64,000 nucleotides of DNA, from assembly GCA_963705505.1 (NCBI GenBank), contig CAVPJU010000006.1:160001-224000 (forward strand), read 5' to 3'. The notes below the pieces were generated by a model. The model did not search any database and had not been told where the DNA came from. It was given only the letters and a program-made list of their open reading frames with translations. The position numbers and the translations under genes are program-made. Positions 1-64,000 of this stretch are shown here, one piece after another (position 1 is the stretch's first letter; the number at the start of each line of letters is the position of its first letter). The stretch comes from an uncultured bacterium. GTDB lineage: Bacteria; Desulfobacterota_D; UBA1144; Nemesobacterales; UBA2774.

Positions 1-469
1 CGGATAAAATAGCCTCGGACCGGGGACCCTGTAAAGCGATCTGGGAGAATTCGGGACTCCTGTCAGTTATCTCGATATCATAGCCGTCGTTGGCCCTGAG
101 GACCCAATCATGGTCTTTGGCCGTATTGGAAGCATTAACACAGAATAAAAAATTCTCATCCGAGAGCTTATATAAAATTACGTCGTCCACGACCCCGCCT
201 TCATGGTTGCAGAAGAGAGTGTATTGAGCCTCATATTCTCTGACTCCGTATACGTCATTGGTCGTTATAAACTGGCAGAACTCGGCCGCCTCTTTTCCCT
301 TTATTTCTATTTCTCCCATATGGCTCACATCGAAAAGCCCCGCACCCCTTCTGACCGCGAGGTGCTCCTCCCTGACACCTTCGTACTGAACCGGCATCTC
401 CCATCCGGCAAACTCGACTATTCTCGCTCCCAGCCGTTTATGAATGGGATACATCGCCGTTCTCTTCAT
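1..469 (-). CDS. gcvT: Glycine cleavage system aminomethyltransferase T (N-terminal part; runs off window)
   Basis: Not in ORF track. Manual translation from ATG at 469: MKRTAMYPIHKRLGARIVEFAGWEMPVQYEGVREEHLAVRRGAGLFDVSHMGEI..., the typical GcvT N-terminus (F-x-GW-x-MP, EH-x-AVR, LFDVSHMG). Confidence 0.95.
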   Translation of the reverse strand, partial: MKRTAMYPIHKRLGARIVEFAGWEMPVQYEGVREEHLAVRRGAGLFDVSHMGEIEIKGKEAAEFCQFITTNDVYGVREYEAQYTLFCNHEGGVVDDVILYKLSDENFLFCVNASNTAKDHDWVLRANDGYDIEITDRSPEFSQIALQGPRSEAILS

Positions 470-480
470 CGCACACTAAT

Positions 481-509
481 TGTTTAACAACTCATGATAG
501 GATTGTCAA
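481..509 (-). promoter_or_regulatory. Putative sigma-70 promoter of gcvT
   Basis: Minus strand TTGACA-N17-TAAACA just upstream of the gcvT start. Confidence 0.45.
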
Positions 510-684
510 TAACGGGGGAGGTAAATATTTAAGAGGCCGGGCTGCCAGATAAATTAACAGACCGGGATAACAGGTATGGGCAGAGACCGGGTAAATAGAA
601 TTATTTAGTTTCTGAAAGATTATAAAAATGATTTAGTAGTAGCGAGAAAAAAACGAAGAATTCGGATTTATCACGAAGGAGCAG

Positions 685-1392
685 TTATTCGGCACCCAGG
701 GTCGTGACTATGTCCCTGTACCTGAGCGGCACAAAATCGAGGTCGTTCACATAATTTCGAACGCCGCTTTCGTCGACCCACACGTATATCGTTTGCTCTT
801 CGGAAGGCGGGGGGGTGGAGTACTCGATAACGGAATCCTCGGCTGGTTCAGTATATGTATGACCTGCATCTGAATTATCCTGACGGTAGTCCGCGGGCGA
901 TGGTGAATCCTGACCGAACTGATTTACCTCCAGGTTGCTCGGTCTTTCGAGAGTGGTGCCCATTGTAGTCCCGTAACCGAGCGGATAGTCGGGGTCGGCA
1001 TTAGCATAATAATCCGTATAAGGCGCATAACCGCCGTAGTAACCGAAATAGTAGTACGGCGCATAGAGGGGATTAAATTTATGCGGGCCGTCATGGTGAT
1101 GATTGTGACCCTGCCAGTTGTCATGACCGCCGTGCGAATTACCGTTATTATCACAAAAATCATGCCGGTTGTTACGGTTGTTGTTGAAATTGTTATTGAA
1201 CCCCCGGTCCTGACCGGAGTTGCGGTTTTGCCCGTTCTTTCCGGGCATATTATTGGGCCGGGCTTGGTTATTCGTAACCTGTTTTGACTGCCCCATCTTT
1301 TGCCCGAGCTTCGGTTCGGCAGAATACGTCGATAGCGGGAATATTATTAAGACTGATATGATAACTACTAAGCGTGCAAGTCTTATTTTCAT
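685..1392 (-). CDS. Secreted low-complexity protein with C-terminal DUF4124-like motif
   Basis: Signal peptide, N/H/G/Y-rich middle, C-terminal IYVWVDESGVRNYVNDLDFVPLRYRD resembling DUF4124. Alternative start at 1404. Confidence 0.65.
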   Translation of the reverse strand: MKIRLARLVVIISVLIIFPLSTYSAEPKLGQKMGQSKQVTNNQARPNNMPGKNGQNRNSGQDRGFNNNFNNNRNNRHDFCDNNGNSHGGHDNWQGHNHHHDGPHKFNPLYAPYYYFGYYGGYAPYTDYYANADPDYPLGYGTTMGTTLERPSNLEVNQFGQDSPSPADYRQDNSDAGHTYTEPAEDSVIEYSTPPPSEEQTIYVWVDESGVRNYVNDLDFVPLRYRDIVTTLGAE

Positions 1393-1474
1393 TACCCCGT
1401 TCACACCCTGATATAGTATACATTAGCGCAGATCACTTTAGATAGTCATTATTTGTTTCTTCACTCGTTTGGCT

Positions 1475-2987
1475 TCATCCCGAAAAACGCTCGTTTTTGA
1501 ACAAATTAGCCACAATTGGCTTCGTAACCTTGCCCATCTGGTTACGGGGAAGCTCTTTGATCACTAAAATCCTCGACGGAACCTTATATGGGGCAAGCCT
1601 CTCCCTGCACCATTCCCTGAGCGATTCCAGACTCACCTCTTTGTCCCCGGTCATGACGAGGGCCGCGCACACCCTCTCTCCCCACTCTTCATCCTCTACG
1701 CCTACGACTGCGCATTCCTCTATGCCCGGGTGCCCCCTCAGGACCTCCTCTATTTCGAGAGCTGAAATTTTATATCCCCCGCTCTTAATAATGTCGACGG
1801 ATTTCCTCCCGAGTATCCTGTAGATCCCGTCCCTGTTGCGCTCGGCGAGGTCGCCGGTCTTAAACCATCCCCCCTCTGTGAAAGCTTCAGCGGTGGAATC
1901 GTGTTTATTCCAGTATTCGAGAAAAACGTTTTTTCCTCTTACAACGATCTCGCCCGTCCCCTCGCCTGCGATTACGCTCCCGCCTTCGTCAATGAGCCTC
2001 ACATCCACTCCCGGCAGGTGTCCGCCCACATGACCGGGCATTCTCTTCACCCCGGAGAGGATTTGAAAGCGCCATGCCGATCTCGGTCATCCCGTACCTT
2101 TCAAGGAGCACATGGCCGCTTATCTCCCTCCATTTCTCTAAAGTGCTGACCGGTAAAGCCGCAGAGCCCGAAACCATCAAGCGCATCTTCCGGCATGCCC
2201 CGCTCATTATCTTCTTTTTCTCATCCGGGGCCTCGTCCCATGAACGGATGAGCCTCGAATATATGGTCGGGACAGCCATAAACAGCGTGTAGTCATTTTC
2301 TATGAACTTTTCCCATACGCCCAAGGCGTCAAAGCCCCGCACTAATTCGCACCGTGCGCCCGACCAGAGAGCGCATAGTAGCGCGTTCAGGATGCCGTGT
2401 AGGTGGTGAAGAGGGAGCACGTTGAGAATGAAATCATTTCGAGACCACTCCCATGCTTTTACGAGCGAGGTGATCTGGGCCTTGATGTTGGCGTGTGTGG
2501 TAACCACACCTTTGGGCCTGCTCGTTGTCCCGCTTGTGTAGATTATCATCGCCCTCCGCTTCTCGCTCACCTGAGGCAGACGCCGATTTTTAGAAGAGAG
2601 GGCCTCTTCCGACCCCATAAACCTCGCCTTCCTGCGACGAGCGAGATTCCTGAGCCTGTCTTCAAACTCAGGCGACGCAATTACGACTTCGGCGCCGCTG
2701 TCATGAAGCACATAGTCGAGCTCGGGGTCGGGATGAGAGACGCACAAAGGTACCGCAATCCCTCCCGCGCGCCACACGCCGAGAATGACCGCAACGTACT
2801 CGAAGCTGGAAGGAATTAAGAATGCGACCCTCTTTTCGTTTAAATCTTTCTCACCGTCGAGAAGGTTAAAGGCGACTGATTCAGAGGATTTTTCCAAATC
2901 GCCATAGGTATAAGACCCCTTATAATCGGTGATCGCAACGTTACCCCTGTACCCGGATACTTTTTTAACCAGCTCTATATGATTCAT
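1475..2987 (-). pseudogene. Acyl-CoA synthetase (MatB/ACSF3 malonyl-CoA synthetase-like), split by a +1 frameshift near 2045
   Basis: YTSGTTSRPKG and ERYGMTE in ORF 1989..2987; GWFKTGD and LPRNQMGK in ORF 1475..2050. Removing one base from GGT GAA G AGA ATG restores G-E-R-M-P-G-H-V-G. May be a sequencing error. Confidence 0.85.
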
Positions 2988-3094
2988 AAACCGACCTTAT
3001 AAGTCGTCCTCCCTGTATTCTAACCCCGGCTTCATGACTCTAAATTATAATTAGCCCCAAATATTTGGTAAAATTAGTTTATATTCAAGATAAA

Positions 3095-3637
3095 ATGGAC
3101 ACGGTAAATATTTTGGAAATAGCGGAGCTGGGGAATCCCGCGCTCAGGGAGAGGGCATACGAAGTCGAAGACATACATGACCCCGGGGTGCAGAGCTTTA
3201 TAGACGATCTTATCGTAACGGGGCTTAATGCGAACGGCGTCGGTATCGCCGCTCCGCAAGTATCCGTGCCCAAACGCATATTCATAGTTTCTTCCCGCCC
3301 GAATATCCGGTACCCGAACGCGCCCGTAATGGAGCCGACAGCGATAATCAATCCCGAGATAGTTTCATACTCAGAGGAAACCGTAAAGGACTGGGAGGGA
3401 TGTCTCAGCATTCCGGGCATAAGGGGACTAGTCCCGCGCCACAGATCCGTGCGTGTCAAATACCTCTTGAGAGACGGAACAAGGGAGGAGAGAGAGTTCT
3501 CCGACTTTATCGCGCGGATATTTCAGCACGAATACGACCATCTGAACGGGGTCCTTTTCCTCGACCGCCTCGAGTCAAACAAGGATATAATTACGGAAAG
3601 GGAATACATGAAGCTCTTGCACAGAGAATCGGAATAA
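3095..3637 (+). CDS. def: Peptide deformylase
   Basis: GVGIAAPQ, EGCLS and QHEYDHL motifs; likely start ATG 3095. Confidence 0.95.
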   Translation: MDTVNILEIAELGNPALRERAYEVEDIHDPGVQSFIDDLIVTGLNANGVGIAAPQVSVPKRIFIVSSRPNIRYPNAPVMEPTAIINPEIVSYSEETVKDWEGCLSIPGIRGLVPRHRSVRVKYLLRDGTREEREFSDFIARIFQHEYDHLNGVLFLDRLESNKDIITEREYMKLLHRESE

Positions 3638-3650
3638 ACCGGAGAGAATA

Positions 3651-4436
3651 ATGACCTTCCTGAAATATTCGGCTGTAATAGCAACCGTGCTGTTTTACGC
3701 CGCGCTTTCCATTGCCGGGGATGATAACGATACTATATTCCAGACTTCGACGATCGGCGCGCTCATGGAGGGGGTCTATGACGGGAATTTCACATACGGT
3801 GAATTGAAAAAGCACGGAGACTTCGGTCTCGGAACGCTCAACGACCTCGACGGAGAGATGATAGGTCTCGACGGGGTTTTTTATCAGGTGAGATCGGACG
3901 GGAAAGTGTATGTCGTGCCGGATACGGCCAGGACGCCCTTTGCCGCGGTCACGTTTTTCGAGCCTGACAGGAGCCTCACGCTCGCAAAGCCGCTCGGATG
4001 TAAGGAGCTCGAGAGTTATCTCGAAACCCTTTTACCCTCGAAGAACATATTCTACGCCCTGAAGATAGAAGGGAGCTTCGACTATGTAAAAACCAGAAGC
4101 GTCCCGAGGCAGAAAAAACCGTTCCCGCCCCTTGCCGAAGTCGTCAAGCACGAATCGTTCTTCGAGTTCAACGACATAAAGGGGACTATGGTCGGTTTCT
4201 GGCTCCCCGAATACATGAAGGATATAAACACGACCGGATTCCATCTCCATTTTATTACCGGGGACAAAGGAGCCGGGGGGCACGTGCTTGACTGCACTGT
4301 AAATAACGTGAGGATAGAAATCGACTATACGAGGAAGCTAGATATATCGCTTCCGGAAACGAGTGACTTCTATAACGCGGATTTGACAAAAGCGGGCGGC
4401 AGCGAAGTTAACAAAGTGGAAAACGAAAAAAACTGA
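3651..4436 (+). CDS. budA: Alpha-acetolactate decarboxylase with N-terminal signal peptide
   Basis: QTSTIGALMEGVYDG, HGDFGLGT..LDGEM, GFHLHF..GGHVLD (Zn-binding His motif). Confidence 0.9.
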   Translation: MTFLKYSAVIATVLFYAALSIAGDDNDTIFQTSTIGALMEGVYDGNFTYGELKKHGDFGLGTLNDLDGEMIGLDGVFYQVRSDGKVYVVPDTARTPFAAVTFFEPDRSLTLAKPLGCKELESYLETLLPSKNIFYALKIEGSFDYVKTRSVPRQKKPFPPLAEVVKHESFFEFNDIKGTMVGFWLPEYMKDINTTGFHLHFITGDKGAGGHVLDCTVNNVRIEIDYTRKLDISLPETSDFYNADLTKAGGSEVNKVENEKN

Positions 4437-4531
4437 ACGGCTGCAATTTACAATCGAGAAGGCGGGAGCGGAGGACCGCTGCGGATCGTCGCGCTCGTCC
4501 CGGAAACGAATTGAGCGGGTAAAATATAAAC

Positions 4532-4927
4532 ATGAATACCGGAATTCAAACCAGAAAACGGGCGATCGAAGAAGGGAAACAGAGGGACATCACGGAAGCG
4601 GCGAAGGAGGCCGGACTCCTGGTGCCGGTATTTATAACTTCCACTGTTTGGGATAAATGGATTACGCCCGACGAAGATGGCCCGAGGACCGTGGAAGACG
4701 AGAAGATGAGGCTCAGAAGCATACTGGACAAGCTCTTATACTTTATCAGGGTCCACCGCCAGACCAATAGATCCAATCTTATATATTTCCCCGTCCCTTT
4801 TACAAAGGAGGGGAAAGAGGAAAACGTACAGCTTATGTCCCACCTCGGCCCGCTCGAGAGGGCTGACCAGAGACCCTGCATCACCATAATGACCCCGGAG
4901 GAATACGACCTCGAAAAAGGGGTATAA
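4532..4927 (+). CDS. Hypothetical protein, DUF6573-like
   Basis: TRKRAIEEG..DITEAAKEAG..PV..T..VW and terminal P(C)ITIMxPEE match my recollection of DUF6573. Confidence 0.55.
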   Translation: MNTGIQTRKRAIEEGKQRDITEAAKEAGLLVPVFITSTVWDKWITPDEDGPRTVEDEKMRLRSILDKLLYFIRVHRQTNRSNLIYFPVPFTKEGKEENVQLMSHLGPLERADQRPCITIMTPEEYDLEKGV

Positions 4928-5068
4928 AGAATAGCGCCTTTACATCCATGATACCGACCGTCCATTTGAGAGAGTGAAAACCGGGAGCCCTCGTTTTCAT
5001 AAGCATGGGACAAGCCGGTCATACAGAAACTCTAAATAATGTATAATATTCCATGACCGGGACTGGTT

Positions 5069-6211
5069 ATGGAATATAGAGAAATTTATCTCGATAACAA
5101 CGCAACTACGAAGCCGCTTCCCGAAGTCAGGGAAGAGGTCTATAAAATACTGGGCGATGAATTCGGGAACCCTTCGAGCGCTCACTCGACCGGCGAAAGG
5201 GCCAGGAGGTATCTGGCCAATGCCCGGAACCAGGTAGCGGAACTCATCGGATCGAGCCCCTCTAAAATCACTTTCACGAGCTCGGGAACAGAGTCAAACA
5301 ATATGGCGTTTTATTCCTGCACAAGGGACAAGGGAAAGAAATGCCGCGTCATCACGAGCACCGTCGAGCACTCATCGATAAGAAAAATGTGCAGCTACCT
5401 TTGCATAAACGGTGTGGAAATAAAGCTGATCCGGGTAGATTCGAAAGGCCTGGTTAACCTCGACGAGCTGAAGAAAACGATAAACGAATACACGACGCTC
5501 GTTTCCATACAGTGGGCTAACAACGAAACAGGGGTCGTACAGCCTGTAACCGAGATCGGCGAAATCTGCCGCGAGAGCGGAGTCCCGTTCCATACGGATG
5601 CGGCTCAGGCCGTAGGGAAAATAGAAATGAGGGTAGAGGACCTCCCGATCGATTTCCTGTCGTTTACCGGGCATAAATTCCACGGACCCCAGGGCGCGGG
5701 AGTCATATACTCGAGAGATAAGTTCATGCTCGCGCCGATAATGTTCGGTGGGTTTCAGGAGGAGGGATTCCGTCCGGGGACCGAGAATCTTCCGGGGATT
5801 GTAGGACTGGGTAAGGCGGCTGAGCTCAGAAAGAAGGACCTCTTAAAGCTCATTTCGTACATGAAGGAATTGAGGGACAGGTTCGAGGCCATGATACTCG
5901 ATTTCATCCCGGGGACCAGGGTAAACGGTGACATAAAGAACAGGATATGCAACACCACTAACATTATGTTCGGAGGAATAGACGGGAGGAAGCTCGTCAG
6001 AGAGCTGGACGAGGTCGGGGTAAGGTGCTCCCAGAGCTCCGCATGTACTAATTTCGAAGTTTCTCCCTCGTACGTGCTATGTTCGATGGGGCTCTCCGAA
6101 AAGGACGCATATTCCAGTATCCGCTTCAGTTTTTCCGTGGAGAACACTTTTGAAGAAGTCGATAGAGCGGTTGACCTGATCAGAAATCTGTGCGACGAGC
6201 TGAGGGCTTGA
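5069..6211 (+). CDS. Cysteine desulfurase (IscS/NifS family)
   Basis: IYLDNNATT, GNPSS, HTDAAQAVGK, GHKFHGP (PLP lysine), SQSSAC (catalytic Cys). Confidence 0.93.
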   Translation: MEYREIYLDNNATTKPLPEVREEVYKILGDEFGNPSSAHSTGERARRYLANARNQVAELIGSSPSKITFTSSGTESNNMAFYSCTRDKGKKCRVITSTVEHSSIRKMCSYLCINGVEIKLIRVDSKGLVNLDELKKTINEYTTLVSIQWANNETGVVQPVTEIGEICRESGVPFHTDAAQAVGKIEMRVEDLPIDFLSFTGHKFHGPQGAGVIYSRDKFMLAPIMFGGFQEEGFRPGTENLPGIVGLGKAAELRKKDLLKLISYMKELRDRFEAMILDFIPGTRVNGDIKNRICNTTNIMFGGIDGRKLVRELDEVGVRCSQSSACTNFEVSPSYVLCSMGLSEKDAYSSIRFSFSVENTFEEVDRAVDLIRNLCDELRA

Positions 6212-6341
6212 AGATACGACCGCCATTCCTAACCACCCATAAAACATACTGCTGCGACAAATCCCAAACATCGATTTATTACCCGACTGACAACGTGCAA
6301 ATCCCGCCTTCCGGCAAATATCGGGAACCGGAAAATAAACC

Positions 6342-6902
6342 ATGGACAAGGAAAAAAAGAATATCCTTATAACCGGGCTCCCCGGCATAGGGAAAACCAC
6401 CCTTATAAAGCAGCTGCTTTATAAATTAGAGAGATACGATCCGGTAGGGTTTTACACGGAGGAGATACGGCACAAGGAGGAGAGGAAAGGGTTTCAGATC
6501 GTAAGCCTGGACGGGAAGAGGTCGATCCTCGCCCATGTTTTTATCGACAGCCCCTACCAGATCGGCAAGTATAAAGTGGACATCAACGGTTTCGACTCTT
6601 TCCTCGATTCCTTAAACATTCATGAGCATAAAAATAACCCGATAATTATCGACGAGATCGGCAAAATGGAGTGTCTTTCCGTAAAATTCGTGAGGATGAT
6701 ACAGGAAATACTGGACTCAGAAAATATCGTTATAGCGACAATTGCCCATACGGACGGTGGCATCAAGGGGAAAATCAAGGAAAGAGATGACGTACGGCTT
6801 TTTAAAATGAATCTCGAGAACAGGGAAACCATTATAGACGAGATAATAGAGACCCTGAGGAATTTCCCGCAATTAAGTCAATTGGGGGACGATGAGCAGT
6901 GA
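6342..6902 (+). CDS. NTPase (THEP1/NTPase_1 family)
   Basis: ITGLPGIGKTT Walker A, GFYTEEIR, IIIDEIGKME. Confidence 0.9.
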   Translation: MDKEKKNILITGLPGIGKTTLIKQLLYKLERYDPVGFYTEEIRHKEERKGFQIVSLDGKRSILAHVFIDSPYQIGKYKVDINGFDSFLDSLNIHEHKNNPIIIDEIGKMECLSVKFVRMIQEILDSENIVIATIAHTDGGIKGKIKERDDVRLFKMNLENRETIIDEIIETLRNFPQLSQLGDDEQ

Positions 6903-6944
6903 TTCCCCTTAGTTGAGAGAAACCGTTTTAACGAACTCATCCCC

Positions 6945-7592
6945 TTACCGCGGGCATGAATCAAGGCAGTTATACTCGGCCTCCTTGCACCCGCCGAGGC
7001 ACTCTCCGCGCTTTCCGCCGCCGGAACCTTCTTCCGAAAACATACCGCAGCTTACTTCGCATTCCTTGCGCTTTTCACCGCAGGGTCCTTCGCATGGGTT
7101 ATTCTCGTAGACCTCCGGATTAAACGTCGGAGCGGCATTAGGGTTCGCACAAAAGTTATTACACTTATCGAGTTCCACACCGCAGTCCTTCAAACAAGCC
7201 AACTTTTTGACGCTGGCTGCGCCGCCGCCTGTATACTTCGTGCATTCCTCGGCGCAGTCCTTGTTCTTATACTCGCAGGCACCCGTGCAGGACTTATCGT
7301 GATAGGCCTCGGGCCTGAGCGTAGGACGCGGGGTCGGGTTTACGCACCCCTTGTTACACTCGATAACTTCATTGCCGCAGGCATTTAGGCACTCCCTCTT
7401 TTTCTCGTTCTCGACTCCTCCGCCCATTATTTGAGAGCAGGAGAGCTCGCAATTCTTCCGGGAATTCTCACAGCTGTCGGGGCATGAAATTTCACCGGAA
7501 TTATCCGGGTCATCCGCGCCCCGGGATGAGTTAATACAGGGAATGAGTGAAAGGAGGGGTATCAAAATCAGCGCCGGCAGGAGTCTATACAT
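6945..7592 (-). CDS. Secreted cysteine-rich protein with three 8-Cys repeats
   Basis: RBS GAGGA before ATG 7592, signal peptide, three repeats of C-x3-C-x6-C-x3-C-x15-C-x3-C-x6-C-x3-C. Confidence 0.8.
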   Translation of the reverse strand: MYRLLPALILIPLLSLIPCINSSRGADDPDNSGEISCPDSCENSRKNCELSCSQIMGGGVENEKKRECLNACGNEVIECNKGCVNPTPRPTLRPEAYHDKSCTGACEYKNKDCAEECTKYTGGGAASVKKLACLKDCGVELDKCNNFCANPNAAPTFNPEVYENNPCEGPCGEKRKECEVSCGMFSEEGSGGGKRGECLGGCKEAEYNCLDSCPR

Positions 7593-7746
7593 GGTATCAT
7601 CCTCAATTAATCTCATTCATGAATCTACCTGTGATTTCAGGGATTATGAAGAGAGAGATATCCGCACGGGGGCAGGCGGAGGGGAATTCGGCGAGGCAGC
7701 CGTAGTTCCTTGTTACATAATTACGCGCTCGTTATAATTTGAAGCA

Positions 7747-9075
7747 ATGGATTCGGAACAGTTAAGAAGAGACGCAATTTCAATATTCGAGGCGGGTCTT
7801 AAAGCGGTCGATCCGGTGGACGCCGTAAAAAGACACATGAGGCTCAAGAACGGCATTCTCGCGCTCGACGGCCGGAGATACAACCTCTCGGAATATGAAA
7901 ACGTTTACGTAATCGGAATGGGAAAAGCGGCCGCCTCCATGGCCCGCGCCGTTGAGGAGATATTGGGAGAGAGTCTTACGGCCGGGATAATAAACGTTAA
8001 ATACGGGCATACAGCCGAGCTCAAGAGCGTAAAAATAAATGAAGCGGGCCATCCCGTGCCGGACGCTGCCGGTCTCAGCGGGGCGCGGGAGATCGTCGGG
8101 CTCCTAGGGAAAACGGGAGAAAACGACCTCGTGATCTGCCTCATATCGGGTGGAGGGTCTGCGCTGCTACCGCTGCCGGCAGAAGGCCTTACGCTCGAGG
8201 ACGAGCAGAATCTCACTAAAATATTGCTTGAATGCGGAGCCGCTATACACGAGATGAACGTACTCAGGAAGCACGTCTCTCAGGTCAAAGGAGGACGGCT
8301 CGCGAGGCTCGCTTACCCTTCTGCGGTGATTTCGCTCATACTGTCAGACGTGACGGGGGACGACCTCGACGCGATTGCCTCGGGCCCTACAGTCCCCGAC
8401 AAAAGCACGTTCGGAGACTGCATAAATATCATCGAAAAATATGACCTCGGAGAAAAGCTCCCGCGTCGGGTGCTCAGGTACATAGAAAAGGGCTTGAGCC
8501 GGGAGATCGAAGAGACGCCGAAACCCGGCGACCCGGCTTTTGACCGCACGCAGAATATGGTAATCGCGAGTAACATCATGGCCGCCCTCGCGGCAAAAGA
8601 TAGGGCCTCAGAGCTCGGATACAGGAGCCTCCTCCTCTCCACTTTCATAAGCGGGGAGACGACAGGGGCGGCCAGGATGCACACCGCAATCGCCAGGGAG
8701 ATAATCTCGTCCGGAAACCCCGTGGATAAACCCGCGTGCATCATATCGGGCGGGGAGACGACCGTAACGATAAAAGGCAAAGGGTCCGGCGGCAGGAATC
8801 AGGAATTCGTACTGTCGGCGGCAATCGATATCGAAGGACTTGAAAATGTTCTTGTGCTGAGCGGCGGGACCGACGGGACCGACGGCCCTACCGACGCAGC
8901 GGGGGCGATTGCGGACGGCACAACGATAGGAAGGGCGCGAATATTGGGATTGAACGCATACGAACGCCTCAGCGAAAACGACTCCTACAATTTTTTTAAG
9001 CCGCTCGGCGATCTCCTCTACACGGGACCGACAAATACAAATGTTATGGATTTAAGGGTTATACTGGTGGCATAA
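7747..9075 (+). CDS. Glycerate 2-kinase / TtuD-like (MOFRL family)
   Basis: GMGKAAASMA, EAGHPVPD, LISGGGSAL, GGETTV, GGRNQE, GTDGTDG, TGPTNTNVMD. Confidence 0.93.
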   Translation: MDSEQLRRDAISIFEAGLKAVDPVDAVKRHMRLKNGILALDGRRYNLSEYENVYVIGMGKAAASMARAVEEILGESLTAGIINVKYGHTAELKSVKINEAGHPVPDAAGLSGAREIVGLLGKTGENDLVICLISGGGSALLPLPAEGLTLEDEQNLTKILLECGAAIHEMNVLRKHVSQVKGGRLARLAYPSAVISLILSDVTGDDLDAIASGPTVPDKSTFGDCINIIEKYDLGEKLPRRVLRYIEKGLSREIEETPKPGDPAFDRTQNMVIASNIMAALAAKDRASELGYRSLLLSTFISGETTGAARMHTAIAREIISSGNPVDKPACIISGGETTVTIKGKGSGGRNQEFVLSAAIDIEGLENVLVLSGGTDGTDGPTDAAGAIADGTTIGRARILGLNAYERLSENDSYNFFKPLGDLLYTGPTNTNVMDLRVILVA

Positions 9076-9212
9076 AGCCGATGAATTTTAATAAAAGATC
9101 AGAAATATATAATAATATGCAGTATGGGAATGAGACCAGCTCCGACAAAAAACTGTCAGACCGACGACTCTTCTGATATACTTAAAAAACCGAACGTGAA
9201 GGGTTAATATAA

Positions 9213-10415
9213 TTGAATCCCAGCCAATTCATCACCGATATTATAAATGAAATCAGCATACCGGGTCTCTTCGATATCGCTTTCATGTCTCTTCTTATCT
9301 ACTCGGTACTCGTATTATTCAATAAGACAAAAGCGCGGTTCGTGCTCACGGGCGTAATCATAATCAGTATAATCTACCTCCTGGCCCGCCAGTTTAACCT
9401 GGTACTCACGACCTCGGTGCTCCAGACGTTCTTTGCAGTCATATTTATCGCTCTCATAATAATCTTCCAGGAAGAGATAAGGCAGTTCCTGGAGCAAATC
9501 GCGCTCTGGAGCCTGAACCCGCAGCTGGCCCTGGAGAGATCCCGCGGCTCGTCCCGGGAGGAAATAGAAGTTCTTGTAAATACAATTACCGATCTTGCGA
9601 AGGACAAAATCGGAGCCCTCATCGTCCTCCCCGGAAAAACTACTATAGAGAGGTCGGTCGAAGGGGGCAAGAACCTCAACGGAAAATTAAGTGAGCCGCT
9701 GCTTAAGAGCCTCCTCGATCCTCACTCGATAGGGCATGACGGAGCTATAATTATCGATAATGGAAATGTAGTTAAATTTTCCTGCCATCTTCCGCTTTCG
9801 AAAAACTTCGCCATGCTTCTGAACAGAGGCACAAGGCACGCAGCGGCACTGGGTTTATCGGAGTTAAGCGACGCCCTGTGTCTTGTCGTCTCGGAAGAAA
9901 AAGGCACTGTCTCCGTCGCAAGAAACGGTGAGCTGAGGGAGATCGGAAGCGAGCAGCTCAACCTCATCCTGGAAAAATTTTACAGTGAAGTGAACCCGAT
10001 TAAAAAAAGAACGCACTGGTTTACTTTTTTTACAAAAAATTACAGAGAAAAAGCTATTGCCATATTCATGGCGATCGCTCTCTGGTTCGTCTTTGTACAC
10101 GAATCGAAGCTCGTTTACATGACCTACAACGTTCCGGTCAAATATACTACGCTGCCATCGGACCTTAAGGTCGAGGACATAAAACCCGAGACGGTGAAAG
10201 TTACGTTCCTCGGTCCGAGAAGAGCGTTTTACTTCTTTAACGAGAAGGAGGTCGAGCTTTTCCTCAAGATCCCGGAGGCGAGGAAAGGGATAAAGACGGT
10301 AAATATATCGGAATCGAGTCTGAAATTCCCCAAGGATATTTCTCTTGAAAATATAGAGCCCCGGAGGGTCCTCGTAAGAATCGACAATACCAAGAAGAGC
10401 GGCAATAATAAATGA
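9213..10415 (+). CDS. Membrane diadenylate cyclase (CdaA/DisA_N) fused to a YbbR/CdaR-like domain
   Basis: Three N-terminal TM helices, IIIFQEEIR, HDGA, GTRHAAA, VVSEEKG, then a TM helix and a YbbR-like C-terminus. Confidence 0.88.
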   Translation: MNPSQFITDIINEISIPGLFDIAFMSLLIYSVLVLFNKTKARFVLTGVIIISIIYLLARQFNLVLTTSVLQTFFAVIFIALIIIFQEEIRQFLEQIALWSLNPQLALERSRGSSREEIEVLVNTITDLAKDKIGALIVLPGKTTIERSVEGGKNLNGKLSEPLLKSLLDPHSIGHDGAIIIDNGNVVKFSCHLPLSKNFAMLLNRGTRHAAALGLSELSDALCLVVSEEKGTVSVARNGELREIGSEQLNLILEKFYSEVNPIKKRTHWFTFFTKNYREKAIAIFMAIALWFVFVHESKLVYMTYNVPVKYTTLPSDLKVEDIKPETVKVTFLGPRRAFYFFNEKEVELFLKIPEARKGIKTVNISESSLKFPKDISLENIEPRRVLVRIDNTKKSGNNK

Positions 10416-10514
10416 GTGGCGGCTTTTTTAACGGGCCGTCCCGTCCGCAGCATTGGTAATACTGAGCCAAGAGCCGAGACGGTCGGGTAATGTCACCCTA
10501 CTGCCGAGTCTCAC

Positions 10515-10886
10515 TCAAGCCAGGTCTATCGCATGTTTTTTTAAATCCTCGAGCGAAATGACATCGAGCACGGATTCATGGGTCGACGCGAGTATGACGG
10601 GAGGAGCGAACCCGCTATCAAGCGCTTCCTGCCACCTGAGCGCGCAGAGGCACCACCTGTCCCCCGGCTTTAAGCCCGGAAAATCGTACTCCGGATTCGG
10701 AGTGGTAAGATCATTCCCGCGCAATTTCGAAAATTCCAAGAACTCCCTTGTGACCTCGGTGCAGACAACATGCATGCCGAGGTCCTGAGGACCTGTCCTG
10801 CAGCATCCGTCACGGTAGAATCCGGTCATCGGGGATACCGAGCAGCTCTCGAGTTCTTCGCCGAATACGTTCTTTTCTCTCTGCAT
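10515..10886 (-). CDS. DUF2237 family protein
   Basis: NVFGEELESCS..PMTGFYRDGCC, GNDLTTP, FPGLKPGDRWCLCA.RW. Confidence 0.92.
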   Translation of the reverse strand: MQREKNVFGEELESCSVSPMTGFYRDGCCRTGPQDLGMHVVCTEVTREFLEFSKLRGNDLTTPNPEYDFPGLKPGDRWCLCALRWQEALDSGFAPPVILASTHESVLDVISLEDLKKHAIDLA

Positions 10887-11200
10887 ATCAGCTTCCGTTG
10901 AACTTGAATTGCCAAACGTGTTTCTTTTCTCAATAGATATAATATATCAAGGTCCGGGGCACGTAGAAATCAGGACGAAAAATTTATTTTGTATATCCTG
11001 TTCACCCGAAGCCGGAATTGACAGACCCGGCGGGGAATATAATTCCGCTAAATGACCCGAAACAGTCCGAACCCTATGCCTGTATTCAGGTACTTGATTG
11101 CGAACTCGTGATAGACTTATAATAATACTCATCCGAATATGGCGATTAATGTCAATAATATATACAGCGGTACTTTCAATGAACATATATCGGATGCCCC

Positions 11201-11224
11201 AAACCCCGACGAAATCAGAACGTC
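11201..11224 (+). promoter_or_regulatory. Possible ECF-type autoregulatory promoter
   Basis: AAAC-N16-CGTC directly upstream of the ECF sigma gene; short motif. Confidence 0.3.
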
Positions 11225-11256
11225 TATCGGGACGCGGAACTTAAAACCAGAACTCG

Positions 11257-11817
11257 GTGAGCGGTTTGAATAAATCGCGAGTAGTAGAACGATTCGAAGA
11301 GCAGATGCTGAACCACATGGATTCGGCCTATAATCTTGCGAGGTGGATCACGGGTCACGACCAGGACGCAGAGGACGTAGTGCAGGAGGCTTATATAAGG
11401 GCATTCAGATCGTTCGATAAGTACACGGAGATAAACAGCCTCAGCTGGCTCCTGACAATCGTACGCAACACATCTTATAGCTGGTTAAAGAGCAAGCATG
11501 TACGCAAGCAGCAGGTAGAGTTCGACGAGGCCTTGCATAGTTCGAAACTCGAACCCGGTTATACGGCGGAACGGCACATCGAGACAAGGCAGGAAAAGTT
11601 CTTCAACGCCATGGGTTGCAAAGAGCTGCTCAACAACGCGCTCAAAAACATGCCGCTTATCTTCCGGGAAGTCATTGTGCTGCACGAGATAGAAGGGCTT
11701 TCCTATAAGGAAATCGCCGATATCGTCGGTATACCGATGGGGACGGTCATGTCGAGGTTGTCCCGGGGCAGAAGAAGGTTACAAATGGTTCTTTCAAAAC
11801 GCCTGAAAAGAGGGTAA
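11257..11817 (+). CDS. ECF RNA polymerase sigma factor
   Basis: AYNLARW..DAEDVVQEAY.RAFR (region 2); EGLSYKEIA....PMGTVMSRLSRGR (region 4). Confidence 0.93.
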   Translation: MSGLNKSRVVERFEEQMLNHMDSAYNLARWITGHDQDAEDVVQEAYIRAFRSFDKYTEINSLSWLLTIVRNTSYSWLKSKHVRKQQVEFDEALHSSKLEPGYTAERHIETRQEKFFNAMGCKELLNNALKNMPLIFREVIVLHEIEGLSYKEIADIVGIPMGTVMSRLSRGRRRLQMVLSKRLKRG

Positions 11818-11851
11818 CAGACGGGCGGTTCGGTAGGGATTTTTTATACTG

Positions 11852-12427
11852 TCATCCGAAAGTTACACTCTTAACGGATTCGGTAAGCTCATTAATGTAA
11901 ATATCGGATGTATCTTTCCACTCCTGAGCCAAATAAGGCGTATCAAAAGTTCCCGTAATAAGATTTAAATACGACTCGAGTACCCGAACCATACCGAGTG
12001 AAATCTGCTGGAACGCCTGATTTTTATCATTCCTTGCCCCCGTCCAGCCCCCGTAGAGGTTAATAGCGGTCTGAGCGGATATACGGTTATGATCCACGTG
12101 CAGCAGCTTTAGATGCGAAAAGCTCCCCGAGGCATCATTGAGCGCACCCGTCATAAACCCCTCTTCAAGACCGTCGTTAAGAGATTTCTCTGAAAACTCG
12201 GCTGCCTTGTTCACGGTGTCGGTTAATATTTGAAGAGCCTGAACCGGCTGTTTATCCTTTATTTCCTTTAATTCGTCTACCAGCAGAGCCAGCTCGGAAA
12301 GTAAAAGTAATAGTCCGGTTTCAAGTTCGATCTCGTTCCGAGACCCCCTTTCGGCAGCCGGCCCGCCCGACTTGACGTAGTCCTTATTCTCTCCATCCTG
12401 ATCGACGACGAAAAATTTACGTATCAT
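11852..12427 (-). CDS. Hypothetical helical protein
   Basis: 191-aa ORF co-oriented 54 bp downstream of the MshEN-receiver gene; no family recognised. Confidence 0.7.
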   Translation of the reverse strand: MIRKFFVVDQDGENKDYVKSGGPAAERGSRNEIELETGLLLLLSELALLVDELKEIKDKQPVQALQILTDTVNKAAEFSEKSLNDGLEEGFMTGALNDASGSFSHLKLLHVDHNRISAQTAINLYGGWTGARNDKNQAFQQISLGMVRVLESYLNLITGTFDTPYLAQEWKDTSDIYINELTESVKSVTFG

Positions 12428-12481
12428 GTTTGCGTGTCCCGATACATCTCCCTATTTATATACCGTATGTCCCGTGTCCCA

Positions 12482-14323
12482 TTACCCGGCATACTTCTCC
12501 ACAGCTTCAACAAGAGAATCGGCCCCGAAAGGTTTGGTTATATAGTCGCTCGCCCCCGACATCTTCACTTTCATCTTATCGAGAACCCCGAGCTTTCCTG
12601 ACAGCATCACCACAGGTATATCCTTTGTCAGCCCATGACTTTTAACAACTTTACAGAGCTGGTAACCGTCCATGTGGGGCAATTTAATGTCAACGAATAT
12701 CAAATCGGGAATCGCTTCATTAATCTTTGCAAGAGCCTGCATCCCGTCGCCTGCCGCAGATACCCTGTACCCGGCCCTTTCAAGTGTTATCCTCATAATT
12801 TTTTGGACCGTGGGACTTACATCCACTATCAGAATCGAGCGCCTGGCATCGTCTCCTTTTGTCTCAGGCTCGACTGACTTAGCGGAATTCATAATCGGAG
12901 CGATTTCGGAAGGTTCCTCTCCCGAAACTGTATGCCCGCCGCCGAGACCCTCTTCAGTCCCGCGGGATTCGGTACTGTTACTCGAATTGTGTTCCCGGGC
13001 GGAGGAGTAATTGACCGCATTCCCTGCATTATCCTCATTATCAGAATTAATTTCCCGGTCTTCAACAAACTCTACTGCAGGAGAGCGGTCATTCTCATCG
13101 GCTTCAGGTTCATGTGAGCCGCCCCCTTGCCCTTCAACACCGTCCTCTTCGGATCCATCGAGTCCATCTTCCGATCCCGCATGAACAGCCTCTTCTGCAG
13201 CGCTCGTTTCCGGGGAAAATTCTTTATGGCTAATTACTCCATTCTCCGGCGGTGGGGTAAAACCGATTCCTCCCCCGCCGTCTGCTCCGGTATCCGATTC
13301 CTCGGTAAAATCAGGACTCTCGGATTCAATATCATTTTTTATTTGAGAAAAAAAGTTCTCAGCCTGTGAAGAACTATTTTCGGCGCGATCATTACCCGAA
13401 TCATCGTCGCGTTTAATTTCTTTTCCTGAAATTCCGCCATTTTCATCCTGTGAATACGACTCCTCGGCGCCAGCCCTCATCCCAAGCACTTCATCATGGG
13501 CTGAGCCTGCCCGAGACCCGTCTCCCGACATAGAGAACCCCGCACCGGAATCCGGAGCCGGGGAGCCGGAACCTCCAGCCGATGCATCCGTAAAATCGAA
13601 AACAAATTTATCATCCGGCTTATTCACACCTTCTCTATTTTCTTTTATGACCTCCGACTTTACAGACTCTACGTTAAAATCAACTGAGCCCGAATCGAGC
13701 CCCGCGTTTAAAAGCTCCTCTTCAGAGCCCGTGAAATTATTCACGGACGACTGATCTCTCTTATACTGATCGATCTCTTTTATAATGTCGTCTATCGGGC
13801 TGCTTTTTCTATCTGAAAATAAGTAAGCCTCATTTGTCCTGTCCGTATTCCCGGACTCACCGGATACTTCGTCATCCGGAAGCGCCCCGGCGGATTCCCT
13901 TTCGCCGTAATATTTGGATAGCTTATTCTTTATCGACCTTTCCGAAGAAACCACGGGTTTAATGTTTTTACCCGTAATAAACCCCAGGTCGTCGAGCAGT
14001 AAAATATTAGAGGGGTCGGACAGGGCAATCGTTAAATCCGTGCCTTCAACCCTGATGGGTACCAAAAATTTTTCAAGCGCAATGTCTTTCGGAATCAGAT
14101 TTACAACGCTTTCCTCTATATCGCAGTCATCTATATCCATGACCGGAACGCCGTACTCATTGCCCAGAAATTCGATTAATTGCGGTTCGGTGATGTATCC
14201 CAGATTAACCAAAGCCTCTCCCAGCTCGTATCCGGAATCCCTCTGGAGCTCCATAGCCTCCCTGATCTGCTCCAGGTTGACTAAAGCTCCCCTAACCAGC
14301 AATTTTGCCAGATGCATTCTCAT
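12482..14323 (-). CDS. MshEN/PilB-N domain, acidic linker and C-terminal receiver domain protein
   Basis: N-terminal LAKLLV..EQIREAMELQ..ELGEALVNLGYITE plus ALSDPSN (PilB/GspE N-domain); C-terminal REC (ILIVD, PDLIFVDIKLPHMDGYQLC, DYITKPF). Start 14323 chosen because a sigma-54 promoter lies inside the longer ORF (to 14443). Confidence 0.85.
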   Translation of the reverse strand: MRMHLAKLLVRGALVNLEQIREAMELQRDSGYELGEALVNLGYITEPQLIEFLGNEYGVPVMDIDDCDIEESVVNLIPKDIALEKFLVPIRVEGTDLTIALSDPSNILLLDDLGFITGKNIKPVVSSERSIKNKLSKYYGERESAGALPDDEVSGESGNTDRTNEAYLFSDRKSSPIDDIIKEIDQYKRDQSSVNNFTGSEEELLNAGLDSGSVDFNVESVKSEVIKENREGVNKPDDKFVFDFTDASAGGSGSPAPDSGAGFSMSGDGSRAGSAHDEVLGMRAGAEESYSQDENGGISGKEIKRDDDSGNDRAENSSSQAENFFSQIKNDIESESPDFTEESDTGADGGGGIGFTPPPENGVISHKEFSPETSAAEEAVHAGSEDGLDGSEEDGVEGQGGGSHEPEADENDRSPAVEFVEDREINSDNEDNAGNAVNYSSAREHNSSNSTESRGTEEGLGGGHTVSGEEPSEIAPIMNSAKSVEPETKGDDARRSILIVDVSPTVQKIMRITLERAGYRVSAAGDGMQALAKINEAIPDLIFVDIKLPHMDGYQLCKVVKSHGLTKDIPVVMLSGKLGVLDKMKVKMSGASDYITKPFGADSLVEAVEKYAG

Positions 14324-14335
14324 AATATTGAAGAG

Positions 14336-14351
14336 AGCAATTATCATGCCA
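14336..14351 (-). promoter_or_regulatory. Sigma-54 (-24/-12) promoter of the MshEN-receiver gene
   Basis: Minus strand TGGCATGATAATTGCT, GG-N10-GC spacing. Confidence 0.7.
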
Positions 14352-14780
14352 TATGCAAAAGAATGCATAGCTCCGGTGTAAGTGCCAGAAATTACTTTAT
14401 TAAATACTTCGAAACGACCTGTTATTTTCCTGAAAACTGACAAAAAACGTCAATGACATGAAATCAATGCACAGTAGAGCCGTAAAGTTCATGGCCGGAA
14501 CATAATGAAATAACCGGATGAGGCTATCTAAATTCAAGGCTGGAGAAACGAGAATGAAGGCGTAATCCCTCTCGCACACTTATAAGCCCGGCTTATTGTC
14601 CGATCAAGAGTTAGGTCCGGAATCGTGCCGATGAATAAATTCACGGCTGAGGATGATGAAGACTCATATTGTCCCGACTCGCAGTTGACGTAGGGACGTT
14701 TCCGGAATCAGACCTTATACGGTTTCTTCATCTTTGTTCATGTGCTGAGTAACGATACGGTTTCAAACATACTCGGGGAA

Positions 14781-14818
14781 TGTTTAATTTTTGGAATGCT
14801 TTGCTTAAGTTTTAGGCA
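14781..14818. promoter_or_regulatory. Putative NtrC-family enhancer sites
   Basis: 17-bp TGCTTAAGTTTTAGGCA (14802-14818, TGC-N11-GCA) and a weaker TGTTTAATTTTTGGAAT 21 bp upstream, ahead of the glnB sigma-54 promoter. Confidence 0.55.
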
Positions 14819-14878
14819 CTTACACGGGATACTCTATTATAAACCCCTATTATTATTGATTGAAAAGCTTTTCGATAA

Positions 14879-15262
<384 letters not shown>

Positions 15263-15301
15263 TCAAGTGAATTTTAAAACCACAGGAGGAGCAGTACGAA
15301 T

Positions 15302-16768
15302 ATGCCTACAGCAAGAAAGACCAAAAGCAAAGGAGGACCCGAGGAAATGTTTCCCAAAAAGCCCTCGGATGTATTAAAAATAATTAAGGATAACAGCGTA
15401 GAAATGATAGATCTGCGCTTTCTGGACTTTGTGGGAATGTGGCAGCATTTCAGCGTCCCCGCACATGTATTCGAACCCGGGACTTTCGAAGAAGGTCTCG
15501 GATTCGACGGATCGAGCATCAGAGGATGGCAGTCTATCCACGCAAGCGACATGCTCGTTATTCCCGACCCTGAAACAGCCAGAATAGACCCTTTTATGGC
15601 TCACCCGACTATGGCCATTATTTGCGATATCGTAGACCCGATAACCCGCGAGCCTTATTCCCGCGACCCCCGCAACATAGCCAAGAAGGCTGCGGCCTAT
15701 CTGAGGAGCACGGGCATAGGAGATACAGCGTTTTTCGGACCTGAGCTCGAATTCTTTATTTTCGACGACGTGAGGTACGACCAGACTTCGAACTCGGGAT
15801 ATTACTTTGTGGATTCAATCGAGGGAATATGGAATTCGGGAAGGGATGAAAACCCCAACCTGGGTTACAAGCCGAGGCATAAGGAAGGTTATTTCCCCAC
15901 GCCTCCCTCGGACACGTTTCAGGATATGCGTTCCGAAATGGTCAAAGAGCTCGAGAATCTCGGCATCGAGATCGAAGCCCACCATCACGAAGTCGCGACC
16001 GCCGGTCAATGTGAAATCGATATGAGGTTCTCCCCGATCGTACAGATGGGGGATCAGATGATGTGGTATAAATACGTGCTAAGAAACGTCGCTAAAAGAC
16101 ACGGAAAGACCGTTACATTCATGCCAAAGCCCTTGTTCGAGGATAACGGCTCGGGTATGCACGTTCACCAGTCGATATGGAAAAAGGATAAACCGCTTTT
16201 TGCAGGTAACGGCTATGCCGGTATGAGCGACCTTGCCATGAACTATATAGGCGGAATCTTAAAACACGCAAGGGCGATATGCGCATTGACCAACCCTACG
16301 ACCAACTCCTACAGGCGTCTCGTACCGGGTTTTGAAGCCCCGGTGAACCTTGCTTATTCCGCAAGGAACAGGAGCGCGGCAATAAGGATCCCAATGTACT
16401 CCCCTAGCCCCAAGGCTAAAAGGCTCGAGTGCAGATTCCCAGATCCTTCATGCAACGGCTATCTCGCATTCTCCGCAATGCTGATGGCGGGTCTTGACGG
16501 CATCGAGAAGAAGCTTAGCCCTGGCGAACCTCTGGATAAAGATATTTATGCATTGGGTCCCGAGGAATTAGCCGGTATCCCGAATGTTCCGGGATCGCTC
16601 GAGGACGCTCTCAAGGCACTCGAGAACGACCACGAATTCCTAATGAAGGGCGATGTCTTTACCGAAGACGTTATAGAAACCTGGATCGAATACAAGACGG
16701 ATAAGGAAGTAAACCCCGTGAAGCTGAGACCCGTGCCTTACGAGTTCAAGCTTTATTTCGATGTGTAA
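15302..16768 (+). CDS. glnA: Glutamine synthetase type I
   Basis: [45 protein letters not shown], adenylylation site DKDIY. Alternative start 15347. Confidence 0.97.
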
Positions 16769-16803
16769 ATAAGACGCCTGAAGGCGTACCGAAGATTACA
16801 AAA

Positions 16804-16838
16804 GGCGGCGGCCACGAAAAGGCTGCCGCCTTTTTTTT
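16804..16838 (+). terminator. Rho-independent terminator after glnA
   Basis: GGCGGCGGCC-ACGAAAA-GGCTGCCGCC stem-loop followed by T8. Confidence 0.9.
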
Positions 16839-17014
16839 ATCCCTCAACAATAGAACATTCATTAAAAACCGGCTGAGACTGCGGAGTAAAAAAAGTTCGC
16901 TGCGCCGAGGGAGTTTGAATCGAGGCTGGCAGATCGGGCATGTCGGTTTTAAACGAAGAGGCGATAGGAATAAATTGAAACTGCCGAATCGGATGAAGGG
17001 AAACTAAGCCCGTC

Positions 17015-18991
17015 CTAAAAGCTCTGCCACAATATTATGAAAGCCAGTATTGCAAGCGCCCCTATTGCCATTAGCGTGGCGTAGCTGCGCAGCACCCCGC
17101 TCTGTGCGGCCTGAAGTGTCAACGCCATCTCTTTTAAAATATCGGCAACGCCGTTTACTGCTCCGTCAATAAATCTCAAATCGAATTTCGAAGCCTGCTC
17201 CGAAAGGTATTTAAACGGCTGAACAAAGATATAATCGTAGAGCTCATCCACATACCATTTGTTCAGGGACCCCTCATATAAGGGCTCGATATTCTCATTT
17301 GAGGCAATCTTATCGGGAAGAGAAGGTTTTATGTAGTACAAATAGAAGGCGGCAATGATACCCGCGGCGGCGGCAGTGATAGAAAATACGATCAGCGTAG
17401 TATGGCCGAATAGATGATGACCTGCGGAAATTACACTATCCATCGTGATCGAGGAAGAAACGAACTTATCGAACAAATTGGATTCATGGATGCCTACAAG
17501 CTCGCCCATGAATTCTGGGACCCCCATGTACCCCCCTATGACGGAAAGAACCGCGAGAATCATGAGAGGAATCGTCATAGTCCAAGGGGATTCATGTATA
17601 TGATCCCTTATCTTATCCGCAACCCTCGACTTACCCTCGAACGTCAGTAGATAGAGCCTGCCCATATACAGAGCGGTCAATATGACCGTAACGATGCCGA
17701 TCAGCCAATGGATAAAGTACCCGCGCTCATAGACAGCGCCCAGTATCGCATCCTTGCTGAAAAAACCCGAAAAGAACGGTATGCCGGCTATGGCCAGAGT
17801 GCCTATAAAAAACGTTATGGCCGTGGTCGGGATAAATTTTCTGAGCCCGCCCATGTGCCTGATATCCTGCTCGCCTGAAAGTGCGTGTATAACGCTTCCC
17901 GAACCTAAAAACAGGAGCGCTTTAAAGAATGCATGTGTTACGAGGTGGAACAAGCCCGCTGTATATGCCCCTACGCCGATCCCCATGAACATATACCCGA
18001 GCTGGCTTATGGTTGAATAAGCGAGCACCTTTTTTATGTCGTTTTGAGTAATGGCGATCGTGGCGGCCAGGAAGGATGTCAAAGCCGCGACGGTAACCAC
18101 GACCATCTGGGCTGTCGGCGATTGTGAGTATATTACGTTACACCTCGCGATCATATATGCGCCGGCAGTGACCATTGTAGCCGCATGTATGAGCGCGCTC
18201 ACCGGGGTGGGTCCCGCCATTGCGTCCGGGAGCCATACATATAGCGGTATCTGAGCGGATTTGCCGACCGCTCCGACGAAGAGGAGTAATGCAATCACAG
18301 TGATTACGGCCGCGGGGACAGCACTCATGAATGCGGGGTCCGAAGCCTTTCCGAACACCTCCTGATAATTCACGGAGCCGAATACAAAGAATATGAGGAA
18401 GATTCCGAGAATAAAACCGAAATCGCCTATCCTGTTCACGATAAAAGCTTTTCTTCCGGCGTTCGCGTTCTCCGGGTTTTCGTACCAGAAGCCGATAAGG
18501 AGGTATGATGCGAGCCCGACCCCTTCCCAGCCGACAAACATGAGCGGGAAACTGTTCCCGAGAACCAGCGTCAGCATGAAGAAAATAAAGATATTCAAGT
18601 AAGTGAAATACTTCGAATAAGCCTTGTCGTCGTGCATGTATCCGACCGAATACACATGTATCAGGAAGCCGACCCAGGTGACGATGAGCGCCATTACGCA
18701 GGAGAGCGTATCGAAAAGGAGCTCGAAGCTGACCGTAAAGCTGCCGGAAGGAATCCATTCAAAGAGGTTTTGTATTATCTCTCTCCGGGACGGCTCGACG
18801 GATAGAAGCCTGAAGAAGAGCACCGACGAAATGAGCGCGGATATCAACACTACGCCGCAGCCTACAATACTGACCACGGTTTTTTCCGTATGCTCGTCGC
18901 CGCGGAGATACTTCTTCCAGAATCCCGAGGCAAAAAAAAGCCCGTTCACGACCGCACCGATGAGTGGAACCAGAATAATCCAGACTGTCAT
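17015..18991 (-). CDS. nuoL: NADH-quinone oxidoreductase subunit L
   Basis: FVGWEGVGLASYLLIGFW, GKSAQIPLYVWLPDAMAGPTPVSALIHAATMV, KKVLAYSTISQLGYM. Confidence 0.96.
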   Translation of the reverse strand: MTVWIILVPLIGAVVNGLFFASGFWKKYLRGDEHTEKTVVSIVGCGVVLISALISSVLFFRLLSVEPSRREIIQNLFEWIPSGSFTVSFELLFDTLSCVMALIVTWVGFLIHVYSVGYMHDDKAYSKYFTYLNIFIFFMLTLVLGNSFPLMFVGWEGVGLASYLLIGFWYENPENANAGRKAFIVNRIGDFGFILGIFLIFFVFGSVNYQEVFGKASDPAFMSAVPAAVITVIALLLFVGAVGKSAQIPLYVWLPDAMAGPTPVSALIHAATMVTAGAYMIARCNVIYSQSPTAQMVVVTVAALTSFLAATIAITQNDIKKVLAYSTISQLGYMFMGIGVGAYTAGLFHLVTHAFFKALLFLGSGSVIHALSGEQDIRHMGGLRKFIPTTAITFFIGTLAIAGIPFFSGFFSKDAILGAVYERGYFIHWLIGIVTVILTALYMGRLYLLTFEGKSRVADKIRDHIHESPWTMTIPLMILAVLSVIGGYMGVPEFMGELVGIHESNLFDKFVSSSITMDSVISAGHHLFGHTTLIVFSITAAAAGIIAAFYLYYIKPSLPDKIASNENIEPLYEGSLNKWYVDELYDYIFVQPFKYLSEQASKFDLRFIDGAVNGVADILKEMALTLQAAQSGVLRSYATLMAIGALAILAFIILWQSF

Positions 18992-18997
18992 ATTTAT

Positions 18998-19303
18998 CTA
19001 ACCTTTGAGAATTTTTAATATATCTATGTCCAGGGTCTCCCGGTGCGCGTAAACCGCCACGACGAGAGCGAGCCCCACCGCTACTTCGGCTGCGGCGACG
19101 GTGATGGACATAATCATGAAGACCTGACCGGTCATGTCGTTATAGGCCCTCGAGAAAGCGACGAAAGCGAGGTTGGCGGAATTCAGCATCAGCTCGAGAG
19201 ACATCAGAACCACAATCAGGTTCCTCCTGGCGATTACTCCGTAGGCCCCTATTACGAACAATATAGCGCTCAGAACAAAATAATGCCCGATAGAAATACC
19301 CAA
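18998..19303 (-). CDS. nuoK: NADH-quinone oxidoreductase subunit K
   Basis: RRNLIVVLMSLELMLN, VAAAEVAVGLA. Confidence 0.95.
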   Translation of the reverse strand: MGISIGHYFVLSAILFVIGAYGVIARRNLIVVLMSLELMLNSANLAFVAFSRAYNDMTGQVFMIMSITVAAAEVAVGLALVVAVYAHRETLDIDILKILKG

Positions 19304-19304
19304 C

Positions 19305-19844
19305 TCAGCTTTCCCTCCTTTTCGCTATTGCGACAACGCCGACTATTGCAGCCACGATCAGAACCGACGTAAGCTCGAAGGGCAGAAGATAATCGCTGAA
19401 AAGCAGTTTCCCGACACCCTCAACCGTACCGAACCCTTCCGTGAGGGAAGGGGAGGTATAACCCTGAGAAAAGGCCTTGTTAAAAGCCACGCTCGCGAAA
19501 TAACCCGTAAACAGCAAAACGACGAGCAAGACGCTCGTTTTAAAAGCCATGTTCCGCGCGTCGAACCTGAGCGCGTCCGGCCTGAGGTTCAGAAACATTA
19601 CCGTAAACAGGAATAAAACCATTATCGCCCCGGCATAAACAAGTATCTGGATGGCCGCAACGAAATGGGCCAGGAGAAGGACAAAAAGTACAGCCGTCGA
19701 GAAGAGGGTCAGAACGAGCGACAGAGCGCTCGAGACAGGATTCCTGTGCGTGATGACGAGCAGCGCGCCTGCGACTGAGAGGGCGGCAAAGAGATAAAAT
19801 ACTACCGTTTCCAAACCGTACAAACCTCCCGGATTTATGGACAA
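19305..19844 (-). CDS. nuoJ: NADH-quinone oxidoreductase subunit J
   Basis: RNPVSSAL, QILVYAGAIMVLFLF, YLLPFELTS. Confidence 0.94.
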   Translation of the reverse strand: MSINPGGLYGLETVVFYLFAALSVAGALLVITHRNPVSSALSLVLTLFSTAVLFVLLLAHFVAAIQILVYAGAIMVLFLFTVMFLNLRPDALRFDARNMAFKTSVLLVVLLFTGYFASVAFNKAFSQGYTSPSLTEGFGTVEGVGKLLFSDYLLPFELTSVLIVAAIVGVVAIAKRRES

Positions 19845-19935
19845 GTAAGCTGGGTAAGAGGTTAATGAATTATATGTGAGATAGCGGGATAGTCAAACAT
19901 TCGAGTATATAAACAAGGGGACAAATACTTATCCT

Positions 19936-20592
19936 TCAGCGGCTCTTTTGAACGCCCGCCTTATCGCAGTAACTTTCGACGGGACAGAGGGTGCATTTCG
20001 GTGAAACGGGACGGCAAATGTGCTGCCCGAATGCGACGAGCAGGCTGTTGTATTCGATCCAATACCTCTTCGGGAGCTTATTTCGGAGCGCCATTTCGGT
20101 ATCATGCGGGTTTCTGGTTTTAATATATCCCAGTCTGTTCGAGATTCTGTGAACGTGCGTATCGACGCAGATCCCGTGTTTGCCATACCCCAAAGTCAAT
20201 ACGAGGTTCGCGGTCTTTCTGCCCACGCCCTTAAGCTGAAGCAGGTTTTCCAGATCATCCGGCACACGCGAGCCGTATTTGTCTATCAGGTCACGGCAGA
20301 TTCCCCGGATGTTTTTTGCCTTGGTCCTGTAAAACCCCACGGGGTATATCGCCTGAATGATCTCCTCCTCGCCGAGATTAAGCATATCTTCGGGGTTATC
20401 CGCAATGCTGAATAACCTTCCCGATGCCGCAGCGGTGGTTTCGTCTTTTGTCCTGAGACTCAAAACAGTGGAAATGAGCACCCTGAAGGGGTCGTGCGAA
20501 CTCTCCGCCTCAAGCGTAACCGCAGGCACATCCCACCCCGGGGACTCCCTTCTCAAAACACGTATGATTTTACTTATATCATCGGCGTTCAT
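19936..20592 (-). CDS. nth: Endonuclease III
   Basis: HhH LKGVGRKTANLV, ICVDTHVHR, C-x6-C-x2-C-x5-C FeS motif. ORF extends to 20622. Confidence 0.93.
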   Translation of the reverse strand: MNADDISKIIRVLRRESPGWDVPAVTLEAESSHDPFRVLISTVLSLRTKDETTAAASGRLFSIADNPEDMLNLGEEEIIQAIYPVGFYRTKAKNIRGICRDLIDKYGSRVPDDLENLLQLKGVGRKTANLVLTLGYGKHGICVDTHVHRISNRLGYIKTRNPHDTEMALRNKLPKRYWIEYNSLLVAFGQHICRPVSPKCTLCPVESYCDKAGVQKSR

Positions 20593-20759
20593 TTCGAGGA
20601 TTATCAAATCGATAATATACACAATAAGGTAAGAATTCCACGTTTGAAGGGTATAACATAGGGCACAGGCCCATGGAACCCGCCTGCACCAGGATTAATC
20701 GGTGTTTCCTATCGGGATATAAGCAGACTCCTCCGGCGTGAAAAGGAATCTACATGGGA

Positions 20760-21995
20760 TCAGTTATAAACGTCCATTAAACTTCTAAGGACAGGGGCGG
20801 ACTTCGACCTCCTTATACGGTCGAGCGCCTTCTTCTCGATCTGCCTTATCCGCTCTCTCGTCAAACGGAACTTCCTGCCTATCTCGTCCAGTGTATAAGG
20901 GCAGTCGTAACCGATACCGAACCTCATCTTCACGACTTCCCTCTCCCTTATGGAAAGCATCAAAAGGGCGTCGTTTATATTGTCGGGTATGGAGATTTCA
21001 GCTATCACGCTGTCCACTTCGAGAGAGTTCGAATCTTCTATGAAATCCATGTAAGTCGCTTTTTCGCCGCTCCATACGGGTGTGTCGAGCCTCACCACCT
21101 TGTTTATACTGGACTCGAGAATCCTTTTCACGTTCTCGACACTCATCTGCGCTTTTTCCGCAATCTCCTCCGCATACGGCTCCCTCTCATAGTCACTTGT
21201 CAGCAGCCTCCTTACATGCCTGACCTTGCCTGCCTTTTCAAGCAGGTATGCGGGCATCTTTACCGTCCTCGTCTGATTGAATATGCCCCTCGTCATTGCC
21301 TGGTTTATCCACCAGCATGCATAAGTCGAAAACCTGTAACCCTTGGTATGATCAAACCTCTCGACGGCTTTGATCAATCCGAGGTTACCTTCCTGAATCA
21401 AATCGAGAAAGGGAACGCCCCTCCCTACATATCTCTTCGCCATGCTCGCTACGAGCCTCAGGTTGGCTTTAATAAACCTGTTCCTCAATTGAAAACCTTT
21501 CGTAACATACGCCTCATAGAGATTCATCAGCAATGTGAGATCCCTTACGGTCTTCAAATGCCTTATCCCATTTTTAGAAGAGGGTTTCTCGCTGCTTGTC
21601 TCCAGGAAATTCTTAACTTCGGAATGAATCCTATCCACGTCATCCCCTAATCTTTTCCCGAGAATCTTTTCGATCTTTCTCCTTATATCCCTTGCTCTCT
21701 CCTCACAACACTTAATCTTTGCCGCAACATGCGCCTCTTCGTGCGGTGCCAGAAGCGCCTCCGTGCTCACTTCCTTGAAATAGGCGTTAACAAGCCTCAG
21801 ATCCTGACTAATTTCCTGTTCGTCAGCGGATGCCTCCGTTAAATTTTGACCGGAGTCCGCAACCGGCTGTGGTTCTTCATCAAAGTAAACTTCAACTTCT
21901 TCCAATTCATCCTGGTCGAAGCTTTCCACTATCGATTCCGCTTGATTAGCTTCGAAATCACTGAATACGTCAATAAATTCAGGCTTCTTCAACAT
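20760..21995 (-). CDS. Sigma-70 family RpoD/RpoS-like sigma factor (no region 1.1)
   Basis: ANLRLV, DLIQEGNLGLIKAVERFD..GYRFSTYA.WWI, TLDEIG....TRERIRQIE; RBS AAGGAGG before ATG 21995. Confidence 0.92.
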   Translation of the reverse strand: MLKKPEFIDVFSDFEANQAESIVESFDQDELEEVEVYFDEEPQPVADSGQNLTEASADEQEISQDLRLVNAYFKEVSTEALLAPHEEAHVAAKIKCCEERARDIRRKIEKILGKRLGDDVDRIHSEVKNFLETSSEKPSSKNGIRHLKTVRDLTLLMNLYEAYVTKGFQLRNRFIKANLRLVASMAKRYVGRGVPFLDLIQEGNLGLIKAVERFDHTKGYRFSTYACWWINQAMTRGIFNQTRTVKMPAYLLEKAGKVRHVRRLLTSDYEREPYAEEIAEKAQMSVENVKRILESSINKVVRLDTPVWSGEKATYMDFIEDSNSLEVDSVIAEISIPDNINDALLMLSIREREVVKMRFGIGYDCPYTLDEIGRKFRLTRERIRQIEKKALDRIRRSKSAPVLRSLMDVYN

Positions 21996-22359
21996 TACTA
22001 GCCTCCTTCTAATTATGATGTTCCTAATCAGCAGCTGGATGCGTCTGACTGAATTCGATCTTACTTCTATAAACCAGTACGAACGGCATTTGGTTTCAGA
22101 TTCAAAACATGAGCTATAACCGAGACAGATCATTGAAGAAAACGGCGTTTATATGGTCTTATATCGTCGAAAAGCCGGACTTTTTTGAGACTAATGCCCT
22201 CCGCCGCCCATATCTACTGATACGAAAGAGCCGTGAAAACCATTCGGAGAGGAACTAACCCGGGATGATAGGTACTATGTATTGAGTATTGAGAAGACGG
22301 GCTAATTGGAAATAATTGGTTAATTGCGAATGAAAAATCGGCAATCCCAATTTTCAATT

Positions 22360-23121
22360 TCACTGAATCGTGGAGTTGTCCAGGTTTCCCGAGGCAAAAC
22401 TCCTAATATCGTCCCACTTCTGCAAAAAAGCCTTAAGCGATTCGTTGGCTTGACGGAAATTTCCCTTATCTAATAAACCGAGGAACTTCCACGCCTCTTC
22501 CACGGAGCGCTCACGTTCCAGGCTGTAGGGATTGATAACGGAGCAAAGCTCGCCGTAGTTTAGAACGATGAATCCGCTGGGATCGAAACCTGAAAGCCAT
22601 GCTTTAAGATCGGCCAGCCCTTTCGATAAATTGTCCTCGATATAAATATAGGCGGAATTATCCAGGTCTCCGGGGCGTCCTTTTACGACATCAGCAAGTA
22701 TGCCCTCGGCTTCGCTTAATCTGTCGAGGGCCGTGTGTACTCTTGTATCGTAATGAAGGGCGTTAAACCCCCAGTGGGTATAGAGGGTTTGCCTATCTTC
22801 CTCGCTGAAAAGTAAAAACCATTCGACCGGGATGAAATTCTCGCAAAAAAACAAGTTCGCCTTAGACTGGAACGGAGCTACATAGTATTTACCATCTTCA
22901 TCCTTCGTAAAAAAGCAGTGCTCTATCTCTTCCGCAGCGATTCCAAGGTTATTGGACAGGGCGTTTACGAAAGATTCGTATTCATTTCCGAACCAGACAC
23001 CGAACGGAGAGGTCGGACCGCCCCAATATAGTTCATAAAATTGAACATACTCGGACCAGTAATAGCTTTTATCCGTCATACTGTTCAGAGGTTCATACAA
23101 AACCAGAGTACTCTTGGCCAT
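22360..23121 (-). CDS. Hypothetical protein
   Basis: 253-aa ORF with no overlapping competitor; family not recognised. Confidence 0.75.
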   Translation of the reverse strand: MAKSTLVLYEPLNSMTDKSYYWSEYVQFYELYWGGPTSPFGVWFGNEYESFVNALSNNLGIAAEEIEHCFFTKDEDGKYYVAPFQSKANLFFCENFIPVEWFLLFSEEDRQTLYTHWGFNALHYDTRVHTALDRLSEAEGILADVVKGRPGDLDNSAYIYIEDNLSKGLADLKAWLSGFDPSGFIVLNYGELCSVINPYSLERERSVEEAWKFLGLLDKGNFRQANESLKAFLQKWDDIRSFASGNLDNSTIQ

Positions 23122-23326
23122 CAGAAATTAATAAACCAAAACCCATCTAAAATCAACGAAGCATCAAAATATAAAACTATAAGTTAATACGTTATTTGTT
23201 GACGGATTACATAAAAGCTTTTTATCCCCGCATACGATAAGCCCCGGGGAAGGCACTGCGTATATGACCGAAAGTCCATCAAAAAACGGATTGACAAAGG
23301 GTTCATATCCTGCTTAATATGATGGT

Positions 23327-24043
23327 ATGGCAGAAATTTCACTGGAAGAAATGATAAGAGAGGCAAAAAAAAGGAAGATAGACCTCGGAACCGACCCGGA
23401 AAAAACAATTAAAATCTGCTCTAGACTCGGTCTCATACCCAAACCGAAGAGAAAGAAATTTACAGTGGGCGGGGAAACAAAGACACATCTTGTATTTCCC
23501 GATGCGACTCTGGAGAAGCTCGCGCACATTAAGGCTCTGAAATCGGAAGGACTTACACTCGAAGAGATCAGAGACAGTTTTGCGCTCGAATATGTCCAGG
23601 GCGCATTAAAGGACCTGATCAACAACGCCGACGACGAGAAGGTAAAAGAGCTCGCCAATATTATCAGCAGGGAGAAAGAGCTCGAATCGATCGTAGAGGC
23701 ACCGCTCGTCTATCTGATAGAAGGAATGTCCCCGGAAGAAGCTAAAAAACTGCTCACATTATTCTTCGGTGTCGGGTATTATGCCCTCCTCGAAGCCCAG
23801 AAGTCGATCGAGGAGTTCAAGTTCAACGATGCCAGGAAGTCCCTGTTTAAAGCGATCTTCTATAACTCTATCGCCATATTGAGACTCGCGAGGACTACAG
23901 GCGACACAAAGCTCGAAGAAACCGCTTTCGAGCTGTATGAAAAGACCGTGATCGAGCCCATCGGGAGGGCGAGCGAACGAGTCAGGAAAGAATTCATCAA
24001 TTCCTTCGAAAAATATCTAAAAGACAAAGGCTTAACGAACTAG
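23327..24043 (+). CDS. MerR-like HTH protein with unknown helical C-terminal domain
   Basis: TIK..SRLGLIPKP...FPDATLEKLAHIKALKSEGLTLEEIR resembles the MerR wing and dimer helix; TTGACA at 23291 upstream. Confidence 0.65.
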   Translation: MAEISLEEMIREAKKRKIDLGTDPEKTIKICSRLGLIPKPKRKKFTVGGETKTHLVFPDATLEKLAHIKALKSEGLTLEEIRDSFALEYVQGALKDLINNADDEKVKELANIISREKELESIVEAPLVYLIEGMSPEEAKKLLTLFFGVGYYALLEAQKSIEEFKFNDARKSLFKAIFYNSIAILRLARTTGDTKLEETAFELYEKTVIEPIGRASERVRKEFINSFEKYLKDKGLTN

Positions 24044-24075
24044 AAAGTTTTTGTCAGCTTAAAGGCATTATTAAT

Positions 24076-24330
24076 TTATCGGATCCTTTCCGAAATGTAA
24101 TCCGAAATACTCTCAATAGTCTCGAAAAAATCCGGGGTTATCTCGCTTTCGTCGAGCTTCACCCCGAACTCCTCTTCAAGCGCGACCAGAAATTCGAGCC
24201 TGGCAACGGAATCGATACCGACGCCGTACTCGATTAAAGGAAAATCGTCCGCTATCCCGCCGGGGTTCATTTCTTTGAGAACATTCTCGGCAAGGACTCT
24301 CCTTACCCTCTCTCTCGTATCCTCACTCAT
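24076..24330 (-). CDS. Acyl/peptidyl carrier protein
   Basis: GIDSV phosphopantetheine site, LEEEFGV, acidic 84 aa. Confidence 0.9.
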   Translation of the reverse strand: MSEDTRERVRRVLAENVLKEMNPGGIADDFPLIEYGVGIDSVARLEFLVALEEEFGVKLDESEITPDFFETIESISDYISERIR

Positions 24331-24351
24331 TGGCCCGTCCCAGATTTGTTA

Positions 24352-25830
24352 TCATTTTAATTGCTCCCTTAGTATTTTACCTGTAGGGCTTCTCGGAAGC
24401 TCATGGCGAAACTCAATAATCTGAGGAATCTTATATTCAGTAATCCTGTCCCTGCAATATTCCAACACCTCCCTTGCCTCGATAGGGCGTCCTGCAACGA
24501 TCACGGCTTTCACGCGCTCATTCCCTGATCTGTCTTTTATGCCCAGCACCGCGGCCTCGGTTATATCCGGATGCTGGGAGAGGAGATTTTCCACCTCAGT
24601 CGGGTCGACCTTAAATCCCCCTACATTGATAAGAAACTTCCTTCGCCCCGTGATGTATATGTACCCCTCTTCGTCTATCCTCCCCAAATCCCCCGTGAAG
24701 TAGTAGCCGTTTCTGAATACCCTCGCTGTTTCTTCCGGGAGTCCGTAATAACCCGTCGTCATGGACGGGCTTCTGACGGCGATCTCGCCAAGCTCCCCGG
24801 CGGCGGCTTCTTTGCCGTCCTCATCAAAAACTTTGACTATGACGTTTTTGACCGGCCTTCCGACAGAATTAAACCGTTCCCCGATTTCATCCTCATCGCA
24901 GAGGTTAATCGATATGACTCCGGTCTCGGTCGAGCCGTAAAGCTGTCTCGGGTAAATGGAGAATTTCTCATGGAACCTGTAAAAGGTGCGCTCCTCCAGA
25001 GGGGCGCCTGCGGAAATAACCAATTTGAGTGACGACAGATCTATCGGTGAGGCCAAGTACGTTTTCGACAGTACGTCGAGCATAACGGGGACCGATGGGA
25101 AGGCTGTTATGGACTCCTTCACGAGGATATCGAGGACCCTGTTCCTGTTAAAATCGCCTGAAACGACCACGGCAGCCCCTGCTTTCACCGCGCTTATAAA
25201 GTTCCCGAAGCCGTAGGTGTGAGAAATGGGAACCGTGAAGAGTACCCTGTCCTTATGTGTCCAGCCCACGGTTTCCGTATGGTTGTCTGCGAGGGCCGAG
25301 AGGTTATAGTGGGTCCTGGCCACCCTTTTAGGTTTTCCGGTCGAGCCTGTTGAATAGAGATATATAGCCTCATCTTCCGGTCTGACATTAGAGTCGAGGG
25401 GCTGCCCGGAGTATTCTCCGGGAAATTTCCAGGAGGCTTTGTCCCCCTTTATCGAGACGGCTTCTATCCCTCTGCCGGATGAGGCTTCCGCAGCCGTGTT
25501 TATCAAATCGTCCCCGGTCACAAGAAGTCTCGCGCCCGAATGCTCCAGATAAAAACCGACCTCGCCGGTCTTAAACGAGCTGTTGATAGGGACGGACACC
25601 GCCCCGGACAACGACACTCCGAAAACCGCCGTCACGAACTCGATAGAGTTGGGAAGGAATATCGCGACCCTGTCACCCTTCACAACTCCGCGGGAGGAAA
25701 GAAGGGACGCGAACGCCCGGGCACTCCGGACAAGGTCTTCATACGTGACGCTTATGCCGTCTTCGATAACGGCAGTGCGGGAGGAGAATTTCTCGGCCGC
25801 AGATAAAAAGAGTCCTGATAGCGTATTCAT
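24352..25830 (-). CDS. AMP-dependent synthetase/ligase (class I adenylate-forming enzyme)
   Basis: YSTGSTGKPK, SAGAPL, YGSTETG, TGDLG, LPRSPTGK; RBS overlaps the upstream gene's stop codon. Confidence 0.92.
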   Translation of the reverse strand: MNTLSGLFLSAAEKFSSRTAVIEDGISVTYEDLVRSARAFASLLSSRGVVKGDRVAIFLPNSIEFVTAVFGVSLSGAVSVPINSSFKTGEVGFYLEHSGARLLVTGDDLINTAAEASSGRGIEAVSIKGDKASWKFPGEYSGQPLDSNVRPEDEAIYLYSTGSTGKPKRVARTHYNLSALADNHTETVGWTHKDRVLFTVPISHTYGFGNFISAVKAGAAVVVSGDFNRNRVLDILVKESITAFPSVPVMLDVLSKTYLASPIDLSSLKLVISAGAPLEERTFYRFHEKFSIYPRQLYGSTETGVISINLCDEDEIGERFNSVGRPVKNVIVKVFDEDGKEAAAGELGEIAVRSPSMTTGYYGLPEETARVFRNGYYFTGDLGRIDEEGYIYITGRRKFLINVGGFKVDPTEVENLLSQHPDITEAAVLGIKDRSGNERVKAVIVAGRPIEAREVLEYCRDRITEYKIPQIIEFRHELPRSPTGKILREQLK

Positions 25831-25846
25831 GCCGGGCAAATTCTCC

Positions 25847-26890
25847 CTATGGATATATTCCCGAACCGCCGAGCGATTCCGTTTCCTCAAAACCGAACAT
25901 TATATTCATATTCTGCACAGCCTGCCCCGACGCCCCTTTGACGAGGTTGTCCAGAGCGACGACCGTAATCAATCTATCCGACAGCAAGGTGAAACCCAGT
26001 CCACAAACATTCGAATACCTTACGTCTTTAATGCCGGGGAATTCATCGGATGCGTATACCCTGACAAAGGGCTCGTTCCCATAATATTTCTTGTAGAGCG
26101 CGGAAATAAACTCAGAAGTACGCATTTCTTTAAGCCGGGAATAAATCGTCGTCAATATGCCACGGTTAACGGAAACCGTGTGGGGCATGAAGCTTATGCC
26201 GACATCCGTCCCGGAAAAAGGTGAAAGCACTTCTTCCATCTCCCGCCCCTGATTATTCGAGGCGTTTAAATTAATCCTCACGTTTTCATTCGATTCGGGA
26301 AAATGGTGCTCGAGGGTCGGAGCGCGTCCGCCTCCTGACTCGCCTCCCTTGGCATCGGCGACAATAGAGCCCGCGTCTATGAGCCTCTCCGATAGAAGCG
26401 GGTACAACCCCAGTATGACCCCTGTCGCATAGCATCCTGGGTTCGCAACCAGTCTTGAATTACTTATATCCCTTCTGAAGATCTCTGGAATGCCATACAC
26501 GGCATCACTAATGTAATTTTTATATCTATGACCGGTATTGAAAAGCTTTTCGTACACATCGGGATTTTTAAACCTGAAATCCGCGCTGAAATCTATGACC
26601 CGGACCCCGGCGTCGAGAAGCCTGGCCGTAAAATGCATCGAAGAGCCGTGAGGAAGGCAGGAAAAGGCCACATCCACCTTACCCAGGTCTTTCAGTCCCG
26701 ATACGCTTCTGCATTCCAGATCCGAAAATCCCCTTAGATGGGGGAAGACTTCGTATATTTTCCTTCCTGAGAACTTCTCAGAAGTAAGCCATTCTATGTT
26801 TACGCCGGGATGGTTGACCAACAGCCTGAGCAGCTCCGCCCCTGTATAACCTGTGGCTCCAAGAATCCCAGCTTTAATCTTTACGCCCAT
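25847..26890 (-). CDS. argC: N-acetyl-gamma-glutamyl-phosphate reductase family protein (divergent substrate motifs)
   Basis: GATGYTG, LPHG, IDFSADFR, ANPGCY (catalytic Cys), DNLVKGASGQAVQNMN; the H-x-H-x-P-E motif is absent. Confidence 0.8.
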   Translation of the reverse strand: MGVKIKAGILGATGYTGAELLRLLVNHPGVNIEWLTSEKFSGRKIYEVFPHLRGFSDLECRSVSGLKDLGKVDVAFSCLPHGSSMHFTARLLDAGVRVIDFSADFRFKNPDVYEKLFNTGHRYKNYISDAVYGIPEIFRRDISNSRLVANPGCYATGVILGLYPLLSERLIDAGSIVADAKGGESGGGRAPTLEHHFPESNENVRINLNASNNQGREMEEVLSPFSGTDVGISFMPHTVSVNRGILTTIYSRLKEMRTSEFISALYKKYYGNEPFVRVYASDEFPGIKDVRYSNVCGLGFTLLSDRLITVVALDNLVKGASGQAVQNMNIMFGFEETESLGGSGIYP

Positions 26891-27084
26891 GAGACCCGCT
26901 TATTTTTTACTCTATATCCGGCAAAGGAATATTGTAATGAAAAAATACACCTCAAAACAGCTATTATTTCGATTCGACAAACAAACTCTATGTAAAAATC
27001 CAATATTCTCAGTTAATATAGGATAAGCTGTATGTTTTTGCGGATGATTTTAACCATAAACCAACTACTATGGAGGATAGGATC

Positions 27085-27955
27085 ATGGTTAAATTACTGA
27101 ATAAAAATCTTTTCCTTTTGATATTGCTTACTTTTGGTTTCTTTCATGTCGTCCAGTATGTGGAGCTGCGGCGGTGGGGGCGGGGGAGGCGGAGACAACA
27201 AAACAAGGATCAACGGTACGGTTCAACAGGTAATCAGCGGGCCGGTTTCGGACATAAAGGTCACTATATTTGAGAACAACAACAAGCGCGCTTCAACCAA
27301 AACAAACCAATTCGGGGAGTTTTCTCTGGGGTTCAAGCCTAATGCCGATACTGTTGAGATCGAGTTCAAGGGCTCCAATTATACCCTCTCGAGGTTTATA
27401 TCCGTCACGCGCGACAGTGATGTCGAATTCGATGTCACGCTGCAAATCGATAGCAGCAATATCATAGTTAACACCTGGACAGTCTCCCAGAACCCCGTAC
27501 ACGTAAACAACGATGAATTAATTTTCAACGACCTCGAAGCCGATTTTAATATCGACGGCAACGGGAACGATTGTATCAGGGCGCAAGGGGACGGCCGGGT
27601 GGAAATCACCGCCATGAGTATATCTCTCAGTGACTGCAAAGAGGGTATAAACGCCGAAAACTCCGCGACTGTAATATTCGAGTCTGATGAAGACATAAGG
27701 ATAAGCGCAAAGAAAAACGGTATCAAATCAAACAACAACGCAGTCGTCAGGATTGCGCAGACCGTTACGCCCATCGATAACAATATCTTTATCGCATCCT
27801 TAAATGAAAACGGCATAAGGGCTGCGGGTTCATCAGAGGTCATAATAGATCCTGAGAACACCTGTACGATCAGCGGGGGGACAAGTAAACCCGCAATAAA
27901 CCAGAGCGGGGCGGCGACAGTCGACCCGGACGGATGTACCCTTAGTAACGGGTGA
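27085..27955 (+). pseudogene. Putative lipoprotein (poly-Gly linker, beta-helix-like repeats) with a +1 frameshift in its signal peptide
   Basis: RBS GGAGG plus ATG 27085 MVKLLNKNLFLLILLT; deleting one T of CTTTTGG (~27132) joins it to LVSFMSSSMWSC-GGGGGGGG. Repeats: DCIRA, EGINA, NGIKS, NGIRA. Confidence 0.7.
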
Positions 27956-28002
27956 AGTATTAATCAAGGGAATCAGTCGGGCGGGGGTAATTTGAATGGT
28001 GA

Positions 28003-30705
28003 TTAGTGTGCTTCCGCCCAGTTCTTGCCGGTTCCTATCTCGACTTTTATAGGAACCCTGAGCTTCCAGGCACCCTCCATTCCGTCCTTCACAATCCGCG
28101 ATATCACTTCCAGCTCGTCCTCGGGAACCTCGAATAGGAGCTCGTCGTGGACTTGCAGTATCATGCGGGTCCTGTAATCGGAGGAGAGCTTTTCCTGTAT
28201 CCTGATCATAGCGATATTTATTATATCCGCCGCGGAGCCCTGAATCGGCGTGTTCATGGCGGTACGCTCCCCGAACCCTTTCCTGTTCCTGTCATCCGAG
28301 TTAAGCTCGGGGATAGGGCGTCTCCGTCCCAGGATCGTCTCCGCATAACCCTTACTCCTGGCATCGTCAATCGATTTCTGGATGTATTCCTTAACCTTGC
28401 TATAGCGTTTGAAGTATTCGTCGATGTAGCTTTTGGCGATGGAAACGGAAGTCCCCAGCTGTTTTGCAAGGCCGAAGGCGCTTATACCGTATATGATCCC
28501 GAAGTTGATATTCTTGGACAATCTCCTCATCTCGGGGGTTACGAGGTCCTCGGTGACCCCGAAAATTTCAGAGGCAGTCCTGTTATGAATGTCGCTCCCC
28601 GTCATGAAAGCCTCGACCAGGCTCTCGTCTTCCGAGAAATGTGCGAGGAGCCTGAGCTCTATCTGAGAGTAATCGGCGGAGAGCATGATGTAGCCTTCCT
28701 CGGGTATGAAGGCTTCCCTGATACGCCTCCCCTGAGCGGTCTTTATCGGTATGTTCTGGAGGTTGGGTTCACTGGAGCTGAGCCTCCCGGTCGATGAGCC
28801 CACCGGATTAAAGGAGGTGTGAAGCCTCCCCGTACGGGGATTTATAAGCTTGGGGAGCGCGTCCACGTACGTCGATTTGAGCTTGGAGAGGGTCCTGTGC
28901 TCGAGCACCTTCTCCGGGACTGAATGGAACTTGCTGAGGTCGGTGAGCACCTCGACGTCCGTGGAAGATTCGCCCGTCTTCGTGAGCTTTTTCTGGGGCA
29001 GGCGCAGCGTCTCGAAAAGGACCTGGCGCAGCTGTATGGGGGAATTCAAATTGAACTCGTACCCTACCTCCTCGTAAATCGTCTTTTCTATTTCCTTGAG
29101 TCCGGTATCGAACTCCTTTGACAATTCCTTAAGCCTCGATGCATCGATTTTCATCCCGTTTATCTCGATGCGGGCAAGAACTTCTATGAACTTGAGCTCG
29201 ATGTCCCTGTAAACCCGGATCAGATTTATCTCTTCCAGCTCCCGGGCGAGTTTCTTTGCAAGGAGCATCGCCACATCCGCATCTTCGCAGGAATATACCT
29301 TCGCTGCCTCGAGCTCGACTTCTTCGAAGTTAATTTTGGATTTCCCCGTGCCCGTCACGTCCCTGTATGAAATCATCCTGTGGCCCAGATAGAGCCTGCA
29401 GAGCTCATCCAGGCTATAGCTTATTCTCGATGAATCGAGCATATGCGCGGCGATGATTGTATCGAACGAAATACCCGTGAGCTTTAGCCCGTACATCTCC
29501 AAGAGAACCAGTTCGTATTTAAGATTCTGGCCTATTTTTCTCAAGCCCTTGTCTTCAATGAGGGGCTTTAATTTCTCGAGCACGAAAGGGAGCGCGAGCT
29601 GTCTTGTCGAAGAGTCGGCAAGCGACCTGTGCGCTACAGGGACGTAATAAGCCTCGTGAGGGGCGGGACAGAGCGCTATGCCCACGATTTCCGCGAGCAT
29701 GGGATCGGTCGAGGTCGTCTCCAGATCTATAGAAACCTCTCCTGTTTCCTTTACCCTTTCGATCGCGCGGTGAAGACCCTCTTCCGTCAGGACGAGCGAA
29801 TAGTTATCGTAGGGAACGATACGATTCTCATCCGCTTTTGCGGCGGCGCTCCCGCCATCGCCCAGCTCGCGCAGAAGGTTCTTGAACTCGAGCTCCTCGA
29901 ATAATGCGCGCAGCTTTCCCTTATCGAACCCTTCATATTTGAATTTCTCGAGACCCATATCCACATCGATATCGGTCTTTATCGTGACGAGCTCTTTACT
30001 GAGGAGCGCGTCGCCCTGCTTTTCCCGGATGAGCTTCCTCTGTCTTTCGGCGACGTCGTCCAGATTCATAAGAAGGTTATCGAGCGAGCCGAACGTTTTT
30101 ATAAGACCTATGGCCGTCTTCTCGCCGATACCCTTAACCCCCGGAATGTTGTCGACCTGGTCTCCCATAAGGGCGAATACATCTATCACCCTTTCGGGCG
30201 GCACGCCGTATTTCTCAATGACATCCGGGACAAACGTTTCCTTATTCTTCATCGTATCGAGGAGTTTCACTTTTTCGGACACGAGCTGGCAAAAGTCCTT
30301 ATCCCCGGTGACGAGAACGACATCCATGCCCCGCTTCTCGTAGTCCCTCGCAATAGTGCCCATGATATCGTCGGCTTCGTATCCCTCCATCATGAACTGC
30401 GGGATGTTAAACGCGTCCACGACCTCGAAAATCTTTGAAAACTGCGGAACCAGGTCGTCCGGCGGCGCCCCTCTGTTAGCCTTGTAAAGCGGGTACATCT
30501 CGTTTCGGAAGGTGTCCCCCTTGGCGTCGAAGACAATCCCCAGGTACGCCGGTTTATAATCCTTCAGGAATTTGAAAAGCATGGAAGCGAACCCGTAAAC
30601 CGCGTTCGTCGGAAACCCTTTCGATGTCGTGAGTCCCCTTATCGCATAATACGCACGAAATATATATGAGCTGCCGTCGATGAGATATAAAACAGGTTTT
30701 TCCAT
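28003..30705 (-). CDS. polA: DNA polymerase I
   Basis: LIDGSSYIFRAY, EADD, DLETT, TGRLSSSEPNLQNIP, ADYSQIELR, NFGIIYG, LQVHDEL. Confidence 0.98.
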   Translation of the reverse strand: MEKPVLYLIDGSSYIFRAYYAIRGLTTSKGFPTNAVYGFASMLFKFLKDYKPAYLGIVFDAKGDTFRNEMYPLYKANRGAPPDDLVPQFSKIFEVVDAFNIPQFMMEGYEADDIMGTIARDYEKRGMDVVLVTGDKDFCQLVSEKVKLLDTMKNKETFVPDVIEKYGVPPERVIDVFALMGDQVDNIPGVKGIGEKTAIGLIKTFGSLDNLLMNLDDVAERQRKLIREKQGDALLSKELVTIKTDIDVDMGLEKFKYEGFDKGKLRALFEELEFKNLLRELGDGGSAAAKADENRIVPYDNYSLVLTEEGLHRAIERVKETGEVSIDLETTSTDPMLAEIVGIALCPAPHEAYYVPVAHRSLADSSTRQLALPFVLEKLKPLIEDKGLRKIGQNLKYELVLLEMYGLKLTGISFDTIIAAHMLDSSRISYSLDELCRLYLGHRMISYRDVTGTGKSKINFEEVELEAAKVYSCEDADVAMLLAKKLARELEEINLIRVYRDIELKFIEVLARIEINGMKIDASRLKELSKEFDTGLKEIEKTIYEEVGYEFNLNSPIQLRQVLFETLRLPQKKLTKTGESSTDVEVLTDLSKFHSVPEKVLEHRTLSKLKSTYVDALPKLINPRTGRLHTSFNPVGSSTGRLSSSEPNLQNIPIKTAQGRRIREAFIPEEGYIMLSADYSQIELRLLAHFSEDESLVEAFMTGSDIHNRTASEIFGVTEDLVTPEMRRLSKNINFGIIYGISAFGLAKQLGTSVSIAKSYIDEYFKRYSKVKEYIQKSIDDARSKGYAETILGRRRPIPELNSDDRNRKGFGERTAMNTPIQGSAADIINIAMIRIQEKLSSDYRTRMILQVHDELLFEVPEDELEVISRIVKDGMEGAWKLRVPIKVEIGTGKNWAEAH

Positions 30706-30853
30706 AACCGTACAGTTTAGGTTTTAAAGGGATGTGTGTCAAAATGAGAGCGGCCCCATTCGGTCACTTTATATTTAATATAAATCGTGAATAATATCGT
30801 GAGAGTATCGTAATATCGGCCTTCACAAATATTTCGGTAAGGAGGGGGATACA

Positions 30854-31198
30854 ATGAAATACCTTTTGATTCAGTGGATCATAAGCGCGGCAAGCCTTTT
30901 AATCGTGTCGTATATTATTCCGGGCTTCGTAGTGGAAGGGATAGGGACGGCCCTCATAGCGGCCGTAATCATAGGACTGATAAACGCTACGATAGGACTA
31001 TTTCTCAAGATCATTACGCTCCCTCTCTCGATTCTGACGTTCGGGATATTCCTTCTAATCATCAACGCACTTATGCTGATGCTCGCTTCTTCGGTAGCTC
31101 CGGGCTTCCACGTGGCCGGCTTCTGGACTGCGTTCTTCGCAGCCGTGGTGCTGGCAATAGTCAGCATGATCCTTCGTCACCTGCTGGGGGAAAAATAA
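30854..31198 (+). CDS. YvlD/DUF360-type 4-TM membrane protein (phage holin family IV-like)
   Basis: ALIAAVIIGLINA..LPLSILTFGIFLLIINALML..PGF.V.GFWTA. Confidence 0.85.
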   Translation: MKYLLIQWIISAASLLIVSYIIPGFVVEGIGTALIAAVIIGLINATIGLFLKIITLPLSILTFGIFLLIINALMLMLASSVAPGFHVAGFWTAFFAAVVLAIVSMILRHLLGEK

Positions 31199-31202
31199 TA
31201 GT

Positions 31203-32228
31203 TCAGATACCGGGGCTGATTATAACTTTTATAGAGTCCCGAGCCTCTTCCACCATGCGGAACCCTTTCAGGGTCTCGGACAAGGGAAGCCTATGAGTTA
31301 CCATATCGAGCACGTTAACCCGTTTAGCCCGTATTAGCTCAAGGGCTATGGCGAGATCGGAAGGGGAAGCCGCATACGAGCTCACGGTCTTTATCCCCGA
31401 CCACCAGAAGTCGTTATAGGGGATCGTAATTGTTGCAGCAGGCCCCGAAGGGGCGAAAAATAATATCGTCCCGCCCGGCTCCGCGAGCTTGAGGGCGCCT
31501 TCGATCGCCGGTTGAGCGCCCGTGCATACGATAACCATATCGGCAAGGCGTCCTTCGTTAAGATTCCGCAAATAGGAAGCTATGTCCTCGCCTGCATGCA
31601 CCGTGTGATCAGCGCCGAAATCAGACGCGGCTTTGAGCCTGAAATCGCTTATATCGGTCGCAATGATACGTCCCGCCCCCTGAGCCCTCGCAAGCTGGAT
31701 GTGGAGGAGCCCCGTTATACCGCTCCCCATCACAAGCACGCAGTCGGTGATCTGAAATCCGGCGAGCCGCTGCCCGCGCACGACGCACCCGAGGGGCTCG
31801 ACAAAAGAGGCCTCGTCGTATGAGACCCCGTCAGGGAGCCTGAGCACGCCCCTGTCCACGTTGATGGCGGGTATTCGTATATATTCCGAAAAACCGCCCG
31901 GATCGAAATGGGTCGTCCTCAAGGTCCTGCACGCGGAATGGTTCCCCCTGAGACAGTAAAAACAGGTGTTGCACGGGACGTGGTGAGTGGCAATGATACG
32001 GTCGCCGGGCCTGAATTTTTCGACACCCTGGCCTATCTCGACTACCTCACCGGCCACCTCATGGCCGAGCACCAGAGGAGCCTTCGGAAGGCGGTACCAT
32101 TCCATGAGGTCGCTGCCGCAGATACCGCTTGCATGGACCCGCATGAGTATCTCGCCCGGACCTGTCCCGGGAACGGGCATATCCTCGAGCCGTATATCTC
32201 TGTTGTTATAGTACATGGCGACACGCAT
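31203..32228 (-). CDS. Zinc-dependent dehydrogenase (iditol/threonine DH-like MDR)
   Basis: GICGSD, GHE, C-x2-C-x2-C-x7-C, VEPLGC, GSGITG. Confidence 0.92.
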   Translation of the reverse strand: MRVAMYYNNRDIRLEDMPVPGTGPGEILMRVHASGICGSDLMEWYRLPKAPLVLGHEVAGEVVEIGQGVEKFRPGDRIIATHHVPCNTCFYCLRGNHSACRTLRTTHFDPGGFSEYIRIPAINVDRGVLRLPDGVSYDEASFVEPLGCVVRGQRLAGFQITDCVLVMGSGITGLLHIQLARAQGAGRIIATDISDFRLKAASDFGADHTVHAGEDIASYLRNLNEGRLADMVIVCTGAQPAIEGALKLAEPGGTILFFAPSGPAATITIPYNDFWWSGIKTVSSYAASPSDLAIALELIRAKRVNVLDMVTHRLPLSETLKGFRMVEEARDSIKVIISPGI

Positions 32229-32284
32229 ATTCTTGGGAGCGCTCCGGGAACTTGCTTTTATGGAAACTTGCCGGGTTTTAGCTT

Positions 32285-33100
32285 TTATACGCTTGCTACC
32301 TTCTTGGATTCCTCGTTCTTTATGGATAAGAAGAGGTCGTGCGCCTGTTTGGGCTTATTATTTTCGTGGACTATCGACCGGATCGCCCTGATTACGGCTA
32401 CAGGGTGGTCGTTCTGCCATATGTTCCTGCCCATGTCCACACCGACGGCGCCCTGCTGAATTGCATTATAGGTCATCTCCAGAACGTCCATCTCGGTTTC
32501 TAATTTAGGCCCTCCGGCAATCACTATGGGCACGGGACAGCTCGTTGTAACCTTCTCGAACTCCTCGCAGTAATAGGTCTTGACTATATGAGTGCCAAGC
32601 TCGGCGCAAATACGGCAGCAAAGAGCGAGATACCTCGAGTCCCTTTTCTCGAGCTCCTTTCCGACGGCAGTAATGCCCAGCACGGGAATTCCGTATTCCT
32701 CACCCTGATTGACGAGCTCCGCGAGATTGAGGAGCGTCTGGCGCTCATGCTCACTGCCCACGAATACCGATATCCCGACGCCCGCGACATTCAGCCTAAT
32801 GGCGTCCCTGAGGGAAGTAGTAAGGCCCTCGTCCGAAAGGTCGGGGCCGACGATGCTCGAGCCGCCCGAGACCCTTAAAACCACATTCGCGCACGATTCG
32901 GGGTCTACGGAGCTCCTGAGCACTCCTCTGGTCAGCATGATGGTATCCGCATACGGGAGCAGGGGTGTTATCGTGTCCCTGGGGACCTCAAGCCTGTGTG
33001 TGGGGCCCAGGAAATACCCGTGGTCGAATGCGACCATGACCGCCCTCCCCGTCCGCGGGTTTATTATCCTCGCCATTCTGTTTTTCATTCCCCAGTCCAT
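32285..33100 (-). CDS. lsrF: LsrF-like thiolase / class I aldolase family
   Basis: MDWGMKNRM, AFDHGYFLGP, VKTYYC, PIVIAGGPK, GVDMGRNIWQ. Confidence 0.9.
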   Translation of the reverse strand: MDWGMKNRMARIINPRTGRAVMVAFDHGYFLGPTHRLEVPRDTITPLLPYADTIMLTRGVLRSSVDPESCANVVLRVSGGSSIVGPDLSDEGLTTSLRDAIRLNVAGVGISVFVGSEHERQTLLNLAELVNQGEEYGIPVLGITAVGKELEKRDSRYLALCCRICAELGTHIVKTYYCEEFEKVTTSCPVPIVIAGGPKLETEMDVLEMTYNAIQQGAVGVDMGRNIWQNDHPVAVIRAIRSIVHENNKPKQAHDLFLSIKNEESKKVASV

Positions 33101-33139
33101 AACCGTAACACCTCTCATTCGTTGGAATTTATCACACAA

Positions 33140-33168
33140 AATTTAAAGTAACCGGGGTTAATTGTCAA
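33140..33168 (-). promoter_or_regulatory. Sigma-70 promoter of lsrF operon
   Basis: Minus strand TTGACA-N17-TAAATT. Confidence 0.6.
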
Positions 33169-33465
33169 TCAAAGCCGGGCAATATATGAAAAAACCGATT
33201 CCCGGCAGGCGGTTACGACATTAAAAGATAATTCGAATTTCCTTAATATTGTGCTCATATCATGATTGGCTGCGGGGATCATCGGAGGAGATATTGTGAA
33301 TGGGCGCCACGGCGAAGATCAAATCCGATGCAATATTGCAGTTGCACATAAATATCGCGATGCTCAATAAATAATGAGTAAACGCAGCATGTTGTAAGAT
33401 GTTAATAATACGCATTTGCAAAATAATTACTTGACTCCGTATTTTTTGCCCTTAAATTTATATGT

Positions 33466-33921
33466 ATGGAGAAAACCATGAACAGATATGAACAGGGTAT
33501 AGAGAAATTTAAGGAAATCAAGGGTGACGGGGCTGAGAAGTCGCTTGAGCGCTTGAAATCACTCAACCCGGACCTTGAGAAATTCATAATGGAATTCGCT
33601 TTTAACGATATTTACGGAAGGCCTGCGCTCGACACGAGGTCGAGGGAGATCGCTACGGTGGCAGCCCTTGCGGCAACGGGGCACATTCCGCAGCTTAAAG
33701 TTCATACGCAATCTGCCTTGAACGTCGGAGTCACAAGGGAGGAGATTATCGAAATCATACTCCAAATGGCTCTTTACGCCGGCTTCCCCGCCGCGATCAA
33801 TGCCATGCAGGCAGTAAAGGAAGTATTCGACGAATTGGAAAACAAAGAATTGGAAAACAAAAAAATAAATTCAAACGGCAGCGGGGTGAAGCTCGAAAGA
33901 AAAAAACTGGCATCCCTATGA
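33466..33921 (+). CDS. Carboxymuconolactone decarboxylase (CMD) family protein
   Basis: EFAFNDIYGRPALD.RSREIATVAAL, QLKVH, YAGFPAAINA. Confidence 0.9.
   Translation: MEKTMNRYEQGIEKFKEIKGDGAEKSLERLKSLNPDLEKFIMEFAFNDIYGRPALDTRSREIATVAALAATGHIPQLKVHTQSALNVGVTREEIIEIILQMALYAGFPAAINAMQAVKEVFDELENKELENKKINSNGSGVKLERKKLASL
33832..33861 (+). repeat. Perfect 15-bp tandem duplication (GAATTGGAAAACAAA x2)
   Basis: Read directly; encodes ELENK-ELENK. Confidence 0.95.
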
Positions 33922-34907
33922 CAGAACCTCGATCAGGGACCGTTAAAGTAAACGGCATAGACATATATTATGAAATACACGGCTCGGGCGAACCGCTCCT
34001 GATGATAGAGGGGCTCGGGTACTCCGCATGGATGTGGTATAAGCAGATACCCGCGTTCTCGGAAAGGCATCAGGTGATCGTATTCGACAACAGGGGAGCC
34101 GGGAACACGGATAAGCCTGATACCGAATACTCGACGGAGATCATGGCAGACGACGCTTCCGGTTTGTTAAGGACGCTCGGCATCGGTCAGGCTCACGTTC
34201 TGGGCGTATCCCTCGGCGGATTCATAGCGCAGGAGCTCGCCCTGAGACACCCCGACCTCGTGAAGAGCCTGGTCCTGGTTTCGACGAACTCAGGCGAAGA
34301 AAACCCGCTCAGGAGGAACTCCCACCCCTGGAACGGATTTTTAAAACTCTGGGGATTCCTGCCGGGGATGTTCGAGATGAGCGGAAAGGCAGGCGTACCC
34401 TCCGGGATAGAGTACGGCCTCACTAAAGAAGAGAAAATACGCTACGGCCTCTCGCTTGCCTTCACTCCCGAATATTTCAAGGAGCATCCGGACGAAATCG
34501 AGCGGATCGTAAAATGGAGGCTGGATAACCCGCAGCCGGGCTATGCGTGGACTCGTCAGATGATGGCCGGAATGAAATTCAATTCTACCGCCAGAGCCGG
34601 AGACATTAGCGCCCCCTCAATCGTTATTAGCGGCACCGAGGACAGGATCGTTACGCCCGAAAGCGCGTTCGTGCTTGCCGAAAGGATACCGGATTCAAGG
34701 TTCGTGCCGATAGAGGGATCGGGGCATCTCCTCTTTATAGAGCGCTCAGAAGAGTTTAATGAAACCGTTCTGGAATTTCTGGACGAGGCCTGCGGGAAAA
34801 ATCAAAAAACCGCTCCCGGTAATATAGAAAATTCCGGATTGTGGGAAAAAATCGTTTCCTTCTTTTCGGGCAGCAATATTAAAAACGGCAATGCCATGAA
34901 GAATTAA
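33918..34907 (+). CDS. Alpha/beta hydrolase (enol-lactonase/esterase-like)
   Basis: FDNRGAG, GVSLGG nucleophile elbow, GTEDRI, GSGHL; ATGA overlap with the CMD gene. Confidence 0.9.
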   Translation: MTEPRSGTVKVNGIDIYYEIHGSGEPLLMIEGLGYSAWMWYKQIPAFSERHQVIVFDNRGAGNTDKPDTEYSTEIMADDASGLLRTLGIGQAHVLGVSLGGFIAQELALRHPDLVKSLVLVSTNSGEENPLRRNSHPWNGFLKLWGFLPGMFEMSGKAGVPSGIEYGLTKEEKIRYGLSLAFTPEYFKEHPDEIERIVKWRLDNPQPGYAWTRQMMAGMKFNSTARAGDISAPSIVISGTEDRIVTPESAFVLAERIPDSRFVPIEGSGHLLFIERSEEFNETVLEFLDEACGKNQKTAPGNIENSGLWEKIVSFFSGSNIKNGNAMKN

Positions 34908-35093
34908 ACCTGCGCTTCTATCCGCCCTCGCCGTCCCAATAATCCACTTCAGACCCGCCACGAAAATATTTATGGACAGTCCTTTTTTCCTTCGAACCGC
35001 CCGGAGCGGAGCCCGCCGGTCCATTCCAAATCCTTTTCGTTAATAATATGAGATCGTGCCGTCACGGCCTCCTGCCGTTGATGATCACTACGT

Positions 35094-36275
35094 TCACTTA
35101 TTACACGTCGCCTCAAAGGCAGCTTTAAACGCGCCGAGCGCAAGATCGACATGCTCTTCCGTATGCCCGGCCATGAGTGTGGCCCTGATCCTGCACTTGC
35201 CCTGAGGGACCGACGGAGGCCTTACGGCAGGCGTATAGACCCCGTTCTCCCTGAGGGCGGCGGCGAACCGGAGAGCGGGCTCAGCCTCGCCGACCAGAAC
35301 CGGTACGATAGCGGAATCCGACGGGAGGACAGTAAGCCCTATATCCTCTATACCGCTCTTAAATTTTTTAATTAGACGCCAGAGGTGCTCCCTTCTCTCA
35401 GGCTCGTTCTCGATTATACCGATCGCGGCTATAGAGGCTGCGAGTGAAGGGGCCGGCAGCGACGTGTCGAAAATATAGCTCCTGGCCCGGTTCCTTATAA
35501 AATCGATCAGCTCCTGACTGCCCGCAATATAGCCGCCGAGGGAGCCTACCGCCTTTGAAAGCGTGCCCATAACAACGTGAATACGGTCTTCGACCCCGAA
35601 GTATTCGGTCGCTCCGCTCCCTCTTTTCCCGAGCACTCCGGTCGCGTGCGCTTCGTCGACCATGAGCATGCATCCGAAGCTCTCCGCAAGCTCGATCAGA
35701 CGCGGAAGGGGAGCGAGGTCGCCGTCCATGCTGAACACAGTATCGGTAACGATAAGCTTCTTACATTTCCTTTTCCTGTCGGAGAGAAGAAGCGATTCGA
35801 GATGTTCGGTATCGAGGTGCCTGTAGATTTTTATATCGGCGCGGGAAAGCCTGCAGCCGTCTATTATGGACGCGTGATTGAGCTCATCGCTGTAGACGAT
35901 GTCACCTTCGCCGAGAAGTGACGAGATAGTCCCGATATTGGCGAGGTAACCGGAGCTGAAAAGGATCGCGGCTTGGGTGTTTTTAAAGCCCGCGATGCGT
36001 TCCTCGAGCTCTCTATGCAGGTCGGTGCTCCCGCTCACAAGACGGGACCCGCCTGAGCCCGTCCCGTATTTCTCGAGAGCAAGCCTGGCCGCCTCTACGA
36101 CCCTCGTGTCGACGGACAAGCTCAGATAGCTGTTCGAGGCCAGCAGTACATAACGCTTCCCGCCGATCGTTATTTCCGGGAGCTGGCCGGTCTCAAGCTC
36201 GGTAAGCGCGCGGAAGAGCTTCTTATCCTTTATCCGGGCTAAATCCTGTTCTATCCAGTCTAGAGGGCCTTTCAT
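35094..36275 (-). CDS. bioF: 8-amino-7-oxononanoate synthase
   Basis: GSGGSRL, SDELNHASIIDG, VFSMDGD, VDEAHATG, GTLSKA, VRPPSVP. Confidence 0.93.
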   Translation of the reverse strand: MKGPLDWIEQDLARIKDKKLFRALTELETGQLPEITIGGKRYVLLASNSYLSLSVDTRVVEAARLALEKYGTGSGGSRLVSGSTDLHRELEERIAGFKNTQAAILFSSGYLANIGTISSLLGEGDIVYSDELNHASIIDGCRLSRADIKIYRHLDTEHLESLLLSDRKRKCKKLIVTDTVFSMDGDLAPLPRLIELAESFGCMLMVDEAHATGVLGKRGSGATEYFGVEDRIHVVMGTLSKAVGSLGGYIAGSQELIDFIRNRARSYIFDTSLPAPSLAASIAAIGIIENEPERREHLWRLIKKFKSGIEDIGLTVLPSDSAIVPVLVGEAEPALRFAAALRENGVYTPAVRPPSVPQGKCRIRATLMAGHTEEHVDLALGAFKAAFEATCNK

Positions 36276-36332
36276 ATCGGTGAGAGTAATTCAATAAATT
36301 TTCATACACGCGGACGGACTTTGTATATAGAA

Positions 36333-37692
36333 TTACGCGTCCTCGGTCACTTTTTTAATTGAATTGTAAGTCACCCGGACAAGCTTTTTTAAATCCTCCA
36401 TTGGAATTCCGAGTGGGGGCATGAGAACCACTACATTTCCGAGCGGGCGTATCAATACCCCCTCGTTCATAGCCTCCTCGGCGACCCTCCATCCCATCCT
36501 CATATTCGCCTGATAAGTCTCCTTTGTTTCCTTATCCTGTACCAGCTCGATGCCGACCATCAACCCCTTGCTCCTCACATTCCCCACGTGCTTGAGGCCG
36601 TTAAATTCCCTGAGCTCCTCTTCGAGATACCCGACCTTTTCCTTAAGGCTATCAAGCGTATTGTAGTTTTTAAACGCCTCCAGGTTCCCGAGGGCAGCTG
36701 CGCAGGAAATGGGGTTTCCGGCGTAGCTATGTCCGTGGAAGAAGGTCTTGAACTCCTCGTATTCGCCGAGGAAAGCGTCGTACACTTCCTGTGTCGTAAT
36801 CGTTGCGGAGAGGGGGAGATAACCGCCGGTCATACTCTTTCCGAGCACCAGTATATCGGGCGTCACGTCCTCGTGCTCGCATGCGAACATCTTACCGGTC
36901 CTGCCGAACCCGGTCGCGACTTCATCGAGTATAAGCAGCACGCCGTACTTCTCGCAGTATTCACTGACCAGTTTAAGATAACCGGGAGGGGATACGATCA
37001 TACCGCCCGCCGCCTGGACATAGGGCTCCAATATAACCCCGGCGATCTCATCGTGATGTGCTTCGAGAATATTTCCGACCTCACGCGCGCACGCCAATCC
37101 GCAGGAGGGGTACGTTTTGCCGAGCGGGCATCTGTAGCAATAGTATGAAGGCGCCTGATAAGTCTCGAAAAGAAGGGGCTTGAACGCCGCGTGGAAAATA
37201 TCGATCCCCCCTACAGAGACCGCGCCGAGCGTATCGCCGTGATAACCGTTTCGGAGCGAGACGAATTTCGTTTTACCGGGCTTGCCAACGTGCTGCCAGT
37301 ATTGAAATGCCATTTTGAGCGCTGCCTCTACGGCACTCGCGCCGTCTCCCGAATAAAACACCTTTTTCAGTCCCAGGCGGACATATATCTATCAGCTCTT
37401 TCGCAAGCTCCGCCGCAGGGGGGTTTGTGATACCGAGCAACGTGCTGTGGCCGAGCTTCTCGACCTGGTTTTTAATGGCGTTGTCAATCTCGGGGACCCT
37501 GTGGCCGTGGACATTGACCCAGAGCGAGGAAACACCGTCGATATACCTCCCGCCTTCGGAATCAATGAGGTAAGCACCCTCGCCTCCTTCTATGATGACG
37601 GGCTCTTTTTCCTCGTATTCCCTCATCTGGGTAAAGGGGTGCCATACGAACTCTTTATCATAGGCTCCTAACTTTTTCTTTCTATCGGACAT
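36333..37692 (-). pseudogene. bioA: Adenosylmethionine-8-amino-7-oxononanoate aminotransferase, split by a +1 frameshift near 37373
   Basis: WHPFTQM and SSLWVNVHGH in 37273..37692; YHGDT, DEVATGFGRTG and FFHGHSY in 36333..37361. Minus strand CCT GGG ACT GAA reads P-G-L-K-K-V-F-Y if one G is removed; probably a homopolymer error. Confidence 0.9.
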
Positions 37693-37757
37693 TTCGAAGT
37701 TTGCTAAGGGTCTCGGGGATAAGGGCGTATGCCCGGGTTAACCGGCTGAAACTGTGA

Positions 37758-38765
37758 TTAATTAACATCCTTTCTGACAGGCATTTCAAGGTCATCGAGC
37801 ATCCTGAGGTCTTCCTCCGGGGACCTGCCCGGGGTAGTGAGGTAATTTCCCAGAATCATCGCATTCGCTCCGGCGAGTAGTCCCATCGACTGCAAATCAC
37901 GGAGCGTAACTTCCCTTCCACCGGCCGTCATGAGTATTTTGTCGGGGAGGATGAGCCTGAATATCGATATTGTCTTCACAGCCTCGAAAGGGGGGAACAT
38001 GGGCAGCTTTTCAAACGGGGTTCCGGGTCTCGGGTTCAGGAAATTGATCGGTACCCAGCTCGGACCGAGCTCCTTTAACTCGAAAGCAAGCTCGATTCTT
38101 TGTTGAGGGGTCTCCCCCATGCCCAGTATGCCTCCGCAGCAGAGGTGCATACCCGCTTTTTTGACAAGCTCCGCCGTCTTGAGCCTGTCATCGTACGTAT
38201 GGGTCGAGCATATGCGGGGGAAATAGCTCCTGCAGGTCTCGATGTTATGATTGTACCGCCAGACGCCGTGTTCCTTGAGCTCGTAAGCCTGCTCTTCCCT
38301 GAGATCGCCTAGAGAGCAGCCTACTTTAAGATTTGTTTCCGCGCGAAGCATATCCACGACCTCGAGCACCTTCTTGAAAATCCTCTGTGTCGGTCCCTTA
38401 GCGCTTATGACGATACAGAAATCCATTGCCCCGAGCCTCTCCGCCTGCCTGGCGGCCAGTAATATTTTCTCGGCGGCCATAAGCGGATGGGCGTTTACTT
38501 CCGTATCATAATGGACCGACTGGGAGCAAAACGAACAGTCTTCCGGGCAGTTGCCGGTCTGGGCGCTGATAATGGACCTTAAAAACACGCCGTCGCCTTT
38601 ATACTTTAAGGTGACCTTCCTGGCGAGTGAGATCAGGTCCGGGACTTCCGGCTTTGGAAGCTCGCTCAAGGCCAGAGCTTCGCCAAAATTTATGGGCTCC
38701 TCGTTAACAAGCAGCTTTTCGGCAACGATATCTAGTATAGAAATTCCTGCTCTCCCGTCTCCCAT
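37758..38765 (-). CDS. bioB: Biotin synthase
   Basis: CPEDCSFCSQS radical SAM motif, YNHNIET, CCGGILGMGE, GNYLTT. Confidence 0.96.
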   Translation of the reverse strand: MGDGRAGISILDIVAEKLLVNEEPINFGEALALSELPKPEVPDLISLARKVTLKYKGDGVFLRSIISAQTGNCPEDCSFCSQSVHYDTEVNAHPLMAAEKILLAARQAERLGAMDFCIVISAKGPTQRIFKKVLEVVDMLRAETNLKVGCSLGDLREEQAYELKEHGVWRYNHNIETCRSYFPRICSTHTYDDRLKTAELVKKAGMHLCCGGILGMGETPQQRIELAFELKELGPSWVPINFLNPRPGTPFEKLPMFPPFEAVKTISIFRLILPDKILMTAGGREVTLRDLQSMGLLAGANAMILGNYLTTPGRSPEEDLRMLDDLEMPVRKDVN

Positions 38766-38780
38766 CCTCGAATTCCCCTT

Positions 38781-38808
38781 AGATTACTGGAACGGACTTT
38801 ATTGTCAA
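38781..38808 (-). promoter_or_regulatory. Sigma-70 promoter of bioBAF
   Basis: Minus strand TTGACA-N16-TAATCT. Confidence 0.5.
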
Positions 38809-39094
38809 CAACACTAGCGATTTCTGAGAATGGTATTATAGTGTTATATAATTATTAATTGAATATGGCTTGAATCGCCGGGAAGTATTAGAAAGGGTGA
38901 AGACATTCCATCGCCAATGGTATAAAATATATCCAAGCCTGATCTATGGGTCTTTGAATTCATTCGAATTAAGCCCGCCTGATAGATCTGACTGAGCATG
39001 ATTTTTACGTATGGCCGGCAATAATCGAAAACGTGAACACTAAAAATTTCATAACCATCTCACTCGAGAGTGCCAAACAGGAGGAATCAAGCCA

Positions 39095-39655
39095 ATGGAG
39101 CAAGTACTGACTCTGGAAGAAGCCGCTCAATATCTCAAAGTTGCCAAACCTACTCTATATCGATTGCTTGAAGACGGAAAGATCCCCGCATTCAAGGTCG
39201 GGAACCAGTGGAGATTTACGAAAGAGCTTATCGATAAATGGCTTTGGGATCAGCTGCCAAAGAAAAAGAACGTGCTGGTCGTTGATGATGAAAAGCTTGT
39301 ATCGATGGATCTTAAGAAGATAATTACCTCAGAAGGACATGATGTAATCACTACCCAAAGCGGAATAGACGCGTCGAGGGTAATCGAGGATTCGAACATA
39401 GATTTGGTATTCCTTGACCTCATGCTCCCCGATATATCAGGGGTGGAGGTATTGAAGGAAATTAAAAAGGTTAAAAGCAATTTGCCCGTAGTGATCATTA
39501 CCGGATACCCGGACAGCGAGGTCATGAACAAGGCGCTGGAACTGGGACCGATCTCCGTCCTTAAAAAACCGTTTAGCCGGGAGCAGATTCGGGATTTGTT
39601 GAAAATCCTCCTGGCCCCTACAACGGGCATGGGAAGAGCCAAGGCCAGGGAATAG
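39095..39655 (+). CDS. Excisionase-like HTH_17 DNA-binding domain fused to a receiver domain
   Basis: LTLEEAAQYLKV...TLYRL...KIPAFKVGNQWRF; REC VLVVDD, LVFLDLMLP, ITGY, KPF. Confidence 0.9.
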   Translation: MEQVLTLEEAAQYLKVAKPTLYRLLEDGKIPAFKVGNQWRFTKELIDKWLWDQLPKKKNVLVVDDEKLVSMDLKKIITSEGHDVITTQSGIDASRVIEDSNIDLVFLDLMLPDISGVEVLKEIKKVKSNLPVVIITGYPDSEVMNKALELGPISVLKKPFSREQIRDLLKILLAPTTGMGRAKARE

Positions 39656-39670
39656 GCAGGAGAAGGGGTT

Positions 39671-39693
39671 GGGGGAGGAATAAAGCCTCCCCC
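39671..39693 (+). terminator. GC-rich hairpin after the HTH-REC gene
   Basis: GGGGGAGG-AATAAAG-CCTCCCCC; no U-tract. Confidence 0.4.
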
Positions 39694-39852
39694 CGCGCGG
39701 TCGACCGCATACGGCCGCTATAAGCCATCTGAGACAATAAGCCCCAAGGAAGTGTAATTACAACAAAAAATTATAAATTGAAGTATCAGTCCGCCTCGTT
39801 AATGGCTTATCACCGCAAAATTGGATAGAATTCTCCCAAAGGCAGAGAGGAG

Positions 39853-41337
39853 GTGCTACTATTGACCGCAAGGATAAGAAAATACGGATTATTCATCAAC
39901 GGTAAGGAAGCGGATTCCGTATCCGGGAAAACCTATATCAGAGAAAATCCCGCAACCGAAGTGCCATTTGCGGAAATTGCCGAAGCCGGGAAGGAGGACG
40001 TGGATAATGCGGTGGGAGCAGCGCGGAGCGCTTTTGAAAAATGGTCGAAAGTACCTGTTTCCGAGCGGGTGAGATTGCTCCGCAAAATTGCCGACCTGCT
40101 GGATAAAAACAAAGAACAAATAGCACTGACAAATACGCTCGAAACCGGAAAACCCATCCGGGAAAGCCGCCTCGTGGAAGTCGGAGGCTCCATCAGGACT
40201 CTCGAATATTATACGGGAGCGGCAATGAACCTCAACGGGGAAAGCATGTCGGTATCTGAGCACCAGCTGACCGTAACACTGAGAGAGCCGATCGGCGTTG
40301 TGGCGCAGATAATACCTTGGAATTTCCCGCTTCTTCTCTCTTTCTGGAAAATAGCGCCGGCCCTGGCAGCGGGGTGCACGATAGTGCTGAAGCCCGCCGA
40401 ATATACCCCCTGCGGGATACTGGAAGTCGCCAGGATTTGCTCTGAAGCCGGCCTTCCTGACGGAGTGCTGAACGTTGTGCCGGGCCTGGGTGAAGTCGCG
40501 GGGCAGTCACTTGTCGAGCATCCGGACGTGGGAAAGGTCGCTTTCACCGGATCAACGGAAGTCGGAAAGATAGTGATGAGAACCGCGGCTCAATCGATAA
40601 AACGGGTGTCGCTCGAGCTCGGCGGGAAAGCACCCTGCATAGTATTCGAGGACGCGGAAATAGAGAACACGATAGAGGCTGCGCTAAGAGGCGGGTTCTT
40701 TAACCAGGGGGAGAACTGCACAGCCGTAACACGGCTCCTCCTGCATGAGGATATATATGACAAATTCCTTCCCCCCTTTATAGACAAGGTAAAGAAGATC
40801 AGGATAGGAGACCCGCTCGACGAAGAAACGGAACTCGGCTCATTAATCTCTAAAGAGCATTTCGAGAAGGTTAAATCTTATTTCGCAAAGGGAGTAAAGG
40901 AGGGAGGCCAGCCGCTTCATGGCGGAGGCCGCCCGAAGGAATTAAAAAAAGGCTATTTCTTCGAGCCCACCGTGCTTGCCGACGTAGAGCCGGATTCAAC
41001 AGTAGCGTGCGAAGAAATTTTCGGCCCGATCGTGGCGGTATTGCCTTTTAAAACGGAGGAAGAGGCCGTGAATATGGCCAACGACACCGTTTACGGCCTG
41101 GCCGGAGGTATATGGACGCGGGATATAAAAAGGGCTCTCAGGGTCGCCAAAGCCGTAAAGGCGGGTTATCTCTGGGTAAACACATACGGAGGAATAATCC
41201 CCGAAACCCCGTACGGAGGTCTTAAGCAGAGCGGGATAGGGAAGGAACTCGGTACGGAAGGGCTCAATATGTATCTCGAAACCAAGGCGGTGAATATATT
41301 CATCGGCGATAAGCTCCCGGCGTGGTACAAGGGATAA
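39853..41337 (+). CDS. Aldehyde dehydrogenase
   Basis: IIPWNFP, KPAE, FTGSTEVG, LELGGK, FNQGENC, EEIFGP. Start may be TTG 39862. Confidence 0.95.
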   Translation: MLLLTARIRKYGLFINGKEADSVSGKTYIRENPATEVPFAEIAEAGKEDVDNAVGAARSAFEKWSKVPVSERVRLLRKIADLLDKNKEQIALTNTLETGKPIRESRLVEVGGSIRTLEYYTGAAMNLNGESMSVSEHQLTVTLREPIGVVAQIIPWNFPLLLSFWKIAPALAAGCTIVLKPAEYTPCGILEVARICSEAGLPDGVLNVVPGLGEVAGQSLVEHPDVGKVAFTGSTEVGKIVMRTAAQSIKRVSLELGGKAPCIVFEDAEIENTIEAALRGGFFNQGENCTAVTRLLLHEDIYDKFLPPFIDKVKKIRIGDPLDEETELGSLISKEHFEKVKSYFAKGVKEGGQPLHGGGRPKELKKGYFFEPTVLADVEPDSTVACEEIFGPIVAVLPFKTEEEAVNMANDTVYGLAGGIWTRDIKRALRVAKAVKAGYLWVNTYGGIIPETPYGGLKQSGIGKELGTEGLNMYLETKAVNIFIGDKLPAWYKG

Positions 41338-41470
41338 ATTCCGTCTCTAACTGCCCGCCGCATAACCCGACAAGCCCGTCAGGCCCAGTCTAAACCCTAA
41401 AGACGGGCCGGATTATCTCCGACGCGCCCCGGAGACTAAATGATAAAGTTTTTAAAATTTGGGAATCCGG

Positions 41471-42955
41471 CTAGGGGAGATTCGTATAGCCCATCAAATA
41501 CCGGTCGCACTCCCTGGCAGCCTGGCGCCCTTCATTGATCGCCCACACTACGAGGCTCTGGCCGCGTCTTGCATCCCCTGCGGCGAATACGCCTTCTATA
41601 TTGGTCTTATACTTTCCGTACTCGGCCTTCGCGTTCGAGCGTTCGTCGCGCGCGATTTTAAGCTGGTCGAGGAGGCTGTCTTCGGGCCCCAGGAAGCCGA
41701 GCGCCAGAAGCACCAGTTGAGCCGGCCAGACCTTTTCAGTCCCGGTCATCTCCCGGAAAGAGGTTCGGCCATTGTCCCCCATATGCCATTCTATCTGAAT
41801 AGTATGCAATTCTTTCAAATTCCCCCGCTTGTCCCCGACGAATTTCGTCGTCAGAACCTGGTACCTTCTGGGGTCCTCTCCGAATACGGCCATAGCCTCT
41901 TCCTGGCCGTAGCTGAGCGTATATACCTTCGGCCATTGAGGCCAGGGGTTGTCGGGAGCGCGCTCATGGGGCGGCCTGGGCAGTATCTCGAACTGGAGGA
42001 GGCTCCTGCATCCGTGCCGCATCGAAGTCGCGACGCAGTCGGTCCCCGTATCTCCGCCGCCGAGAACGATCACGTCTTTATCCTTCGCGGATATGAATTT
42101 CCCGTCCTTAAGATTGCTGTCAAGCAGGCTCTTCGTATTGGCCTTAAGGAATTCCATGGCGAAATGTATACCCTTAAGCTCCCTCCCCTCGACGGGCAGA
42201 TCGCGGGGCTTGGTCGCCCCCGTACAGATTACGACGGCGTCAAATTCCTTGAGGAGCTTCTCGGCCGGATAGTCCTTCCCTATCTCCGTATTCGTAACGA
42301 ACTTAACCCCCTCTTCCGACATGAGCCTGACCCTCCTCTCGACCACATACTTGTCGAGGTGGGGGTTGGGGATGCCGTACATCAGGAGTCCCCCGACCCT
42401 GTCGTCCCTCTCGAATACGGTAACCCGATGGCCGGCTTTATTCAGCTGCGCGGCGCATGCGAGGCCCGCGGGTCCCGACCCGATCACCGCTGCCTTTTTC
42501 CCGGTCCGTGTCTCGGGTATCTCCGGAGCTACCCACCCCTCTTCAAACCCCTTGTCTATAATCGTGCATTCGATTGTTTTAATCGTTACGGGAGGCTCGT
42601 TTATGCCCAGCACGCAGGACCCCTCACACGGCGCGGGGCATATCCTCCCGGTGAATTCCGGAAAATTATTCGTCTTATGGAGACGCTCCAAAGCCTCCCT
42701 CCAGAGCCCTTTGTAAACCAGATCGTTCCATTCCGGTATGAGGTTATTTACGGGACAGCCCGAAGTCAGACCGCCGATAATCTGCCCCGTCTGGCAGAAT
42801 GGAATGCCGCAGTCCATGCATCTTGACCCCTGAACTTTGAGCTTTTCATCCGGAAGGTGTTTGTGAAATTCCTTCCAGTCCTTAATGCGTTCTGAAGGCG
42901 AACGGTCGGGCTCAAGCTCTCTATCGTGCTCCATAAAACCAGTAGGGTCACCCAT
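41471..42955 (-). CDS. gltD: Glutamate synthase small subunit
   Basis: [54 protein letters not shown]. Confidence 0.97.
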
Positions 42956-43028
42956 TAAACTTCCTCCAGTAAAAGTTCGATACGATTATACCGGATATTG
43001 AATTAATTTGTTCGAGAATCAGGGAGAA

Positions 43029-46000
43029 CTAATTACCGCTTACGCGGGCCAAGTCTCTTTTGTTTTCTTCAAACGCAGCCATAAGAGCTTCGTCCCCGCT
43101 GAGGCCGGTTTTTTGGACTTTCTGTATCGCTTCCAGCATTCTCTTGTAATCCTTTGGCATAACTTTAACGAATTTGTCGGACAGATTCCCCCAGCGCGCG
43201 AGTATGTCCCAACCCTTGTCACTGTGGGTGTACTCGACATGACGCTTTATCATGTCTTTGACTTCCTCGATATCCGCATCGTCGAGCTTTTCGAGACTCA
43301 CCATATCCTTATTGCATCTGATCGGGAAGTCGCCTTTTTCATCGAGGACATATGCTATTCCTCCCGACATCCCCGCAGCGAAATTCCGGCCTGTGGAACC
43401 GAGCACCAGAACACGGCCTCCGGTCATGTATTCGCAGGCGTGATCCCCGACGCCCTCCACCACGGCGCGGACTCCGCTGTTTCTGACACAGAAACGCTCG
43501 CCCGCCATACCTTTGACGTATGCTTCCCCTCCGGTAGCGCCGTAAAATGCCACGTTCCCGATGATAATATTTTCCTCGGGTTTAAATGTCGATCCCTTGG
43601 GGGGATATACGATAATTTTGCCGCCCGAAAGACCCTTGCCGATATAATCGTTCGAATCGCCCTCGAGAATAAGGGTGATGGCCTTGGGGATAAATGCGCC
43701 GAAGCTCTGTCCCGCGGAACCGTTGAAGTGAAGCCTGACGGTGTCCTGAGAAAGGCCTTCCGGACCATAACGCCTCGTGAGCTCGCTTCCCAATATAGTC
43801 CCTACGGTCCTGTTCACGTTCCTTATCGGCAGAATCGCCTCCACATGCTCGCCTGACTCAAGCGCGGGCTTGCATATCTCGAGGAGGACCTTATTATCGA
43901 GAGCCTCACGGAGGCCGTGGTCCTGTTCGATCTGACAGTACCTTCCCCAGTCGGCAGGCACATCGGGCTGGAACAGAACCTCCGAGAGGTCGACGCCCCT
44001 TGCCTTCCAGTGATCTATAACTTCTTTCATCTCCAGCTTGTCGGTTCTTCCTATCATTTCGCTTACAGTTCTGAAACCGAGCTGGGCCATCAGCTCCCTC
44101 ACTTCCTCGGCAATGAAACGCATGAAATTCACTACGTGCGCGGGATCTCCCGCAAACTTTTTACGGAGCTCCGGGTTCTGTGTGGCGACTCCGACGGGGC
44201 AGGTGTCAAGGTGACAGACCCTCATCATAATACATCCGAGAACGATCAACGGGGCCGTGGAGAAACCGAATTCTTCCGCTCCCAGAAGGGCGGCGATGAC
44301 TACATCGCGTCCGGTCTTCATCTGACCGTCCGTCTCCAGGACTACCCTGCTCCTGAGGTTATTGACCAGAAGTGTCTGGTGCGTCTCGGCGAGTCCGAGC
44401 TCCCACGGAAGACCCGCGTGCTGAATGCTCGTCTGAGGGGACGCGCCGGTACCGCCGTCGTATCCGCTTATGAGAATCACGTCCGCATGCCCCTTCGCAA
44501 CCCCGGCGGCGATAGTGCCGACGCCAACTTCAGACACAAGTTTCACGTTTATCCGAGCCCTCTGATTTGCGTTTTTAAGATCGTGGATAAGCTCGGCCAA
44601 GTCCTCGATCGAATATATGTCGTGATGGGGCGGCGGCGATATCAAGCCTACGCCCGGCGTTGAAAGCCTTACCTTCGCAATCCAGGGATATACTTTCTTT
44701 CCGGGAAGCTGGCCGCCCTCGCCCGGTTTTGCGCCCTGAGCGATCTTTATTTGAATTTCTTCGGCGGTAACGAGATACTCGCTCGTCACTCCGAACCTTC
44801 CGGAAGCCACCTGTTTGATCGCGCTCTTTCTCGAATCCCCGTTCGCATCGGGAATATAGCGTCTGGGGTCTTCTCCGCCCTCGCCGGTATTACTCTTTCC
44901 CCCGATCCTGTTCATGGCGATAGCCAGGCTCTCGTGCGCCTCGAGACTTATTGCGCCGTAAGACATAGCTCCCGTTTTAAAGCGCCTGCAAATCGATTCT
45001 GCGGATTCGACTTCGTCGATATCTATAGGCTCGGGCTCGACTCTCAACTCCAGGAGCCCTCTCAGTGTGTGGAGCTGCTTTGACTGGTCGTTCACGAGGC
45101 CCGAGAATTTCTTGAAGCTCTCGTAACTTCCGGTACGGCAGGCATTCTGAAGCATGTGCACGGACCTGGGGTTAAATGCGTGATGCTCCCCCTCGGGGCG
45201 CCATTGATAAATGCCGCCCACATCGAGCGTCTCGGGCTCGACTTCGCGGTCGGGAAACGCTTTTTCATGCCTCATCCTGATCTCGTCCGTGATTATTTCT
45301 ATCCCGGCGCCTTTGATCCTGGTCGGGGTCCATGTGAAGTATTTATCCACGAACTCGTGGTTGAGACCAATGGCCTCGAAGATTTGGGCGCCGTGATAAC
45401 TCTGAACGGCAGATATGCCTATCTTAGACATCGTTTTCACAACACCCTTAACAACGCTCTTGATATAGTTCTTTATCGCAGTCTTTTTATCGACGCTCTT
45501 CAGCATTCCCTGCTCGATCATGTCCTCTATCGATTCGTAAGCGAGATAGGGGTTGACCGCACTCACACCGTAACCTATAAGGAGTGCGAAATGATGTACC
45601 TCGCGGGGATCCCCCGATTCGAGAATCAACGCGACTTTAAGCCTGTTCCCGTTCCTTATAAGGTGGTGGTGCAGCCCCGAGGAAGCAAGAAGCGAGGGTA
45701 TGGGGGCGTTATGCGCATCGAAACCCCTGTCGGACAGAATCAAGAGGCTAGCCCCTTCCTCGATTGCCTCATCGGCCTTTGTGAATAGATCCTTCAACGC
45801 ATCCTCAAGACCGTCGCTACCCTCGGCGATATTAAAGAGAATGGGCAGCGTTACGGATTTAAATGTGCCGTTGTCGATCCCCCTTATACGCTCGAGCTGC
45901 TCGTTCGTAAGGATTGGGCTGTCGAGCTTTATCAGGCGGCAGCTCTCGGGCCGGGGGTCGAGTATGTTGCCTTCAGGACCTATGGTCACCTCAGTCGCGG

Positions 46001-47636
46001 TAATGAGCTCCTCGCGGATGGCGTCTATCGGGGGGTTGGTTACCTGAGCGAAAAGCTGTTTGAAATATTCGAAAAGAAGCCTCGGTTTGTTCGAAAGGAC
46101 TGCTACCGGGGTATCTTTTCCCATAGACCCGACCGGCTCGACGCCGTTCTCGGCCATCGGTCCGATAATTATTCTCATGTCCTCGAAGGTGTAACCGAAC
46201 ACCCTCTGTCTTTGAATCATGGCTTCGTGGTCGTATTCTTTGGCTTCCGTTATATCATCAGAAAGCGGTATGTCGGAGAGGCTGACGAGGTTTTGGTTGA
46301 GCCACTCCCTGTAAGGCTTTTCCTGAGCGAGCCTGTTTTTTATCTCGTCGTCGCCCACGATACGTCCTTCAACCGTATCGATCAGGAACATCCTTCCGGG
46401 CTGAAGCCTTCCTTTCCGTAAAACCATATCGGCCGGGACGTCCAGCACCCCGACTTCGGAGCCCATTATTACGAGATCGTCTTTCGTTACGTAATAGCGG
46501 GATGGCCTGAGCCCGTTCCTGTCGAGAACCGCGCCCACCTTGAAACCGTCCGTAAAGGCGATCGATGCCGGCCCGTCCCATGGTTCCATGAGGCAGCTGT
46601 GATATTCGTAAAAAGCCTTCTTCTCGTCGCTCATCGTTTCGTGATTAGACCAGGGCTCCGGGATCATCATCATGATCGAATGTTCTATCGGGCGTCCGGA
46701 GAGCGTCAGGAACTCGACGCAGTTATCGAAATTGGCGGAATCGCTTCCGTCGGGCTGTATTATCGGGAAGAGCTTTTCAAGCTCCTGACCGAAAAGGTCG
46801 GAAGAAAGCACGGCTTCCCGCGCATGCATCCAGTTGATGTTCCCCCTGAGAGTATTTATCTCGCCGTTGTGGATTATATAACGGTAGGGATGAGCCCGGT
46901 CCCAGCTGGGGAACGTATTCGTGCTGAAACGGGAGTGGACAAGGGCTATAGCGGATTCCATGTCCTCGTCGCTGAGATCGGGATAGTATTCCTCGAGCTG
47001 CCAGGTCGTGAGCATCCCCTTGTACACGAAAGTCTTATATGAGAGGCTCGGCACATAGAAGTACTCGCCCCCCTGCATGCCCGAGAATCTTATTTCGTTT
47101 TCAGCGCGCCTCCTTACGACGTAGAGCTTGCGCTCAAAAGCCGCGTCGTCCGTTAAGTCGGGACTACGGGCAATGAAGACCTGCTTCATATAGGGCTCAC
47201 CCTTGACCGCGGTGAAGCCCAGCGAGGAATTATTGGTCGGGATATCCCGCCACCCGAGGACGGAGAGCCCTTCTTCGTTTATTATTCTCTCAAACGCCTT
47301 TATACACTCCTTTCTCTCGGAGGATTTGGGCGTGAGAAAAACCGCTCCGCTCGCATAAAATTTATACGGAGGCAGCGCGATACCGGCCTCCCGGCCCACC
47401 TTTTCAAAAAACCTATGGGGGGTTTGCATGAGGATTCCCGCGCCGTCGCCGGTATTCGCTTCGCACCCGCATGCGCCCCTGTGCTGCAGATTCCGGAGAA
47501 TAGTCAGGGCGTTTTTTATTATGCTGTGCGATTTTTTACCTTTGATGTTTACAACAAACCCTATACCGCATGAATCGTGCTCGAATTGCGGATCGTAAAG
47601 ACCCTGTTTTTTCGGATATCCCACGGGCTTCATCAA
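43029..47636 (-). CDS. gltB: Glutamate synthase large subunit
   Basis: [58 protein letters not shown]-terminus. Confidence 0.98.
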
Positions 47637-47817
47637 AACACCTTCCTGACAGTTCTAATTTAATATGAAATATAAACGAATGAATGCAATTATGGCCGAA
47701 TAACCCTAAATTAATGTTAGATGAAAATTAAGACAAGTCAACCCGGAACGGGCATCAGGAGAATCAGTGGGTGACTGCAGCAAAACAACCTATTCGAAGC
47801 CTATTGAGCAGGCTCGC

Positions 47818-49566
47818 CTACTCTCTGTACAAATTCGTAATGGGGAACCGGCGGTCCTTGCCGAAGGCCCTTGCGGTTATCTTTATTCCCGGGGGGGCTT
47901 GTCTCCGCTTATACTCGTTCCTGTCCACCATTCGTGCCACCTTATTGACGACGGACGCTCCGAACCCGAGAGATACGATGTCGTCGATACTGAGATCGTC
48001 CTCCACGTATGCCTTCAGAATCGGGTCGAGGACATTATAAGGCGGAAGTGTATCCGTGTCGAGCTGGCCCGGCTTGAGCTCGGCGGAAGGGGGCTTCGTC
48101 AAAATTGCGGCAGGGATAACCTCCTTCTTCCTCCACTTATTGTAATAGTTTGAAACCCCGTACACGATCGTCTTGGGCACGTCTTTGATTACCGCGAACC
48201 CTCCGGCCATATCGCCGTAAATCGTACAGTATCCGACGCTCATCTCGCTCTTGTTTCCGGTAGTCAGGACGAGCCACCCGAACTTGTTAGAAAGAGCCAT
48301 GAGTATATTCCCCCTTATACGGGCCTGGAGGTTCTCTTCCGTGGAGTCCTGCTTTAACCCCGCAAAGACTTCCGAAAACATTTCGTTATAAGCGTTGAAC
48401 ACCCTTTCGATCGGGATGTTAATAAGCTTTATCCCCAAGTTTTTCGATAATTTTTCCGAATCCGTAACACTCCCCGGAGAGCTGTACCTGGAGGGCATCG
48501 CGACAGCGACCACATTCTCCTTCCCGAGGGCCTCGACAGCGATAACCGTCACGAGCGCGGAATCGATTCCTCCGCTCAGGCCGACGACAGCCTTCTTAAA
48601 TCCGTTTTTGGTCACATAGTCCCTGGTCCCGAGAACGAGCGCCCTGAAAATTTCTTCTTCGACCGACAAGAAATTTTCTATCCTGTTCTTTACCGCCTTT
48701 ACGGCGGCCCTGCGGGTTTCTTTATCTTTCTTCGTATCTATGACTATTAACTCGGCCTTATCCGAGTGAGCCTTCATAGTCAGCTGCTCTTTTCTTCTTC
48801 TGGGGTCATGCATGCGCGAGCGGAACACGCGGTCTATATTTATATCCGAAACGAGCAGGTCCTCCTCGAACCCCTTGGCCCTTGCCAGAATCTCCCCCCG
48901 CTCTCCGATAATGACGCTGTGGCCGTCAAATACGAGCTCGTCCTGTCCCCCGACGAGGTTGCAGTAAGCGACGACCGCCGAATAGTCCTTAGCCCTCGTA
49001 ACCAGCATCTGTTCTCGGGCCTTAACCTTGGACGAATAATACGGAGAAGAGGAAATATTGATGATTATCTGCGCTCCCCCGAGTATGGACTGCCTCCTCG
49101 TGGGGTCTCCCGGATACCATATGTCCTCGCATATGTTCACGCCGAATACCACGTCCCCGAGCCTGTATACGGGCGCCCGCAGTCCCGACTGAAAATACCT
49201 GTCCTCATCGAAGACGCCGTAGTTGGGGAGGTAATGCTTGCGGTAAATATCTATGAGCTCTTTATTATGGAGGATCGCCGCTGCGTTATAGATATCCTCC
49301 CCGCGGTCGGCAAAACCCAAAACGACAGTCAGCCCTTCCGAGGCCCTTCTCACCTTGTCCACCGCCCTGAGGTTGTCGCTTATGAACCGCGGTTTGAGAA
49401 GAAGGTCCTCCGGGGGATAACCCGTAACCGCAAGCTCCGGGAAGCACAAGATATCCACTCCCAGCGCTCTTGCGTTCTTGGTATATTTGAGGATCTTATC
49501 CAGATTCCCGTCCACATCGCCGACACGCACGTTTATCTGAGCCAGTCCTATCCTTACAGTATCCAT
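47818..49566 (-). CDS. nadE: Glutamine-dependent NAD+ synthetase
   Basis: Nitrilase domain (FPEL, K..LPNYGVFDE, ICEDIW) plus GLSGGIDS, ENLQARIRG, TGNKSE, PPSAEL. Confidence 0.96.
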   Translation of the reverse strand: MDTVRIGLAQINVRVGDVDGNLDKILKYTKNARALGVDILCFPELAVTGYPPEDLLLKPRFISDNLRAVDKVRRASEGLTVVLGFADRGEDIYNAAAILHNKELIDIYRKHYLPNYGVFDEDRYFQSGLRAPVYRLGDVVFGVNICEDIWYPGDPTRRQSILGGAQIIINISSSPYYSSKVKAREQMLVTRAKDYSAVVAYCNLVGGQDELVFDGHSVIIGERGEILARAKGFEEDLLVSDINIDRVFRSRMHDPRRRKEQLTMKAHSDKAELIVIDTKKDKETRRAAVKAVKNRIENFLSVEEEIFRALVLGTRDYVTKNGFKKAVVGLSGGIDSALVTVIAVEALGKENVVAVAMPSRYSSPGSVTDSEKLSKNLGIKLINIPIERVFNAYNEMFSEVFAGLKQDSTEENLQARIRGNILMALSNKFGWLVLTTGNKSEMSVGYCTIYGDMAGGFAVIKDVPKTIVYGVSNYYNKWRKKEVIPAAILTKPPSAELKPGQLDTDTLPPYNVLDPILKAYVEDDLSIDDIVSLGFGASVVNKVARMVDRNEYKRRQAPPGIKITARAFGKDRRFPITNLYRE

Positions 49567-49714
49567 GTAATCACTCTCGTATAAATTATAACACTCTAAG
49601 AAATAAAATAATTACAGTATTTTAACCTATGTCAGGTCAACAGGAAATATGTCGAAAGGGAAATTACACACAAGGGAGCTTTTAATTTAGTTGCTCTGCG
49701 CCGGGTCCTGGTGA

Positions 49715-50326
49715 TTATGATAAAGCGGCGGAGATGTGAACAAGATTGGCAAGAAAGTGGAAAATAACGCTCGCCCAGAGCGTTCCCGTGGTCATATAAA
49801 GATAGCCCATAACAAGGGAAGGAAAGAATGTCAGGACCGCCTGAGAGCACACGGGAAGTCCGTGATCACCCCCCAGACATAATGTGACGAAATGTCCGAG
49901 CGCGAACAGGAGACTTACGGCTATTATTCCCTTTATCGTGTTCCCGAGCCTCTGCTGTAGGTATCCTCTGAAAAAAACCTCTTCCGGGAGAGCCACGAGC
50001 AGGAGCTGCATGAGTATGAACGAATACGAGAGCTTGTTGAACGCGAGCGTCTTTCCGGAATACAGACCGTATCCCGCGAGCACGGCTATATAGATAAGGA
50101 GAATTACGATCGAAACCGCTATACCTACGATCACACCCCTTAAGTCCCACCTGAGGTCGCTCATATCGGTCTTGAGAATAAACGGCACCGACAGCATCAG
50201 AACAGCGGAAAGGGAGATTACGTAAGGCCATGGGATGAACAGCTTCATAAGGAAGATCAGGGATATGAGGGCAATATAAATAATTAATGGTCGCAGGTAG
50301 TTACGATGAATCAGTTCTCTTTCCAT
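49715..50326 (-). CDS. CPBP-family intramembrane glutamic endopeptidase, myxosortase (MrtC/MrtJ)-like
   Basis: ALPEEVFFRGYLQ, SLLFALGH, TFFPSLVMGYL, FHFLAN. Confidence 0.85.
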   Translation of the reverse strand: MERELIHRNYLRPLIIYIALISLIFLMKLFIPWPYVISLSAVLMLSVPFILKTDMSDLRWDLRGVIVGIAVSIVILLIYIAVLAGYGLYSGKTLAFNKLSYSFILMQLLLVALPEEVFFRGYLQQRLGNTIKGIIAVSLLFALGHFVTLCLGGDHGLPVCSQAVLTFFPSLVMGYLYMTTGTLWASVIFHFLANLVHISAALS

Positions 50327-50393
50327 TTAGTGGGTGCCGAAATGCAATATTGAAAAATCTAACGCGTAAAAATACATAACACGGGATATGAGG

Positions 50394-51626
50394 TCAATAA
50401 AGCTTGTACCAATCGAATTTGTTCAGAAACAGCACTCCCCACAGGTTGACCAGCACGCTTAAGATAATCAAGGCCTTGTGATACCATTTTAGTTCCTCGC
50501 CGATACCCTTAAAAGTCAGAAGAAGAATGAATGGGTAAAAATCCAGGGCGTACCTGTACCCGAACTGCGTCCATCCGGTCCCGCTTTTAATAAATATCAG
50601 AAATGCCGTGGGTATGATTGCCGACCAGCAGGCAATCGAGAGCCTATTCCTAATCCCTGCAAAGAGAGCGAATATGAAAGCGGGCGTCGTGATAAGAACC
50701 GACAGGCCGACCTTCGAAGGGATAACATACGGCCATTTATCTATGAATACGGGGGGCTCGAGTAAAAAAACCCGAAGGTGATAGGGGATATACGAGAAGC
50801 TGAATAGCCCCTTGTTAAACCATGGCGATACTCTTTCCTTTGCCGGAGAAATCGAATGCAAAATGTATGCCGCGTCGTACGGCGAGCCGAACCGGAGGTA
50901 GTTATATATAAAGTTCAGCAGTATGAAAATACCGGCTCCGGCGCAAAGCAATATAACCGGTCTGAATCTGGCTTGCCTGAGCAGCGACACCTCATCCTGC
51001 ATCCGGGGCAAGCTGCCGGTAAGCATAATTATGAAAAAGGGCAGGGTCAGGATCGTCGGCAATCTCGACCAGTATGAGGCTCCGAGAAGGAGACCGATCA
51101 AAAAAGGGCTCCGGCCGGTGAATGTCCCGTATACGGCCAGCAGCAGAAATGTCATGGAAGTAATTTGAGCGAAGTACCATACGGAGCCCACCGTGGCCGT
51201 GTACCAATGGATGGTCCCGAATCCGAAGAGAACAGCCATCCAGACCCGGATATCCTCATTCTCTGTCAGCCTCTTCATTATCAGGTATACAATTGATATA
51301 TTGATACCGCCCAGAAAAAAGGACAGGAACACCTGCTTGAATTCGATTCCCCATAGGGCTATGAAAGGCATAAGCACGATTGCCGGCATAGGAGGGTAAA
51401 TTTCGTAAGATTTACCGCCCCTGACTATGAGCTCTTCGAAATAAAAGGGTGTATCCGTCACGTATAGTCTTCCGTGGAGAAAAGCGTCGGCGAGATAATT
51501 GAAATAATTAAAGGGATCGTGGACCACGGGCTGCGTGAATAAATAAACCAGGATACCAGTTATACAAAGGAGGGCGGCGGTGATTAAATGGGAATACCCA
51601 TTATATATCCGGGAATGGATTTTCAT
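50394..51626 (-). CDS. Multi-TM putative GT-C glycosyltransferase (paralog A1)
   Basis: LADAFLHGRLY, YPPMPA, FGFGTIHW, GWTQFGYRYALDFYP; close paralog of 55256..56473. Confidence 0.7.
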   Translation of the reverse strand: MKIHSRIYNGYSHLITAALLCITGILVYLFTQPVVHDPFNYFNYLADAFLHGRLYVTDTPFYFEELIVRGGKSYEIYPPMPAIVLMPFIALWGIEFKQVFLSFFLGGINISIVYLIMKRLTENEDIRVWMAVLFGFGTIHWYTATVGSVWYFAQITSMTFLLLAVYGTFTGRSPFLIGLLLGASYWSRLPTILTLPFFIIMLTGSLPRMQDEVSLLRQARFRPVILLCAGAGIFILLNFIYNYLRFGSPYDAAYILHSISPAKERVSPWFNKGLFSFSYIPYHLRVFLLEPPVFIDKWPYVIPSKVGLSVLITTPAFIFALFAGIRNRLSIACWSAIIPTAFLIFIKSGTGWTQFGYRYALDFYPFILLLTFKGIGEELKWYHKALIILSVLVNLWGVLFLNKFDWYKLY

Positions 51627-51742
51627 AAAGTGTATCGAAGCGAGTATTCAATATTTCCGAATATTAGATTAACATAATATACGATATCTCCAGTAAATAT
51701 CAGCAAAATGTCCAGATACATGACGCAGACCGCCGGCGCGAA

Positions 51743-52846
51743 ATGAAGCTCAACGCTACCCTGAGAGAGTTGTCCCTGATAGCCGTTATCTCGATAATCG
51801 GGACTTTCATTGTCGCTTATGCAGCATATGTGCTCCTTCAGGACAAATATCCCGATTCCATAATTTCGATCTGGAACGTATGGGATACACACCACTATAT
51901 CGCAATCGCTCAATACGGTTATACGAGCTCGACGGTCGATGAAAGAAACCTGCAGATCGTATTCTTTCCGCTCTATCCCTATACCGTTAAAATATTTTCA
52001 ATAATATTCAGAGATTATATACTGTCCGCGCTCCTCGTATCGAATCTCGCGTACGCAGGAGCTGTCATTTATCTCTTCAAACTTGTCAGGCTCGATTACG
52101 AGAGCGAAGACGCGTTCAGAGCGGTGACATATCTATCCATATTCCCGACCGCATATTTCCTCCACGCAGCTTATACCGAGAGCCTGTTCATAATGCTCAC
52201 CATAGCCAGCTTCTACTATGCAAGAAAAGAGAATTGGGCGCTTTCGGGACTCATCGGAATGCTGGCTGCGGCGACACGGGTTACCGGAATTATTCTGCTT
52301 CCCGTACTTGCAATCGAGTACCTGAATCAGAAAGGTTTCAAATTAAGGAATGTCAGAAAAAATATACTCTGGCTCTCGATTATTGCTCTCGGCCTCGTTT
52401 TTTATCTGGCAATAAACTATATTACGTTCGGGGATCCGTTTAAGTTTCTGGAAATCCAAAATGAACATTGGTCAAAACACCTCGACTTCCCCTACAAGGG
52501 ATTTCTGGACGCGTTGGGGAGCATATTCTATAGGACTCCCCGTGACGCCGTGACTGCGGGATGGGGTGAAATAACATTCGCTATACTCGGCCTCGCACTC
52601 ATCATCTATTCATTTTTCCGCATTCGCCTTTCGTACAGCCTATATGCACTGGCAACCTGGCTCTTTGTAACATCGACCTGGTTCTGGCTGAGCATCCCCC
52701 GATACACCCTATCGATGTTCCCGATCTTCGTTGCACTCTCGTTATTGGGCAGACGGAGGGAGGTAAATTATCTGGTCATATTTATATCGCTTACACTTTA
52801 TATGCTCTTCCTAGCACAATTTATCAGGTTCGGCTGGGCGTTTTAG
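51743..52846 (+). CDS. PIG-V / Mannosyl_trans2-family GT-C mannosyltransferase
   Basis: WDTHHYIAIAQYGY, FFPLYP, FPTAYFL.A.YTESLF, ATRVTG, SIPRY. Confidence 0.85.
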   Translation: MKLNATLRELSLIAVISIIGTFIVAYAAYVLLQDKYPDSIISIWNVWDTHHYIAIAQYGYTSSTVDERNLQIVFFPLYPYTVKIFSIIFRDYILSALLVSNLAYAGAVIYLFKLVRLDYESEDAFRAVTYLSIFPTAYFLHAAYTESLFIMLTIASFYYARKENWALSGLIGMLAAATRVTGIILLPVLAIEYLNQKGFKLRNVRKNILWLSIIALGLVFYLAINYITFGDPFKFLEIQNEHWSKHLDFPYKGFLDALGSIFYRTPRDAVTAGWGEITFAILGLALIIYSFFRIRLSYSLYALATWLFVTSTWFWLSIPRYTLSMFPIFVALSLLGRRREVNYLVIFISLTLYMLFLAQFIRFGWAF

Positions 52847-52864
52847 AAATAACTGTTGATGACT

Positions 52865-54121
52865 TTATTCGGATATAAGGATTTTAGGAATCGGAAAACC
52901 TAACAGTTTGCAGTTTGTCCGTTCCCATTTGGAGTGGTAAATATCACGTATCAGATATGACAACAAGTACGCATACGTGAGCAAATTTATTGCTGCGATG
53001 GTTATCGTAAAAAAAGTTACTGTACCGGGATTGTGAAACAGTGAGCCGTAGATGCGCTCATAAACCACAAACATATTTAAAAAATATGTCACTGATAAGA
53101 TGACATACACATACAAATACTTTCTTTCATCCGCGAGCGGGACCAATAAAGCCAAAAAAGGTATGGCCCAGAACATATATCGCTCATGTATACGCGTGAA
53201 GAAAATAAAAAATGTCAGATAGATAAAAAATGACGCGAAACACAGCGACCGGAAACTGAATCTATATTTCCTGATATAAATGTTTAAAAGAACAGACACC
53301 AAGAGATAAACCAGAATTCCAAAATATTTGGGTATAACAAGAAAATAGAAATTCGTGTCGAGCGGCGAATCATACCACTCTCTTGTCCAACCGGACCAGT
53401 TAAATAACCACCAGAAATTATATGCGTTTACGGTGATATTCGGAAAAGAATTAAAAGACCCGACAAAGACAACCTTATATAGGGTTACAATCTCCGGCAA
53501 GAACGGCAGTAAGATGACCGTCGAGGCGATCACAAAAGATATGATCAATTTCAGAAGACCGTCCGTTCTAAAGAGTATTGGAGCCAGGATCACCCCCTGG
53601 AGCTTCGAGAGGATCGATAGGGCATAAAATACACCCTCTTTGTAACTGTTGTAATTGTATATTGTCAGCAGAAGAAATAATGCAAGAAGCGGGTCGTCCC
53701 ACTTTCCCCAAAATGCCGAATCAAAAATAATAGCGGGGTTGAATAAAAAAACCGCCATGCTTATTAAAGGAGCGTTTTTTAACAGACCCTCACCGTCGAG
53801 CTTCCTCTTAGACGCTATGTAGATAGTTACGGATATGAATATATCCGCAATTGTGCCCGGCAGCTTTACAATTAGAAAACTGTAATTCGGGAATTTCATC
53901 ATCGGGTAGCTGATAAGATAAAGTATGTATACAAACACCGGGGGCAGATTGCCCTCGGTATTTGTATAGAAGTGAAAGAGACCTTTATTATATAAGGACT
54001 CCGCCCATGATTTGTGTGTAAAAACATCCACCACAAAACCCGGATTCTGAGAGACGAAGAGGCGAATTGACAGGCCTAAAACAAGCAATAACGCTACTAA
54101 TATCGTCTCTTTTTTGTTCAT
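52865..54121 (-). CDS. GT-C (GT87/DUF2029-like) membrane glycosyltransferase (paralog B1)
   Basis: LPP..VYIL, KLPG..AD, FNPAIIFDSAFWGKWD, SKLQ, NAYNFW, FFTRIHERY; AT-rich gene. Confidence 0.75.
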   Translation of the reverse strand: MNKKETILVALLLVLGLSIRLFVSQNPGFVVDVFTHKSWAESLYNKGLFHFYTNTEGNLPPVFVYILYLISYPMMKFPNYSFLIVKLPGTIADIFISVTIYIASKRKLDGEGLLKNAPLISMAVFLFNPAIIFDSAFWGKWDDPLLALFLLLTIYNYNSYKEGVFYALSILSKLQGVILAPILFRTDGLLKLIISFVIASTVILLPFLPEIVTLYKVVFVGSFNSFPNITVNAYNFWWLFNWSGWTREWYDSPLDTNFYFLVIPKYFGILVYLLVSVLLNIYIRKYRFSFRSLCFASFFIYLTFFIFFTRIHERYMFWAIPFLALLVPLADERKYLYVYVILSVTYFLNMFVVYERIYGSLFHNPGTVTFFTITIAAINLLTYAYLLSYLIRDIYHSKWERTNCKLLGFPIPKILISE

Positions 54122-54215
54122 GGAGAAAGGCGTGACTTCAGTACTATAGCATAAGAAAGATATTATACATATCAACCGGTTGTACAGCGTAAATAAGTAG
54201 CCTCAAGCTCCCTCA

Positions 54216-54443
54216 TTTCACGCCGGAACGCATGGGATAGAGAGGTCAATCAGGAATCTGGCTGTCTCCCGAGCTTGTTAAATCCAACATTTAAAGAGAG
54301 CCGTGGAGCTTGATTTAGAGTGCTGACTCTATCATCTTTTTTCGCCCGAAATCGCTTCGAGGCTCGTTACTTACAACCCCGACTTCCACGGCGGACCTGT
54401 ATGCGGGGCCAAATGACCTCAGTCCCTGAAATGTACGGCGAAA
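54216..54443 (+). ncRNA. Candidate structured RNA, possibly 6S-like
   Basis: Nested helices CGCCG/CGGCG, GCAT/ATGT, GGGAT/GTCCC, GAGGTCA/TGACCTC, GCCGTGGAG/TTCCACGGC; the G-U wobbles favour the + strand. Confidence 0.4.
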
Positions 54444-54540
54444 CAAAGCCAAAAAAAAGCGTTTTCGCATTTGCAACCAACCAGACCCAATGAATATATA
54501 TTTCATTATAATTAAATGATATTATAATTGGCGCAGGAAT

Positions 54541-55233
54541 ATGGATATTACGCTGGTCATACCGACATATAACGAATCCGAGAATATACCGATACTCCTT
54601 GAAAAGGTATTCGGGGTATTCAAGGAGTCGAATCTCGACGGCAACGTAATCATAGTGGACGATAACTCCCCCGACGGAACCTGGAAGATCGCCGAAGGAC
54701 TAAAGGAAAAATACGCCCGGCTCGAGGTATTGAGGAGGCTCAACGAAAGAGGCCTATCCTCAGCCGTCCTACACGGCTTCAGATCATCGAAAAGCGACAT
54801 ACTCGGGGTCATGGACGCGGATTTAAGCCACCCCCCCGAAAAAATACCCGAGCTCGTAGAGCCTATAATAAAAGGGGAAGCGGATATCGTCATAGGGAGC
54901 CGTTACGTCGACAGAGGTGAAATAGGGGACTGGGCCCTGCAAAGAAAGATTTCCTCCAAATTGGCGACCCTCGCCGTAAAAGGACTAACGAATGTCAAAG
55001 ACCCGATGTCTGGATTCTTCTTCCTGAAACGGGAAGTCATAGAGGGCGTCGAATTGAGCCCGAAGGGGTTTAAAATAGCGCTTGAAATTCTAGTTAGAGG
55101 CAAATACCATAAAGTTGTGGAAGTACCCATATTATTCAGGGACAGGATTTACGGAGAGACGAAGTTAAACAGCGGGGTAATCTTCGATTATTTTTACCAC
55201 GTCGTAAGGCTATACGCATATAAGATTTTTTAA
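54541..55233 (+). CDS. Polyprenol-monophosphomannose synthase (GT2, DPM1-like)
   Basis: IPTYNESENI, VDDNSPDGT, MDADLSHPP, GSRY, DPMSGFF, GFKIALE. Confidence 0.92.
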   Translation: MDITLVIPTYNESENIPILLEKVFGVFKESNLDGNVIIVDDNSPDGTWKIAEGLKEKYARLEVLRRLNERGLSSAVLHGFRSSKSDILGVMDADLSHPPEKIPELVEPIIKGEADIVIGSRYVDRGEIGDWALQRKISSKLATLAVKGLTNVKDPMSGFFFLKREVIEGVELSPKGFKIALEILVRGKYHKVVEVPILFRDRIYGETKLNSGVIFDYFYHVVRLYAYKIF

Positions 55234-55255
55234 ATCGCAGAAAATCTGAATCGGA

Positions 55256-56473
55256 ATGGATAGCGGGAATTCGGGCTCAGACAGCCGCAAGATCGTATTA
55301 CTCATTTTTCTCATAACATTCGCGGTATCCTTCACGGTATACTTTTTCACACAGCAAGGCCCGCCCACAAAGTTTAACAATTTCGTAAGACTCGCCGATG
55401 CCTTCCTGCACGGCAGGCTTTATCTGACGCATGGCGTATCGTGGCTTGAGTTAGCTCCGTTTCAAGGCAAGTACTATATTGTTCCCCCTCCCTTTCCGGC
55501 GTTATTAATATTGCCTGTCGTCGCCTTATTCGGCCCCTCGACGAATCAGACCCTGATATCGATATTCTTCGGCGCCCTTAACGTCTCACTCGCTTTTCTG
55601 GCCGCGAGAGCTCTCTCGGAGAACAGGAGCGTTCAGGTTTGGACCGCCTCCATGTTCGGATTCGGGAGTATCCACTGGTGGGTCGCGACTGCGGGCGGAG
55701 TCTGGACGTTCTCACACACCGTATCGGCCACACTGCTTTTTATTGCGATCCTGCTGACCCTTTACAATTATCACCCTTTTTATACGGGAGCCTCACTGGG
55801 AGCGTCTTACTGGACCCGTCTCCCGACAATACTTTCATTCCCGTTCTTCCTTGTCATGTACTCGGACGAAAGTCCTATTCAGGGAAAAACCCCCGGCTTT
55901 TTTCAAAAGATACATGTTAGACCCTTACTCTGGCTCGGAGCGGGCGCCGGAATATTCATACTCTTAAACGCGGGCTATAATCTGCTCAGGTTTAATACTC
56001 CTTTTGATATCTCCTATTATCTTATACCGGGCATACTCGATGAACCGTGGTACCAGAAGGGGATATTCGACATCACGTATATTCCGAGACATTTAAAAAT
56101 CATGTTCGCGGGCTTTCCGAGGTTTATAGACGAATTCCCCTACGTCACCCCCTCCTGGCACGGGATGGCGATATGGATCACTACGCCCGCGTTCGTATAC
56201 TCATTTTTTGCGGGCATAAGAAACAGGCTCGCGGCAGGATGCTGGCTCTCCGTCGTACTCATAGCGCTTGTGAATTCCTGCCACGGCACGTGGGGGTTTC
56301 AACAGTTCGGATATAGATTCGCAATGGACTTTTATCCGTTTCTATTTCTTTTGACGGTGAAAGGTATAGGGAATAACCTGAAATGGCATCATAAGGTTCT
56401 GATAATAATCGGTATTCTTGTAAACCTGTGGGGAGTACTCTGGATAAACAAATTCGGATGGGTCGGTTACTGA
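55256..56473 (+). CDS. Multi-TM putative GT-C glycosyltransferase (paralog A2)
   Basis: LADAFLHGRLY, PPPFPA, FGFGSIHW, QQFGYRFAMDFYP; paralog of 50394..51626. Confidence 0.7.
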   Translation: MDSGNSGSDSRKIVLLIFLITFAVSFTVYFFTQQGPPTKFNNFVRLADAFLHGRLYLTHGVSWLELAPFQGKYYIVPPPFPALLILPVVALFGPSTNQTLISIFFGALNVSLAFLAARALSENRSVQVWTASMFGFGSIHWWVATAGGVWTFSHTVSATLLFIAILLTLYNYHPFYTGASLGASYWTRLPTILSFPFFLVMYSDESPIQGKTPGFFQKIHVRPLLWLGAGAGIFILLNAGYNLLRFNTPFDISYYLIPGILDEPWYQKGIFDITYIPRHLKIMFAGFPRFIDEFPYVTPSWHGMAIWITTPAFVYSFFAGIRNRLAAGCWLSVVLIALVNSCHGTWGFQQFGYRFAMDFYPFLFLLTVKGIGNNLKWHHKVLIIIGILVNLWGVLWINKFGWVGY

Positions 56474-56474
56474 T

Positions 56475-57092
56475 CTACTTTTTAAAAACCAAAAATTTAT
56501 AGCCGAGGAAGTTCCAGATAATTACAATGATAATGGATGCCAGGCTTGCTATGTTAGCCCATAAAACCGGCGAAATGCCGCCAATGGGTCCTATCACATT
56601 GACTATAAATGATGCTACCAGGACATTGAGTGCAAAACCTATAGCCGATACGATAATGAACATAATAAACTGCTTCCCCATACCGTCCCTTTCCCTGCTT
56701 TCGAAAGTCCAGTACTTATTCCACACATAACTATTCGCCACCGCAAATAGGAATGAAATAGCCTTGAAGACCGAAAACATGTACCCCTTATGGACACCGG
56801 TGATAAACATAAGAAAGTTTAGAATTCCGAAATCTATTGCCGTATTCGATACGCCTATCGGTATGAATTTCCCGAATTGAAAAAGAACATGCCACTTGGT
56901 ACCGGCGTGTGAGGATACGTATACCCAAAGAATGACGAAGGCCGGGATAATTATCAGACAAGCGGGCCATAGAAGATTATAATGCATGTCCTGGATGTGC
57001 AGCTCACCCTTGAGGGTACTCAATATCGCAATAGCGAAAATCGCAATAATGATACCGAGTATTACGGAAACCGTTACATCAGATTTTTTCAT
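56475..57092 (-). CDS. GtrA-family polyprenol-phosphate-sugar flippase with N-terminal TM extension
   Basis: [37 protein letters not shown]. Confidence 0.88.
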
Positions 57093-57173
57093 TTTAAGAT
57101 ACGGAACTCCTCAAGTTGAATTCCCGATATGGAGTTTAAAGCAATGACTACTATACATTGTATGCAGATTATA

Positions 57174-58499
57174 TTATCTCCAGGTGCTCAACCACATGTA
57201 ACGGTCGATATCCAGCTCCCTCATCGGGACCGCGGCAAGAACAGGGTAAAAATAGAAAAACATGCCTCCGGCTATACAAAAATATATAATTACGAGTATC
57301 TTGCCTCTCTTAGAATAATTCCATAACTCGTTCAGAAAATAAGTGATTACCAAAAGTAGAAATATTAACGAGGGAAGAAAATGATAAAGGAATACAATCT
57401 TTCTCGGCGAGAACGCCCAAGGGAGCCAGTATGCGAATACGCTCAACACGGCGAATATAAGAGTGGGCGTTTCTTTCCTCACTGCCTGGACTATGCCCAG
57501 AATTAAAAACAATATACCCGTATACCATATGAAGAGATTCCCCATCAGGTAGATGTGCGCCCGCCATCCTTGTCCGAGGTCCTCGAAATAGAGGTACACG
57601 GGTCTCAACATCAGAGGCCACTGCCACCATGACGACTGGTAAGGATGCGTCTCGGTCACCCCTTCGTGATACCCCAGCATATTACCCTGAAGAATGAAGA
57701 AATCCCGGATCGAGTTACCATGATAGAAAAAGGGCAGATATGTAGCCATGTACACGAGCAGCGGAACAACTATAAACGCCAGCGTGAATCTCGGGAGGAT
57801 CCTTATAACGGATGCGATAAATTCCTTATCCCGGGACTTCGCGGCGTATACCTCGAAGTAATACATCAGAAGGAGTGCCACGCCTGCCAGGTATTCCGTG
57901 ATGTATACCCCGCTCCACTTTACGGACATTCCGGCACCGCAGAAAAATCCGGTCAAAATCAGGAATATATTCCTCCTGGTCCTTGCGTATTTCACGATGA
58001 AGAGAGACGCGAGGATCAAAAAGTCGGCAATAAAAATATCCACCATTGTAATCCGGCTCAATACGAATAAGAATGATTCAAAGCCGAATAAAATGGCGGC
58101 GATCAAACCTGCCCCTTTGCTTTCAAATAAATTTTTTCCGAGAAGATAGATAAATAGTATTCCCAACCCGCCGAATATGGCTTGAAAAAACCTCCATCCG
58201 AATGTGTTATCGCCGAAAATCAATATTCCTACTGCGCTTATCTCCTTACCCAGGGGCGGATGAGTCCATTCGAAAGCCATCTCTTCAGGCGCCTTGGAAG
58301 TGCTTTCCCAGGCGGCTCTATTACCTTTTGCCATCTCCTGCGCCGTGAAGGCGAAGTAAACCTCGTCAAAATAATAGCTATCGGGGATTTCCAGCCTGTA
58401 AAGCCTGATACAGATTCCGAATATCAGTACAAGAACCAGAAGAAACTCAACTTTGTATTTCAGGAGATAGGATTGCAGCGTCATATTTCTAAACGTCAC
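57174..58499 (-). CDS. Protein O-mannosyltransferase-like (GT39/PMT)
   Basis: YFDEVY, HPPLGK, FGWRF, SRITMVD, KWSG, HPYQSSWWQWPLMLRPV, FLYHFLP. Confidence 0.9.
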   Translation of the reverse strand: MTFRNMTLQSYLLKYKVEFLLVLVLIFGICIRLYRLEIPDSYYFDEVYFAFTAQEMAKGNRAAWESTSKAPEEMAFEWTHPPLGKEISAVGILIFGDNTFGWRFFQAIFGGLGILFIYLLGKNLFESKGAGLIAAILFGFESFLFVLSRITMVDIFIADFLILASLFIVKYARTRRNIFLILTGFFCGAGMSVKWSGVYITEYLAGVALLLMYYFEVYAAKSRDKEFIASVIRILPRFTLAFIVVPLLVYMATYLPFFYHGNSIRDFFILQGNMLGYHEGVTETHPYQSSWWQWPLMLRPVYLYFEDLGQGWRAHIYLMGNLFIWYTGILFLILGIVQAVRKETPTLIFAVLSVFAYWLPWAFSPRKIVFLYHFLPSLIFLLLVITYFLNELWNYSKRGKILVIIYFCIAGGMFFYFYPVLAAVPMRELDIDRYMWLSTWR

Positions 58500-59830
58500 C
58501 GGGTCCGGGGCAAAAGAGGATCATAGGAATTTCTATAGTTGACCGTATTTGTAACAAAATTCAAGAGCACAACGATATATGCGATCAGGTATAAAAGAAA
58601 CAGTCCCGGAACAAAATAAACGGTATAATTCACGGGTATCGCCTGATATGAAGTCGTAAGCTGGATGTATGAATAGGTCATGTTGAGTACATAAACACAC
58701 GACACAATAGCATAAAAATACCAGAATATCCAAGTTCGAAACGTTATCAGGGTAAAAAATACTATAGTGGGCAGCAAATGCCTTTCATGCGCTCGTGTGA
58801 CAAAAAGAAACAGGGTAAAAAGTATAAGCGTGATCGCCTCGAATACGTAATAACCGTAGTCCCTGCTTTCATAACTCCTGGCGAGGACAGCGAATCTGAC
58901 CAATAACCCCATAATAAGCGCATAGGCCGCTCCGAATATCAAAGTACCGATATTCTTATACGAAATACCCAGGAGCTTGGTCTCATCGCTCTCCCAAAGC
59001 GCGGTGGCCCCCCAGAAATTAAAGGCGTTCAGGGAGGTGAATTTATATTGCTCGTACGCCTCACCGAATCTTTCCCTTATCAGGTCCGCAGGCCCTATAA
59101 ACAGGTAACTAACGGAATCGATCTTATCCCAGATGAAGGGAAGAGTGACAACAATAGACGTAATCACTATGGTGACCGCAAGCTTTATGGACGGCAGAAG
59201 AGACCGGAAGTTAAATTTATTCCCGCCGCGGATTACCGGCGTGAGGGCCAGAAAACCGATCAGGGGGAAGATGACGATGGTTTGGGGCTTTATCATGAAC
59301 GCCAGCGCGGCAACTACGCCTGACAGCATAAATTTTTGTCTGAGTCCGAGATAAACCGAGAATAAAATCGGAAAGGCATGGACAGAATCGACCTGTCCCC
59401 AGAATGTTGAATTCGACAGCGATGCGGGATTAAAAAAATATACTACGGATGCGATCATCGCGTTTTTAGGAGTTGAAATTAACCTGACCGAATAGAATAT
59501 GATTATCGAAATCCCGAGGTCGGCCAGATTCGCAGGGAGCTTGAATAGTATATCGACCGAAAGCCCGGGAAGGGCGCGATGTATGTTGTCGAGGATCCAG
59601 AGGACGTATAGGTACCCCGGCATGTAGTCGCACCAGTATGTCTCGTAGAACTTCCCGAATCCTACCAGGGAAATCTGCTGTCCCCATCCCGTCCACGTGG
59701 AAAAATCAGGACTGTATGTGAGAAATAAAGACAGGAATATTCTGAGTATGAATCCTGCTGCGAGAATTATGGAAAAACGAACATAAGGATTCTTCAGGTA
59801 ACCCCGTTTTTCAACTGTCCCTAAGTTCAT
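58496..59830 (-). CDS. GT-C (GT87/DUF2029-like) membrane glycosyltransferase (paralog B2)
   Basis: DYMPGYLY, KLPANLAD, FNPA..NSTFWGQVD, KPQ, NAFNFW, FVTRAHERH. Confidence 0.8.
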   Translation of the reverse strand: MNLGTVEKRGYLKNPYVRFSIILAAGFILRIFLSLFLTYSPDFSTWTGWGQQISLVGFGKFYETYWCDYMPGYLYVLWILDNIHRALPGLSVDILFKLPANLADLGISIIIFYSVRLISTPKNAMIASVVYFFNPASLSNSTFWGQVDSVHAFPILFSVYLGLRQKFMLSGVVAALAFMIKPQTIVIFPLIGFLALTPVIRGGNKFNFRSLLPSIKLAVTIVITSIVVTLPFIWDKIDSVSYLFIGPADLIRERFGEAYEQYKFTSLNAFNFWGATALWESDETKLLGISYKNIGTLIFGAAYALIMGLLVRFAVLARSYESRDYGYYVFEAITLILFTLFLFVTRAHERHLLPTIVFFTLITFRTWIFWYFYAIVSCVYVLNMTYSYIQLTTSYQAIPVNYTVYFVPGLFLLYLIAYIVVLLNFVTNTVNYRNSYDPLLPRTR

Positions 59831-60527
59831 TTCTCAGTTTCCAAGATTCCCTGAACATTTTTAGAATTACCTTCAAGTTGGCCCCCGATTGAGAGCCGAA
59901 CTGGCGGGGGAAATGCCCGACGGGCACTTCTTTAAATGTAAACCCCTTACGCTTCAATTTTATCAGGAATTCGGCGCTGAAAAGCGCGCCCTCGGATTTA
60001 ATGGGCTTGACCTCACGGTAAGCACCGTTGGGAAAAATCTTAAACGCACAGTCCATATCCCTTACACTCAATCCGAAAACGAGAAATATATACTGGCTGT
60101 ACAGCCAGGCGTTCAGGGATCTTATAAAAGAATCCGCCCTATTCTCCCTGTACCCTATTACCACAACCCTATCGCCGGTAAGCGGAATGAGCCGGTCGAG
60201 ATCGTTTATATCGAACTGCCCGTCGCTATCCATAAAAAAGATATACTCCTTCGACGCCCTATCGAAACCGCTCCGGAGCGCGGAACCGTATCCCCTGTTA
60301 ACCTCGTGATTCACGAGTACGACGTTCGGGTTAGCCGAAGATAGCTCTCCGACAATCTCGCGGGTCCTGTCAAGCGAACCGTCATTAACGACTACAACCT
60401 CATACGGAATCTTATTCTTCTCTAGGTAGGAAACACAGCTATTGACCGTGTTTTTTATATTACCTTCCTCATTATGCGCGGGAAGCACGACGCTGAGGGA
60501 AATACCTGTTTTCGTCTCTTCATTCAT
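59811..60527 (-). CDS. GT2 polyprenol-phosphate glycosyltransferase (DPM/DPG-like)
   Basis: LPAHNEEGNI, VNDGSLDRT, NRGYGSAL, MDSDGQF, DMDCAFK. Confidence 0.9.
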   Translation of the reverse strand: MNEETKTGISLSVVLPAHNEEGNIKNTVNSCVSYLEKNKIPYEVVVVNDGSLDRTREIVGELSSANPNVVLVNHEVNRGYGSALRSGFDRASKEYIFFMDSDGQFDINDLDRLIPLTGDRVVVIGYRENRADSFIRSLNAWLYSQYIFLVFGLSVRDMDCAFKIFPNGAYREVKPIKSEGALFSAEFLIKLKRKGFTFKEVPVGHFPRQFGSQSGANLKVILKMFRESWKLRNELRDS

Positions 60528-60549
60528 GGGAGTAAATACACCGTCGGGC

Positions 60550-62139
60550 TCAATTGCGGCTCAACGGATTAATTTCACATTTTATTTCACTGATTTTAAA
60601 CTCTCTTGCCTTATCAACGGAGATCCCTTTGAAAGAACAGGCCTTGCCGCTCGGCCAGACGACTTTGATATCGGCAACTTTAACATTTCCAAGCCCGAAA
60701 TAGAGAGGGAGCATGTCCTGCTCACAACAGCCTCTGCCCCCCGATACTTCTCTTATCTGAACGCCGGCCGGGGTTGAAACCTCCGCACGGGCTCCGATTG
60801 CCGAACTGTTGCTGCCTTTGCCGTCGCCCGCCAAAGTTAATGTAAGAGAATTATTGGAATTGCCGTTGTTCCTCATAAGTGCGGTACCAATATGGCCGTT
60901 CAAAAAAACATCGATAAATCCGTCACGGTCGTAATCCGCCCAGGTTGCCGCAAATACATCACTCGGAGTAGTCAATGCCGGCTTCTACGCGACATCGATA
61001 AAAACCCCATTTCCACGTATTTCTGAAAAGTTTAGTGGGTCTTACGTGATTGGTAGTAAAAAGGTCTATATTGCCGTCCGCGTCGAAGTCAACCCAGGCA
61101 CATGTTCTGCCGTCTCCCGCATCTGCTGTTTTAGTTTCCACTGTAACATCCGTAAATGTTCCGTCTTTATTGTTCCTATAAAGTGCATTTCTATTTGACG
61201 CCTCCCATATTTGTAATATAGAGGTCTAGAAAGCCGTCCCCGTTATAATCTCCCGTGCATGCCGATGTTGTTTTCCAGGAAGTATCACCGCCAAGCCCCG
61301 AACGCGACCGTAGCATCAGTGAAAGTTCCATTACCGTTATTTACGTAGAACATATTTAATCCGCTATTTGCAATGAATAGGTCCTGAAAACCATCATTAT
61401 TGGAATCGAACCAAACAGCCCCGTTTGCTTTTGTCTGCTTTATCCAGTCCGGCAGAATTAGTAACTTCCTCAAACTTTCCGTTTCCTTTGTTTCGGTAGA
61501 GAAAAGAATACACTCGTACCCGGCCTGAAACAGATCGACATAACCGTCATTATCGTAATCAGCCCACAATACATGATTCACAGAAGAACTATCGTTTGTT
61601 ATGCCGGATGATTTCGATATATCAATAAAAGAAATTCCGCCGACGTTTTCATAAAGAATCAAAGGTTTCCCGGCATTTAAAGTTCCAATAGCTAGATCTA
61701 AGTGACCGTCATTATTATAATCAGCCCATGAAGCGGCTCTAACACCTAAATCCGGCAGTCCTGATATAGAGGAAACATCTTTAAGTTTATTGTCCTTTTG
61801 ACCCGCCCATAAAGATAATAATCTGCTGTTAATGTCTTCTTTTATTTTGAGGTTTGGATAGCCTATTTTCCTATTATAATTGCGCCGAAATCCCATACCG
61901 TAGTTTGCTATAACTATATCAAGCATTCCATCGGCATTATAATCCCCCCATACAGCGGTATGCCCCATCTTAAAGACCGAATTTATGCCCGCATCCTCTG
62001 TAATATTAGAGAATTTAGGTATATCCTCTCCGTAGGCTTCGGATGTAATAAGTACAGTAGTTGGACTAAACAAAATGAGACATGAAAGAATAACAGATAC
62101 GATTCTAATCAAAAGTTGGTTAACCTTTCTTAAGATCAT
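60550..62139 (-). pseudogene. Secreted FG-GAP/VCBS-repeat ASPIC/UnbV (CRTAC1-like) protein with multiple frameshifts
   Basis: Signal peptide; repeats WGDYNADG, WADYNNDG, WADYDNDG, WVDFDADG, WADYDRDG across several frames; C-terminal AIGAR..FGLG..VVWPSG. Confidence 0.85.
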
Positions 62140-63768
62140 TCAATAAAAGGTCAGCAGCACGCAAGCTCAAAGCTTCTATAGTCAATGAAGGCGCCTCCCC
62201 ACCACCTGAAGTAGGGAATACACTTGCATCGGTTACAAGCAAATTAGGTATGTTGTGAAATCTAAGTGAAGAATTCACAACGGAATTCTCCTCATTATTA
62301 CCCATTCGACATGTTCCAAAAACGTGTGTTGCTGAAAAGAGATCATATGAAGATACCTCTTCTACTATCTCATCCGCACCACTCGCTTTTAAAATTTGCT
62401 TTGATTTTTCCGCAATAAATTCAAGGGATTTGATTTCTGATTCCCCGAGTAACGACTGTATTTTAGCAACTGGGATACCAAACTCATCTTTAATTGTAGG
62501 ATCAACTGTTACAAAAGTGTCCTTATTCGGGAAGAAACTCCGCAATTCCACCAAACCCAATTGCATGCCCAAACCATTTATCCATTTCGTTCACAAACTT
62601 TTCACCCCAGCCTTGACAGAATTGAAATGCGTAATTAATGGGACCGATAGCACTTGCAACCGTTGGGAATAATCTCAAACCTCCGGCAAACCCACGTTTT
62701 GGATCTGGCCTATTCCACTTCCAGATGATACTGTCAATTGGTATCCCTCTATACGAATCAACCCTGCTAGGGTGAAATGCAACTGCTTCATAAAAAGTAG
62801 TCTCCATAAAATTCTTGCCTACTAGATCGTTCTGATCTAGCTCTGAGTTCAATAATAGTCTCGGTGTTTCAACAGCACCGCAAGCAATTACAACGTGTTC
62901 ACCCGAAACGAAATTCTCCTTGCCATTTTGGTCATAATATAGAACCCCTTTTGCCCTTTTTTGCCCAGCTTTTTTTCCACTTCAATGCGAGTGACAAATA
63001 CGTTCTCAAGTATTTCACATTTACCAGTATCTTGTGCAAGGGGTATGAAAGTTACGTCAACGCTTCCTTTATCCTTACGTGGACAACCCCATACACACCC
63101 ATTACAGTAATTACAAGGAGGAGCATCCCGGTAAGGTTGAGAAAGTATGGCAACAGAATTTGGTTCTAGCTCGATTCCCAGTTTCTTACACGCCTTTTCC
63201 ACAATCTGGCTCGCATAGCTCAGTTTATGGGGTTTCAGCGGGTAGGGCTAGTTCTCGGACGATACGGCACATTATCAGGACCGGCTACTCCAATTGTATT
63301 CTCTACTTTGGTATAGTAAGGTTCAAGATCTTTATATTCTATAGGCCAGTCTACAGCTACGCCAAAAAGACTCTTCATCCGGAATGCATCCTTATTGAGC
63401 CTGTGAGCTTCGCCTTGGAAATGAAGCGTCGTTCCCCCCACACCCAACACCTGTTGATACCTCACATATCTTCTGAACGCAGTTGGATTTAGCAACCCTG
63501 AAGCTCTATTCCAGGATCTTAGTTTCTTATATTTTTCGTCTAATGCCTGCTTCTTGCCATAAGCATATTTAATCTTCCTCCCTCGAGGAAATCCCTTCGT
63601 TTCCCAATCTGTTTCACTGAGTGCGTAGTCTTTATAAGGATCGTATCGAGGACCAGCCTCAAGAATAAGTACACTCATTCCCTGTGATGCAAGTTTCCAT
63701 GCAAAAGGAGATCCACCCGGACCTGATCCGACTACCAAACAATCATAATTTTTTTCTTTAGGGGGCAT
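62120..63768 (-). pseudogene. GMC-family flavoprotein oxidoreductase with at least three frameshifts
   Basis: VVGSGPGG/LEAG, GVGGTTLH, WPI.Y.DLEPYY, CNYCNGCVWGCP, HVFGTCRMG, DASVFPT..PSLTI spread over four ORFs. Confidence 0.88.
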
Positions 63769-63876
63769 AATCGTAAGGGGATACTATAAATAAGCTATTG
63801 CCTTATGTCAATTTATAAGTTATAAATTCTATTCAATCTTGTAAACCTGAAGAAAGGAGCCATTAAGGAGCCACTA

Positions 63877-64000
63877 ATGATAAAATCTGTCCCTATTCTT
63901 ATTTTAGCGCTATTAATTTTATTCGGGTGCAAACAATCAGAACAATCAGAAATCCATACTAAAAGATTTAAACCAGAAAAAAATGAACAAATTCTAGCTC
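63877..64000 (+). CDS. Putative lipoprotein (N-terminal fragment; runs off window)
   Basis: RBS AAGGAG, then MIKSVPILILALLILFGCKQSEQSE... with lipobox LFG-C. Confidence 0.6.
   Translation, partial: MIKSVPILILALLILFGCKQSEQSEIHTKRFKPEKNEQILA

Follow-up and report, generated by a model that had tools for sequence, protein, structure and literature searches.

Three adjacent genes on the minus strand of the window (the whole 64,000-nucleotide stretch of DNA that was analysed) encode an ArgC-like reductase, an adenylating ligase of the ANL family and a stand-alone phosphopantetheine carrier protein, and we consider it probable (roughly 0.6) that together they form a discrete three-protein carboxylic-acid reductase with an ArgC-fold thioester reductase. 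A split carboxylic-acid reductase of this kind had been proposed in the initial annotation of this DNA. The interpretation is supported by the outcome of both computational tests that were made of it: the genome contains a second, canonical argC, and the linkage of the ArgC-like gene to ligase and carrier is conserved. From the sequences we infer the chemical steps and their direction: loading of the carrier by the ligase, uptake of the thioester by the reductase and release of an aldehyde. The features are the following.

25847..26890, minus strand: ArgC-like reductase (347-aa ORF) belonging to the clade of Gln214 paralogs
26429..26443, minus strand: NPGCY with the nucleophile Cys153, a Cys kept in the clade and in canonical ArgCs
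26324..26356, minus strand: DAKGGESGGGR, residues 179-189, altered SGxSGAG substrate-channel motif
26240..26278, minus strand: remodelled loop RINLNASNNQGRE, residues 205-217, in place of the ArgC Y-x4-HRH-x-PE
25831..25846, minus strand: junction of 16 nt, in which GGAGAA is read from the sequence as the ligase ribosome-binding site
24352..25830, minus strand: ANL-family adenylating ligase, 492 aa, with AMP-binding and AMP-binding_C domains (Pfam)
24076..24330, minus strand: stand-alone phosphopantetheine carrier protein, 84 aa (PF00550)
24208..24210, minus strand: Ser41 codon (GIDS), predicted phosphopantetheine attachment site by ortholog conservation

The three genes are tightly spaced, with gaps of 16 nt (ArgC-like/ligase) and 21 nt (ligase/carrier). 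As initially annotated, the ArgC-like gene ends at the ribosome-binding site of the ligase, its TAG (25849-25847) abutting GGAGAA with the ATG following at 25830, and the carrier starts (ATG, 24330) 21 nt past the ligase stop (TGA, 24354-24352). The ligase frame could extend upstream as far as a TTG at 25890 (24352-25890, 512 aa); since its orthologs comprise 488-497 aa, 25830 is the likely start. Within the genus, median dN/dS was 0.156 for the reductase, 0.145 for the ligase and 0.237 for the carrier, and purifying selection acts on all three genes. No Rfam match to a riboswitch or leader was obtained within the window or 5' of the operon, and promoter and terminator scans returned chance-level hits only. 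Among the 20 sequencing runs listed, no RNA run containing this stretch was found. Inspection of the ORF list and Pfam bore out the statement that no other arg genes lie nearby, none being present among the ORFs of 18-34 kb; likewise, no AA_kinase or ATP-grasp gene was seen among the neighbours.

The ArgC-like protein scored 368.2 bits against the NCBIfam argC model TIGR01850, above its equivalog cut-off of 233.6, and all source annotations name its gene argC. Pfam assigned the domains Semialdhyde_dh (PF01118) and Semialdhyde_dhC_1 (PF22698), and the ArgC structure 1vkn in the PDB was matched with E 9.5e-79. A search for a second, canonical argC, suggested at the outset, was successful: the genome (93.6% complete) encodes elsewhere an ArgC of 450.1 bits with intact HRH and SGVSGAG motifs, the window copy reaching 367.8 bits in this genome search and being 46% identical to it. 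With this canonical argC and argB both located elsewhere in the genome, the window copy would not be the organism's argC for arginine synthesis. The genome also carries asd, proA, proB, panD and hemA, and with these, argC and argB all present, the idea that the trio stands in for a missing standard step was discarded.

In the tree, 40 rows (38 with Gln and two with His at position 214) are split from 48 canonical rows by a branch with an SH-aLRT of 99. The Gln214 paralogs are thus one clade with a single origin. Among the best 150 representatives at 50% identity, Gln occurred in 11, ten of these within the top 12 matches and the eleventh at rank 32. The genome-contig search with the ArgC-like protein returned 80 loci, which were canonical ArgCs of 38-46% identity, and no paralog relatives. 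No fusion of a clade reductase was found among the longer proteins searched. One candidate (P0311), which combines a benzoate-CoA-ligase-like part with a canonical HRH-type ArgC, is joined at a look-alike HPAVEL stretch and was rejected as a probable chimera.

The active site was compared between 120 members of the paralog clade and 79 canonical ArgCs. The reductase retains the Rossmann/NADPH motif GATGYTG and the catalytic NPGCY; the two alterations first noticed in the window protein are also real, namely canonical DSKSGVSGAGR reading DAKGGESGGGR and canonical AYKVGEHRHMPE reading INLNASNNQGRE, in which HRH has become NNQ (xxQ across the clade). A hidden frameshift is excluded, since the alignment to canonical ArgC is gapless on both flanks and the altered loop contains two and three stops, respectively, in the remaining forward frames. 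Position 214 is Gln in 118/120 clade members and His in 79/79 canonical ArgCs, His having reappeared in two members (P0050 and P0075). Tyr207 (30/120) and His212 (67/120) are variable in the clade and present in all 79 canonical sequences. Cys153 of the NPGC motif is found in 120/120 and 79/79, Arg106 and the Gly of GxGxxG in 120/120 clade members, and Cys78 has become invariant (120/120 versus 5/79). In the putative channel, position 182 is Ser in 74/79 canonical ArgCs and Gly in the window protein; position 187 is Ala in 78/79 canonical ArgCs and Gly (70/120) or Ala (46/120) in the clade; and position 238 is L/V/I in 79/79 canonical ArgCs and polar (T, R, N, Q or S) in 110/120 clade members.

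Cys153 corresponds to C149 of DaArgC (PMC10170137, excerpt) and to Cys158 of the M. tuberculosis enzyme (PMC12041015, excerpt). Excerpts of PMC10170137 describe the HRH of ArgC as binding phosphate and carbonyl, and S178/G182/A183/Y203/L233 as the channel for the N-acetylglutamyl side chain in DaArgC; those of PMC12041015 describe activation of Cys158 by His219 and a phosphate held by Arg114, His217 and His219. Positions 182 and 187 are equivalent to S178 and A183 of DaArgC, and the channel residues of the window protein (G182, G186, G187, N207 and T238) match DaArgC at G186 only. The altered residues coincide with the published phosphate/carbonyl and channel sites, which would fit a changed leaving group and a changed acyl group. 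Retention of Arg106, the phosphate-binding Arg of ArgC, means that an anionic group may still bind. Candidates are the phosphate of pantetheine and a carboxylate on the substrate; an acyl phosphate is also compatible with Arg106. With the Cys-activating His lost, formation of the thioacyl-enzyme should be slower; no substitute base is evident.

The ligase matched Pfam AMP-binding (PF00501, 267.7 bits) and AMP-binding_C (PF13193) and stayed below the thresholds of all NCBIfam models, with PRK06187 as the top match (399.8 versus 476). Its closest PDB matches are FadD13, FadD5 and the feruloyl-CoA and oxalyl-CoA synthetases. Past the P-loop it reads SHTYG, unlike amino-acid A domains, which carry FD at this position. 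The carrier scored 33 bits with PP-binding (PF00550; cut-off 20.8), its closest PDB matches being type II peptidyl carrier proteins and PltL. In agreement with its first description, it is of the phosphopantetheine type, with Ser41 as the GxDS serine, and is not LysW-like; G36, G38, D40 and S41 are invariant in 27/27 orthologs. A profile of these orthologs gave 128 bits for the window carrier and 26 bits for the AcpP of the same genome. Only one PPTase was found in the genome (AASDHPPT_N and ACPS domains), which also encodes a protein with AMP-binding, PP-binding and acyltransferase domains.

Linkage of the ArgC-like gene to ligase and carrier, on which the proposal had been made to depend, proved to be conserved. 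The ligase adjoins the reductase gene in 29/29 informative genome loci, 28 of which have the carrier next door as well, a linkage that persists down to 40% identity; in metagenome loci the corresponding values are 27/27 and 19/21. The carrier is non-adjacent in three lineages (L143, L165 and L188). In G027, a genome with a non-adjacent carrier, the ortholog lies on another contig and scores 77 bits, versus 28 for AcpP. The pair of reductase and ligase is still adjacent in four loci with differing flanks (L134, L139, L141 and L142).

The recommended co-occurrence analysis gave a concordant picture, ligase and ArgC paralog agreeing in presence and absence across 120 genomes of the phylum, which source names identify as Dadabacteria, although kin genomes among the 120 make the counts non-independent. 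A ligase ortholog is present in 84/120 genomes, and 82 of these 84 have at least two ArgC-type matches; in the other two (G049 and G053) the single match adjoins the ligase. Among the matches listed and on the same contig, an ArgC-type match adjoins the ligase in 67/84 genomes. The remaining 17 comprise eight without a second match among those listed, four with the genes on different contigs, and five (G003, G009, G018, G023 and G040) with a wider gap, broken genes or a fragment only. Of the 36 ligase-less genomes 33 are listed by name, 31 of them with one ArgC-type match and one (G054) with none; in ligase-less G043 the paralog is the only ArgC-type match. In family f9 the ligase occurs in 0/19 genomes, each of which has one ArgC-type match.

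The neighbourhood as a whole is syntenic in the lineage and includes a MerR-like gene, PolA and a sigma factor. The MerR-like gene (23327-24043) is adjacent in 26/29 loci and found in 76/120 genomes; it was rejected as a partner, being present without the trio in 18/19 genomes of f9 and in 0/36 of genus g14 even though the ligase is present there in 33/36. In the copy G023:C14, stops interrupt reductase, ligase and MerR-like gene alike. This was not used as a case of joint decay, the copy looking like a degraded or poor stretch. A Zn-ADH was dismissed as aldehyde consumer: the ADH adjacent in L127 shares only 32% identity with that of the window and is not its ortholog, and an adjacent Zn-ADH of the L127 type is absent from the other loci compared. 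An aspartokinase and a LeuA-like gene lie upstream in two loci (L127 and L136), too few for partners. No conserved aldehyde-using enzyme was seen among the neighbours scanned, and no acyltransferase or condensing enzyme was linked in the 30 genome loci that were compared with the genes of the window or in the eight of these that were scanned with Pfam.

According to our model, the ANL ligase would adenylate a carboxylic acid whose activated carboxyl bears no alpha-amino group, and would then attach it in thioester linkage to the phosphopantetheine of its dedicated carrier, which the Sfp-type transferase of the genome would have primed. Cys153 of the ArgC-like protein would accept the acyl group, and reduction with NADPH would release the aldehyde. 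The acyl-phosphate leaving-group site (Tyr207, His212, Arg213 and His214) appears dismantled, with the catalytic His fixed as Gln, and the channel remodelled; we therefore propose that the enzyme does not act on acyl phosphates, N-acetylglutamyl phosphate included. Gln in place of the catalytic His would imply another way to form or bypass the Cys thiolate. Full-text literature searches turned up no description of an ArgC paralog accompanied by ligase and carrier; an arcF entry given as 'argC' in the arcuflavin cluster table carries no functional information in the excerpt of PMC3949708. We see even odds that this is the first switch within the ArgC clade from acyl phosphates to carrier-protein thioesters, that is, a naturally split carboxylic-acid reductase with a reductase of the GapDH-superfamily fold, marked by an invariant Gln and providing Dadabacteria with a lineage-specific aldehyde building block.

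Compared with canonical ArgC, the window protein has the same fold and length at 41-46% identity; the NADPH motif, the nucleophile of NPGC, Arg106 and a C-terminal block, DNLVKGASGQAVQNMN, are all preserved. It differs in HRH having become NNQ, in the replacement of Tyr207 and Leu238, in the new and invariant Cys78, and in being a second copy linked to ligase and carrier rather than to arg genes. In the LysY/LysW system of the amino-group-carrier-protein pathways (PDB 5EIN and 5EIO; E 5e-46), a reductase of the ArgC fold likewise works on a substrate held by a small carrier protein, the tethering being proposed in our case. There, however, the substrate is amide-bound to the C-terminal Glu of LysW, and the acyl phosphate made by the kinase LysZ is reduced; here the carrier is of the phosphopantetheine type and no kinase is linked. 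LysW-type carriers are zinc-ribbon proteins that end in an acidic EDWGE, and the system includes a linked LysX ligase besides LysZ. LysY keeps its His209 (PMC12041015, excerpt), whereas the window protein is without that His. Carboxylic acid reductases (CAR), fungal Lys2 and NRPS A-T-R proteins share the ANL adenylating enzyme and a PP-binding carrier with conserved Ser, and the proposed logic of adenylation, phosphopantetheine loading and NADPH reduction to an aldehyde would be the same, as judged here from the anatomy of the trio. These systems are single polypeptides in which an SDR-fold R domain reduces the thioester without an enzyme Cys (PMC12041015, excerpt); in the trio the functions are divided among three proteins, and the reductase has the ArgC fold (PF01118/PF22698) and a conserved Cys. 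Archaeal malonyl-CoA/succinyl-CoA reductase of the Asd family (PDB 4DPK-4DPM) shows weak similarity (4dpk, E 2e-8, residues 5-176). According to excerpts of PMC12041015, malonyl-CoA reductase is a precedent for the switch of a semialdehyde-dehydrogenase fold from acyl phosphate to thioester, and this type of enzyme keeps the activating His. It also differs in being Asd-derived and in using CoA and not a carrier protein. LuxC-LuxE and cyanobacterial acyl-ACP reductase are likewise multi-protein routes by which an acid or acyl-ACP is activated and reduced to an aldehyde; no Pfam match of the trio to the LuxC, LuxE or AAR families was obtained. LuxC is of the ALDH type, LuxE an acyl-protein synthetase and acyl-ACP reductase a member of the AAR family, with folds unrelated to the trio.

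Four other explanations were weighed. The acyl group might reach the reductase from acyl-CoA or straight from the ligase, in the way LuxE serves LuxC, with the carrier acting in another step, for instance holding a later product or supplying an acyltransferase. The best family and structure matches of the ligase are CoA ligases, so that CoA and not the carrier could be the acceptor; moreover, CoA thioesters are used by a fold relative (PMC12041015, excerpt), the carrier is unlinked in three lineages, and the AMP-binding/PP-binding/acyltransferase protein of the genome indicates that carriers here do serve acyl transfer. We nevertheless judge this route unlikely, given a carrier that is adjacent in 28/29 and 19/21 informative loci, is retained in the genome where unlinked, and is a dedicated type apart from AcpP (128 versus 26 bits). 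The operon might also work oxidatively, an acylating aldehyde dehydrogenase making acyl-S-carrier and the ligase salvaging free acid for downstream acyl transfer. This is very unlikely because ArgC-family enzymes are established as reductive with NADPH in vivo (see also PMC12041015, excerpt) and because neither the 30 genome loci nor the eight Pfam-scanned ones contain a linked acyltransferase or condensing enzyme, even though semialdehyde dehydrogenases are reversible in principle, the neighbourhood contains no conserved aldehyde consumer, and both enzymes would meet at one acyl-carrier.

A third possibility, that the ArgC-like protein is an impaired pseudoenzyme that serves as a scaffold or senses NADPH or acyl-carrier while the ligase-carrier pair does the real work, draws on the loss of the Cys-activating His in 118/120 members and on the variability of Tyr207, His212 and Arg213. 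It is hard to reconcile with Cys153, the NADPH glycines, Arg106 and Cys78 each being conserved in 120/120 and Gln214 in 118/120, with a dN/dS (0.156) as low as that of the ligase, and with a fixed Gln, which speaks for specific replacement rather than decay; we thus find it quite improbable. Lastly, the protein could be a second ArgC isozyme that still reduces an acyl phosphate, be it N-acetylglutamyl phosphate or a different one, and its proximity to ligase and carrier would be inherited synteny without functional meaning. The phosphate-binding HRH motif is lost, no kinase is linked, and paralog and ligase are gained and lost together when the equally syntenic MerR-like gene behaves independently; in addition, the pair stays adjacent despite differing flanks (L134, L139, L141 and L142). 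Hence we rate the isozyme as highly improbable, notwithstanding a score above the argC equivalog cut-off, the retained Arg106, the name argC in all source annotations and a neighbourhood that is entirely syntenic within the lineage.

If the trio is indeed a split carboxylic-acid reductase, the ArgC fold would be a third structural solution for ATP/NADPH-driven reduction of acids to aldehydes, after the SDR-type R domains and LuxC, and few substitutions (the HRH loop and two channel residues) would have made an acyl-phosphate reductase a probable thioester reductase. Small acid reductases in three parts would also be of practical interest for biocatalysis. The database names of the trio (argC, long-chain acyl-CoA synthetase) are based on homology, so that metabolic reconstructions count a second arginine gene; in this uncultured phylum, that second 'arginine gene' is probably no arginine gene.

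The three genes lie head to tail in the ORF listing of the window:

25847–26890, minus strand: ArgC-like reductase gene, an ORF of 347 aa
ORF open from 25890 with a likely start ATG at 25830, minus strand: adenylating ligase gene, 492 aa
24076–24330, minus strand: small carrier gene, 84 aa

The stop codon TAG of the ArgC-like gene is followed directly by GGAGAA and, ten bases further, by the ligase ATG, while 21 nt separate the ligase stop from the carrier ATG; the stop at the ligase RBS and the 21-bp spacing agree with the initial annotation. The ArgC-like protein contains the Pfam domains Semialdhyde_dh and Semialdhyde_dhC_1 and scores 368.2 bits with the NCBIfam argC model TIGR01850 (cut-off 233.6). 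The ligase shows AMP-binding and AMP-binding_C (Pfam) and stays below the cut-off of every NCBIfam model (best PRK06187, 399.8 vs 476). The carrier is a PP-binding protein (Pfam, 33 bits; cut-off 20.8). As the downstream gene, encoding a MerR-like protein (23327–24043), is convergent and the upstream gene, encoding a lipoprotein-like protein (27134–27955), is divergent, the trio is a self-contained unit. Promoter and terminator scans gave results at chance level only, and no Rfam family matched the whole window or the 5' region of the trio.

The MerR-like protein (plus strand, 238 aa) has a weak MerR HTH match (PF13411, 26.8 bits). It is more conserved than the trio (57–94% identity) and its gene is convergent to the carrier gene in 26 of 29 loci. 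Its occurrence across genomes does not follow that of the trio (18/19 genomes of family f9, 0/36 of genus g14). Beside it, a 253-aa protein (22360–23121, minus strand) matching nothing in Pfam or NCBIfam is syntenic across the order at 43–86% identity. Genes for a 341-aa Zn-dependent alcohol dehydrogenase and a 284-aa class I aldolase of the DeoC/LacD family form a tandem (31203–33139, minus strand) 4–6 kb upstream of the trio, past polA; no link between this tandem and the trio was found.

An alignment set the ArgC-like protein against ArgCs of solved structure and the canonical ArgC of its own genome. GATGYTG and NPGCY are both present, so that the retention of Rossmann motif and catalytic motif noted initially is borne out. 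The canonical DSKSGVSGAGR reads DAKGGESGGGR, in agreement with the reported SGxSGAG change, and AYKVGEHRHMPE is replaced by INLNASNNQGRE. Both sides of this stretch align gap-free to canonical ArgC and the other two frames contain stops across it; in agreement with the initial annotation, the change in the Y-x-H-x-H-x-P-E segment does not reflect a hidden frameshift. According to the available part of PMC10170137, Denitrovibrio ArgC uses C149 as nucleophile, binds phosphate and carbonyl through HRH 208–210 and lines the channel for the branched N-acetylglutamyl side chain with S178, G182, A183, Y203 and L233. For M. tuberculosis ArgC, the available part of PMC12041015 states that Cys158 is thought to be activated by His219, and that phosphate is held by Arg114, His217 and His219. 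In the alignment, the published channel and HRH positions correspond to G182, G186, G187, N207, N212-N213-Q214 and T238 of the window protein.

These changes characterize a clade. The 120 best homologs (51–93% identity) all retain Cys153, Arg106 and the Rossmann glycines, and 118 of them have Gln at position 214. The clade was compared position by position with 79 canonical ArgCs from many phyla.

Residues in the clade and in canonical ArgCs, numbered as in the window protein
Position 214: clade Gln 118/120; canonical His 79/79
Position 212: clade His 67/120; canonical His 79/79
Position 207: clade Tyr 30/120; canonical Tyr 79/79
Position 238: clade T/R/N/Q/S 110/120 (five commonest listed); canonical L/V/I 79/79
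Position 187: clade Ala 46/120; canonical Ala 78/79
Position 78: clade Cys 120/120; canonical Cys 5/79

Only six positions (78, 101, 207, 213, 214, 238) came out of a contrast scan that required conservation in 85% or more of canonical ArgCs and retention in no more than 25% of the clade. Among the best 150 representatives of a 50%-identity library, 11 carry the Gln; ten of them are among the 12 best and the eleventh ranks 32nd. A maximum likelihood tree was calculated from 88 hand-chosen rows (34 from the clade, 5 from the loci, 2 canonical copies of the phylum and every third canonical representative), midpoint-rooted for drawing only. One branch (SH-aLRT 99) parts 40 rows, among them each of the five trio-linked proteins of distant loci, from 48 canonical ArgCs, which include the canonical copy of the window's genome. 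Of the 40, 38 have Gln; the other two, P0050 and P0075, are nested deep within the Gln clade and have His at 214 again (HNH, HRH), for which one single-base Gln-to-His change would suffice. Source records call the clade proteins argC and name Dadabacteria, Thermodesulfobacteriota or Deltaproteobacteria MAGs as source organisms.

The search for a second, canonical argC in the window's genome (93.6% complete) was positive: two matches exceed the cut-off, the window copy at 367.8 bits and a canonical one at 450.1 bits with HRH and SGVSGAG intact, 46% identical to the window protein. The genome also holds argB, asd, proA, proB, panD and hemA. The trio was considered as a stand-in for the formation of N-acetylglutamate semialdehyde (canonical argC and argB present), aspartate semialdehyde (asd), glutamate 5-semialdehyde (proA and proB), beta-alanine (panD) or glutamate 1-semialdehyde (hemA). 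With the standard genes all present, each was rejected, and the trio therefore replaces none of these steps.

Linkage, seen initially in the window, was followed in 30 paralog loci from 30 genomes of the order by comparing ORFs with the window's genes. The ligase gene adjoins the ArgC-like gene in 29/29 loci with DNA there (L128 stops at a contig edge), and the carrier gene comes next in 28 of these. In the exception, L143, a carrier ortholog lies on another contig of the genome (77 bits vs 28 for the AcpP-type match). The order persists even where the ArgC-like identity falls to 40%, and it is kept in loci with other flanks (L134, L139, L141, L142). In metagenome contigs, a clade-specific degenerate pattern found 42 stretches; among the loci of the genomes, this pattern matched 16 of the 30 with the trio and none of the canonical ones. 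Three were canonical HRH ArgCs and 39 best matched the window protein; 12 of the latter stop at a contig edge and the ligase gene adjoins in the other 27/27. The carrier gene is present in 19/21 metagenome loci with DNA past the ligase gene (exceptions L165, L188). Some of the metagenome contigs are the same records as genome loci (e.g. L160, L161). All metagenome trio loci have the same lineage-typical flanks, and this contig search returned no trio or clade member outside the lineage.

Across 120 genomes of the phylum, whose kinship means that counts are not independent events, a ligase ortholog occurs in 84, with none in the families f6 (0/6) and f9 (0/19). At least two ArgC-type matches are found in 82 of the 84; G049 and G053 have a single one, adjoining the ligase gene. 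An ArgC-type match is listed beside the ligase gene on the same contig in 67/84. The other 17 comprise 8 without a second match among the matches listed, 4 with the genes on different contigs and 5 (G003, G009, G018, G023, G040) with a wider gap, broken genes or a fragment only. Of the 36 ligase-less genomes, 33 are listed by name; a single ArgC-type match occurs in 31 of these, no match in G054 and only the paralog in G043 (85% complete). Each of the 19 f9 genomes has one match.

Several loci deviate individually. The ligase gene is broken into two ORFs in G009 (L115, 8051–9528). A stretch of one G023 contig (C14, 58906–62407) has stops in the ArgC-like, ligase and MerR-like genes alike, which points to degradation or poor assembly there. 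On a metagenome contig (L187, 1–2045), the start of the ligase gene and the end of the ArgC-like gene are partially repeated in tandem (ligase, ArgC-like fragment, ligase fragment, ArgC-like), perhaps through an error of assembly. P0311 (784 aa) joins a benzoate-CoA-ligase-like N-terminal part to a canonical HRH ArgC; the junction, HPAVEL, is a stretch common to both families, and the protein is probably not a true fusion but a chimera created in assembly or gene calling. In several genera, a Pfam-less gene pair (~130 and ~360 aa), absent in the window, lies between the ArgC-like and lipoprotein genes, divergent from the trio:

L125, 8087–9776
L130, 8102–9773
L121, 8169–9813
L135, 11193–12865

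In two cases only, from two families (L127, 10257–13087; L136, 3969–6793), the trio is preceded directly, on its own strand, by genes for an aspartokinase and a LeuA/CimA-like synthase; in L127 a Zn-ADH gene separates these from the trio.

Judged by their sequences, the trio genes are maintained; the median pairwise dN/dS values within the genus are 0.156 (reductase, 44 pairs), 0.145 (ligase, 34 pairs) and 0.237 (carrier, 36 pairs), in a set that contains L160 as a duplicate of L114. A single phosphopantetheinyl transferase is present in the genome; it is of the Sfp type (AASDHPPT_N and ACPS domains) and, as predicted from this type, can prime the trio carrier. Besides the latter, the genome encodes two PP-binding carriers, AcpP and an Aas-like protein with AMP-binding, PP-binding and PlsC-type acyltransferase domains (L148, 1–2412, plus strand; contig C10 around 643370), which contains the sole other non-FAS carrier domain of the genome. 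NCBIfam and PDB matches place the trio carrier closer to type II peptidyl/aminoacyl carriers than to FAS ACP.

Residues that hold the leaving phosphate are lost, whereas the nucleophile and NADPH site are unchanged. As activating enzyme, only an adenylating ligase is linked, together with its dedicated pantetheine carrier. On the simplest reading of these features, the ligase would adenylate an acid, the acyl group would be kept as a thioester on the carrier, and its transfer to Cys153 and reduction by NADPH would yield an aldehyde. The near-fixed Gln214 may hold the thioester carbonyl. Against this reading stand the retained Arg106, by which an anionic group may still be bound, the two clade members back to His at 214, the carrier unlinked in three lineages, and the lack of a conserved aldehyde consumer near the trio.

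Because the channel is remodelled at Y207, L238, A187 and S182, the acyl group is predicted not to be N-acetylglutamyl. The ligase reads SHTYG at the place where adenylation domains for amino acids have an Asp that serves the alpha-amino group. This difference, together with the nearest relatives among PDB matches (FadD13, FadD5, feruloyl-, oxalyl- and malonyl-CoA synthetases), makes it likely that the substrate is an acid whose activated end lacks an alpha-amino group.

A switch from acyl phosphate to thioester is possible in this fold, as a relative, the Asd-derived archaeal malonyl-CoA reductase, uses a thioester (PMC12041015, available part). The trio reductase passes the sequence cut-off for ArgC, but its HRH motif, channel residues and pathway role are not those of an ArgC. 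In its role, as proposed from the genes, it resembles CAR, Lys2 and NRPS-R, but its fold is different and it is a separate protein. Carrier use is common to LysY and the trio, whereas carrier type, linkage chemistry and leaving group differ. No description of an ArgC paralog with ligase and carrier was found in full-text literature searches. The logic of activating, tethering and reducing is already known; what is new is the proposed ArgC-fold thioester reductase with its His-to-Gln exchange.
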